This document shows, one piece after another, positions 1 to 64,000 of a stretch of 64,000 nucleotides of DNA. Location: NCBI GenBank assembly GCA_028826165.1, contig JAPDFW010000093.1:124001-188000 (forward strand), read 5' to 3'. How positions within the stretch are numbered: position 1 is the stretch's first letter; each line of letters starts with the position of its first letter. The notes under the pieces are model-generated. The model searched no databases. It was not told the DNA's origin and saw only the letters and a program-made list of their open reading frames with translations. This DNA is from Anaeramoeba ignava BMAN. Taxonomy: Eukaryota > Protista > Anaeramoebae. A program made the position numbers and the translations under genes.

Positions 1-157
1 AAATTAAAATTAAAATTAAAATTAAAAATAAAATTAAAATTAAAATTAAAATTAAAATTCATTTATAAATTAAAATTCATTTATAAATTTAAATTAAAAT
101 AAAAATTAAAATTAAATTTATAAATTTAAATTAAAATTTAAATTAAAATTGTTTTAG

Positions 158-2790
158 TCAACATTCTGTAGCAGAAATTGCTGATATTTATGTCAAAATT
201 GCACAACTTCATTTAGAAAATGATGATAATGTTCGTGCAGAAACATATATTAATCGAGCAGCTCGTTTTGTTCCACAAGCAGAAGATAAAATGCTCTCAT
301 TACGTTATCAAGTAAAATTAAAATTAAAATTAAAATTAAAATTAAAAATTAAAATTAAAATTAGAATTAAAATTATAATTAAAATTAATATTAAAATTAA
401 TATTAAAATTAAAATTAAAATTAATATTAAAATTAAAATTAAAATTAATATTAAAATTAAAATTAAAATTAAAATTAAAATTAAAATTAAAATTAAAATT
501 AAAATTAAAATTAAAATTAAAATTAAAATTAAAATTAAAATTAAAATTAAAATTAAAATTAAAATTAAAATTAAAATTAAAATTAAAATTAAAATTAAAA
601 TTAATATTAAAATTAAAATTAAAATAAAATTAAAATTAAAATTTAAAATTTAAATTAAAAATAAAATTAAAATTAAAATTCATTTATAAAATTAAAATTA
701 AAATTAAAATTAAAATTAAAATTAAAATTAAAATTAAAATTAAAATTAAAATTAAAATTAAAATTAAAATTAAAATTAAAATTAAAATTAAAATTAAAAT
801 TAAAATTAAAATTAATATTAAAATTAAAATTAAAATTAAAATTATAATTAAAATTAAAATTAAAATTAAAATTAAAATTAAAATTAAAATTAAAAATTAA
901 AATTAAAATTAAAATCAAAATTAAAATTAAAATTAAAATTAAAATTAAAAATCAAAATTAAAATTAAAATTAAAATATTAAATTAAAATTATAATTATAA
1001 TTAAAATTAAAATTAAAATTAATATTAAAATTAAAATTAAAATTAAAATTAAAATTAAAATTCATTTATAAAATTAATATTAAAAATTAAAATTAAAATT
1101 AAAATTAAAATTTATAATAAAAATATTAAAATTAAAATTAAAATTAAAATTAAAATTAAAATTAAAATTAAAATTAAAATTAAAATTAAAATTAAAATTA
1201 AAATTAAAATTAAAATTAAAATTAAAATTAAAATTAAAATTAAAATTAAAATTAAAATTAAAATTAAAATTAAAAATTAAAATTAAAATTAAAATTAAAA
1301 TTAAAATTAAAATTAAAATTAAAATTAAAATTAAAATTAAAATTAAAATTAAAATTAAAATTAAAATTAAAATTAAAATTAAAATTAAAATTAAGGTTTC
1401 TTATGCAAGAATATTGGATTTTAAAAGAAAATTTCTTGAAAGTTCGATAAGATATTATCATTTATCAACAGAATTAGTTGAAGAAGAACGACTTCAAGCA
1501 CTTTCATTTGCAGCAACTTGTGCTATTCTTGGGGAAGCAGGACCATCACGATCAAGAATATTATCAATATTATTTAAAGATGAAAGAAGTGCAGCAATTC
1601 CTGAATATGGAATCCTTCAAAAAATGTATCTTGAGCGTATTTTGAGAAAGCAAGAAGTTGAACAATTTGCAAAAACTCTTCGTCCTCATCAACTTGCTGT
1701 GCTTAGTGATGGTGCTACTGTCTTGGATAGAGCTGTAATGGAACATAATTTGTTGTCTGCTTCTAAATTATATAGGAATATTACTTTCGATGAACTCGGT
1801 AGATTGCTGGAAATCCCCCCAGAAAAAGCTGAAAAAGTTGCTTCAAGAATGATATCCCAAGGAAGAATGAAAGGAAAAATTGACCAACTTGAGAATTTAA
1901 TTGAATTTGAAACTGGTATTTAAAATTCATTTATAAATTAAAATTTATTTATAAAATTAAAAATCAAAATTAAAATTTATTTATAAAATTAAAATTTAAA
2001 TTAAAATTAAAATTAAAATTAAAATTTAAATTAAAATTTAAAATTAAAATTAAAATTAAAATTAAAATTAAAATTAAAATTAAAATTAAAATTAAAATTA
2101 AAATTAAAATTAATATTAAAATTAAAATTAAAATCAAAATTAAAATTAAAATTTAAATTAAAATTAAATTAAAATTAAAATTAAAAATTAAAATTAAAAT
2201 TAAAACTAAAATTCATTTATAAATTAAAATCAAAATTTAAAATCAAAATAAAAATCAAAAATTAAAATTAAAAATCAAAATTAAAATTAAAATTAAAAAT
2301 TAAAATTAAAATTCATTTATAAATTAATATTAAAATTCATTTATAAAATCAAAATTAAAATTAAAAATTAAAATCAAAAATTAAAATTAAAATTAAAATT
2401 AAAATTAAAATTTATAAAATTAAAATTAAAATTAAAATTAAAAATAAAACTAAAATTCATTTATAAATTAAAATCAAAATTAAAAATTCATTTTAAAATT
2501 AAAATTAAAATTAAAATTAAAATTAAAATTAAAATCAAAATCCATTTATAAATTAAAATTAAAATTAAAATTAAAATTAAAATTAAAATTAAAATTCATT
2601 TTAAAATTAAAATTAAAATTAAAATTAAAATTTATTTATAAAATTAAAATCGGATAAAAAATTTATAATTAAAAATCTTTTAGAAAATGTTTTATTGAGA
2701 TGGGATAGCAATATTGAAAGAATTTGCAGAGATATTAATTTTGTTGCTGATGAAATTGGAAATGATCATCCTTCATTGATAAAGAAATAA
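158..2790 (+). CDS. CSN4: COP9 signalosome subunit 4, 5'-partial; exons 158-311, 1396-1915, 2684-2790
   Basis: The spliced translation (..[28 protein letters not shown]|[64 protein letters not shown]|[19 protein letters not shown]..) matches CSN4/PCI family motifs. GT-AG junctions keep the frame. Confidence 0.95.
312..1395. repeat. (TAAAAT)n hexamer array filling CSN4 intron
   Basis: The intron is almost wholly TAAAAT units with variant units. Similar arrays lie at 1-150 and 1920-2650. Confidence 0.95.
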
Positions 2791-3116
2791 TCATTTAAAA
2801 AATTAATCTAAATTGAATTTGGTTTTCCTATTTTTTTTTTTCTTTCAAAAAAAACAAAACAAAACCTTTTTTTTTTAATTCTCTTTCTTTTTTTTTTTTA
2901 AAAAATTCGGAAAAAAAACAAAAACAAAATTTCAATTTTCCAATAAAAAAAAAATTCAAAAAAATAAAAAATTTCAAATTGAAAATTGTTTAATTAACAC
3001 TGAAAAAAAAAGTAAAGAAAGAAAAAAAGAAAAAAAAGAAAAATGAAAATCAAATTGTTTTAAAAAATGAATTGGAAAAAAAGAAAAAGAAAAATTTTTT
3101 CTTGTTTTTTTTGGAA

Positions 3117-4802
3117 TCAATCAAAATCATCAAAAGATAATTCATCTTCTGATGAAGAAGAAAACAAAATTTTTTCTTGAACATTTGATTTAAAATTTTG
3201 ATTAACTGTTTGAGAATTAATTTTTTCCCAAGAATTAGTTTGTGGATTAAATTTCATATTTAAAAAAGCACTACTTCTATAATTTGTATTTGGATCAAAA
3301 GGAATTAAAGTGGGTGCTTTTTTTGGTTCAAAAATACTCAAACATTTTTCATTTCCTTTCCAAATTTCGAGATTTGGATCATAAACCATTTCTCCAATAG
3401 TTAAAGTTTTTTTGGGAGTTAATGATGTTATTAAACCTGGTCTTTTAGTTTCTTCGAAAATTCTGAGTTCTTTTTCATTTCCTTCCCAAATTTGTTTAAT
3501 TGGATTATATCTCATTATTCCAACAACTATTAATTTAAATCAATGTCAAATTAAAAGAAATAAATAATTTTTTTCGAATATAAAAGCAAAATTTTCAAAT
3601 TATTTTTTTTTCATTATTTTTTTTTGATTCAAATTGAAATTGGAATTAGAATTTAAATGGAATGTAAATAGAATGTAAATGGAAATTTTTTCTGCTTTTT
3701 TACCTTTTGATGAATTGGGTTTATTTAAACAGCGAAGTAAATGAGGAGGTTCGAAGATTTGCAAATCTCTTTCATTTCCTTTCCACACCATTTGATCAGC
3801 ATCGAAAACCATATTTTGGTACTTTTTCAAATCAATAGTGGTGGAAAGATTTGTGATAGTAGGTCTTTTCTTAAGGAGGTTATAATAAGTTTGATAAAAT
3901 TTTCTGAGTCGAGCACGCATGCCTGAATTATTTTGAGTTGTGGATTCCTCCACAAGCCATTGAGTTTCGGGATTGACTTCCTGGTGATAAGTCTGTGGTT
4001 TCAATGAGGATAAATTGGGTGGTATTTCAACCCCTTTCCAACCTTTATCTGGAACAGGCTGTTGGACCTCATCATTTGAATTCTCGGGTTGCGATTCATC
4101 TAAATCCATGAGTGAAGGGACATAAATAGATGTTGATTGACTTAAATGGGAAGTTAATTTTTTGAGAAGATGCGAAGAATCAAATGCAGAGTCTGGATTT
4201 TCTTCAAAGTCTAGAGCTTGTTGGTCAGAAAGTGAGTCCCGATTGTCGAGGCTATTATCCGAAGGTTTATTCTGTTCGGGATATTTATCTTGGTTGCTTT
4301 GTTGGCTTTCTTTCTCGTTGATGTTTATTTGAATGGCTTCTTGAAAATCCCCATTTTGTTTTGAATTCAAACTGAGTTTATTTTGGAAATTTTTTTGAGC
4401 GGAATTGATAAGTTTTGAGCTTTCGATTTGATCCGCAAAATCATCCCAATCTTCATCATCATCATCGTCAAAATCTTCGTTATTATTATTATTATGATTA
4501 TGATTATTTTTATTATTGTTATTATTTTGGGATAATTTCTGTTTCTCAATAAAAGTTAAAAACCGAAAATTTTCGGGAATTTCTAAATCTTCTGAGTCTT
4601 CCTTGTTTAGAGATATAATTAGAGGACGGTCATGAGGAATTTCTAAACCGTCTAATAATTCTTCGTCTATTGTATGAATTTTAAATTTTGTAACATTACT
4701 TAAATCAATAGCCCCTTTGAGCCATTTTTCTCCATCTATTACTTTCCTTTTTAAAGGAATTTCTTGTTGTAATTCTAAAGCTAAACTATTTTCTGTTGTC
4801 AT
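3117..4802 (-). CDS. Byr4/Bfa1-like protein with M-x-[FY]-[DN]-x5-W-x-GNE repeats; exons 4802-3704 and 3526-3117
   Basis: A GT-AG intron at 3703-3527 joins the two ORFs in frame (SSK|VVGIMRYNP). Repeats are MVFDADQMVWKGNE, MRYNPIKQIWEGNE, MVYDPNLEIWKGNE and MKFNPQTNSWEK, which resemble the fungal Byr4/Bfa1 motif. Confidence 0.6.
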
Positions 4803-5031
4803 TTCTTGTGTGTTTTTATTATTGTTATTATTATTATTATTATTTCCAAATTAATTTTAATTATTTAAATTCTTTTTTTTTTTTTAAACAAAACAAAAAC
4901 AAAAAACAAAAATGAAAAAAAAAAATGAAAAAAAAAATTTAAATTAAAAAGCGAAAAAAAAAAATAATTTTTTCTCCATTTTTTTTTTCATTTTTCTTCT
5001 TTTTAATATTATTATTATTAAAAAAACAAAA

Positions 5032-8000
5032 ATGGATGAACAATCAAAACAACGTTATCATGATATTTTTACACAAGCAGATGTAATAAATTATCTTTTA
5101 TTCTTTTTTTTTAAAATTAAAATTAAAATTAAAATTAAAATTAAAATTAAAATTTTATTAGAAAAGGTCTCGTGGATTTCTTTGTAAAAATCAAAAATAC
5201 TTCACAAAATAATTATTTTTATTATTTATTATTTAATTTTAAAAATTATTTAGATCCTCAAGAATTAAAAATGCTTTTAGAAACAAATGGATATTCATTT
5301 CATGAAGAAGGATTAGAAAATCTTGTTGAACATATTTGTGGAGGTAAATTATTTGATTTTAATTAATAAAAGGAAAAGCTTTCTCAAAAAAAAAAAACTT
5401 TTTAGAACACAAAAAAGTTTCATTCCATAAATTTTTATCAATGATGAATTTTTTGATTGAAATGCATCAATTATTTCTTGAATTGGATGAAAATGGAGAG
5501 TTTGAATTTAATTTTTTATTTTAAATTTATTAAAAATATCAAAAAAAATAATAATTTTGTTTTGATAGTGAAAATTTAAGCAAAGCAGAATTTGCACATG
5601 CAATTAAAAAAATGAAGTTTGAATTGCAAAAAGAACAATTAGATTTAATGTTTCAAGTGAATATTTATAACCAAATTTATCAAGCAATTTATATTAAAAA
5701 TTTATTTTAAAATTATAAAGGAATTTATTTTAAAATTATAAAGGAATTTATATTAAAATTATATTAAAATTATAAAGGAATTTATAAAGGAATTTAGAAT
5801 TAAATTTAGAATTAAATTTAGAATTAAATTTAGAATTAAATTTATATTAAATTTAGAATTAAATTTATATTAAATTTAGAATTAAATTTATATTAAAATT
5901 ATAAAGGAATTTAGAATTAAATTTATAATTAAATTTAGAATTAAATTTAGAATTAAATTTAGAATTAAATTTATAATTAAATTTAGAATTAAATTTTAGA
6001 ATAAAATTTTAGAAATTTAGAATAAAATTTTATAATAAAATTTTATATTAAAATTTAAAAATTAAATTTAAAATTAAATTTAAAATAAAATGAAGAATAA
6101 AAAAATTTAAAATTAAAATAAGAATAAAAAATTTAGAATTAAATTTAGAATTAAATTTAGAATTAAATTTAGAATTAAATTTAGAATAAATTTAGAATTA
6201 AATTTAGAATTAAATTTAGAATAAAATTTAGAATTAAAATTTAGAATTAAATTTAGAATTAAATTTAGAATTAAATTTAGAATTAAATTTAGAATTAAAT
6301 TTAGAATTAAATTAAATTTAGAATTTTAGAATTAAAAGAATTAAATTTAGAATTAAATTTAGAATTAAATTTAGAATTAATTTAGAATTAAATTTAAATT
6401 AAATTTTAAAATTAAATTTAGGAAAATTTAGAATTAAAATTTAGAATTAAATTTATAATAAAAATTTATAATTAAAATAATTTAAATTAAATTAATTAAA
6501 ATTTATATTAAATTTAGAATAAAATTTTAAAATTTAGAATTAAATTTAGAATTAAATTTAGAATTAAATTTAGAATTAAATTTAGAATTAAATTTAGAAT
6601 TAAATTTATAATTAAATTTAGAATTAAATTTAGAATTAAATTTAGAATTAAATTTAGAATTAAATTTAGAATAAAATTTAGAATTAAATTTATAATAAAA
6701 TTTATAATTAAATTTATAATTAAATTTATAATTAAATTTAGAATTAAATTTAGAATTAAATTTAGAATTAAATTTAGAATTAAATTTATAATTAAATTTA
6801 GAATTAAATTTAAAATTAAATTTAGAATTAAATTTTATAATTAAATTTATAATTAAATTTATAATTAAATTTAGAATTAAATTTAGAATTAAAAATATAA
6901 TTAAAATTTAGAATTAAATTTATAAAGGAATTTAGAATTAAATTTATATTAAAATTTAGAATTAAATTTATATTAAAAATTTAGAATTAAATTTATATTA
7001 AAATTTAGAATTAAATTTATATTAAAATTTAAAATTAAATTTAGAATTAAATTTATATTAAAAATTATAAAGGAATTTAGAATTAAATTTAGAATTAAAT
7101 TTAGAATTAAATTTAGAATTAAATTTATAATTAAATTTAGAATTAAATTTAGAATTAAATTTAGAATTAAATTTAGGAATTAAATTTAGAATTAAATTTA
7201 GAATTAAATTTAGAATTAAATTTAGAATTAAATTTTATAATTAAATTTAGAATTAAATTTAGAATTAAATTTAGAATTAAATTTAGAATTAAATTTAGAA
7301 TTAAATTTAGAATTAAATTTATAATTAAAATTAAATTTAGAATTAAATTTAGAATTAAATTTAGAATTAAATTTATAATAAAATTTATAATAAAATTTAT
7401 AATTAAATTTATATTAATATTTAGAATTAAATTTAGAATTAAATTTAGAATTAAATTTAGAATTAAATTTAGAATTAAATTTAGAATTAAATTTATATTA
7501 AAATTTATATTAAATTTAGAATAAAATTTAGAATTAAATTTAGAATTAAATTTATATTAAAATTTATATTAAAATTTATATTAAAATTAAAATAAGATAA
7601 CTGATACAAATCGAAATGGTCTTGCTTCATTTGAAGAATTTGTTTCAACATTATTATATCTTTATAATATTAAACGTGTTTTTGAATCTGCTGATACTGA
7701 AGGAAATGGAACTTTAGATACAACTGAATTTTATAAATTCCTTCCCATTTTAAAAATTAAAGCTTCAAAACATGATGCTCAACAAGCTCTTTCTCAATTT
7801 GATCTGGATAATGTAAATTATTTTAAATTTTAATTTTAATTTTAATTTTAATTTTAATTTTAATTTTAATTTTAATTTTAATTTTAATTTTAATTTTAAT
7901 TTTAATTTTAATTTTAATTTTAATTTTAATTTTAATTTTAATTTTAATTTTAATTTTAATTTTAATTTTAATTTTAATTTTAATTTTAAATTTGGAAAAT

Positions 8001-8082
8001 TTTTTAACTTCAAAAAAAAAAGGATGGAGAATTAAATTTTCCAGAATTTGTTCATTTCATCTTCACAATAAGAGATATTTAA
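5032..8082 (+). CDS. Six-EF-hand calcium-binding protein; exons 5032-5082, 5162-5183, 5254-5343, 5406-5498, 5569-5656, 7597-7812, 8023-8082
   Basis: Spliced loops include DENGDENLSKAEF, DTNRNGLASFEEF, DTEGNGTLDTTEF and DLDNDGELNFPEF, plus two degenerate N-terminal hands. All introns are GT-AG. Confidence 0.85.
5690..7590. repeat. 12-mer (TTAGAATTAAAT)n array filling a ~1.9-kb intron (5657-7596)
   Basis: Direct inspection; variant units TTATAATTAAAT and TTATATTAAAAT are interspersed. Confidence 0.95.
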
Positions 8083-8195
8083 AACAAACTTGATTTCTTT
8101 TTTCTGAATCCAAAACAAAAATAATTATTTTATTTTTTCCAAAAATTATTTTTTTTCATTTTTTTTCTTTTCAAAACAAATTAAAAAAAAGAAAA

Positions 8196-10040
8196 ATGAA
8201 TGATTGTTTATTTTTTGGTTCAAATTTATTTCACTTACTTTTAAAAAATGAATCAGAAATAATTTTAAAACCTGTTCAATTTAAATTTGAAAATAAAATG
8301 AAAAATCAAAATGAAAAACAAATTAAACAAATTGTCTCAACATTTTTTTCAACAATTTTCCTTTTTGAAAATGGAAAAGCAATCGAATTTATTAATTATT
8401 CAAGTCAAGATCATCATTGTGAAAAAATCAAAATTGAAAATATTCAAAAAGTAACTGTTGGTTTTAGTGTTGAAGCTATTTTAACAAAAGAAGGAAATGT
8501 ATTTGCAAAAGGATATGATATTAATCCAAAAAAACCAAAAGAATTTATCAATATTTCATCATTAATTGAAGATACAAATGATAGAATAATTCAAGATATT
8601 GTCTCTAGTGCTTATGCAATTTACTTATTAACTTCAAATCAAAATGTTTATGGAATTGGTTCAAATGAATATGGTCAACTTGGTTCTTTTATAAATGAAA
8701 CACAAAAACCAATTTTAATGATGAAAAATGCTTCTAAAATATTTTCAGGAAGTTACTCAGACTCGATTTTTATTTTAGATTCAAATCAAGAATTATTTGT
8801 TTGCGGATTTAATCAATATGGCCAACTTGGAATTGGAAGAAAAACAAAAACAGAAACAGAAATAGAAACAGAAACAGAAACAGAAACAGACGAAGATAAA
8901 GAGATTTTTAATTTAACCAAAATCCAAAATATTCCAAAAGGCAAAATAATTGATATTAAAACTGGAAATAGACATTCAATAATGTTGATTGAAAATGAAA
9001 ATGAAAATCAAAATGAAAATCCAAATGAAAATCCAAAAAGAAAACTTTATTCATGTGGTTATCGGCAAAGAAATGGACTTAACAAAAATACTTATGAATT
9101 TACTGAAATCAAATCATCTTTATTTGAAAATGATAATATTCTTGAATTTTCTATTGGATTTAATCATACTTTGATTTTAACCTCAAAAGGAAAACTTGTT
9201 TCATTTGGAAAAAATGAACATGGTCAATTAGGAACAAGAAATAAAACAGATCATTTCATTCCAATTCAAATTAAACTTCCTAAATTAAGATTTAATGAAG
9301 ATATTTCCAATTATCATGTTTCTTGTGGAGAAGATAATTCATTTCTTTACCATACTCTTCCTTCTTTTTCCAATCTTGAAGAAGATCTGATAAAACTATT
9401 TAGAAGAAAAGAATTTTGTAATATTTCATTTAAAACCAAAAATGGAGAAATAATCAAAGCTCATAAATTAATATTGAAATATAGATTAAATGAAAATCAA
9501 AATCAAATTGAAAAACTTCAAGAAATTATTTCAAATAAATCAATTAAAGAATCAAATCAAATATTTGAAATGATTTATTCAAACAATTCCAAAATAAATC
9601 CAAAATTATATTGTGAAATTAAAGAAATTATAAATTTCAATGAAAAAATTGAAGAAGCAATGAAAAGAATTTATTTAAATGAAAATGAAAATGAAAAAGA
9701 TTTTATAATTGAAAGAAAAGAAAAACAATATAAATTTCCTAAATTAATATTAATAATGAGAAGTGAATTATATCGAGGAATGTTTTTATCTGTAACAGAT
9801 GATACTTCTAATAAAGTTACAGATTATAGTGAATTAAGTAATAAATCATTTCAAATATTTGAATATTGGATTTATTCAAATCAAATTAAAAATGAAATTC
9901 AAATTACACAAGAAATTATTAATGAAATTAAAATTGGAATTGATTATTTTCAATTAAATCAAACATATCCAAATTTATTTGATTTATTAATTAACAAATT
10001 TAATAATCAAAATTCTAAAGAAAAGTGTTTGATTTTTTAA
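8196..10040 (+). CDS. RCC1-repeat protein with C-terminal tandem BTB-like domains
   Basis: 614-aa intronless ORF with RCC1 motifs (GSNEYGQLG, GFNQYGQLG, GFNHTLIL..GKNEHGQLG) and BTB starts ([16 protein letters not shown]; [21 protein letters not shown]). Confidence 0.9.
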   Translation: MNDCLFFGSNLFHLLLKNESEIILKPVQFKFENKMKNQNEKQIKQIVSTFFSTIFLFENGKAIEFINYSSQDHHCEKIKIENIQKVTVGFSVEAILTKEGNVFAKGYDINPKKPKEFINISSLIEDTNDRIIQDIVSSAYAIYLLTSNQNVYGIGSNEYGQLGSFINETQKPILMMKNASKIFSGSYSDSIFILDSNQELFVCGFNQYGQLGIGRKTKTETEIETETETETDEDKEIFNLTKIQNIPKGKIIDIKTGNRHSIMLIENENENQNENPNENPKRKLYSCGYRQRNGLNKNTYEFTEIKSSLFENDNILEFSIGFNHTLILTSKGKLVSFGKNEHGQLGTRNKTDHFIPIQIKLPKLRFNEDISNYHVSCGEDNSFLYHTLPSFSNLEEDLIKLFRRKEFCNISFKTKNGEIIKAHKLILKYRLNENQNQIEKLQEIISNKSIKESNQIFEMIYSNNSKINPKLYCEIKEIINFNEKIEEAMKRIYLNENENEKDFIIERKEKQYKFPKLILIMRSELYRGMFLSVTDDTSNKVTDYSELSNKSFQIFEYWIYSNQIKNEIQITQEIINEIKIGIDYFQLNQTYPNLFDLLINKFNNQNSKEKCLIF

Positions 10041-10112
10041 AAATAAAAAAATTAAAATAAATTTTTTCATTTTTTTCATTTTTTTCATTTTTCTCATTTC
10101 AAAATTTTTTTA

Positions 10113-10806
10113 ATGGAAAAAAAAGAAACAATTTCAATATTAGCTTTTGGAGATTCATTAACTTGTGGATGGAGTAATTTTGGAACAGAACATTTCCCAT
10201 ATGGAATAAATCTTCACAAACTTTTAACAGAAAAATATCCAGAAAAAAATTTTGAAATTCAAGTTTCTGGTAAAAAAAAAACGATCCAAAAATAACCAAT
10301 TTTCTTTTGAAAAATTAATCAGAAAAAAAAACATTTTTCCAAAAGGGATTTCTGGTCAAAAAGCATTTGGAATGCCTCCAAGAATGAAAGAGGAAATTAA
10401 AGAAAAAGAATATCATTATGTTATAATTTTAGCTGGAACTAATGATTTATCTCAAAGTTATTCAGCAGAAGAAATTTTCGAACAAATCTCTTCTTTGCAT
10501 GAAATTGCTTTAAAATCTGATTCAGTTCGAAAAACTATTGCAATTACTATTCCTCAAGCAGCTGCTGATTCCCATTTTAAAGATTATCTTGAAAAAAAAC
10601 TCCAAATCAATTCTTTAATTCAAAAACTTGTTGATTCAAATCAAAAAATTGAATTAGTTGATCTTTATTCTCTTATTCCTTTTTCTTCTCCTTCAGAAAA
10701 TCAAAAAGATTCTCTTTGGAATGATTCTTTACATTTTTCAAGTATTGGTTATGATAAAATGGGAGAGTTGATTTTTAATGTTTTTGTTGAAAAAATTTTC
10801 AATTAA
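10113..10806 (+). CDS. SGNH/GDSL-type hydrolase; exons 10113-10269 and 10346-10806
   Basis: Block I FGDSLT, block II S|GISG across intron 10270-10345, block III LAGTND, block V DSLH. Confidence 0.9.
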
Positions 10807-10877
10807 AAATAATTTTGAAAGAAAACTATTTTCTTTTTCTTTCTAAATAAATTTTAATAAACAATTAGGAATAAAAT

Positions 10878-13379
10878 TAATTTAATATTTAATTTTATTA
10901 TTAAAATAATAATTTAATGTTTTAGATTTAAATATTTTATTATTTAAATATTTAACATAAAAATATAAAAAATGAGAATAGATTTAATTTAATATTTAAT
11001 TTGTAAATTAATATGGAAATATAATTTAATATTTAATTTTATTATTAAAATAATAATTTAATGTTTTAGATTTAAATATTTTATTATTTAAATATTTAAC
11101 ATATAAATATAAAAATGAGAATAGATTTAATTTAATATTTTATTTATAAATTAATTTATAAATATAATTTAATATTTAATTTTATTATTAAAATAATAAT
11201 TTAATGTTTTAGATTTAAATATTTTATTATTTCAATATTTAACATATAAATATAAAAATAAGAATAGATTTAATTTAATATTTAATTAATAAATTAATTT
11301 AAAAATATAATTTAATATTTAATTTTATTATTAAAATATTAATTTAATGTTTTAGATTTAAATATTTTATTATTTAAATATTTAACATATAAATATAAAA
11401 ATGGAAATAGATTTAATTTAATATTTAATTTATAAATCAATTTAAAAATATAATTTAGTATTTAATTTTATTATTAAAATAATAATTTATTGTTTTAGAT
11501 TTAAATATTTTATTATTTAAATATTTAACATATAAATATAAAAATGAGAATAGATTTAATTTAATATTTAATTTATAAATTAATTTGAAAATATAATTTA
11601 ATATTTAATTTTATTATTAAAATAGTAATTTAATGTTTTAGATTTAAATATTTTATTATTTAAATATTTAACATAAAAATATAAAAATAAGAATAGATTT
11701 GATTTAATATTTAATTAATAAATTAATTTAAAAATATAATTTAATATTTAATTTTATTATTAAAATAATAATTTATTGTTTTAGATTTAAATATTTTATT
11801 ATTTCAATATTTAACATAAAAATATAAAAATAAGAATAGATTTAATTTAATATTTAATTAATAAATCAATTTAAAAATATAATTTATTATTTAATTTTAT
11901 GTTTAAAATAATAATTTAATGTTTTAAATTTAAATATTTTATTATTTAAATATTTAACATAAAAATATAAAAATAAGAATAGATTTGATTTAATATTTAA
12001 TTAATAAATTAATTTAAAAATATAATTTAATATTTAATTTTATTATTAAAATAATAATTTATTGTTTTAGATTTAAATATTTTATTATTTAAATATTTAA
12101 CATATAAATATAAAAATGAAAATAGATTTAATTTAATATTTAATTTATAAATTAATTTAAAAATATAATTTAATATTTAATTTTATGTTTAAAATAATAA
12201 TTTAATGTTTTAGATTTAAATATTTTATTATTTAAATATTTAACATAAAAATATAAAAATGAAAATAGATTTAATTTAATATTTAATTTATAAATTAATT
12301 TAAAAATATAATTTAATATTTAATTTTATGTTTAAAATAATAATTTAATGTTTTAGATTTAAATATTTTATTATTTAAATATTTAACATATAAATATAAA
12401 AATGAAAATAGATTTAATTTAATATTTAATTTATAAATTAATTTAAAAATATAATTTAATATTTAATTTTATGTTTAAAATAATAATTTAATGTTTTAGA
12501 TTTAAATATTTTATTATTTAAATATTTAACATAAAAATATAAAAATAAGAATAGATTTGATTTAATATTTAATTAATAAATTAATTTAAAAATATAATTT
12601 AATATTTAATTTTATTATTAAAATAATAATTTATTGTTTTAGATTTAAATATTTTATTATTTAAATATTTAACATATAAATATAAAAATGAAAATAGATT
12701 TAATTTAATATTTAATTTAGAAATCAATTTAAAAATATAATTTAATATTTAATTTTATTATTAAAATATTAATTTAATGTTTTAGATTTAAATATTTTAT
12801 TATTTAAATATTTAACATATAAATATAAAAATGGAAATAGATTTAATTTAATATTTAATTTATAAATTAATTTAAAAATATAATTTAATATTTAATTCCA
12901 TTAATAAAACAATAATTTAATGTTTTAGATTTAAATATTTTATTATTTAAATATTTAACATATAAATATAAAAATGAGAATAGATTTAATTTAATATTTA
13001 ATTTATAAATTAATTTAAAAATATAATTTAATATTTAATTTTATTATTAAAATAATAATTTATTGTTTTAGATTTAAATATTTTATTATTTAAATATTTA
13101 ACATATAAATATAAAAATAAGAACAGATTTAATTTAATATTTAATTTATAAATTAATTTAAAAATATAATTTAATGTTTAATTTTATTATTAAAATAATA
13201 ATTTAATGTTTTAGATTTAAATATTTTATTATTTAAATATTTAACATATAAATATAAAAATAGAATAAGTTTAATTTAATATTTAATTTATAAATTAATT
13301 TAAAAATATAATTTAATATTTAATTTTATTATTAAAATAATATTTTAATGTTTTAGATTTAAATATTTTATTATTTAAA
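10878..13379. repeat. 143-bp tandem satellite array A (~17 copies)
   Basis: The marker GAATAGATTT recurs at 10976, 11119 and 11262 (period 143). Units are near-identical and almost purely A/T. Confidence 0.95.
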
Positions 13380-13778
13380 AATATTTTGAAAATTGATTTT
13401 TGAAATTAAAATTTTATCTTTTTGAATTAAATTGAATTAATATTAATTTAGAAATTTGTTTTTAAATTTAAATTTATTAATAATTTTTAAATTCCAAAAA
13501 AAAAAATTAAATTAAAAATTAAATTAAAATAATTTTCCTTTTTTTTTAATAATAAAAATTAATAAAAAATAATAATAATTTATTAATAAATTAATTTAAA
13601 ATAATAAATTAAAAAGAAAATTAAATTAATTATTAATTTAAATTTATTCTTATTTTTTATATTTTTATTTATTTTCAAAATCCACTTTTTTTATTTAAAT
13701 TTTTTTTAAATTTTTTTTTTCATTTTTTTCCTTTTTTTTTTAAAACACAAAAAACAAAAACAAAAACAAAAAAACAAA

Positions 13779-15443
13779 ATGGATAATAATAATAACAATA
13801 ACCAAATTCAAAATGCAAATCAAAATCAAAATGAAAATGAAATGAAAAATTTAGAAAAAAAAGTAACAAAAAATTTAATTAAAAATTATTCAAACCTTTT
13901 AAATGGAAATTCATTTAAAGATTTTTCAATTTTTGTTGAGAATAAATCAAATCCTTTTGAAATTAAAGTTCATAAATCAATTTTATCTTCAAGATCTCCT
14001 TTTTTTAATGAATCATTAAGGCAAGAATCTCTTTCTATTTTTTTAAATCAATTTAATAAAAAAGAAATGGAATCAATTTTGAGTTATATTTATTATGGAA
14101 ATATTTCTTTTGAGAATCAAGAAAATCTTATTCAATTATTGGAAATTTCAATTTATTTTAAATTAAATTTATTGAAAGAAATTATTCAAAAAAAAATTTT
14201 AAATTCAATTAATTATTCAAATTTTTTCCAATTTTTATTCCAAAATCGAAATTTAAATTCAAATGAAATTGAAATAAAATGTTTTGAATTAATAAATCAA
14301 AATTTTTCCCAAATTCAAAATAATGAGAATTTATTCAATTTAACTAAAGAAGAAATTATCAAATTTATTCAATTTAAACAAGAAAAAAAAGAAATTTTTC
14401 AATTTGATTTTTTTCAATTTTTAAATAATTGGATTGAAAAAAGAAATAAGAGATTAAAAGGAAAGAAAGAAAAAGAAAAAGAAAAAGAAAAGGGAATTGA
14501 AAAGAAAAGATTATTTCATTCTTTTTTTTCATTATTTGATAAAGATTCAATTTCAAAACAAGATTTTGATAAATTAAAACAATTTGATTTTTTTCCTAAA
14601 TCTTTTTTAGTTGATATTCAAAACAAAGTTATTCAAGATAATCAAAAAGAAATTGAAAACAAAGAGAAAGAAATTGAAAACAAAGAGAAAGAAATTGAAG
14701 AGAAATGGAAGAAAGAAGTTGAAAAGAATCAAAAAGAAATTGAAAACAAAGAGAAAGAAAATCAACAAATGAAAATTGAAATTGAAGAGAAATGGAAGAA
14801 AGAAGTTGAAGATATGAAACCTATTTTTGATAAATATGGAGAACAATATCAAAAAGATTTGGAATATGAAAAGAAAATAAAGGAATTTGGAAAAGCATTT
14901 TCAGATTCAGAAATTATTCAAGATTTTCAATATGTTAATAAATTACAAGAATGGATAAATGATAATAATTTTTTTTCTAAAATGAAAAAAGGATTTTCAG
15001 CAAAAAGAGATGGATTTAATTCTCAAAATTGGCATAAAGCAGTTGATGGGAAAGGAAAAACATTAGTTATTATCAAAACAAAACAAAATTTTATTTTTGG
15101 AGGTTTTACTCAAGTTGGATTTAATGGAAATAAAGGAGACATTAATGATTCAAATGCATTTATTTTTTCATTAAGAAATGATAAAGGAGATAGAATACCT
15201 GCAAAGTTTACTTGTAAAGAACCTCAATATGCAATTTTTTCTAATTTAAGTTATGGTCCATTTTTTGGTCATGGTGGGCATGATTTTTATTTAGAATCTA
15301 ATTTACAACCTGGTCATTCAAATATTGGTTATGGTTATAATCCACCTAATGGAATTACTTATGAATCAAATGAAGCTAAAAGTTATTTAGCTGGTTCTCT
15401 TGATAAATGGGTTGTTGATGAAGTTGAATCTTATTTCATTTAA
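13779..15443 (+). CDS. BTB - coiled-coil - TLDc domain protein
   Basis: N-terminal BTB (FKDFSIFV..VHKSILSSRSPFF), KEIENKE repeats, and a TLDc domain (FSAKRDGF..WHKAVDGKGKTLVIIKT..IFGGFT..AFIFSL..YGPFFG..DEVESY). Confidence 0.92.
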   Translation: MDNNNNNNQIQNANQNQNENEMKNLEKKVTKNLIKNYSNLLNGNSFKDFSIFVENKSNPFEIKVHKSILSSRSPFFNESLRQESLSIFLNQFNKKEMESILSYIYYGNISFENQENLIQLLEISIYFKLNLLKEIIQKKILNSINYSNFFQFLFQNRNLNSNEIEIKCFELINQNFSQIQNNENLFNLTKEEIIKFIQFKQEKKEIFQFDFFQFLNNWIEKRNKRLKGKKEKEKEKEKGIEKKRLFHSFFSLFDKDSISKQDFDKLKQFDFFPKSFLVDIQNKVIQDNQKEIENKEKEIENKEKEIEEKWKKEVEKNQKEIENKEKENQQMKIEIEEKWKKEVEDMKPIFDKYGEQYQKDLEYEKKIKEFGKAFSDSEIIQDFQYVNKLQEWINDNNFFSKMKKGFSAKRDGFNSQNWHKAVDGKGKTLVIIKTKQNFIFGGFTQVGFNGNKGDINDSNAFIFSLRNDKGDRIPAKFTCKEPQYAIFSNLSYGPFFGHGGHDFYLESNLQPGHSNIGYGYNPPNGITYESNEAKSYLAGSLDKWVVDEVESYFI

Positions 15444-15913
15444 AAATTAATTAATAATAAGAAAATCAGACTTTTTTTTTAATTTTTTTTTTCAAAATTT
15501 AATTCAATTTTAATTTACTTTTAATCAAATTAATTTCTTTAAAATAATAAATAAGAAACAAATTTAATTTTAAATAATTTAATTTTAATTTAAAATATTT
15601 ATTAAAAATTTAATTAATAAAAAATAATCCAAAAAAAAAAAATAATAAATTTTAAAAAATTGAATATTTTTAATATAATAAATAAAAATAAAAATTGAAA
15701 ATAGAAATTAATAATAATTAAATTTAAATTCATTAATTAAAATATTAAAATAAAAAAATCAAATAAAATTTATTATTAATTAATATTTAAATATTAATAA
15801 ATAATAATCAAAATCAAAAATAGAATAATTAGTAAATTATTTTTTTAGAAAGTTTATCTTATTCAATCATGTTAAATTCAATTTATTTAAAATTTTTTAA
15901 TTTTTTAATTTTA

Positions 15914-16540
15914 TTTTTAATATATTTTATTATAATTAAAATTGGAATAATAAATAATTAAAAATATTAATATAATAAATTAAAATATTATTTCAAATTA
16001 AAATAAAATCAATTTAAATTAAATTATTATTAAATATTATTAAAATTAAATATTTATCCTTATTAAAATATTTATTCCACTTTTTAATATATTTTATTAT
16101 AATTAAAATTGGAATAATAAATAATTAAAAATATTAAGTTAATAAATAAAAATATTATATCAACTTAAAATAAAATAACTTAAATTAAATTATTATTAAT
16201 TATTATTAAAATTAAATATTTATCTTTATTAAAATATTTCAATTTTCTTCTCAATTTTATTAAATTATTGGGAATAGTTTTATATTATTTTAAATACAGA
16301 AATATTAATAAAATATATAAAATATAATTAATTTTAAATTTAATTATTTAATATTCTTTATTCCATTTTTGAAATAAATTAATGAAAATATTTTATTAAT
16401 TTTATTAAATTATTGGGAATAATTTTATATTATTTTAAATAAATAAATATTAATAAAATATATAAAATATAATTAATTTTAAATTTAATTATTTAATATT
16501 CTTTATTCCATTTTTAAAATAAATTAATGAAAAATATTTT
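15914..16540. repeat. Two adjacent tandem duplications (~167-bp and ~145-bp periods)
   Basis: GGAATAATAAATAATT occurs at 15944 and 16111; TAAATTATTGGGAATA occurs at 16261 and 16406. Confidence 0.75.
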
Positions 16541-16855
16541 ATAATTGAAAGAAAAGAAAAACAATATAAATTTCCCAAATTAATATTAATAATGAGAAGT
16601 GAATTATATCGAGGAATGTTTTTATCTGTAACTGAAGATACTTCAAATAAAGTTACAGATTATAGTGAATTAAGTAATAAATCATTTCAAATATTTGAAT
16701 ATTGGATTTATTCAAATCAAATTAAAGATAAAATTAAAATTACACAAGAAATAATTGATGAAATTAAAATTGGAATTGATTATTTTCAATTAAATCAAAC
16801 AAATCCAAATTTATTTGATTTATTAATTAACAAATTTAATAATCAAAATCAATAA
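16538..16855 (+). pseudogene. Orphan 3' fragment (last BTB-like domain) of an RCC1-BTB gene
   Basis: Near-identical to the 3' ends at 9701-10010, 21001-21316 and 30613-30928. The RCC1 part is absent, and the fragment abuts satellite array B. Confidence 0.85.
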
Positions 16856-18185
16856 AAAAAATGAGAATAGATTTAATTTAATATTTAATTAATAAATTAA
16901 TTTAAAAATATAATTTAATATTTAATTTTATTATTAAAATAATAATTTATTGTTTTATATTTAAATATTTTCTTATTTAAATATTTAACATATAAATATA
17001 AAAAATGAGAATAGATTTAATTTAATATTTAATTTATAAATTAATTTAAAAATATAATTTAACATTTAATTTTATGTTTAAAATATTAATTTAATGTTTT
17101 AGATTTAAATATTTTATTATTTAAATATTTAACATATAAATATAAAAATAAGAATAGATTTAATTTAATATTTAATTTATAAATTAATTTAAAAATATAA
17201 TTTAATATTTAATTTTATTATTAAAATAATAATTTATTGTTTTAGATTTAAATATTTTTATTATTTAAATATTTAATATATAAATATAAAAAATAAGAAT
17301 AGATTTAATTTAATATTTAATTTATAAATTAATTTAAAAATATAATTTAATATTTAATTTTATTATTAAAATAATAATTTAATGTTTTAAATTTAAATAT
17401 TTTATTATTTAAATATTTAACATATAAATATAAAAATGAAAATAGATTTAATTTAATATTTAATTTAGAAATCAATTTAAAAATATAATTTAATATTTAA
17501 TTTTATTATTAAAATATTAATTTAATGTTTTAGATTTAAATATTTTATTATTTAAATATTTAACATATAAATATAAAAAATGGAAATAGATTTAATTTAA
17601 TATTTAATTTATAAATTAATTTAAAAATATAATTTAGTATTTAATTTTATTATTAAAATAATAATTTATTGTTTTAGATTTAAATATTTTATTATTTAAA
17701 TATTTAACATATAAATATAAAAATGAAAATAGATTTAATTTAATATTTAATTTAGAAATCAATTTATAAATATAATTTAATATTTAATTGTATTATTAAA
17801 ATAGTAATTTATTGTTTTAAATTTAAATATTTTATTATTTAAATATTTAACATATAAATATAAAAATGAGAATAGATTTAATTTAATATTTAATTTAGAA
17901 ATCAATTTATAAATATAATTTAATATTTAATTTTATGTTTAAAATAATAATTTAATGTTTTAAATTTAAATATTTTATTATTTAAATATTTAACATATAA
18001 ATATAAAAAATAAGAATAGATTTAATTTAATATTTAATTTATAAATTAATTTAAAAATATAATTTAATATTTAATTTTATTATTAAAATATTAATTTAAT
18101 GTTTTAGAATTAAATATTTTATTATTTAAATATTTAACATATAAATATAAAAAATGAAAATAGATTTAATTTAATATTTAATTTG
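16856..18185. repeat. 143-bp tandem satellite array B (~9 copies), same unit and orientation as array A
   Basis: Same unit as array A (ATGAGAATAGATTTAATTTAATATTTAAT..GTTTTAGATTTAAATATTTTATTATTTAAATATTTAACATATAAATAT). Confidence 0.95.
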
Positions 18186-18338
18186 ATTTTAGTTCTAATT
18201 TGAATATTAATTTTGGTTTTTCAAATTTTTTATTTGATTTTTTAAGATAAAAAAATTGAGAAAAAAATTTTAAGAAAAAAAAATTCCAAAAAAATTTTTT
18301 TTTTCATTTTTTTTCTTTTTGGGATTTATTTTGAAAAA

Positions 18339-19467
18339 ATGAAAAAAAAAACTAATGAAAAATTTAATACAATAGTTATGGATATTGGTTCTGATATAAT
18401 AAAAATAGGATTTGCAGGAGATGATAAACCAAGATTACTTGTTCCATCAATAGTTGGAACACCAAAACCTGATTCACTATTTCTATCAATGACACCTGAA
18501 TATTGGGTAGGAGAAAAACTAAAATCACGGAAAGACAGACTTCAGTTGAACTATATAATAGAACATGGAATAATAACAAATTGGGAATTTATGCAAACTT
18601 TATTTAGTCGTACAATACGTGATGAACTTGAAGTAGGACTAAGTGAGCACATATTTTTATTAACTGAACCTCCATTGAATCCAAAATTAAACAGAGAGAA
18701 AACCACTGAAATTATGATTGAATCATTTGATGTTCGTGGTTTTTATCTTGCAAATCAATCAGTTTTATCACTTTATGCTTCAGGAAAAAAAACAGGAATT
18801 GTTATTGATTCTGGTGATGGTTTTTCTTCTGTTGTTCCTATTTATGAAGGATATGCTTTGCCTCATGCTACTATGAAGAGTGATTTGGCAGGAAAAGATT
18901 TAACTGATTATTTAATGAAAATTTTAACAGAAAAAGGATATTCATTTACAACAAACTCCGAAAAAGAAATTGTTAAAGATATCAAAGAAAAACTTTGTTA
19001 TGTTGCTTTTGATTTTGAAGAAGAAATGATTTCCGAATCTTCTATTCAAAAGAATTATGAATTACCTAATGGAAAAAATATCACTTTAGGAAATGAAATA
19101 TTTAAATGTTCAGAAATTTTATTTCAACCTTCTTTATTTGAAATGAAACAACCAAGTATTCAGGAAATGTTTTATAATTCAATTATGAAATGTAATGATG
19201 ATATTAAAAAAGAACGTTTATGAAAATATTGTTTTATCAGGTGGTTCAACAATGATTCCAAAAATTGAAGAAAGAATTCAAAAAGAAATTAATAAATTTT
19301 CTCCTAATGATATGAATATTCAAATTATTGCACCTCCTGAAAGACAATATTCTGCTTGGATTGGAGGATCTATTTTAGCTTCTCTTCCTTCTTTCGAAAA
19401 GATGCTTATTTTAAGAGATGAATATGAAGAAATTGGACCTACGATTGTTCACAGAAAATGTTTTTGA
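18339..19467 (+). CDS. Divergent actin / actin-related protein; one frameshift in an A-run near 19207-19211, probably a sequencing error
   Basis: Motifs [57 protein letters not shown] and [17 protein letters not shown]. Removing one A fuses the two ORFs. Confidence 0.9.
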
Positions 19468-19543
19468 TTCAAATCCAAATTTTTTTCTTTTTTTTTCTTT
19501 TTTTTTCATTTTTCATTTTTTTCTTTTTTTTCTTTTTTTAAAA

Positions 19544-21316
19544 ATGAATGAAATTTTATTTTTTGGTTTAAATGAATATCCAATTCTTATCAAAAATAAA
19601 CCAAATAAAATAACAAAACCAATTCAATTTAAATTTGAAAATGAATATGAAAATGAAAATGAAAAACAAATTAAACAAATTTCAACAAGTTTTTTTGGAA
19701 CAATTTTCCTTTTTGAAAATGGAAAAGCAATAGAATATTTAGATGGAAATGATTCAAATCAAAATCCTGTAAAAATCCAAATTGAAAATATTGAAAAAGT
19801 AACTGTTGATTCCGAAAATGAAGCTATTTTAACAATAGAAGGAGAAGTATTTATCAAAGGAAGAACAATACATTTAGGAAATCCAAAAGAATCTATCAAT
19901 ATTTCATTATTAATTGAAGATACAAATGATAGAATAATTCAAGATATTGTTTCTGGTGTCAATTCAATTTACTTATTAACTTCAAACCAAAATTGTTATG
20001 GAATTGGTTCAAATTCTGATTGCCAACTTGGATTTGATTCTGAAACACTTAAAATAACAGAAAAACCAATTTTAATGATGAAAAATGTTTCTAAAATATT
20101 TTCAGGAAATTCTTCACATCATATTTTTCTTTTAAATTCAAATCAAGAATTATTTGTATCTGGATGGAACCAATATGGTCAAGTTGGATTAGGAGAATCA
20201 AGAAGAGAAACAAAAATCCAAAAATTAACCAAAATAAAAAATATTCCAAAAGGTAAAATAATTGATATTCAATGTGGATATTCTTATTCAATAATGTTGA
20301 TTGAAAATGAAAATGAAAATGAAAATCCAAAAAGAAAACTTTATTCATGTGGTTATTGGCAAAGAAATGGAATAGGGAAAGAAAAAGAAAATACTTATGA
20401 ATTTACTGAAATCAAATCATCTTTATTTGAAAATGATTGTATTCTTGAATTTTCTTGTGGAAATGCACATACTTTGATTTTAACATCAAAAGGGAAACTA
20501 ATTGGATTTGGATATAATTCTTATGGTCAATTAGGAATTGGAAATACAAATGATCAATTAATTCCAATTCAAATTGAACTTCCTAAATTAAGATTTAATG
20601 AAAATATTTCCAATTATCATCTTTCTTGTGGTGTTTCAAGATCATTTCTTTATTATTCTCCTTTTCCTTCTTCTTTTTCCAATCTTGAAGAAGATTTGAT
20701 AAAATTATTTAGAAGAAAAGAATTTTGTAATATTTCATTTAAAACAGAAAATGGAGAAATAATTGAAGCTCATAAATTAATATTGAAATATAGATTAAAT
20801 GAAAATGAAAATGAAATTGAAAAACTTAAAGAAATTATTTCAAAAAAATCAATTAAAGAATCAAATCAAATATTTGAAATGATTTATTCAAACAGAATAA
20901 TAAATCGAAAATTATATTCTGAAATTAAAGAAATTATAAATTTAAATGAAAAAATTGAAGAAACAATGAAAAGAATTTATTTAAATGAAAATGAAAAAGA
21001 TTTTACTATTGAAAGAAAAGAAAAACAATATAAATTTCCAAAATTAATATTAATAATGAGAAGTGAATTATATCGAGGAATGTTTTTATCTGTAACAGAA
21101 GATAAATCAAATAAAGTTACAGATTATAGTGAATTAAGTAATAAATCATTTCAAATATTTGAATATTGGATTTATTCAAATCAAATTAAAGATGAAATTC
21201 AAATTACACAAGAAATTATTAATGAAATTCAAATTGGAATTGATTATTTTCAATTAAATCAAACAAATCCAAATTTATTTGATTTATTAATTAACAAATT
21301 TAATAATCAAAATTAA
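19544..21316 (+). CDS. RCC1-repeat protein with C-terminal tandem BTB-like domains
   Basis: Paralog of 8196-10040. The ATG at 19544 (MNEILFFG) aligns with the paralog starts. Confidence 0.9.
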   Translation: MNEILFFGLNEYPILIKNKPNKITKPIQFKFENEYENENEKQIKQISTSFFGTIFLFENGKAIEYLDGNDSNQNPVKIQIENIEKVTVDSENEAILTIEGEVFIKGRTIHLGNPKESINISLLIEDTNDRIIQDIVSGVNSIYLLTSNQNCYGIGSNSDCQLGFDSETLKITEKPILMMKNVSKIFSGNSSHHIFLLNSNQELFVSGWNQYGQVGLGESRRETKIQKLTKIKNIPKGKIIDIQCGYSYSIMLIENENENENPKRKLYSCGYWQRNGIGKEKENTYEFTEIKSSLFENDCILEFSCGNAHTLILTSKGKLIGFGYNSYGQLGIGNTNDQLIPIQIELPKLRFNENISNYHLSCGVSRSFLYYSPFPSSFSNLEEDLIKLFRRKEFCNISFKTENGEIIEAHKLILKYRLNENENEIEKLKEIISKKSIKESNQIFEMIYSNRIINRKLYSEIKEIINLNEKIEETMKRIYLNENEKDFTIERKEKQYKFPKLILIMRSELYRGMFLSVTEDKSNKVTDYSELSNKSFQIFEYWIYSNQIKDEIQITQEIINEIQIGIDYFQLNQTNPNLFDLLINKFNNQN

Positions 21317-21423
21317 AATTAAAATTAAAATTAAAATTAAAATTAAAATTAAAATTAAAATTAAAATTAAAATTAAAATTAAAATTAAAATTAAAATTAA
21401 AATTTTTTTATTTGAAATTTGAT

Positions 21424-24400
21424 TTAATTTGATTTAAAATCATCTAAAAATAAATCAATTATTGAATTTTGATTTAATTGATAATAATCTTTAATATCTT
21501 CAAATTCTTCAATTATTTTTTCATTAATTTTATTTTCTTCAATTTCGTCATGATAAAGAAAATAAATTAATTGTTGAATTGTTTCAAATGATTTTCCTGA
21601 ATAATCATGAACTTTATTAGATGAATCTTGAACATTTAAAAACATTCCTTTGTATAATTCACTTCTTATTATTAATATCATTTTATGAACTTTAATTTCT
21701 TTTTCAATTCTATTTTGATTTTCATTTTCATTTTCAATTTGATTTTGATTTTGATTTTGATTTTGATTTTGATTTTGATTTTGATTTTGATTTTGAATTT
21801 GATTTTCAATTTGATTTTGATTTTGATTTTGATTTTGATTTTGATTTTGATTTTGATTTTGATTTTGATTTTGATTTTGATTTTGATTTTGATTTTGATT
21901 TTGATTTTGATTTTGATTTTGATTTTGATTTTGATTTTGATTCTGATAACAAATTATTGTAAAATCTTTTTTATTTTCATTTTCTTTATTTTCATTTTCA
22001 TTTTGTTCATAATATAATTTTTTAAAATCTTTTAATATTCCTTTTCTTCCTTTTTTTAATTCAATCCATTTTGAATTAATTCCAATTTCTTTGAAAAAAT
22101 CTTTCATTTTTTCTTCTTTTTCTTTTAATTCCAAAATTTCTTGTTTTTTAATTTCATAAAAATTTTTTGAATTAATTTTAAATGAAAAAAATTCTTTAAA
22201 TTTTTCAAAATCAAAAAATCCTGAATAAATAAAATTTAAAGCAAATTGAACATCTTCTTTTGATTTTTGTTTACAAATTTCAACAAATTTTGATAATATC
22301 GAATAATCATTATCAAATCTTAATAAAAGAATAAATTTATGAACATTAAATTTAAAAGAATCAATTGATTCAATTTGTAAATCTGAAAAATTATCTTCTG
22401 AATTTAAAAAAACATATAAATCTTGATTAATTGAATAAATTTGAAAAAGTAGTTGAATAAATTCGTTTGATACTTTCCTTTGAGATTTATATACAGTCAA
22501 ATCAATACCATCATTCATTAATAAAAATCGAATTAATTTAGGAATTTGATTGTGGAATGCAATTAGAAAAGGAGTTTCTTGATATTTTGTTTTGGCATTA
22601 ATATCTGCACCATTTTCAACAAGAAATTTAGCAATTTCAAATGATTTTTCGTAAGCACAAACATAATGTAATGGTATTTTTTTTGCTTTGTTTCTGGCAT
22701 TGATTTTCGCACCATTTTCAACAAGCAGTTTAATAACTTCAATTGAATTTTGAAATTGACAAGCTAAATGTAATGGTGTTTCTTGATCAGTTGATGTGGC
22801 ATTGACATCTGCTCCTTTTGAAATGAGAAACTTTGTAATATCAAATGTTTCTTCCAAACGAATGTGAAAAATATTATGTAAACAATTGAAATTATAATAT
22901 GTTTTGGCATTGACATCTGCACCATTTTCAACAAGAAATTGAATAATTTCAAATAATCGCTCAAATTTACTTGAACAAACTAAATGCAATGGCGTGGAAA
23001 ATAATTTTTTGGTTTTGGCGTTGACATCTGCTCCTTTTGAAACAAGAATTTGGATCATCTCAAATGTTTTTTCATTTATATTTTGACAAGCTAAATGTAA
23101 TGGTGTTTCTTTATCAGTTGATGTTTTGGCATTGATATCTGCACCATTTTCAACAAGAAATTTAGCAATTTCAATTTTATTTTCATTTTGTTTTTGACAA
23201 ATCAAATGTAAAGGAGTTTCTTCCATTTTGTTTTTGACATTAACATCTGCTCCTTTTGAAACAAGAAATTGAATAATTTCAAATGCTTTTTGATTTTTGC
23301 TTTTACAAATAAAATGCAAAGGAGTTTCATAATTAATTGTTTGAGCGTTGAGTTTTGCTTTTTTTGAAACAAGAAACTGAATAATTTCAAATGAATTGAA
23401 GTTTTGATTTTGATTTTGATTTTGATTTTGATTTTGATTTTGATTTTGAATTTCATTTTCATCTTGATTTTGAATTTCATTTTCATCTTGACTTTGACAA
23501 GCAAAATGTAAAGGAGTTTCGTCATTTTTATTTTTGGCATTAACATCTGCTCCTTTTGAAACAAGAAATTTTACAACTTCAATTGATTTTTCGTTTGAAT
23601 TTTGACAAGATAAATGTAAAGTTGTTTCTTCATTTTCATTCCTTAACTGGATATTTGCTCCTTTTGAAACAAGAAATTGAATAATTTCAAACGAATTTTC
23701 GTTTTGAAATTGACAAGCAAAATGTAAAGGTGTTTCTTTAATATTTGTTTGCTCATTAATATTTGCTTTTTTTGAAACAAGAAATTTGATAACTTCAATT
23801 GATTTTTGATATTTACAAGCAAAATGTAAAGGATTTTCATTATAAATTGTTTTGTTGTTGATTTTCACTTTTTTTTTAAAAAGAATTTTCAGAATTTCCA
23901 ATAATTTCTCTTTTTTTTGATATTGACAAACAAAATGTAAAGGTGTTTGATCTCTTTTTGTTTTGGCATTGACATCTGCTCCTTTTGAACAGAGAAATTG
24001 AATAATTTCATGTGAATTTTCTTGGGTTTGATATTGACAAACAAAGTGAAGTGGAGTTTCGTCTTCATATCTTGTTTTGACATTGACTTTCGCTTTTTTT
24101 GTAATCAAGAATTGGATAATTTCGTTTGATTTTTCATTTTGGCATTGACAAGCTAAATGTAATGGTGTTGCTTCTTGATATATGTTTTTGGCATTGACAT
24201 CTGCTTTTTTAGAAACAAGAAACTTTATAATATCAAATGCGGGCTTGTTTTGAGATTTGCAAGCAAAATGTAAAGGTGTTTCCGCATCATAGTTTGTTTT
24301 GGCATTGACATCTACACCTTTTGAAACAAGAAATTGAATAATTTCAAATGAATGTTGAAATTGACAAGCAAAATGTAATGGTGTTTCTTTTTCATATCTT

Positions 24401-25182
24401 GTTTTGGCATTGACATCTGCTCCTTTTGAAACAAGAAATTGAATAATTTCAAATAATTTTTCATTTTGATTTTTGCAAATTAAATGTAAAGGTGTTTCGT
24501 GTTTCTCGTTTGTTTTGACATTAACATCTGCTCCTTTTGAAACAAGAAATTGAATAATTTCAAATAATTTTTCATTTAGATCTTGATTTTGACAAATAAA
24601 ATGTAAAGGAGTTTCTTCTTTTTCGTTTTTGGCATTGACATCTGCTCCTTTTGAAACAAATAATTCAATCAGTTCAAATAATTTCTCATTTTGTTTTTTA
24701 TTTTGACAAATTAAATTTAAAGGTGTTTCTAATTGATATCTTGTTTTGGCATTGACATCTGCTCCTTTTGAAACAAGAAATTGAATAATTTCAAGTGAAA
24801 ATTCGTTTAAATTTTCGCAAATCAAATGTAACGATTTTTTATTATAATAATTTGTTGTATTGACATTGACATCTGCTCTTTTTGAAACAAGAAATTGAAT
24901 AATTTCAAATGAATTTTTATTTGTTTTTTGACAAGCAAAATATAAAGGAGTTTCATTATTTTTGGTTTTGGCATTAACATCTGCTCCTTTTGAAACAAGA
25001 AACTTTATTGCATTAATTGTTTTTTCATTAGGATCTTGACAAAGAAAATGTAAAGGTGTTTTTTGCTTTTCACTTTTGACATTAACATCTGCTCCTTTTG
25101 AAACAATAAGTTTAATATTTTTAATTGGAGTTTTTTTTTTACAAGCTAAAAAGAGTTTTTGATTTTTTTCTGATTGTTTCAT
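21424..25182 (-). CDS. Ankyrin-repeat (~24) protein with C-terminal tandem BTB-like domains
   Basis: Repeated [14 protein letters not shown].. units, then [15 protein letters not shown] and [23 protein letters not shown]. Likely start MKQSEK at 25182. Confidence 0.92.
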
Positions 25183-25247
25183 TTTAGAAAGAAAAAAAAT
25201 GAAAAAAATCAAAATCAAAATTAAAATTTTTTTATTTGAATTTTAAT

Positions 25248-28200
25248 TTAATTTGATTTAAAATCATCTAAAAATAAATCAATTATTGAATTTTGATTTA
25301 ATTGATAATAATCTTTAATATCTTCAAATTCTTCAATTATTTTTTCATTAATTTTATTTTCTTCAATTTCATCATGATAAATAAAATAAATTAATTGTTG
25401 AATTGTTTCAAATGATTTTCCTGAATAATCATGAACTTTATTAGATGAATCTTGAACATTTAAAAACATTCCTTTGTATAATTCACTTCTTATTATTAAT
25501 ATAATTTTATGAACTTTAATTTCTTTTTCAATTTTATTTTGATTTTCAATTTGATTTTGATTTTGATTTTGATTTTGATTTTGATTTTGATTTTCAATTT
25601 TATTTTCATTTTCATTTTGATTTTGATTTTGATTTTGATTTTGATTTTGATCTTGATTTTGATTTTGATTTTGATTTTGATTTTGATTTTGATTTTGATT
25701 TTGATTTTCAATTTGATTTTGATTTTGATTTTGATTTTGATTTTGATTTTGATTTTGATTTTGATTTTGATTTTGATTTTCATTTTCATTTTTATTTTGA
25801 TTTTTATTTTGATCTTGATTTTGATTTTGATCTTGATTTTGATAACAAATTATTGTAAAATCTTTTTTATTTTCATTTTCATTTTGTTCATAATATAATT
25901 TTTTAAAATCTTGTAATATTCCTTTTCTTCCTTTTTTTAATTCAATCCATTTTGAATTAATTCCAATTTCTTTGAAAAAATCTTTCATTTTTTCTTCTTT
26001 TTCTTTTAATTCCAAAATTTCTTGTTTTTTAATTTCATAAAAATTTTTTGAATTAATTTTAAATGAAAAAAATTCTTTAAATTTTTCAAAATCAAAAAAT
26101 CCTGAATAAATAAAATTTAAAGCAAATTGAACATCTTCTTTTGATTTTTGTTTACAAATTTCAACAAATTTTGATAATATCGAATAATCATTATCAAATC
26201 TTAATAAAAGAATAAATTTATGAACATTAAATTTAAAAGAATCAATTGATTCAATTTGTAAATCTGAAAAATTATCTTCTGAATTTAAAAAAACATATAA
26301 ATCTTGATTAATTGAATAAATTTGAAAAAGTAATTGAATAAATTCGTTTGTTATTTCAATTTTTTGAGTGAATAAATTGATAGGATCTATATAATTCATT
26401 AAAAGGAATTTGATTAATTTGTGATTTCCACTTTCAATTAAAATGGTAATTGGTGTTTTATCTTGAACATTTTTTGCATATAAATTTCCTCCTTTTGAAA
26501 TAAGAAACTCAATAATTTCGATTGTTTTTTGATTTTGAAATTGACAAACAATATGCAAACTTGTATTTTTGGATAATTTTGTTTCAGAATTAATATCTGC
26601 TCCTTTTGAAACAAGAAATTGAATAATTTCAAGTGTTTTTTCATTTTGAAATTGACAAGAAAAATGTAATGGTGTTGATGATTGATATTTTGTTTTGGCA
26701 TTGACATATGCTCCTTTTGAAACAAGAAATTGAATAATTTCAAATGTTTTTTCATTTATATTTTGACAAGCTAAATGTAAAGGTACTTTTTCTTCATTTG
26801 TTTTGGCATTGATATCTGCTCCTTTTGAAACAAGAAATTGAATAATTTCAATTGATTTCTGAAATTGACAAGCAAAATGTAATGGTGTTTCTTTTTCATA
26901 TCTTGTTTTGGCATTGACATCTGCTCCTTTTGAAATAAGAAATTGAATAATTTCAAACGATTTTTCATTTATAATTTGACAAGCTAAATGTAAAGATGTT
27001 TTTTCTTCATTTGTTTTTGCATTGATTTTTGCTCCTTTTGAAACAAGAAATTGAATAATTTCAAATGTTTTTTGGATTTGACTTTGACAAATTAAATGTA
27101 AAGGTGTTGATTCAGTGTTTTTTGTTTTGACATTAATTTTTGCTCCTTTTGAAACAAAAAATTTTATAATTTCAAGTGTTTTTTGATTTGGATCTTGGCA
27201 AATTAAATGTAAAGGTGTTTCATTGTTATTTGTTTTTGCATTAATTTTTGCACTTTTTGAAACAAGAAACTGAATAATTTCAAATAATTTTTCATTTTGT
27301 TGAAATTCACAAATAAAATGTAATAATGTCTTCTTTTCCTCTTTTGTTTTGGCATTGATATCTGCTTTTTTAGAAACAAGAAATTGAATAATTTCAAATG
27401 TTTTTTCATTTTGTTTTTGAAATTGACAAATAAAATGTAAAGGTGTTTCATTGTTTTCTTTTGTTTTGGCATTTACATCTGCTTTTTTTAAAATAAGAAA
27501 TTGAATAATTTCAAATAATTTTTCATTTTGGTTTTGACTTTGGTTTTGACAAATAAAATGTAAAGGTGTAGATGATTGATATTTTGTTTTGGCATTGATA
27601 TCTGCTCCTTTTGAAATAAGAAATTGAATAATTTCAAATAATTTTTCATTTTGGTTTTGATTTTGGCAAATAAAATGTAAAGGAGTTAATCCATATTTTG
27701 TTTTGGCATTGATATCTGCTCCTTTTGAAATAAGAAATTGAATAATTTCAAATAATTTTTCATTTTGGTTTTCATTTTTGCAAATAAAATGTAAAGGTGT
27801 TTCTAAATCATAATTTGTTTTGTCATTAACATCTGCTCCTTTTAAAATAAGAAATTGAATAATTTCAGATAATTTTTCATTTTGACTTTGGCAAATAAGA
27901 TGTAAAGGTGTTTCATTGTTTTCTTTTGTTTTGGCATTTGCATCTGCTCCTTTTGAAACAAGAAATTGAATAATTTCAGATAATTTTTCATTTTGGTTTT
28001 GATTTTGGCAAATATAATGTAAAGGAGTTTCTAAATCATTATTTGCTTTGACATTGATATCTGCTCCTTTTAAAATAAGAAATTGAATAATTTCAAATAA
28101 TTTTTCATTTTGATTTTCATTTTTGCAAATAAAATGTAAAGGAGTTTCGAATTGGTAATTTATTTTGGCATTGACATCTGCTCCTTTTAAAACAAGAAAT

Positions 28201-29069
28201 TGAATAATTTCAGATAATTTTTCATTTTGGTTTTGACAAATAAAATGTAAAGGAGTTTCTAAATCATATTTTGTTTCAGCATTTACATTTGCTCCTTTTG
28301 AAACAAGAAATTGAATAATTTCAAATAATTTTTCATTTTGGTTTTGATTTCGACAAATATAATGTAAAGGTGTTTCTAAATTATTTATTGTTTTGGCATT
28401 GATATCTGCTCCTTTTAAAATAAGAAATTGAATAATTTCAAATAATTTTTCATTTTGATTTTGACAAATAAAATGTAAAGGTGTTTCTTCTTTATCACTT
28501 GTTTTGGCATTGATATCTGCTCCTTTTAAAACAAGAAATTGAATAATTTCAAATAATTTTTCATTTTGACTTTGATTTTGACAAATATAATGTAAAGAAG
28601 TTTCTTCTTTATTTATTGTTTTGGCATTGGCATCTGCTCCTTTTAAAACAAGAAATTGAATAATTTCAGATAATTTTTCATTTTGATTTTGACAAATAAA
28701 ATGTAAAGGTGTTTCTTCATTTATTGTTTTGGCATTGACATTTGCTCCTTTTAAAACAAGAAATTGAATAATTTCAAATAATTTTTCATTTTGATTTTGA
28801 TTTTGACAAATATAATGTAAAGGAGTAAATTTATATTTCGCTTTGGCATTGATTTTTGTTCCTTTTAAAACAAGAAATTTAATAATTTCAAATGTTTGTT
28901 GAATTTGATTTTGACAAATAAAATGTAAAGGTGTTCCTAAATTATTAATTGATTTGACATTTACGTCTGCTCCATTTAATACAAGAAATTTAATAATTTC
29001 AAATGGTTTTTCATTTTTTTCTTTTTCAAAAAGATTCAATAATCTTTCATTTTTTTCATTTTGATCCAT
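25248..29069 (-). CDS. Ankyrin-repeat (~24) protein with C-terminal tandem BTB-like domains (tandem paralog)
   Basis: Same architecture, with a C-terminal region nearly identical to 21424-22470. Likely start MDQNEK at 29069. Confidence 0.92.
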
Positions 29070-29131
29070 TTTAAAAAACAAAATTGAAGAAAAAAATGAA
29101 AATAATTTTTCATTTTTTTTCTTTTTGAAAA
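29070..29131. promoter_or_regulatory. Putative minimal bidirectional promoter with opposed Inr-like motifs
   Basis: 62 bp separate the divergent ATGs. The interval carries AAAAATGAAAA (minus strand, ~29092-29102) and TTTTCATTTTT (plus strand, ~29107-29117). Confidence 0.55.
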
Positions 29132-30928
29132 ATGAATGATTGTTTATTTTTTGGTTTAAATGAATCTCCAATTCTTATAAAAAATAAACCAGATAAAATA
29201 ACAAAACCAATTCAATTTAAATTTGAAAATGAAAATGAAAATGAAAATGAAAATGAAAATGAAAATGAAAATCAAATTAAACAAATTTCATCAGGCTTTT
29301 ATTCAACAATTTTCCTTTTTAAAAATGGAAAAGCAATAGAATATTTAAATGATTCAAAACAAAATCCTTCAAAAATCCAAATTGAAGAAAATATTCAAAA
29401 AGTAACTGTTGGTTATAGAAATGAAGCTATTTTAACAATAGAAGGAAATGTATTTGCAAAAGGATTAGATATTAATCCAGATAATCCAAAAGAATTTATC
29501 AATATTTCATCATTAATTGAAGATACAAATGATAGGATAATTGAAGATATTGTTTCTGGAAAAAGTTCAATTTATTTATTAACTTCAAATCAAAATGTTT
29601 ATGGAATTGGTTCAAATCATTTGTGTCAACTTGGTGTTGATTCTGAAACACTTAAAAAAACAAAAAAACCAATTTTAATGATGAAAAATGTTTCTAAAAT
29701 ATTTTCAGGAAATACTTCATTTCATGTTTTTCTTTTAAATTCAAATCAAGAATTATTTGGATCTGGAATTCATAAATTTGGTCAACTTGGATTAGAAGAA
29801 TCAAGAAGAAAAGAAACTAAAGAAACAATCAAAAAATTAATCAAAATCCAAAATATTCCAAAAGGCAAAATAATTGATATTCAATGTGGATATGTTCATT
29901 CAATAATGTTGATTGAAAATGAAAATGAAAATCCAAAAAGAAAACTTTATTCATGTGGATATTGGCAATATAATGGACTTTGCAAGACTGAAACTACTTA
30001 TGAATTTACTGAAATCAAATCATCTTTATTTGAAAATGATATTATTCTTGATTTTTCTGTTGGAAATGAACATACTTTGATTTTAACTTCCAATTCTAAA
30101 TTAATTGGATTTGGATATAATGAATATGGTCAATTAGGAACTGGAGATACAAATGATCAATTAATTCCAATTCAAATTGAACTTCCTAAATTAAGATTTA
30201 ATGAAGATATTTTCAATTATCATATTTATTGTGGATTTTACAAATCATTTCTTTATTATTCTTCTCCTTCTTTTTCCAATCTTGGAGAAGATTTGATAAA
30301 ACTATTTAGAAGAAAAGAATTTTGTAATATTTCATTTAAAACCAAAAATGGAGAAATAATCAAAGCTCATAAATTAATATTGAAATATAGATTAAATCAA
30401 AATCAAAATGAAATTGAAAAACTTCAAGAAATTATTTCAAAAAAATCAATTAAAGAATCAAATCAAATATTTGAAATGATTTATTCAAACAATCCCAAAA
30501 TAAATCCAAAATTATATTCTGAAATCAAAGAAATTATAAATTCCAATGAAAAAATAGAAGAAACAATGAAAAGAATTTATTTAAATGAAAATGAAAATGA
30601 AAATGAAAAAGATTTTATAATTGAAAGAAAAGAAAAGAAATATAAATTTCCTAAATTAATATTAATAATGAGAAGTGAATTATATCGAGGAATGTTTTTA
30701 TCTGTAACAAATGATACTTCTAATAAAGTTACAGATTATAGTGAATTAAGTAATAAATCATTTCAAATATTTGAATATTGGATTTATTCAAATCAAATTA
30801 AAAATGAAATTGAAATTACACAAGAAATTATTGATGAAATTCAAATTGGAATTGATTATTTTCAATTAAATCAAACAAATCCAAATTTATTTGATTTATT
30901 AATTAAGAAATTTAATAATCAAAATTAA
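29132..30928 (+). CDS. RCC1-repeat protein with C-terminal tandem BTB-like domains
   Basis: Third full paralog ([28 protein letters not shown]). Confidence 0.9.
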
Positions 30929-31256
30929 AATTAAAATTAAAATTAAAATTAAAATCAAAATTAAAATCAAAATCAAAATTAAAATTAAAATTAAAATTAA
31001 AATTAAAATTAAAATTAAAATTAAAATTAAAATTAAAATTAAAATTAAAATTAAAATTAAAATTAAAATTTAAATCAAAATTAAAATTAAAATTAAAATT
31101 AAAATTAAAATCAAAATTAAAATTAAAATTAAAATTAAAATTAAAATTAAAATCAAAATTTAAAATTAAAATCAAAATTAAAATTAAAATTAAAATTAAA
31201 ATTAAAATTAAAATTAAAATTAAAATTAAAATTAAAATTAAAATCAAAATCAAAAT
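30920..31256. repeat. (TAAAAT)n intergenic array beginning at the stop codon
   Basis: Direct inspection; a similar array lies at 21310-21405. Confidence 0.9.
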
Positions 31257-31421
31257 CTATTATTAAATGTTTGATTTTTTGATTGTTTTTATTCAACAAA
31301 CAAAAAAAGAAGGAAATGGAATCAACATTTTCTCTTTTCTTATTTAATTTGAATTATCATTATTATTTTTGAAAAAGAAAAAAGAAAAAAAAGGGAAAAA
31401 AGAAAAAAAGAAAGAAGATGA

Positions 31422-34400
31422 TTAAAAAAATTCATTCAATTCAGTACTATCGAAACTAGAAAAAGAATCAGGTTTTTGTTGATTGGAATTTGAATTTGAA
31501 TTTGAATTTGAATTTGAATTTAAATTTGAATTTGAATTTCTATTTGTATTTGTATTTGTATTTGTATTTGGACTTATTATATTCGATTCAAAAACTTCTT
31601 TTAAATCATCCAAATCACTCGATTTTCTTTTTTCTTTTTCATTAAAACTAATCAATTGGTTATTAAATGAAACATCAATCAAAGTTGTTGTTTGTTGTTG
31701 TTTTATTTGAGGTTTTGATTGAATCACAGTTGAATCTTGATCTTTATTTTTTTCAACATTTATAATTTCATCCTCAAGAAAATTAACATTTCGAACTTTT
31801 TCTGTATTTTTTGGCTTGTTTTCAATTCCAATCAATTCTAGATCTTTTTGAATTGAAGATTTTTGTTTATTTTGAAAATCTTGATTTGTTTCAAAAATTG
31901 AAAAATCATCAACTTTTTCAGTAAAAGTTGGTTTGTTAATTTTTTGGTTATTTTCTTTTTGATTTGGAAAATCAGTTTCAAAATTCAAGTTCAAATTTGG
32001 AGATTTTGATTTTTTTGGTTGAGTTATTTCTTGAGTATCCAATGATAAGAAATCTATTTCATTTATTTTATTTTGACTTCTTGTTTTTGTATCTTTTAGA
32101 TCTAATTGAATATTTGGAGTTGGTTGAATAATTGTTCCATTATCTTTTTTATCTCCTGTTTTTTTGATTTTTATAATTCTTTTACTATTTTCTTTTTTAA
32201 TCTCATTGTTACTTATAATATTGTTATCATTTTGATTTAAATTTTGATTTTGAAATTGCAATTGATTTTGATTTTGATTTTGATTTTCAATTTCATTATT
32301 ACTTTCATTATCACTTTCATTACTTTCGAAATAATCACTATCACTATTACTACCATTATCAAAATAATCTTCATCTTCATCATCATTATCATTATCATTA
32401 TCGTTATCATTATCATTATCATTATCATTATCAAAATAATTTTCATTATCATTATCATTATCATTATCATTATCATTATCATTATCATTATCATTATCAT
32501 TATCATTACTAAAATAATTTTCATTGTCATTATCATTATCATCTTCGTTATCATTATCATTGTCATTATCATCAAAATTTATTAAAGAAATTCCGTTTTG
32601 TTTTTTCAGTCCATTTGATTGTATATTTTCTTCCATTTCATTTTCATTTATAATTTCAATATTTTGTGTTGGTTTTTCTTCTCCTAAATCTAATAATAAA
32701 ATTTCAATATTATGATCCTTATTGTTATTATTATTTCTATAATTATTAAATCCATTTTTTTGTTCAACTGTAATTGAGTAATCAATAAGTGTTTCTACTC
32801 TCGGCATTGTTTGTATCCGAACAATTTGTTCATTTTCTGTATGTTTTTCTTTTGGAGATTCATTTGTACTATTTGAATCTTCAAAATCAGCTAGTAAATC
32901 GATTTCTGTTCTTTTTTGATTTTGATTTTGATTTATATTTTGATTTATATTTTCATTTTTAATTTGATTTTCTTCATTTTTATTTTCATTTTCTTCATTT
33001 TTATTTTCATTTTGATTTATATTTTCATTTTTAATTTGATTTATATTTTCATTTTTAATTTCATTTTGATTTTCTTCATTTTTAATTTCATTTTGATTTT
33101 GATTTTGATTTTGATTTAGATTTTGATTTTGATTTTGATTTTGATTTTGATTTTGATTTTCTTCTTTTTTCGATTTACTTCGTTTTTTCTTCTTATTTTC
33201 CTCATTTTTGTTAGTGGATTTTGATTTATTTTTGTTATTTTTTGTTTTTGAGTTTGATTCTTTTTTTTGTTTTTCATTTTGTTTTTCATTTTGTTTTTCA
33301 TTTTGTTTTTCATTTTGTTTTTCATTTTGTTTTTCATTTTGTTTTTCATTTTGTTTTTCATTTTGTTTTTCATTTTGTTTTTCATTTTGTTTTTCATTTT
33401 GTTTTTCATTTGCATTTTTGTCTTTTTTGCTTCTAAAAAGAGCCACTTTAAATTTTGCCAATTTTTTCTTAAAACCTTTTTTTCCATCATTTTTTTCATC
33501 ATTGGATACATTTTTCTTTTTAAAAGGAGATTGAGATGATTTTAATCGAATAACATTCTTTTCAAAATTCCATTGATAAATTGATTTGTTTCCAAAAGCA
33601 ATTATTCTAGATACAATAAACTCATTATAAGCTTTAGTATTTTTAAATTGATCAACAAACTATTTCAGATCAAAAATTGAAAAAAAAAAAGAATTTATAA
33701 ATGAATATTTGTTGTTTTTTTGATAAAATTTTCTTTTTCTTTTTATAATTTTTACTTCTTTAATTTGTGGATCTAAAGATTTGATAAAAGAAGGAAAATC
33801 AAACATTGTTTTTGAGAATGTTTTTTTGACAATAAATCTGTAATAAGTTAAAAAGATTGATTTAAAGAATTCAAGAAAAGCTTTTGAAATTTTCTTTGTA
33901 TTTCCGACACCTTCTATATTTTTTTTTAGAATAAATTTTTTAAAATTTCAAATCTGTTTTTTTTTTTTGATCAATTTCCTACTTTTTAAAAATTCGTTAT
34001 AAATTGAATTTAAACTAGAAGAAAGTGAGTTGAGAAGAGGTTGAGGTAAACGCTTAATATCATTTGCTAAATCTTGAGAAATTGTCAATTCTTTTGTTGA
34101 TAAATTAATAACAGAACAATGGGTCAAAGTTTCATTTGGAATTAAAGATAAGTTATCTTCAAGAATACCAAAAATAAAAGGTTCATCATTTATGGAACAA
34201 AATTGAGCCAAAGAAGGAGGTAAGCAAGGTATAAGCAAATGTTGCCAAGAAAAAGGATAAATGCATCGAAGAATTTGAGACATAAATTTAGGAATCGAAC
34301 AAATTTTTTTTCCAACAATTAAAATTTTTCTTTCAAAAAGAATATTTGCAAATATTTGAAGTATTTTATCTGGAGTAAATGTTTTAAATAGTAAATTTAA

Positions 34401-35829
34401 ATTCTTGTGATTAATTGGAAGTGAATCTTCAATTGGTCTTTTTAGTCTATATTCAGAAAATCCAACTCCATCAACTGATTTTGTTCGAACAACAAATGGT
34501 TTTCCTGGTGATGGAAATGTTAGTGAATTTATTGCTTTGATTATTTTATTTGTTGATTTCAAGGATTTTAGAACAATTCTTGATTCTAAGATATCAAATA
34601 TTCCATCAAAAATTTCAAACCATCGACTTCAATTTTTTATTTTATAAATTTGTTTATAAATTTTGATATAAATTTTGATATAAATTTTGATATAAATTTT
34701 GATATAAATTTTGATATAAATTTTGATATAAATTTTGATATAAATATGATTATAAATTTAATTATAAATTTAATTATAAATTTAATTATAAATTTAATTA
34801 TAAATTTAATTATAAATTTAATTATAAATTTAATTATAAATTTAATTATAAATTTTTATAAATTTAATTATTATAAATTTAATTATAAATTTGATTATAA
34901 ATTTAATTATAAATTTAATTATAAATTTAATTATAAATATAATTATAAATTTAATTATAAATTTAATTATAAATTTTGATATAAATTTAATTATAAATTT
35001 GATTATAAATTTAATTATAAATTTAATTATAAATATAATTATAAATTTAATTATAAATATAATTATAAATATAATTATAAATTTAAATTTAATTATAAAT
35101 TTGTTTATAAATTTAATTATAAATTTGTTTATAAATTTGTTTATAAATTTGTTTATAAATTTGTTTATAAATTTAATTATAAATTTAATTATAAATTTAA
35201 TTATAAATTTTTGAATTTACAAATGTGTTAAAATGCATAAAGCTCTTAAATTATCTGAGAAAATTTTTCTTCTAAAAAATCCATGAATTTTCTTTTTCTT
35301 TTTATCTAAAATAATAAAGTGATATAATTTTCTAAAAATTTCAATTTAAAATTTGTAAATTAATTTTAAATTGAATTTTTTGTTTTTAATTTTAAGAAAA
35401 AAAAAAATCTAATAGTTAAAATAAAAATAATAATAAAATAATAATAAATTTTTGAAATAGTAATTAATTCTAAAAAAAAATATGATGAAATATTCAAATA
35501 ACCAAAAAAAAAAATAATTAAAAATAATTAAAAAAAAAATTCACACAAAAAAATTTTCACCTTGTTTTTAAATATTGAGGTTGTTTTAAAACTTCAAAAT
35601 CATTTTGTTTTTGGAAAATTTGTGAAGAAAAAGAAGGAAAACAAATTTCTGCAATTCTTGAATCAATTTCTTGATTTTCTAAATTGGAATATTGATATTC
35701 TATATAAGGACCTGTTTCTAAAATATTTATTACTAAAAAAACTCCAATTAAATTTTTTCTTGGAATTTGGTTCATTTTTATAAAGAATTTTGTTTGTGTT
35801 TGTGTTTCTTTTTCTTGTGATTTTTGCAT
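31422..35829 (-). CDS. DENN-domain Rab GEF (DENND1/connecdenn-like) with long low-complexity tail; exons 35829-35561, 35331-35221, 34626-33983, 33913-33757, 33659-31422
   Basis: uDENN (EICFP; ENYITFII..HGFFRR..ALCILTHF|RWFEIF), cDENN (ILFERKIL..IYPFSWQHLLIPCLP..PFIFGI) and dDENN (FVDQFKNTKAYNEFIVSRI). Junctions are GT-AG and in frame. Confidence 0.85.
34640..35212. repeat. 12-mer (TTATAAATTTAA / GATATAAATTTT)n array in DENN intron
   Basis: Direct inspection. Confidence 0.9.
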
Positions 35830-36449
35830 TTAAAAAATTAAAACGAAATTTTTGTTAAATTTTAAAGAATTTAAAAAACAAAAAAATGAAAAGAAAAAAA
35901 ATGAAAAAAAAAATTAAAATTATTTTTTTTTGCTTTTTTTTAATTAATTTTTAAAGTATTTTTATATTATTTTTTAATTTGACTTTTTTTTTATTTTATT
36001 TTATTTTAAAATTTTTTTTTAATTGAAAAAAAAAAAAAGCAAAAAAAATCTTTATTTAAAAAATTTTCTTTTTAATTTTTAATTAAAATTTTATCTTTTT
36101 TTGAATAAGTAAAAAATTTCATTTTATCAGGATCTTAATTCAAAAAATAATTTTAAAACAAAATAATTAAAAACTTAAATTCAAAATTATTTTCAATTTA
36201 AAAAAAAAAATATTATTTTAAATTTTGAAATTACTTGATCAAATAAAAATCAATAAAAAAAAAAGAAGAAAAAAAAATTTTTTAATTGAGAAATAATTGA
36301 GAAAAATTTGATCTTTTTCCTTTTTAAAAAAGGTTTTTTTTATTATTTATTTTATTAATACTTTTATTAGTTAAATTTAAAAAAAAAAATAATTTTTCCT
36401 TTCTAAAAAAAAAGGGAAAAACAAAAAAAAAAAAGGTGAAAAAAAATTT

Positions 36450-39221
36450 TCAAATAAAAATCCAACAAAATAAACCATTAAATCTATAGGATTTTTTCAA
36501 TATAATTTCTCTTAATTTATCAAGAATTTGAATTTGATTTTGAATTTGAATTTGATTTTGAATTTGAATTTGATTTTGATTTTCATTTTGAATTTGATTT
36601 TGAATTTGAATTTGATTTTGATTTTGATTTTGAATTTGATTTTGATTTTGATTTTGATTTTGATTTTCATTTTGAATTTGATTTTGATTTTGAATTTGAT
36701 TTTGATTTTGAATTTGATTTTGATTTTGATTTTCATTTTGATTTTCATTTTGATTTTGATTTTGATTTTGATTTTGATTTTCATTTTGAATTTGAGATAA
36801 AATAGTATTCCAAATAATTGAAAGAATAGAATAAATTTCTGACGGTTTCATATCAAATAAACCTTCAATCACTCCAGAAATAGTTTGATTTAATTCAGGA
36901 TTATTTTGAGAATTAAAGAGAATATTTTCAGAAGTTTGTAAAAGAAACATCGTTTTGATAATTAAATCCAAAAAAGAATCAAAAAATTGGGATTTTGGGT
37001 TAAAATGACGAAGCTTTTCTATTCTCCATTTATTAATTAAATTAAGTATTAAACCCAATCTAATCTCTTCTGAATTTTTTGTAAGAAATGGTAATAAAAG
37101 CCAAAGAAATTGAGATTTATCAAAACTATCCCAAATTTTATCATCAAAAAATGAAGAAGGAAGTAGTTGATTTTTGGAAAGATCTGTTTGAGTTCTTTTT
37201 GGAGGGAAGTAGTAAATTCCAAGAAGAGAAGTAATTTGTTCTGAGATTATTGATTGGAATTGAAGAGAGTCGGGAGAAGAATTATCATAAGGGAAAACTT
37301 GGTATAAAAGATCAAGAATATGATGAGATTTTGGGTAATAAGAAGAAAGTAATTGAAGAAGAGAAATATTTTCATTAACATGACAGTTAGCATTTGATTC
37401 ATTATTTTTCAATTCATTTCCAAAGAATGTGGATTCTTGTAAATAAGAAACTGAATCCATTCCAAAAAAATGCAAGGATGAATGGATCATTTCTGAAAAA
37501 AAGAAACCAAATAAATCCTTTTTCTTTTCATCGCAAAGTTTGGAGATGATTTTCTTTGATATTTCAATTATTAAATCAAAAGAGTTATTTTGTGAGTTGT
37601 TATATAAATCGACGCAATCCAAAAGTTTGAAAAAAAGGGAAGAAATTGATTTGAAAAATGCAATTGATTGCATGTCATTAAGATAACTAAAAGAAAGGGA
37701 GAAAATAAAGCATAAAGCTTCAAATAAAAGTTTTGGGTTTTCAGGTAGAATTGTTGAAGCATCTGAGAATAATGTTTTTGGATCAGTAGTCAATCTGCAA
37801 AAATTATTGTGAAACTGTTTGATTTGATTATTTTTGGTTTCATCGCAAATGATTGATTTTTGGGATTGAAATTGAAGGCAAATTTGCGAGATTGTATTTG
37901 TTAGGTTCTGAAGGAAGTGGAGTATATTTTTGCTGAGAAAGATATAAACGTGATGGGGAGAGTCGAGATTTTTGAGAGAGGAATTTTCGAATTGGATTAA
38001 GTTTCTCAAAGCGGAAATTAGTTTGGAATTTTTTTGAATGGAAGAAAAAGGAATTTTTTCAAGAATTTGATTTAAAAAATTTTCGCGAACTTGACAGCCA
38101 TGAATATTTTGGAAAAGCACCCAAAGATCGAGAAAAACAGGAGATATTTCAAGCTGGGAATCAAAAGACAGATGGAGAATTTGAGCTGAAAATTGGGGGT
38201 CTTTAGTTAGCGAAAGTAGAGCAAAAATCTCGAGTAAACACAAGTGGATTTGGGTGTCTTTGTTGTATTTTTCTAGCCAATCACAAAGAAGCTCGCTGTG
38301 CAAAGAAAGATGGTCGAGAGATTGCTTGACAATTTTTTCATTGAGTAAATCGGAAAATTTGGAGAGAATCAAGCGAAGTAAAGAAAGTGAATGATTGCGA
38401 AGCGCGTAGTCAATAATTTGGACAATATTATCAATTACAACCAAGAAATGCTGCGAAAGGATCATTTCCATAATTTGTATTCTGAAGTCTTGCTCGTCTG
38501 ACAGTCGGTGATCTTTTCTTCGAAATTTGGGGGTGTCTAAATTGATTTCGTAGTTGTCATTCAAAATAATAGGCAAAGCACATTTGACAACCGAAGGACA
38601 TTGATCAACAATTTCGAAAATAAAAGGCCCAGTAAAATTCCAAGAGATATGCTCTGGATTAAGCACTGAGTTCTGGGTTAACGCCAAATTGCCAATTTCT
38701 TCAAGCATTTGAAATTGTTTGTTTTGGATCAATATTGGTAATCCAAATGAAGGAAAATTGCACACACAATAAAACAAAGCCCATGAGTCATTGGGAATAT
38801 TCAGCTTATTAATGATCTTGTGCAAAATAGTCGCGGAAATTGTGGATGTTTTCTTGTTTGATTTTGAATCGTATTCGGATTCAGATTCGTATTTGATTTG
38901 GTATTTGGTAAATAAACTTGTTATTAAAAATAAAGTCAAATCAATTATTTTCTTCTTTGAGTTGTTTGTTTCTTCGTTTTGCTTGTTTTCTCTGATAAAT
39001 TTTATTAGTTCTTTGTTTGAATAGTATTTTTTGCTTGTTAAGATGAGCCATTGTGTAAATTCAATTAACGGCTTTGTGCTTTTTTCTGATGAAATGTTTT
39101 GTAAATCTTGCATCAAAAAATAGAATTGATTTGAATTTGCAATTATTCTTGAATTTTCTTGAAAGAGTTTGGTTTCAATTGAGTTTAAATATTGAGGATG
39201 TTTAAGATTTTCTCTTGACAT
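36450..39221 (-). CDS. INTS5: Putative Integrator complex subunit 5 (divergent)
   Basis: 923-aa intronless helical protein. Segments [39 protein letters not shown] and [31 protein letters not shown] are collinear with recalled INTS5 motifs (recognition from memory, not a search). Confidence 0.55.
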
Positions 39222-39291
39222 TTTTTAAATATAAAAAAATAAAATGAAAAAAATGAAAAAAATGAAAAAATTGAAAAAAATTTTTTTATTT

Positions 39292-41112
39292 CTAAAATTG
39301 ATCCTCTTTTTTTAAAATCCAAAAAGTTCCTTCACTTTTTGCAATTTCTTTCATTACTTTTTTATATTGACCATCAGAAATTTTGTGTTGAAATTTTTGT
39401 TCATAATTTTTCAAAATTTCCTGCTTTTTGAGTCTATGTTTTGATTTAAACAAATCAACAACAAAAGATTTAAATTGGCTTTCTGCTTGATGTTTGCTTT
39501 CATTTTTGGATTTTGATCTGGCTCTTTTGACTTTTTCATCCGAATTGTCGTTTTGGACCAAATCAAGGTCTTGAAGAGGATTATCATTATCAGAATCAAG
39601 GGGGTCATTTTGGTTAATTTTTTCACCTTTTCCGTTTTTTTGGATTTTTTGGATTTTTTGATTTTTTTGATTTTTTTGATTTTTTTCATTTTCTTTGCTT
39701 TGTGAAGAATCGAGACTGTATGTTGTTGTTTGGTTGATAAATTCTTTTGATTTCTCGATAATTTTGTTCCATTTTTCTTGTTCCATTTTTGCGATTTTTT
39801 TGTGATTCAATAGGAAATCTTTGTCCGTGGGTTTGATCATTTTCAGAACATCACCCTTTCGCAAAACAACCAAACCGCGGAACAGTTCAATAGTCTCGAG
39901 AGGGGATAGACGGGTTTTATTAACGAATACTTGGCGGGAAATTGATCCTCCTGAAATATTAAGAAGATCCAGTAGAAAATTGCGGTAGTGAGCCAATTTG
40001 ACGCGAATAGGAAGCAATTCGGAACGAACAACCCAACAGCCGTTGATGAGAACACCATACCTGTTGAGATATCTGAGCAGCTCTTCCTCGGTTGCATTTG
40101 TTGCGTATTTGATCATTTCCGAAAAAGTGACAATTTTTTCCCTCTTTAAAATCCATACACACTGTTTTTCTCCTGTCATCAAACGCAATTTCTCCGAAAC
40201 TGCTGGGCTGTCAAGACTCTGTGAATCGAGCAGATCCGCCCCTTGTGATTCTGGCGCGAACTTTTTGTGCTTGGGGTTGAGCATCCGCATGTACTGAAGA
40301 GTTGTGAGCGAGGATTTTATTTCGTGATCCTCGTTCTTGACAAACAATTTCTCAAAAAATTCCTTTTTTTCGGAAGGATCTTCAACAACATGAAGCGGGA
40401 TATCGGGGTTCTCTTGTTCCGTATTCATCGTTGAGTGTATCCCTTTTGAGCTGCGATAGTACTGCGCATTTATATCCTTGAATTTGTTTTGGTTCTTTTT
40501 TTTCGGGTCGTTTTCGTCTTGATTTAGTTTGTCATCCTCATTATCGCCTTCGTTTTCGTCATCTTGTGGATCTTGATTTGCATCTTCTTTGTCTCGATCT
40601 TTTCCGCTTGATTTTTGTGTGTCGGTTGTGTCTAAAAGATCCTCCAGATCCGAAAAATCGGGAAAAAATTGAGCCGTTGAAATGACGTTATTTAAATGAA
40701 TTTCTCCGTCAAAAAAATAGCCTAAAAAATATTTAGTTTGATGCGGAACTTCTTTTGAGATCTGTTTGAAGTTCTCTTTTTTAGGCTGATTTTCTGATTC
40801 GAGGATCATTTCCTCGTCTTTATTTTTGTCTTTATCTTTTTCAAGTGAAATTCCAATTTGATTTTCACTTGATTTTTCTTTTTGATTTTCTTCTTCATTT
40901 TTTCCAGTTTCAAAAGTGAAGTTGTAAGTTTTTGGGTTCATTGAAAGTTGGAAAGAAGGAACATTAAAAGGACTTCCGCGTTTTTGAGAACGCATTGGAA
41001 ATTGAAATAGATAAAGACCGTAATCTTCTTGGTGATTTAGATAGATTGGAATTTCATGTGTAATTGGGTCATCATTAATATTTTTATTATTTTGATTATT
41101 TGATTTTTTCAT
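39292..41112 (-). CDS. RPC5: RNA polymerase III subunit RPC5 (Sin-like)
   Basis: Motifs DDPITHEIPIYL..LYLFQFPMR, YFLGYFFDGEIHLNNV..QFFPDF and VLINGCWVVRSEL. Likely ATG at 41112. Confidence 0.85.
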   Translation of the reverse strand: MKKSNNQNNKNINDDPITHEIPIYLNHQEDYGLYLFQFPMRSQKRGSPFNVPSFQLSMNPKTYNFTFETGKNEEENQKEKSSENQIGISLEKDKDKNKDEEMILESENQPKKENFKQISKEVPHQTKYFLGYFFDGEIHLNNVISTAQFFPDFSDLEDLLDTTDTQKSSGKDRDKEDANQDPQDDENEGDNEDDKLNQDENDPKKKNQNKFKDINAQYYRSSKGIHSTMNTEQENPDIPLHVVEDPSEKKEFFEKLFVKNEDHEIKSSLTTLQYMRMLNPKHKKFAPESQGADLLDSQSLDSPAVSEKLRLMTGEKQCVWILKREKIVTFSEMIKYATNATEEELLRYLNRYGVLINGCWVVRSELLPIRVKLAHYRNFLLDLLNISGGSISRQVFVNKTRLSPLETIELFRGLVVLRKGDVLKMIKPTDKDFLLNHKKIAKMEQEKWNKIIEKSKEFINQTTTYSLDSSQSKENEKNQKNQKNQKIQKIQKNGKGEKINQNDPLDSDNDNPLQDLDLVQNDNSDEKVKRARSKSKNESKHQAESQFKSFVVDLFKSKHRLKKQEILKNYEQKFQHKISDGQYKKVMKEIAKSEGTFWILKKEDQF

Positions 41113-41319
41113 AAAATTAATTAAAATTGAAAAAAAATGAAAAAAAATGAAAAAAAAAAAATCATTTTGAAAATTAAATTGAGCAAATTCATTTGTTTTG
41201 TTTAAAATTGATTTGGAAAATAATTTGAATAAAAAAAGAAAATTCAAATTGTTTTTTTTTTTGGAATTCGGAAAAAAAATTAATTTTGAAAAAAAAGAAA
41301 AAAAAAAGTAAAACGGAAA

Positions 41320-44300
41320 TTAATTCAAGCTTTTGAATTGATAAAACTTGGCAAAGAAAAGCTTAGTCTGGTCAATATCAGCAAATCTAACAATCTTATG
41401 AGAATCAGAAAAGTCCATTCTAATAGTCATTAAATTACGAGGATTTGTATTCAATTTATGCTTGTCATAATCGAAAGTAAATGACTCTTCGCCAATCTCC
41501 AAAACAAGCTCTTTTGGAGACAATTTGAGCTGACCCTTTTGAATAGGCTTTGAAGTGCGATCGAGAATATCAACGTCGAAGAGAATAGCGTCTTCCACAT
41601 TTTCGTCTGGGATTTGGAGATCGACCACTTGATTGTCCTCAAGTACTGGCATTTTGGCTCGTTCTCTTTCCTCCTTCTCCCGTTGTAATCGTTGTCTCTC
41701 CTCTTCCTCTTTCTGTGCAAGAAGGAGCTCTTGAGCGCGTCTTTCTCGTTCTCTTTTTTCTCTTTCCAATTTTTCTTGTTTTTCCTTTTTACGTTGTGCT
41801 TTTTCCAATTTTCTTCTCTTTTTTTCTTCCTTCTCTTTTCTTTTTCGTTCTCTTTCTTCCTCTTCTTCTTTGCGTCTTCTTTCCTCCTCTTTCCTTTCTC
41901 TTTGCAGTCTTTCCTTTTCAAGTCTTTCTCGTTCCAATCGTTCTTTCTCGAGTCTTTCTCTTTCTCTTCTTTCTCTTTCTTTTCTTTCTCTTTCTAACCG
42001 TTCTTTTTCCAGTCTCTCTCTTTCTTCATTCTCTCTCTCTTCCTTCTCTCTATTATCCCTTTCCTTTTCCATTTTCTGCGCTTCCAGAAGCTCCAAATTA
42101 TCCATTTCGTCTCCAGTTTTTATAAATTGTGAAAATTGATAACGGAATTTTTCCGCTTCATCAAAATCAATAAAACTGATTACATAAGACACGTTAATGA
42201 AGTTCAGTTTGGTCTTCAGATTGTTCATTGGATCAATTTGGAGTGTGGATTCTTTGTTGATTCTTTCGGAATATTTTGACGGTTCTTCTCCAAGTGTGAA
42301 TAAATATTCAAATAGTGTAACTTGTGTTCGAATTCGTTGTTTTTTTTCTGAATGATGATATACTTCAGATACTCTTCTTTGTTCTGCGCTCTCTTTCATT
42401 TCTTTCGCCTTTTTCGGATACTTGATTAATGCTTCGCTAAATGATGATTTGAATGATTCTTGTTCTGTTTGTGAATAATAAGTGCAGATGTATTCTTCAT
42501 TTTTGAATACGATTTTTCTTATCAATTCATTAGATTCGTGTCTATAACACTAATATAATATAATATAATATAATATAAATTTTAAATTAAATTAAATTAA
42601 ATTAAATTAAATTAAATTAAATTAAATTAAATTAAATTAAATTAAATTAAATTAAATTAAATTAAATTAAATTAAATTAAATTATTTTATATTAAATTAA
42701 ATTAAATTATTTTATATTATATTAAATTAAATTTAAATTAAATTATATTTAAATTATTTTAAATTATTTTATATTAAATTATATTAAATTATATTAAATT
42801 ATATTAAATTATTTTATATTAAATTAAATTAAATTAAATTATTTTAAATTAAATTATTTTAAATTATTTTATATTAAATTAAATTATTTTAAAATTTTTC
42901 TACACTTACTGTTAAATTTTTGTTCAAAGGAATAATTCGAAGTAAAAATGGTAATAAAACAACTAGAACAAGATCGCAAACAATTATTGTTCCATAATAT
43001 TGTTGAGATTTGTAAACAACACTGCATGGATAATATTTTCTTAAATTTTGTACTATTATTTTATCTGTTAAATGTGATTGACAATTTTTAAGAATTGATA
43101 AGAAATCTTTAACTTGTTTTTCACTTGTAAATCTTAATATATAAATTTTTCCATCATCAAAATGAATACGAATAATTAATGGATCTTTAGCACGGAAGAG
43201 CTATTTTTTATAAAATATAAATATTTAAATGAATTTTAATTTTAATTTTAATTTTAATTTTATAAATGAATTTTAATTTTAATTTTAATTTTAATTTTTA
43301 ATTTTAATTTTAATTTTAATTTTAATTTTAATTTTTAATTTTTAATTTTAATTTTGATTTTAATTTTAATTTTATAAATGAATTTTAATTTTTAATTTTA
43401 ATTTTAAATATAATTTACCTGCATTCTACTCCCAAGAGCATGAATAGATGAACGATAATTTTTGGAAAATATTGAAATTGCATATTTTGAAAAAACAATA
43501 TCTTGATTAGGAACAAATTGAAGAGAAATCTCATCCATAATCTCAATATTAAAACGGGAGACAGGATGAAGATACGGAATATCATCAACTAAATAAACAG
43601 GTTCATTAGGAAGCACATCATAAATAAGATCCTGAGGAGATTGATTTGAAATATGGGATAATTCTCTTGAAATAACAGATGACAATTGAGGTTTCAATGA
43701 GGTTTGAGATCGCGAAAGAATAGATTTTGTCTTAGCAAAAGACTTTGATGGCATAAGATCTTGTGAGCGCAGAACGTTTGAAGATTTTTTCATAAGGTTT
43801 TTATTAGATTTCAATAGCGTTGATGTTTGTTTTAAAAGACCTCGACTTGATTGCAAAAAACTTCGATTTGATTTTAATAAACTTGTGCTCGACTTCAAAA
43901 TGCTTCCTTGTGATTTTAAGATTGTGGGTGCTGTGATAAGATCTCCTTGATTCGTTTGAGATGGCATTTGAACTATGTTTGACATTGAATATGTTTGTAG
44001 AAAAACTTCACTTTTATGTGAAGTTAACGGTTGTGTTTTTCGTTTTTCAATTCCATCTTCAACTTCAAGTTCATCATCATCCACTTTGAACATTGTAACA
44101 TGTTCGTATGAGTTTGCCTCGAGATAAAATTCATATTGAAAAGAATTATCGGTTTTCATCGTTTCTGTAAATATTGGAATTTCGTTTGTTATTTTTTCCT
44201 CTTCTTGTTTTGGAATTATTCTATTTTCTTCTCCTTTTATAAAATAGTTGATCATTTTTGGTAATATTATTGCAAGTTGAATGCTTTCACAATAAAAATT

Positions 44301-46205
44301 GATTTTATTTTCCTCTGTAAATTGGAGAACGATTATTCGTGGATCTGATGAGATATTATAACACTAAATTTTAATTTTATTTTTAATTTTATAAATGAAT
44401 TTTAATTTTGATTTTAAATTTTAATTTTAATTTTATTTTTAATTTTATAAATGAATTTTAATTTTATTTTTATTTTTAATTTTATAAATGAATTTTAATT
44501 TTAATTTTAAATTTAATTTTAATTTTAAATTTTAATTTTAATTATTTTAATTTTAATTTTTAAATAAATTCTAATTTTTAATTTTATAAATGAATTTTAA
44601 TTTTTAATTTTAATTTTATAAATGAATTCTAACCTCCATTCTTTCATTCCAAACAAATGTATAATTTGGATATATTTTTAATTTTAATTAATTTGGAATT
44701 TAGATCTCTAAAAAGAAATGACAATCAATTTAAATTTAAATTTTGAGTTTAATTTTTCAAATTTTAATTAATAATTTTAATAATTTTAATCCAAGCTTTT
44801 TTAATAAACAAATCTGTTTCAAATTTTTCTATATTTTTTAATTTTAATTTTAATTTTTAATTTTAATTTTAATTTTAATTTTAATTTTAATTTTTAATTT
44901 TAATTTTAATTTTAATTTTAATTTTAATTTTAATTTTAATTTTAATTTTGATTTTAATTTTAATTTTAATTATATTTATAATTTAAATTTTAATTATAAT
45001 TTTATTTTTAATTTTATTTTTAATTTTAATTTTATTTTTAATTTTAATTTTTAATTTTAAATTAATTTTACGATCAAAAGCAAATTCTTTAATTGCAAAA
45101 GAAGAATCAAATGGTTTATCTTGAATTCCATAATTTTTCATCAAAAGAAAAGTTTTAAGAATAACAGATCTTTCTGATTGATTAGATGCATTGAAAATGA
45201 AACATTGTGTTGGAGAAACTTTAATTCTGAAAGTTCTTGGTTTTTTATTAGAAATTTCAAACTAAAAAAAATAAAAGGAAAAATTTAATTGAAAAAAAAA
45301 ATAATAGGAAAAATTTTAATTATTTACTTCAATTTGGTCGTATTCAAAAAATAAAGGTCTTTGACTTGTTTTCTCTTCAAAAAACATTGATAATCCATTA
45401 TAATCCAAAACAAGACCAACAGTAATTATATCAGTAGTTTGAATTTCAACCTTAAATAGATTCGTTAAAAAAAATAAAAAAAAATTTTTAATTTTAATTT
45501 TTATTTTTAATTTTTATTTTAATTTTTAATTTTAATTTTAATTTTAATTTTTATTTTAATTTTAATTTTAATTTTTAATTTTAATTTTAATTTTAATTTT
45601 TAATTTTAATTTTAATTTTAATTTTAATTTTAATTTTAATTTAATTTTAATTTTAATTTTAATTTTAATTTTAATTTTAATTTTAATTTTTAATTTTAAT
45701 TTTAATTTTAATTTTAATTTTATTTTTAATTTTAATTTTAATTTTAATTTTAATTTTTAATTTTAATTTTTAATTTTAATTTTAATTTTAATTTTAATTT
45801 TAATTTTATTATTAATTTTTATTTTTTAATTATAATTTTAATTTTAAATTTAATTTTAATTTTAATTTTAATTTTTAATTTAATTTTTAATTTATTTTTT
45901 AATTTTAATTTTAGTTTTATTTTTAATTTTAATTTTAATTTTTAATTTACTCTAAATTTTGCAAATTGTTCCAAATAAAAATTAATAGCTTTATCTCGTA
46001 TTTCTTGAGGAGAAAAAGTTTGAGGTTTTTGTGGTTCAGGAGGAATTTCAACAAGTTGGTGAAATCTTGATTTTACTGGTAACGATTGCATTTTTGTATT
46101 TAAATATGTATTTGGATCTGTATGTGATAATTCACTAAACATTCGAATTAAAGAACCTGCTCTTCTTGAATCTTCAATTACGTTTTGATAACGATTGGGT
46201 TTCAT
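41320..46205 (-). CDS. Uncharacterised multi-exon protein with several PH-like segments and an E/R/K-rich coiled coil
   Basis: Coding blocks at ~46205-45951, 45451-45328, 45261-45073, 44709-44634, 44363-43420, 43201-42910 and 42542-41320 are separated by GT-AG repeat-filled introns. The PH-like assignment is by pattern only. Confidence 0.6.
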
Positions 46206-46650
46206 TTTTTCTTTTGGGTGTTTATTTTTATTTATTTTTATTTTTCTTTTTCTTTTTTAAATTTTGTTCTTTCTTTTTTGTTTCTTTTTTGTTTTTTAAA
46301 AGGGATTAAAAAAGGAAAAAATAAAAGGAAAAAAATTAAAAAAAAAAATGAATTTAAATAAATAAAAGCAAAAAAAATTTTTTCTTTTTTTTTATTTTAA
46401 TTAAAAAAAAAATTTAAAAAGGAGAAAAAAAAATAAAAGGAGAAAAAATAAATTTTTTTTTTATCCCTTTTTTTTCTCTTTAAATCTAATTAAATTTAAT
46501 AAACCTTTTCTTTTAAATCTTTTTCTTTTCTTTTAATCCATTTAATTCTTTTATTTATTTATTTATTTTTCTTTATTATTTTTCTTTTTAATAAATTTTT
46601 TTTTTTTTTAATTTTTATCATTTTTTTTTTTGTTCTTGTTTTTGTTTAAA

Positions 46651-49486
46651 ATGATTTTCGAAAAACGAGATAATTTAACGTCTGTTAAAATGGCTGCTGT
46701 TTCTGCTGATCCTAACTACAGATTTAGAAGAGCAATGGAGGTTAGTTTCTGTTTACTATTAAAAAATTTAAATTTAAAAATTTGAAATTAAAAAATTTGA
46801 AATTAAAAAAATTTGAAATTAAAAAAAAAGACAATTTTTTTTTCTAAAACTTCTAAAATCAAATTTAAAATTCTTTCCAAATTGGAAGTTTTAAACAAAT
46901 TTTAGATTTGCTAAATTAAAAATTTTTTTAGAAATCAATTCAGAATGAATTAAAATTCCAAATTGATTTAAAATTCCAAATTGATTTTAATTTTAATTTT
47001 AATTTTAATTTTAATTTTAATTTTAATTTTAATTTTAATTTTAATTTTAATTTTAATTTTAATTTTAATTTTAATTTTAATTTTAATTTTAATTTTAATT
47101 TTAATTTTAATTTTAATTTTAATTTTAATTTTAATTATAATATTGATTATAAATGAATTTTAATTATAATATTAATTATAATTTTAATATTAATTTTAAT
47201 TTTAATTTTAATTATAATATTAATTATAATATTAATTTTAATTTTAATTTTAATTTTAATATTAATTTTAATTTTAATTTTAATATTAATTATAATATTA
47301 ATTTTAATTTTAATTTTAATTTTAATTTTAATTTTAATTTTAATTTTAATTATAATTTTAATTATAATTATAATTTTAATTTTAATTTTAATTATAATAT
47401 TAATTATAATATTAATTTTAATTTTAATTTGATTTTAATTATAATTTTAATTATAATTTTAATATTAATTTTAATTTTAATTTTAATTTTAATATTAATT
47501 TTAATTTTAATTTATAATTTTAATTTTAATTTTAATTTTAATATTAATTTTAATTTTAATTATAATTTTAATTATAATTTTAATATTAATATTAATTTTA
47601 ATTTTAATTATAATATTAATTATAATATTAATTTTAATATTAATTTTAATATTAATTTTAATTTTAATTTTAATTTTAATTTTAATTTTAATTTTAATTT
47701 TAATTTTAATTTTAATATTAATTTTAATATTAATTATAATATTAATTATAAATTTAATTTTAATTTTAATTTTAATTATAAATTTAATTTTAATTTTAAT
47801 TTTAATTTTAATTTTAATTTTAATTTTAATTTTAATTATAATATTAATTATAATTTTAATATTAATTATAATATTAATTATAATATTAATTTTAATTTTA
47901 ATTTTAATTTTGATATTAATTTTATTTATAAATGAATTTTAATTTTAATTAAAAAAGGATACATATACAATCATTGATAGATTTGGAGGACAAGAAGGTT
48001 GGGGATTTTTTGCAGTTTATGATGGACATGGAGGATCTCAAGTAGCACAATCTGCACAAAAAGAACTTCATAAAGTATTTTTTAAATGTATTCAAAACAG
48101 TTTTCAAGATGATGATGATAATACACTTTTAAATCAAGTTCAAATTAATAAAGAATTCCAAAATGAAAATCAAATGAATTCTAATGATAATAAAAATAGC
48201 GTTAATGATAATAAAAATTTGAATGAAAATAAGGAAATTCCTGAAAAAAAACCGATTGAAAGTAAGAAAATCAAATAAATAATAAATAAATATGAAATAA
48301 ATATGAAATAAATATTAAATATTAAATAATAAATATCAAATAAATATCAAATAAATATGAAATATTAAATATTAAATATTAAATATTAAATAATAAATAA
48401 TAAATATTAAATATCAAATAAATATCAAATAAATATTAAATAATAAATAATAATTATTAATTAATTTTAGAAGATAATAAAAAACAAAATGAAGCTGAAA
48501 GTGATATTGATGATTCTGATTCTGATTCAGGAGAATCAGAAACTGAAGTTGAAACTGAAGTGGAGACAGATCCTGAAATAGAAGTCAATTCAGTTTTCAC
48601 AGAATCTTTTGCAAAAACAATTGAAGAAATTGATGTTTCTACACTTCAAATTAATCGAGTTTTTGCAAAATGTTACTCAGAATTTGATGGTTTAATTCCA
48701 AAAAATAATGGTCTTAATACTGGTGCAACTGCAGTAACTTGTTTTATTATGAAACATAGAGGAAAAAGAATGCTTTTTACTGCGAATATTGGTGATTCTC
48801 GTGCAATTTTAGTGTAATTTTAATTTTAATTTTAATTTAATTTTTAATTTTAATTTTAATTTTAATTTAATTTTTAATTTTAATTTTAAATTTTTGAATA
48901 ATTTTAGTCGTGAAAATAAACCAGTTATGCTAACTTTTGATCATAAACCAACAGTAAAAGAAGAAGAAGAAAGAGTTTCAAAAGCAGGTGGTTTTATTTC
49001 TTCAAACAGAATTCTTGGTAAATATTATAAAAATTGAATTAAATTGAAATAAAATTTGATTTAAATTGAAATAAAATTTAAATTGAAATGAAAAAATTTG
49101 ATTTAAATTTGAATTAACATGAAATGAAATGAAATTGAAATAAAATTTGAATTAACATGAAATGAAATGAAATAATTTAAATTGAAATAAAATTTTAATT
49201 GAAATAAAAAATTTTAGGTCTTTTGGCTGTTTCAAGATCATTCGGAGATTTTTCAATGAAAGAATTTGTTTCACATGAACCATTTACAACAGAATTTGAA
49301 CTCACAGAACAAGATAAAATTTTAATTATTGCATGTGATGGAATTTGGGATGTAATAACAAATGATCAAGCTGTTGAACTTATTAAAGATTTAAAAGATG
49401 CAAGTCAAATGAGTAAAACACTTTTAAATCACGCAATAAAATCTGGTTCAACAGATAATATCACTTGTATGGTTGTTCTGCTTTAG
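46651..49486 (+). CDS. Protein phosphatase 2C; exons 46651-46740, 47958-48261, 48471-48813, 48908-49017, 49219-49486
   Basis: Motifs RRAME|D, FAVYDGHGG, TGATA, TANIGDSRA, DHKP, LAVSRSFGD, IIACDGIWDV and GSTDNIT. Confidence 0.95.
46980..47950. repeat. (ATTTTA)n-type hexamer array in PP2C intron 1
   Basis: Direct inspection. Confidence 0.9.
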
Positions 49487-49853
49487 GATATTTTTTTTTA
49501 CTTTTTTTCATATTTTTTTACTCTTTTTTTTTTTCAAAATTCCTTTTAACATTAGCTTCCTCTTTTTTGTTGCACATTTTCATTTTAATTTTAATTTTCA
49601 TTTTCGTTTTAATTCCACTTTTTTTTTTCATTCCACTTTTTTTTTTTTTAATCAAAAAAAAAATTTAAAAATTAAATAAAAAATTAAAACAAAAAGGAAA
49701 GTTTTTTTTTTATTAAAAATAATTGATTTTTTGTTATTTTTATTTTAATTTTTTTTTTAATTAAAAATTTGAAAAAAAAAAAGAGAAAAAAGTTTGGAAT
49801 TAAAAAAAATTATTCATTCAATCAGTCAATCAATTAATCAATTAATCAATTAA

Positions 49854-52800
49854 TCAATTAATCATTCTTATTTGAATTTTTCTTCTTCTTTTCCTTTGTT
49901 TTCATTTTTACAATTAACTTTGATTTAATTGGTTGTTCATTCATTCCATTTGACATATCATGAATTTTCATAATTCCTGCACGATAACTTTCTTTCTTAA
50001 GACATTCTTTAGCAATTTTTGTGCAAAGAGTATTGTTTATAAATGGGGAGTATTATTTTGTTTATAAATGTAGAATATAATTTTGGAATATTCCTAATTT
50101 TTTATAAAATTATTTATAAAATTAAAATATAAAATTATTATTTATAAAATTATTTAAAAAAATATAAAAATATAAAATTTAAAAATTTATAAAATTAAAT
50201 AAAATTATTTATAAAATTATTTATAAAATTAATTATAAAATTATTTATAAAATTATTTATAAAATTATTTATAAAATTATTTATAAAATTAAATATAAAA
50301 TTAATTATAAAATTATATATAAAATTATATATAAAATTATTTAAAAAATTATTTTATAAAATTATTTATAAAAATGTAGTACAAATTCATAAAATTAAAT
50401 ATAAAATAAAATTAATTATAAAATTAATTAAAAAAATTAAAAATATAAAATTATTTATAAAATTAATTATAAATTATTTAATTTATAAAAAATAAAATTA
50501 TAAAATTATTTATAAATTATTTATAAAAATTATTTATAAAAATTATTTTTATAAAATTAATTATAAAATATTTATAAATTAATTTTATAAAATTAAATAT
50601 AAAATTATTTATATAAAATTAAATATAAAATTATTTATAAAATTTCAAATATATAAAATTATTTATAAAATTATTTATAAAATTATATATATAAAATTAT
50701 TTTATAAATTTATTTAAAAATTTTAAATATAAAATTATTTTTATAAAAATTATTATTTATAAAAATATAAAATTATAAAAATCAATTATAAAATTATAAA
50801 ATTATTTTTATAAAATTATTTATAAAAATTATATAAAATTTTATAAATTATTTATAATTATAAAATTATTTATATTTATAAAATTATTTAAAATTATATA
50901 TAAAATTATTTATAAAAATTATTATTTATAAAATTAAATATTATAAAATTATTTATAAAATTATTTATAAAATTATTTATAAAAAAATTAAATTATTAAA
51001 AATTATTTATAAAATTATTTATAAAATTATTTATAAAATTATTTATAAAATTATTTATAAAATTAAATATAAAATTAACTTACAGCAAATAATCTTCCTT
51101 GCTTCTTTTCGCAATTCATATAAATCATATGAATTCTAACAAACAAAGAATTCTTTGCAAAAAAATCAGCAAAAAAACGAACATCTTTTTGAATTGATTT
51201 CATAGGGTCTTTTTCAAGGGGTCTCAAAGAGGGTTTACCTTTAGCGATTCTTCGAGCCTCTTTTTCAGGGAGACAAAATATAGAATTCAAAGCACGAAGA
51301 CCAGTGATAGTTGTTGCAGGGTCACTGCTAGAAGATATCAACTCAATCATTGACTTGAGATGTTTTGTTCGTTTCAGAAGCTCAAAGACACCAGAATGGA
51401 ACATCAAGCTCTCAGTAAAAAGATCCCAGAGAGCCTTGCTAAACTCGTGGTCGTGAGAGGATCTAAAAATGATGTGAATTTTAGTGAAAAATTCTGGGTT
51501 TTGACAAACATCACTAAAAACAGAGTCTGGTCGAATTAACTCAATTATAAGCCGAATAAGACTTGTTTTGAGGGGATACAGCATCACAGCAGAATCAGAC
51601 ACCATCTGCAGAATTGTTTCTATATTGCTATATTCGATATACAGTTTCCTTTTCTTAGTTGTTACTGCAAAAGAAACTTTGACTTCCTTCGATCGACTCT
51701 CAATTAGTGAGAATTTCGAGAAAGCCTGGCTCATTCTGTGCAGAATATTCGCAATAAAAGATAGTGTTGGATTCCGTAGCTTTTTGATGTAAAATTGTAG
51801 ATGTTTTACAAGTTGAAAAAATAATGATTCCATCAAAATTGGATGGCTTTCGTTTGCTGATGAAAATGCTTGAATTAAAAAATCATGCACTAATTCAACC
51901 ATCAATGGTACACTCATGTTCTCCATATCGTCAGGGTTCATGTTGTCCGGTTGTTGCGGTGGAGACAAGTCATAGATAAGCATCTCCAAATTCGTTGTGT
52001 ATCTGTCAACAAGAAAATTCATCCATGTTGGAATTGAAAGCATTGTTTTCCATATATTTCGACATCCAAAACGCACATGTTGGAACTTAGACACAGCCAT
52101 AAGTCGTATTTGTCCCAATAGGTTGACTTCTTTTGATTTGAGGATATCCTATTTTATTTACAAATCCAAAAATTAAAAAATTAAAATTCATTTATAAAAT
52201 TTAAAATTAAAATAAATTAAAATTCATTTATAAAATTAAAATTAAAATCATTTACAAAAATTAAAATTAAAATTAAATTAAAATTCATTTATAAAATTAA
52301 ATTAAAATTCATTTTGAAAATTCATTTTGAAAATTCATTTTGAAAATTAAAATTTTACATTCAAAACATTATCTTCTGTTTTAATAAAATTAAAATAAAT
52401 TTATCAAAATAAAATTAAAATAAAATTGATATTTTTAAAAACGTAAAATTAAAATAAATTCATTTATAAAATTAAATTAAAATTAAAATTCATTTTGAAA
52501 ATTAAATTAAAATTCATATAAAATTTCATTTATAAAAATTAAAATGATAAAATTAAAATTAAAATTAAAATTAAAATTTTTGTTTAAATTAAAATTCATT
52601 TATGAAATTAAAATAACAAATAAAAAAATTCATTTATAAAATTTAAAATTCGTTTATAAAATTAAAATTTTACATTCAAAACATTATCTTCTGTTTTTTC
52701 GATCAAAATAAAATAATAATGAAGAAATGCTGCTTTAAATAAATCTTTCTTCATAAAAGATGGATTTGATTGTAAAACCATTCCAAATGATGTTCTTAAA

Positions 52801-55800
52801 TTCTTGATTTTTGTTTCGAAAATAATAATGAAGAAACACACTATACTCTAATGATTTAAATTCATCTTTAAATAACTAAATATTCAATCAAAAAAAAAAA
52901 AAATTGAATAAAAAATTTTTCAAAAACATGAATTATTTTAATTTGAGTTTTTTAAATACCAAAGATGATGCATTCCTCATTTCGCTGATAAATGGAAAAA
53001 TGGGGATATGAATATCTTGGAAAAAACACATTGCAAATGATAGAAAATAAAAATTTTGAACGTCTTGTTCATAGATATATTTTTCTAATAATTGTTTTGA
53101 AATGTTTCCTTGAAGAGCTTCCATAACAAGTTGAGATAACTAATTTTTAAATCAATTCAAAAAGAAAAAAAAAAAAGAAGAGAAGAAATATATTTTTATA
53201 TCTTTGTAATCTTGAAATGAATTGATCATAATTTGCCTTACTTTTGCAAAAACTAAATGTGAATGAGAATTATTGAAAATGGACAAAATTTCATAAAAAT
53301 TATTTTCATTAAAAGGAAATAGAAAAGCTTCGCTATAAGACTTTTCTTTGTTGTCTTGTATTGTATAATCAGATAATATATGTGAAAAAATATCATGTGG
53401 TATATCAGAATGAAGAACTGTATGAATCTGTTGAAATCCAAATTTCTCTGGATCAAAAACTTCCTTATCCAAATTTTTTTTTCTTTCGCTTAAATTCTTT
53501 TGAATTTATAAATAAATATCATGAATACATATAAAACACAAAGAGAGAGAAAAATAAATTTACCCATTTTTCTATTTGTTTTGGATTAAACCATGACTGG
53601 ATTGAGTTGTGAAATGTTATATAAGATAATCTATTAATTTCCAAAAGTAGATCTTCACGATATTTTTCTGATTTTTTGAGTTTATAAAGATCAATTTTAT
53701 GATAGACATCATATTGCGGAACATTAAATTTAACTTTCATTCCCTTTTTTGTTTTTGTTTTTTTTTGTTTTTGGAAAATTTTAATTAAATATTTTCCAAT
53801 TTCATGTTTTTGAAAAAAAAAAGATTATATATTTTTTTTTCATTTATGAAATTACATTAATTTCTTCTGGAACATCTTTTGAATTATCAAGTAACTTTTT
53901 TGGAATATCAACTCTTCGAAGTGCAATATTAAAATCAGACGAATTATTTTCATTATTGCCTTTAAAAGGAGCATTAAATTGAGAATTAGAATCAGAAAAC
54001 CACTCTTGTTCCAATTGTCCATGAACTCTCCCAAGAACAGGAGTAATTGATTGAGAAAAAGTTTTGAGATTTTCTGAAATTTTTTCGCTAATTTGAATGA
54101 TAAATTTAGTTAAAGATTGTTGAGTGTCTTGGTCGGCTGTACTCCATAATCCTTCATATTTTTGTCTTGCTAACAGAGCTGATTTCTCAGTTTCTTCTCG
54201 TGAGAGATCTAAATTCATCACAAGTGTCGGCTCGGTTTCTTTCGCTATTTCTTCTTTATCTTCTAAAGTCTCCTTCTTGTCTGAAAGATTTTCTTCTTTA
54301 TTCTCAAAACTTTCTTTTAAAGATTTAAGTGCTTCATAAGGAAAATTAAGAAGCATATTTTCATATCCTTGATTTTTTTTATTTATTGAATATCGTGATA
54401 ATCTTCCAACTAAATTCATTTTCCAATTTAAAAAAGCTGTATCAAAAGTTCGTGTTTTTTTCTTTTTAGTTTGAATTTGTTCCTATTTGAAAAAATTTAA
54501 ATAAAAAATTTAAATTAAAAAATTAAAATTAATGTAAATGAATACTTTGAAAAGTCGTGCTTTCTCTTCAGCTCTTCTTTTTCTTTCTTTCTCTTCTTTT
54601 TCTTCTGCTGTTATAAGACCATACATGTTCACAAAAGAAGAACAATGTGGTGGAAGTGTATCAAGAGTTGATAATGTAAGTTTTTCCCAACGTTTATATG
54701 CTAATTCAAATTCTGATTTAATAACAATTTTTTAAAAGTTATTAAAAAACAAATTTATTTGTTTATTCTAAATTTTTTTTATACAAGAATTTACCTTTAA
54801 AACTCAAGTAATGGGATGGATTTGGAGTTGGTGGAATTAATTGACTATCCCAAAGAGAAATATCTCCCATAAGTTCTTGTGTATCAGGCATATATTCAGG
54901 GAGTTTATCACCTTGTTTAAGCTTAAAAAAGAATAAAATTTGGAAAAAGTTTAATAAAAAATTTTTAAATACAAGACAATTTTGATTAATAATAATAATA
55001 AAAATAATAAAAATAATAATAACAATAATAAAAATAAAAAAAATAATAATTATCCTTTTTTTACTCTTGAAATGGTATTTCTTGGACTGTATGTGTCTGA
55101 CATTTGAAATCCTTTTTTTTCTAATTCTTCACTTTCTTGTGCTATAATTTTCATATCAATATTTGAAGATTTTCTATAATCAACACTTTTTGCTTCACTT
55201 GAAGATGATGTTCTTTCTGTTGATTCTCGATAATGTAAATCAAATTTTTCACTCTAATTTTTTAATATTAATATTAATTTTAATTATAATATTAATTTTA
55301 ATTTTAATTTTAATTTTAATTTTAATTTTAATTTTAATTTTAATTTTAATTTTAAATTTTAATTTTAATTTTAATTTTAATTTTAATTTTAATTTTAATT
55401 TTAATTTTAATTTTAATATTAATTTTAATTTTAATTTTAAATTTAATTTTAATTTTATTTATGATTTTAATTTTAATTTTAGTTTTAATTTTAATTTTAA
55501 TTTTAAATTTAATTTTAATTTTAATTTTAATTTTAATTACTTCTGTTTCAATAACTTGAGGGCGATTAAAAGTTCTCCCCAAAATAATTGGAGGAATTAT
55601 AAAACCCAAAGATAATTCAACAGAAGATTTCCAATCAAGAATAGCTTGTTCATAATCACTAAAGGATTGATAATCATCAATTTTAGGAAAAGGAGGAAAA
55701 TCTTTTAATTTTTGAGGAGCATATTCTAATAAAACTTGTGTTTTTTGATTTTGATTTTCATATTGATTTTGCTTTTCTTTTTCAAAATCTTCTTCTTTTA

Positions 55801-56248
55801 TTGATCTATAATGAATATCATAAATAAATCCTTTTCGATCAAAATATACTGGTATTTTTTCTTTTTTGCTATGAATAATTTCAGGAATTTGTTTTGATAT
55901 TTTTCTTTTTAATCTAGTTGTATTTGGCAAATCTAAATAATAAACATTTTAATTTTTAATATTAATTTTAATTTTAATTTTAATTTTAATTTTAATTTTA
56001 ATATTAATTTTAATTTTAATTTTAATTTTTAATTTTAATTTTAATTTTAATTTTAATTTTAATTTTAATTTTTAATTTTAATTTTGATTTTAATTTTAAT
56101 TTTAATTTTAATTAAAAATTTGTTTATTATCAATCTATTTACATATTGGTTGCCCAATTTTTCCATCTTTTAGTAACTTAGTATTACTTGTATTTCGTGC
56201 AATAGCTTTATCAGCAAAAGATAATCTTGTAGTTTTTTTAGACATCAT
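49854..56248 (-). CDS. Large multi-exon scaffold protein, ScaA (Sca1 complex)-like; last exon appears mis-assembled
   Basis: Start MMSKKTTR at 56248. Repeated PPFPKIDDYQSFSDYEQAILDWK / PPTPNPSHYLSF..ELAYKRW motifs and a helical C-terminus (51075-52118). The family call is from memory. Confidence 0.5.
50100..51075. repeat. 12-mer (TTTATAAAATTA)n degenerate array in last intron of the ScaA-like gene
   Basis: Direct inspection. Confidence 0.9.
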
Positions 56249-56495
56249 TTATTTGTTATTTATTATTGTTATTTGCTTTTTTTTATTTATTAAAATTAAT
56301 TAAATTTATCTAAAAAAAATTGAAGAAAGGAAAAATGAATTTTTTAATTTTGTTTTGTTAAAAAAATAAAAAAAAAAAATTTTAAAAAAAAGAAAAGCAA
56401 AAAAAAAAAGAATTGTTTTTGTTTATTTTTGTTTTTGTTTTATTTAAATTAAAAACAATAATAATTAAAAAGATCAAAAAGAAGAACGATTTATT

Positions 56496-59400
56496 TCATT
56501 TTCTAATACCTCTTTTATCAAAGGAATCAAGCGCTTCTTTTGAAATCCAATCTATAAATGAAATCGATTCAATATTTAATATTCAATTCAATATTCAATT
56601 CAATATTTAATTCAATATTTAATATTCAATATTCAATTCAATTCAATTCAATTCAATATTTAATTCAATATTCAATATTCAATATTCAATATTAACACAA
56701 TTTTTGAATGAAGGAATTATTTTTGAGACAAAATTCAAACACGAGAAATGAGAAAGAGTTTTGTTGTTTTCTATTGTCAAATTCATTCATTTTCTTAAGG
56801 AAATTTTGATTAACTGATTTTTGGATTTTTGAAATTTTTTTTTTTTTAAAATTTTTTTGAATTTGTTTTCAATTAATTTTTTTTTTGGAATGAACTACTT
56901 GTCTTAAATATATTGTTCTCTTCATTCAATTCTAAAATGATTATTCTCACAAAATGACAAAATGAATAAGTTGATTTGATTAAAATTTCTCTAATTACAA
57001 AAATGATCGAAAAAATAGGGTTGCCCCAACCTGTGCAAAATTTCATCTCGTGATTATTTTCCAACAAGATAAGGTAAGCATGTTCTTTTCATCGAAAATT
57101 TGCACAGGTTGCGTCTGATCGATCAAAAAGAATAAAATAAAATCGTTAGTTTTTTCACTACATCAACAAGTTTTTTATTTTTCTCCACTATGAAAAATTA
57201 AGTTGATTTGCGATCAAAATTTCTTCAAAAAAGTCTTTGGATGAATTTGATGTCAAATTGACAAATAAATATCCCAATATTGAAACATTAATCGTATGTT
57301 GATCTTGAATTTTTTTGGAATGAAATTTTATTTGGATCTACTGAACCAAAAAAAAAAAAAAAAAAATTTTTTTTGCCCCAAATCAAAAAATTTTTTGAGA
57401 ATCGGGCAAATTTTTGATCTTTCTCCTTTTGGAAAGAAAAAAATCATTAATCCAAAAATTTTATTTTTTCTTTTCTTTGATTTTTTGGTTTTCTTTTTGA
57501 TTTTGATTCACCTAAAAAACAACAAAAACTCTTTCTCATTTCCAAGAATATCAAATATTCATTCATTGAAAAATTGTGTTATTTAATTCAATTCAATTCA
57601 ATATTCAATATTCAATATTCAATATTCAATATTCAATATTCAATATTCAATATTCAATATTCAATATTTAATTCAATATTCAATTTAATTCAATATTCAA
57701 TATTCAATATTCAATATTCAATATTCAATATTCAATATTCAATATTTAATTCAATATTCAATTTAATTCAATATTTAATATTCAATTCAATATTCAATTC
57801 AATATTCAATATTCAATTCAATATTCAATATTCAATATTCAATATTCAATATTCAATATTCAATATTCAATATTCAATATTCAATTCAATATTCAATTCA
57901 ATATTCAATATTCAATATTCAATATTCAATTCAATATTCAATATTCAATATTCAATATTCAATATTCAATATTCAATATTCAATTCAATATTCAATATTC
58001 AATATTCAATATTCAATATTCAATTCAATATTCAATATTCAATTCAATAATTCAATATTCAATATTCAATTCAATATTCAATATTCAATATTCAATTCAA
58101 TATTCAATATTCAATATTCAATATTCAATTCAATTCAATTCAATTCAATATTCAATATTCAATTCAATATTCAATATTTAATTCAATTCAATATTCAATA
58201 TTCAATATTCAATATTCAATATTCAATATTCAATATTCAATTCAATATTCAATATTCAATTCAATATTCAATATTCAATATTTAATTCAATTCAATATTC
58301 AATATTCAATATTCAATATTCAATATTCAATATTCAATATTCAATATTCAATTCAATATTCAATATTCAATTCAATATTCAATTCAATATTGAATATTCA
58401 ATATTTAATTCAATATTTAATTCAATTCAATATTCAATATTCAATATTCAATATTCAATATTCAATATTCAATATTGAATGCAAAAATATACTTGATTTA
58501 AAAGCATGAGAAAAAGCTTCTTTTAAATTCTTTTTTGGAACATAATTTTCAGGAACCATTTTATGAATTGATTTAATTAAATCTCTTAAAGTTCTTCTAA
58601 TTGTTGTTTCAGTTACTTCAGCTTGTTGACTTAAAGCTTTTTGAGTAATTCTAACTCCTTCAAGTGAAGCTGCAAAATATATTGAAATTGCTGTAATTGT
58701 TCTTGGATTTCTTAAATTTGTAAAACTTCCATCAAGAATTTGTTTTGAAATAAATCCTGCTAAAGTTTCAACTTCACTTCCAAGTGGAATTGATTCAAAA
58801 AATTTTGCCTAAAATAATTAAATTAAGATCAAAAATCAAAAATCAAAAATCAAAAATCAAAAATCAAAAATCAAAAATCAAAAATCAAAAATCAAAAATC
58901 AAAAATCAAAAATCAAAAATCAAAAATCAAATACAATTAAAGAATGAGCAGAAACACTGCAAATAGAACTATTTAAACCTAATTCTTTTGATATAAGATT
59001 TGTTGTTTTTCCCATTTTTTTAGTTGATATTCCTGTTGTTTCAGATATTTCTTTTAAAGTTAATGGAATTGTTTTCTCTCTTGCTGCGATTAAAATAGCT
59101 GAAACAGCAATTCTCCTAATTAAATTTACTCTTGGTTGAACTTTTTTAATATATTGATTTGTTCTATTTTTATAATCCAAATAATTTTATAATTTAAATA
59201 ATATTATAATCCAAATATTTTTATAATCCAAATATTATTATAATTTAAATATTTTTATATTCCAAATATTATATTTTAAATATTTTTATAATCCAAATAT
59301 TATTATAATTTAAATATTTTTATAATTTAAATATTTTTATAATTTAAATAATTTTATAATCTAAATAATTTTATAATTTAAATATTATTATATTCCAAAT

Positions 59401-60205
59401 ATTATATTTTAAATATTTGAATGAAGAAAATTACATTTCAAGAGTTCTTGAGACAATACTCATATCAAGTGATAATTTAATGCATGTTTCATGAATAATA
59501 AAATAAGCAATTGGAAATATTTTTGATTTACCAAATGCTTTTGAATTAATTTCTTCTCCATTTTGAAAAGGATTAATTTTTTCCATGTTACGTGAAAATT
59601 CATCAAGAATTGCTGGCTGTTTTGATGATAAAACTCCAAATAGAGTTTGTGATTGAATATCAATAGTTGAAAATGATGAAATAAATCCTCCTCCTCCATA
59701 AGGATCATTTGGAACCTTTTAAGCAAATATTTTTCAATTTTTAATTTTTGAATTTTTAATTGAATTTTTAATTTAATTTTGAATTTTAATTTCAAATCAA
59801 ACTTCTTCAGATTTAAATTGAAAAGATTCAAGATCTGGACTCATAATATCTAAAGATTTTCCTTGCTTAATATTTAATGATTCAATTGGATAAGGCATAA
59901 ATAATTTTTCTTCAATACAAAAACCACATTCACAAACTAATAATCTTCCAGAATTTCTAAAAATAAATAATTGATAAAAATAAATTTTTCAATTTGATTT
60001 TGATTTTGAATTTGAATTTGAATTTCAATTTCAATTTGAATTTGAAATTGAATTTGAAATTGAATTTGAAATTGAAATTGAATTATTTTGAATTTGAATT
60101 TCAATTTCAATTTCAATTTCAATTTTGATTTATATTTTACATATATTTAAGTTTTGTAGAATTACATTTCGGACATTTTGTTGGAAATTTTGATTGAAAA
60201 TTCAT
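56496..60205 (-). CDS. TFIIB-family transcription factor; exons ~60205-60141, 59956-59804, 59715-59435, 59163-58935, 58808-58493, 56551-56496
   Basis: Zn ribbon CPKC..VCECG, cyclin fold 1 (AILIAAREKTIPLTLKEI) and cyclin fold 2 (RNPRTITAISIYFAA..AEVTETTIRR). The last exon NWISKEALDSFDKRGIRK* is in correct phase. Confidence 0.85.
56568..56693. repeat. (TTCAATA)n heptamer array, left arm
   Basis: Same unit and orientation as 57581-58478. Confidence 0.9.
56694..57580. mobile_element. Candidate non-autonomous TIR element (MITE/foldback-like), 887 bp, intronic
   Basis: Termini are AACACAATTTTT (56694-56705) and AAAAATTGTGTT (57569-57580). A second inverted block lies at 56745-56770 / 57516-57542. 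ATT flanks both sides. There is no credible ORF. Confidence 0.6.
57581..58478. repeat. (TTCAATA)n heptamer array, right arm
   Basis: Direct inspection. Confidence 0.95.
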
Positions 60206-60297
60206 TTAAAAAAAAAATGAAAGAAAAAAAATGAAAAAAAATGTTTTTTTGAAAATGTTTTCTTTTTTTTTTTCATTTTTTCTTTCTTAAAATAAAA
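60206..60297. promoter_or_regulatory. Putative minimal bidirectional promoter
   Basis: 92 bp separate the divergent ATGs. AAAATGAAA occurs twice on the left and TTTCATTTTT once on the right. Confidence 0.5.
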
Positions 60298-63198
60298 ATG
60301 AATCCTTTTGTTTATATTCGGAAAAATCAAATTGATTTATTGGATCTTTATTTTTGCAAAAATGAAAAAGCAGAAATCAATCAAAGAAATCAAAACAAAC
60401 AAACATTATTAAACTATAGCTGTCAAAACAATAGCAATTTAGAAATAATAAAATATTTAATAGAAATTGGAATAGATATCAATTTAGCAGACAAAATTGA
60501 AGCAACACCTTTACATTATGCATGTCAAAATAAAAATGAATTTGTGATAAAATTTCTAGTTGAAAATAAAGCAAATGTGAATGCAATTGATTTATTTAAA
60601 AAAACCCCACTTCATTATGCAATTCAATTTGGAGCAAATCCTGAATCAGTTGAATTTTTAATTGAATCAGGTACAAAAATATCTTATTTATCATCAGATT
60701 TATCAAATTATCTGCATTTTGCTTGCAAATATTCAAGTGATTTGCAAGTTATCAAATTTTTGGTTGAATCAGGATGTAAAGTTGATTTATTAAATAAATC
60801 AAGAAAAACTCCACTTCATTATGCATTAATTTCAAAAATGAAGTCTGAAGTTATTCATTTCATGTTGGATTCAAATGCGGATCTTAAAATACTTGATAGT
60901 GATAATAGAAGTTATGTTGATTACGCAATTGAGAATAATTATCCAATAGAAATCATAAAGAAAATGATTTCCAAAGGAGCATTTCCCGTTTCAACATCCA
61001 AATCACAAATTTCAACACTTCATCTTGTTTGTTCTCAAAAAATCGATAAAGAAATTGTTAGATTGATTTTGGATTATTATCAAGATGTGAACATTCAAGA
61101 TAATATGAAAAGAACACCTTTGCATTACGCATGCAAATGGAATCCCCAATTAGATGTTATTCAATTGCTTGTTAGCAAAGGTGCGAATCTTCAGCTTAAA
61201 GATTTTAAGGGTCTAACTCCTTTTCAAACCGCTTGCCAATTTTGCCAAGATGTTTCAATATTTAAATATCTCCACAATAAGGGTTCTGATCAAAATGCAT
61301 TGAATAACTATCAGCAATCTTGTTTGCATCTTCTTTGTCAACAGAATTCTTCTTATGAAATTTTGGAATGGATGTTAACTTTGAATTTGGATATTAATGC
61401 ACAAGATTTAGGCAAAAACACTCCTTTGCATTTTCTTTGTGAAAATAATCCTTCTTTAAAAATTATTCAATTTTTGTGAATTCTGGTGCAAAAACATCAA
61501 TTAAAAATAGTCAAAATGTTATTCCAGTAATGGTTTTAATTGGGAAGGATTTTTCAATAGAAATTATTGAGTATTTAATAAAACAAGTATTAATAGAAAT
61601 GGATATTAAAGTACAAGGAATTGTATTAAATTCAAATCAAAATAATAATGAAAATAATAAAAATGAAACTAATATCATCAATACGCTTACAGATTCCCAA
61701 AATAGAAACATCTTGCATCTCTTATTTCTTAATAAAACATATCAAAATCACTTTTTCCAAATTTCAAAATATTTGCTACAATTATCTCCGTCTTTTATCA
61801 TTCAACAAGATAACTCAGGAAGTTCTCCATTTCATTATTTATGCAGATACAGTACTGACGTTAAATTGATTGAATTCTTGATCAAAAAAGGAGCAAATCC
61901 TTCACAAACTAACAAAAAATTGGATACTCCTTTGCATAATTTGTGCTCTTCAAAAAATAATACTTTCTTTGCAATTAAATATCTTCTCAAAAATCACAAA
62001 ATTCAAATTGATGCAAAAAATTACAAAAATCAAACACCACTTCATTTATTATGTCAAAATAATCAAAATGAGAAAATATTGAAACTACTCATAAAACACG
62101 GAGCAAACACTCAAAACATTGATTCATTCAAAAATACTCCTCTTCATTATTGTTGCTTGAGAAAACCAAGTTTGGATTTCATTAAAATAATCATCCAAAC
62201 AAAACCTGAAATTAGCCCACAAAATTCAGAAAAAAAATCACCATTATATTATCTTTTATTATCCAAATCAACTGGCGAATCTGCAGATTTTTTACTCGAA
62301 AATGGAGCTATTGAAGAACTTTATAATTTTTCTGATGGTTTTATTATAAAAATTTTCAGAACTTTTAATAGTTGTTTAATTGATTTGTTTGTAAATTGGG
62401 GTTTTGATATTGAACCATTTGTAATTTATTTAAGAAAGTTAAACGATTGTTTTTTATCTTAAATTTACTCAAAAAAAATATTCCTTTTCTTTAATTTAAT
62501 GAATTTAGATGAAAAGAAAAAATTCACAATTTATTCAAAAATATCGACAAATATTTTCAATTTGTGAAGACTTTATAAAATTATTCCGAAGACAAGAATT
62601 AACAGATTACGAAATTAAATGTATCGATGGAACTATTTCTGTGCATAAAATAATTTTGTTATCAAGAATAAAAGAAATTGGAATTGAAAATTTTACTTTT
62701 CATTTATCAAAACTGGAAAAAAAAGAAGCAAATGAAATTTTGATGTTTGTCTATTCAGGATTAATCAAAAAAAATTATGTAAAATTAGTTGATTTTTTTG
62801 CAAAAATGGGAATTAAAAAGGAATTGTTTTGGAAAAAAATTGGAAGAAAAGGATTATTATTTGATTTCAAGAGGTTATTTGAAGATGAAGAAAGCAAAGA
62901 TTTTGAAATTATTTTGGAGAATTCTCAAATTAAAGCTCACAAAACAATTCTTATAGCTCGATCTGAACTTTTTCGAGGAATGTTTAATAGTGTTCAGGAT
63001 GATTCTAACCAAGTTCATGATTATTCTGGTTTTTCTTCTGATACAATTGAAGTTTTGATTAAGTTTATTTATTTGGATGAGATTGAAGAGAGTTTGGATG
63101 ATTTAGTTTTAAATGAGTTGTTTGATTCTTGTGAATATTTCCAGTTGAATCGTTATTCAAAAATTCATGGAGAATTATTTGAACAGAAACAAAAATAG
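60298..63198 (+). CDS. Divergent ankyrin-repeat protein with C-terminal tandem BTB; frameshift in T-run near 61471-61475; intron 62421-62508
   Basis: TPLH ankyrin repeats run across both ORFs. A GT-AG intron joins them to BTB domains (LTDYEI..VHKIILLSR; SKDFEI..AHKTILIARSELFRGMF). Confidence 0.85.
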
Positions 63199-63426
63199 AA
63201 ACAAAATTAAAAATAAAATTAAAAATATTTTTTTCCGAATAATTTTATTATTTTTCTTGTTTTAAAATAAAATAAAAGTAGAATTCAAATCAATTTCAAA
63301 ATAATTGCCCAATAATAATGATAAGAATAAATAATAACAAACTTGAATAATTTGAAAAGTAAAAAAATGAAAAAATTAACTAAGAGAATTTTTGAAATAA
63401 AAAAAAAAGTTTTTTCTTCTAAATAT

Positions 63427-63640
63427 TTAAATATTTAAAGATAAATTGCGAAAAATTGCAAGTCTTTGAGGAATTTGTTTTTTTGGTTGTTCTAAAGAGA
63501 ATAAATCAAAAGTTAAAGGATTATCTGGAGTTTCAATTTTATGATGAATAAATCTACATCTTTTACCATATGGACAAAAACCTCTGTTATGAAAAGATTT
63601 GCAAATTTGGGTTTTATATTTTGGGTGTCTAGTCACAGAT
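63427..63640 (-). CDS. CCCH zinc-finger protein (TTP/ZFP36-like), last exon only
   Basis: [29 protein letters not shown] and a C-terminal RLAIFRNLS (NOT1-binding-like). Acceptor AG at 63642-63641. Confidence 0.85.
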
Positions 63641-63659
63641 CTATTAATGAATTTTTGAG

Positions 63660-64000
63660 AATATTGAATATTAAATATTGAATTGAATATTAAATATTGA
63701 ATTAAATTGAATATTAAATATTGAATATTGAATTGAATTGAATTGAATTGAATATTGAATATTGAATATTGAATATTGAATTGAATATTAAATTGAATTG
63801 AATATTGAATATTGAATATTGAATATTGAATATTGAATATTGAATATTGAATATTGAATATTGAATATTGAATTTTGAATATTGAATATTGGAATGAATA
63901 TTGAAATATTGGGAATGAATTTTTGAATGGAATCGAATTGAATATTGAATATTGAATATTGAATATTGAATATTGAATATTGAATATTGGGAATGTGAAT
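63660..64000. repeat. (TATTGAA)n heptamer array in CCCH gene intron
   Basis: Reverse complement of the heptamer in the TFIIB-like intron. Confidence 0.9.

Follow-up and report, generated by a model that had tools for sequence, protein, structure and literature searches.

A very recently mobile, non-autonomous DNA transposon in a heptamer array of Anaeramoeba ignava and its transposase-encoding relative, probably of the Zator lineage

We detected an 887-bp element in a 64,000-nucleotide stretch of the Anaeramoeba ignava BMAN genome (contig JAPDFW010000093.1, positions 124,001 to 188,000; hereafter the window). It is very probably a non-autonomous cut-and-paste DNA transposon that uses in trans a transposase of the type encoded by a 2.9-kb relative (C62), most likely of the Zator lineage. 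The element was mobile very recently; in other respects it is an ordinary representative of a familiar class of transposons. Our literature search found no paper on transposons of Anaeramoeba.

The element begins with AACACAATTTTTGAATGAAGGAAT directly after ...caatATT and ends with ATTCATTCATTGAAAAATTGTGTT directly before ATTtaattc... (Table 1). The inverted-repeat ends described in the initial annotation were recovered as 12-bp perfect repeats, extended to 24-25 nt at 92%. The second pair of blocks was recovered as well, the left block matching the reverse complement of the right one at 23/25 positions with one indel, and the left block is also conserved in the alignment to the 2.9-kb C62 element. 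Inverted similarity deeper inside the 887-bp element is AT-rich background (alignment score 18 vs -62 +/- 11 for shuffles). The two arms of the interrupted array do run in one orientation, with TRF giving ATTCAAT on either side. The internal hairpin folds at -26.8 kcal/mol (z -2.1); its equivalent in the C62 element (z -1.8) is located directly upstream of the transposase ORF, and the C64 element, unrelated in sequence, has a hairpin at the same place (z -3.6).

Table 1. Features of the 887-bp element and its surroundings in the window
Feature	Position	Strand	Basis or remark
Candidate small terminal exon (…NWISKEALDSFDKR…)	56515..56556	-	TTTATAG before it; tentative, read from the sequence
Left arm of (ATTCAAT)n array	56567..56693	+	TRF period 7, 18.4 copies
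Left TSD copy, ATT	56691..56693	.	sequence; 3-bp length set by the C55 empty allele
Non-autonomous DNA transposon (very probable)	56694..57580	+	887 bp; no ORF related to transposase
Left terminal inverted repeat AACACAATTTTTGAATGAAGGAAT	56694..56717	+	inverted-repeat pair; genome-wide pattern search
Left subterminal inverted block GAAATGAGAAAGAGTTTTGTTGTTTT	56745..56770	+	candidate second transposase-binding site
Internal hairpin, stems CCTGTGCAAAATTT / AAATTTGCACAGG	57027..57111	+	alignment to long element and fold
Right subterminal inverted block, 27 nt	57516..57542	-	alignment to left block
Right terminal inverted repeat	57557..57580	-	inverted-repeat pair; genome-wide pattern search
Right TSD copy, ATT	57581..57583	.	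sequence
Right arm of (ATTCAAT)n array, same orientation	about 57584..58480	+	TRF 57596-58480 (period 7, 129 copies)
TFIIB-like gene, two cyclin-fold exons	58440..59831	-	six-frame translation and sequence

The element is multi-copy. Two further short copies were found in the 42.8-Mb A. ignava genome (C55:64848-65727 and C1:996583-997460), and the three are 99-100% identical, have unrelated flanks and carry the target-site duplications (TSDs) ATT (window), AAT and ATT; their homology begins and ends exactly at the 24-nt terminal inverted repeats (TIRs). The TIR/TSD structure is not due to chance, since the other two short copies have identical ends, unrelated flanks and their own 3-bp duplications. 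A longer, transposase-encoding copy was also found, the 2.9-kb element at C62:269584-272482, with TSD AAT and inside the same kind of heptamer array. Its TIRs differ from those of the short copies by 1 mismatch in 24, and the 5' 444 bp and 3' 220 bp of the 887-bp element are 76% and 71% identical to it, respectively. The genome-wide pattern search for the TIR at <=1 mismatch returned only the 8 termini of these 4 elements. The family is tiny (three short copies and one long) and very young. At 2 mismatches, a site at C56:574107 resembles a lone right end with ATT after it, and another at C133:75622 looks like a chance match. A sister family, consisting of the C64 element and a 630-bp derivative on C137, has AAC... 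termini and the TSD AAT at both. The TSD is thus A-W-T, 3 bp long, in 6/6 insertions, four of the 887-bp family and two of the sister family. If the element were instead a structured or regulatory piece of DNA dispersed by segmental duplication, the low copy number (4) and the conserved internal hairpin would fit, but the homology that stops exactly at the TIRs, the separate 3-bp duplication of each copy, the precise empty allele at C55 and the DDD transposase of the relative make this reading hardly credible.

An empty site was found in the reads at the C55 sister copy. A joint skipping 883 bp (the 880-bp element plus one 3-bp TSD copy) was detected at a depth of 57.6 in the DNA run X1, and also in run X4, which comes from a different sample and a different study; contigs with the filled junctions are present in the same two runs. 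The C55 insertion flank occurs once in the assembly, so the 883-bp-shorter form represents an allele rather than a paralogous locus. The insertion is still polymorphic, with filled and empty alleles both present in public reads. Since 883 bp are missing and not 880, the TSD is 3 bp long and the TA parse is excluded. That parse, offered in the initial annotation as an alternative pointing to Tc1/mariner, fits all copies by eye: the six insertions all read ...T/A...T/A... at the junctions, which allows TA flanks to be drawn. A MITE of the Tc1/mariner type, having a TA duplication and a TIR starting ACACAA..., would also agree with a transposase fold close to Mos1 and with the match of two relatives to the IS630 NCBIfam model. 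However, 3 bp are duplicated at C55, the outer bases agree in 6/6 insertions and no Tc1/mariner Pfam domain was found, making this identification very unlikely. The assignment to non-autonomous TIR transposons is borne out by the TIRs, the 3-bp TSDs, the copy number, the transposase-encoding relative and the empty site. Both outcomes that the initial annotation named as refuting its reading are contradicted, since the element is not single-copy and an empty site exists.

The C55 copy is intronic: a spliced RNA contig from X4 has a joint that skips 966 bp with GT..AG ends, and the copy is removed within a 966-nt intron of a Sel1-repeat gene. The C1 copy probably lies inside a G-alpha intron. 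The window copy is plausibly intronic as well. A look-up of annotated gene models for a neighbouring ORF found none on record. The TFIIB-like ORF adjoining the array meets a TGA stop 8 codons into the microsatellite when it is read straight through; alternatively, a GT at about 58492 plausibly opens an intron that contains the array and the element. The candidate terminal exon on the far side has a GC content of 31%, compared to 10% in the adjoining non-coding DNA, and if it is real the window copy is intronic; under the other reading, the TFIIB-like gene just stops at that TGA, 8 codons inside the array. The idea that such elements use microsatellites as safe havens is suggestive at most. Tandem arrays make up 42% of the window, so that an element inside an array is unremarkable and we rejected the view that the microsatellite location is special in itself. 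What stands out is that the same rare heptamer array was hit in the window and at C62, by two events.

A frameshift of 1 nt within an A-run breaks the transposase frame of the C62 element once, which could reflect either a dead enzyme or an error in the assembly. Paralogues with an intact frame measure 585 and 616 aa. The AlphaFold2 model (pLDDT 74) predicts a beta-beta-beta-alpha-beta-alpha-beta-alpha RNase-H fold, which comes structurally closest to retroviral integrases (Z 10.3), then to Mos1 (Z 10.0), with Sleeping Beauty at Z 8.6. A CxxC..H motif and the triad D372/D449/D489, i.e. D,D(40)D, are invariant in an alignment of 46 diverse relatives. The profile search detected 2384 relatives at E<=1e-3, including those of Naegleria, Phalansterium and Lithocolla, and relatives number thousands in eukaryotes, from amoebae to animals; no relative was found in bacterial and archaeal genomes by pattern search and tblastn. 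Distant relatives at 24-25% identity are present in the A. ignava genome, among them the USP-fused transposases (element left boundary …ATATGAGAGATTCG), which share the WSDGG...HGxxxxDxHFG motifs with the transposase family of the 887-bp element. The Pfam search of the A. ignava transposases gave no domain match, and nothing useful came from PDB sequence profiles or from word-based protein searches that used the 46-sequence alignment or P0106 as query.

PIF/Harbinger and CACTA, which the initial annotation named on account of the 3-bp TSD, share that length with the element. The duplicated triplet is A-W-T and not TWA, the termini are AACAC...GTGTT and not CACTA, and the C62 element encodes one transposase, with no DDE_Tnp_4, Transposase_21 or other CACTA-type match and no Myb-like second ORF. 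A non-autonomous member of either class is very improbable.

The transposase family probably represents, with some reservation, a divergent branch within the Zator superfamily, the eukaryotic relatives of bacterial ISAzo13/TP36. The placement is suggested by weak links to DUF7869 and ISAzo13/TP36 together with the 3-bp TSD, and we infer membership through the DUF7869 intermediates. A 3-bp TSD is the hallmark of Zator/ISAzo13 (PMC10045372), and this length was seen here in 6/6 insertions and in the C55 empty allele. Two members of the family, P0106 (26.1 bits) and P0129 (27.2 bits), score at the cut-off of Pfam DUF7869, and a structural neighbour in the Atlas (TM 0.79 over 263 residues) belongs to a cluster annotated with DUF7869 (95%) and PF07592 (11%). 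In a search of 157 sequences, the TP36 HMM aligns the DUF7869 protein P0129 along the entire catalytic core at E 0.006. By hhalign, the family aligned to 12 bacterial TP36 transposases with P 4e-4 over 161 columns, at a probability of only 34%; the second and third catalytic residues were aligned, the first catalytic D was not. The corresponding values were P 0.11 for IS630, which is not significant, and 0.06 for IS3/rve.

The same kind of element could instead be served by a DUF7869-related DDD transposase family that forms its own superfamily or belongs to Sola2, outside Zator, which we regard as a doubtful alternative. PF07592 and DUF7869 gave no match to the A. ignava transposases themselves, and PF25273 and PF07592 gave none in a six-frame search of the A. 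ignava genome. The hhalign link to TP36 is no stronger than those between recognised separate families (TP36-rve, P 1.7e-4; IS630-rve, 7e-5). The motifs common to the USP-fused transposases and the family fit this alternative too, as does the DDD triad, which Bao and co-workers reportedly described for Sola transposases in 2009. However, Sola elements have 4-bp TSDs; here the TSD is 3 bp in 6/6 insertions, confirmed by the empty site, and no 4-bp parse holds across the copies. TP36 also leads the other two tested IS families by some two orders of magnitude, and the cluster co-annotated with DUF7869 and PF07592 is a close structural neighbour. The top structural matches are integrases and mariner-type transposases, the group in which Majorek's classification is said to place Zator, with Sola in another. 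Somewhat less likely again is a distinct unnamed superfamily (CxxC..H and D,D(40)D, 3-bp A-W-T), widespread in eukaryotes and lacking its own Pfam model, whose A. ignava members may home to AT-rich tandem arrays that resemble their own TIR (TGAAT-type); such homing would explain why (ATTCAAT)n, a rare array, was hit twice independently.

In the preferred reading, the 887-bp element is very probably an internally deleted form that retains only what is needed in cis: the 24-nt TIRs, the 27-nt subterminal block and the hairpin-bearing 5' leader. It would be moved in trans by a DDD transposase of about 585 aa with an RNase-H fold, like that of the 2.9-kb C62 relative; on integration the target would be cut at A-W-T with a stagger of 3 nt, and repair of the gaps would leave the 3-bp duplication. 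Mobilization by a C62-type enzyme is the probable route. The C62 copy itself is an uncertain source of the enzyme, because its frame is broken in the A-run and because in the subterminal DNA it agrees with the short copies at only 71-76%.

The A. ignava genome thereby gains a concrete DNA transposon that is currently or very recently active, and the 887-bp element is a candidate tool. The filled and empty alleles occur in the same culture and are therefore usable as a marker of ploidy and clonality. An anatomy, comprising TIRs, a 3-bp TSD and both autonomous and deleted forms, is now available for a large transposase family that lacks a dedicated Pfam model, and a compact genome is seen to tolerate and splice out 900-bp insertions in the ~85-nt introns of conserved genes.

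Compared to known systems, the element resembles MITEs and other internally deleted TIR elements (Ds, mPing, Stowaway), which likewise encode no transposase, have ends and subterminal sequence in common with a longer coding relative, and occur as near-identical copies in introns and non-coding DNA. It differs from classical MITEs in having only 3 copies, in its greater length (887 bp) and in its identity of only 71-76% to the sole coding relative in the assembly, where its direct parent is missing. Tc1/mariner elements have a similar catalytic fold, an HTH-type N-terminal region and small TIR-bounded elements, but a TA duplication in place of 3 bp, and the Tc1/mariner/IS630 domain was undetected here. 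Sola has the DDD triad in common with the family, which differs by its 3-bp TSD and by the weak similarity to TP36, the defining mark of Zator. The likeness to Zator comprises the 3-bp TSD, TIRs of a few tens of bp, short non-autonomous derivatives, one transposase that combines an HTH at the N terminus with an RNase-H core of the integrase/mariner kind, and a profile similarity to TP36 that is weak, yet higher than to the other two IS families. In amphioxus Zator-1 the TIRs measure 33 bp and the TSDs are TAA/TTA (PMC12905397), whereas the TSDs of A. ignava are AAT/ATT; at the third catalytic position the A. ignava family has D (in CDxH) and TP36 has E, and the A. ignava family has a conserved CxxC..H before the core and does not score with PF07592.

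The window element is genuine: a non-autonomous class II transposon of young age. It is a complex block of 887 bp embedded in a heptamer array, which has the unit ATTCAAT in identical orientation on either side (TRF), in a 64-kb window of 18.9% G+C. The element starts with AACACAATTTTTGAATGAAGGAAT and ends with the reverse complement thereof; the terminal inverted repeats (TIRs) are perfect over 12 bases and match at 92% across 24-25 nt. A second inverted block matches at 23 of 25 positions with one indel, the inverted similarity of the interior past this block is at the AT-rich background level, and the end-to-end inverted alignment scored 18 versus -62 +/- 11 in shuffles. ATT was found at both flanks. 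The initial annotation had described the block, its inverted repeats, the flanks and the array correctly in every detail, as judged by the sequence, the inverted-repeat pair and TRF. Its main inference of an undescribed non-autonomous transposon was right: we detected multiple copies with their own 3-bp target-site duplications (TSDs), a transposase-bearing relative and an empty site.

With the element as a BLAST query on the genome from which it comes (assembly of 42.8 Mb, 147 contigs), we detected two further full copies at 99% identity, on contigs C55 and C1. In the alignment with flanks, the colinearity of the three copies begins and ends precisely with the TIRs, outside which the sequences are unrelated. 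The C55 and C1 copies differ in homopolymer lengths only, and the window copy departs from both by 3 substitutions and a longer A-run. At <=1 mismatch, a genome-wide pattern search for the TIR found only the 8 termini of four elements. The 2-mismatch match TATTCATTTAAAAATTGTGTT, followed by ATT, on contig C56 is probably a truncated fifth copy, a solo right end, for which a partner was not detected; its flank recurs among the loose contig ends of the C55-locus read contigs.

The fourth element, on contig C62, is longer and matches the first 444 bp (76%) and the last 220 bp (71%) of the window element. It has the TIRs of the short copies with one mismatch each and lies inside an (ATTCAAT)-type array. 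Its two overlapping ORFs (498 and 305 aa) are a single transposase gene, with a 1-base frame shift relative to the intact paralogues in the A-run right after HHVQRGTDKE, which may be a real defect or an assembly homopolymer error. The short element keeps the 5' 445 bp and the 3' 150-220 bp of the C62 design with an unrelated middle, an anatomy usual for deletion derivatives. A conserved hairpin with the stems CCTGTGCAAAATTT/AAATTTGCACAGG is located in the 5' part of the short element and, in the C62 element, immediately precedes the transposase ORF. With an identity of 71-76%, the C62 copy is a collateral relative of the short element rather than its parent.

Coordinates of the elements and associated features (L, extracted loci with their own coordinates)
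Feature	Location	TSD or remark
Window element	window 56694-57580	ATT/ATT
Array arms	window 56567-56693 and 57586-58480	ATTCAAT
Second inverted block	window 56745-56770 vs 57516-57542	
Candidate intron boundaries	window ~58492 and ~56557	GTATAT; TTTATAG
Perfect microsatellite	window 58828-58931	(ATCAAAA)x15
C55 copy	C55:64848-65727; L002:1501-2380	AAT/AAT, L002:1498-1500 and 2381-2383
C1 copy	C1:996583-997460	ATT/ATT
TIR-like right end	C56:574107-574130 (L070)	
C62 element, 2.9 kb	C62:269584-272482 = L031:3086-5983	AAT
C64 element	L048:3394-5881	AAT
C64 hairpin	L048:5436-5580, minus strand	
BTB-like/TLDc-like genes	L048:1657-3090 and 7674-8741	
C64-element derivative, ~630 bp	C137:357997-358623 (L053)	AAT
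C51 element, 2.46 kb	L049:3192-5659	
504-aa ORF (C51)	L049:1397-2911	
Other flank-repeat copies	C107:197982-198608; C132:120994-121619; C51:1727-2347	
1009-aa open frame (C142)	L038:286-3315	

Four public sequencing runs were compared with the C55 copy (locus L002). A joint of 1496 to 2380, which omits 883 bp (880 + 3) and is ambiguous over 4 letters, in keeping with a TSD, was present in X1 (DNA, depth 57.6) and in X4 (another sample, another study), and contigs spanning the filled junctions were found in X1, X2 and X4. The C55 flank occurs once in the assembly and therefore the short form is an allele missing from the assembly, not a paralogue. This joint represents an empty site that retains one TSD copy, showing that the C55 insertion is not fixed. 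The TSD is 3 bp because a TA duplication would mean an 880-bp skip; the TA (Tc1/mariner) parse considered initially was thus contradicted. The precise empty site is more easily explained by an uninserted allele than by excision, and in either case the family was mobile very recently. In an X1 contig, L002:1625 and 2223 of the element are joined through 19 other letters; this contig may come from a copy that is internally rearranged and missing in the assembly. At L002:2528 the assembly has C and all runs have T.

Another joint at this locus (1426 to 2393), detected in X4 only, omits 966 bp with CT..AC ends, that is GT..AG on the gene's strand, and is a spliced transcript. The C55 copy is in a former 83-nt intron of a Sel1-repeat gene, between the exons ...AAFLGSSNAQFI and VGNCYQNGNGC, and is spliced out. 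Protein colinearity suggests that the C1 copy is in a G-alpha gene, between ...TTGINSIDFQNKDLLW and (E)VIDVGGQRSERRKW; it would lie antisense to the gene, a few bases past a GTAAAA donor, in an intron originally of about 85-90 nt. The ORFs flanking the C62 copy look like exons of one minus-strand gene. In the window, a minus-strand TFIIB-like gene enters the array and, read straight on, reaches TGA 8 codons inside; were this the end of the ORF, the window copy would be outside the gene. The candidate splice sites would bound an intron of 1.9 kb, after which would come a small exon (…NWISKEALDSFDKR…) with an exon-like G+C of 31% versus 10% in the adjacent sequence, and we modestly favor the intronic location. 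The perfect (ATCAAAA)x15 microsatellite is located between two cyclin-fold exons of the TFIIB-like gene and apparently fills an intron.

Tandem arrays hold three of the six insertions, which means little alone, because TRF arrays (score >= 50) make up 42% of the 64-kb window, satellite blocks and genes that code for repeats among them. More notable is that one family accounts for two independent insertions, with different TSDs and from different element lineages, in (ATTCAAT)-type arrays (window and C62). The perfect 28-mer of this array has 407 occurrences in the genome, 51 of them within the window, suggesting an array total of some tens of kilobases, of the order of 0.1% of the genome. Read on one strand, four of five sites have AAT then AT(T), the hexamer AATATT is at every unit junction of the array, and TGAATGAAGGAAT within the TIR resembles the complement of the array (TTGAATATTGAAT). 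Either a transposase sequence preference or the mere persistence of neutral insertions could account for the array hits; with n = 2, the preference for (ATTCAAT) arrays is a lead, not a finding. The safe-haven reading of the initial annotation is suggestive at most.

Six-frame searches detected intact transposase paralogues at 38% identity on C64 (585 aa) and C51 (616 aa), with fragments and more distant relatives; one paralogue matches 'hypothetical protein M0811_06608 [Anaeramoeba ignava]' at 100% identity. The TIRs of the C64 element start with AACCAACTTTT, and its derivative on C137 has the same TIRs within a (TTTAGATTTATA)-like tandem array. The readable TSDs were A-W-T at all six insertions. 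Relatives fused to USP deubiquitinases have the transposase motifs of the window family in common.

Several neighboring features were observed. The C64 transposase start is directly preceded by a long hairpin (-35.5 kcal/mol, z -3.6), which corresponds in position to the conserved, weaker hairpin in the window family and is unrelated to it in sequence. The C64 transposon is flanked by two paralogous BTB-like/TLDc-like genes, the second of which appears degraded in the middle. The 504-aa ORF adjoining the C51 transposon is MULE/Mutator-type transposase-like by eye, and transposons may be clustered in this region. A dispersed repeat flanks the C51 element (TGATCGAAAC...GTTTCGATCA), and in three other copies of this repeat an unrelated 537-bp segment (TGAT...ATCA) replaces the element; a clean 3-bp TSD was not readable here. 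The C142 frame (core CxxC / DF / WSDNG / HGKSICDSHFG, 33% identity over the core) also has long N/Q repeats and a C-terminal CCHC zinc knuckle, and may represent a further lineage or a gene kept by the host. Distant relatives (FSDGG...HG(K/R)N..DxHFG) on C26, C96, C48 and C90 (L040, L041, L042, L044) adjoin USP-type deubiquitinase ORFs, and three of these loci are 99% identical from a common left boundary (…ATATGAGAGATTCG).

The A. ignava transposases had no Pfam match. In the AlphaFold model (pLDDT 74), the C-terminal 286 aa have the RNase-H strand/helix order, with D372 on strand 1, D449 after strand 4 and D489 at the start of the following helix. The best structural matches (Foldseek and an exhaustive aligner) were retroviral integrases (Z 10.3), Mos1 (Z 10.0, 168 aligned), Metnase, Sleeping Beauty and IstA. 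By profile search, 2384 of 1.84 billion representatives were relatives at E<=1e-3, 650 of them at E<=1e-10; organisms named among them are A. flamelloides, Naegleria gruberi, Lithocolla, Phalansterium and Pompholyxophrys. Invariant in 46 diverse full-length relatives are C334, C337, H344, D372, D449, H483 and D489, corresponding to a CxxC..H motif and a subsequent D, D(40)D, and some relatives have HTH-type matches at the N-terminus.

The known superfamilies making 3-bp TSDs are PIF/Harbinger, CACTA, AcademX and Zator. PIF/Harbinger and CACTA were ruled out by domain content, termini and TSD sequence, and these, with the 3-bp empty site, overturned the initial superfamily guesses, Tc1/mariner included. 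AcademX is unlikely here because its transposases are much larger and are accompanied by an XPG-type nuclease; Sola, with a 4-bp TSD, does not fit the 3-bp TSDs of the elements studied. Zator is defined by similarity to the bacterial ISAzo13/TP36 transposases (Pfam PF07592), with 3-bp TSDs in both (PMC10045372). DUF7869 (Pfam) matched 4 of the 46 relatives, among which P0106 and P0129 reached the cut-off, across the part holding the second and third D. The Atlas clusters nearest by features are DUF7869 clusters (0.95), and one eukaryotic cluster, in which 95% of members have DUF7869 and 11% have PF07592, is a structural neighbor (TM 0.79 over 263 residues).

We compared a 102-sequence family-core alignment by hhalign with 12 TP36, 10 IS630 and 17 IS3/rve transposases from sampled bacterial genomes. 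TP36 was the best of the three (P 4.3e-4, probability 34%, 161 columns; IS630 P 0.11, rve P 0.064), pairing WSDGG with ADgGG and CD.H with IEHR, and the TP36 HMM spans the whole core of P0129 (D.KK, DFK.N, DgG, P..SK.N..(E/D).R.F). The main alternative is that the family is a separate superfamily, not Zator: the TP36 score is no better than between recognized separate families (TP36-rve 1.7e-4), the first D is unaligned, PF07592 scores on none of the family proteins (46 relatives and own genome), and a search of bacterial and archaeal genomes found no direct bacterial relative. The DUF7869 matches, the Atlas neighbor with both domains and the hhalign ranking argue against this separation, and we consider a divergent Zator-type lineage the likelier assignment for the transposase. 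The window element is a new family in a poorly studied protist, ordinary in kind, and its superfamily is probably Zator.
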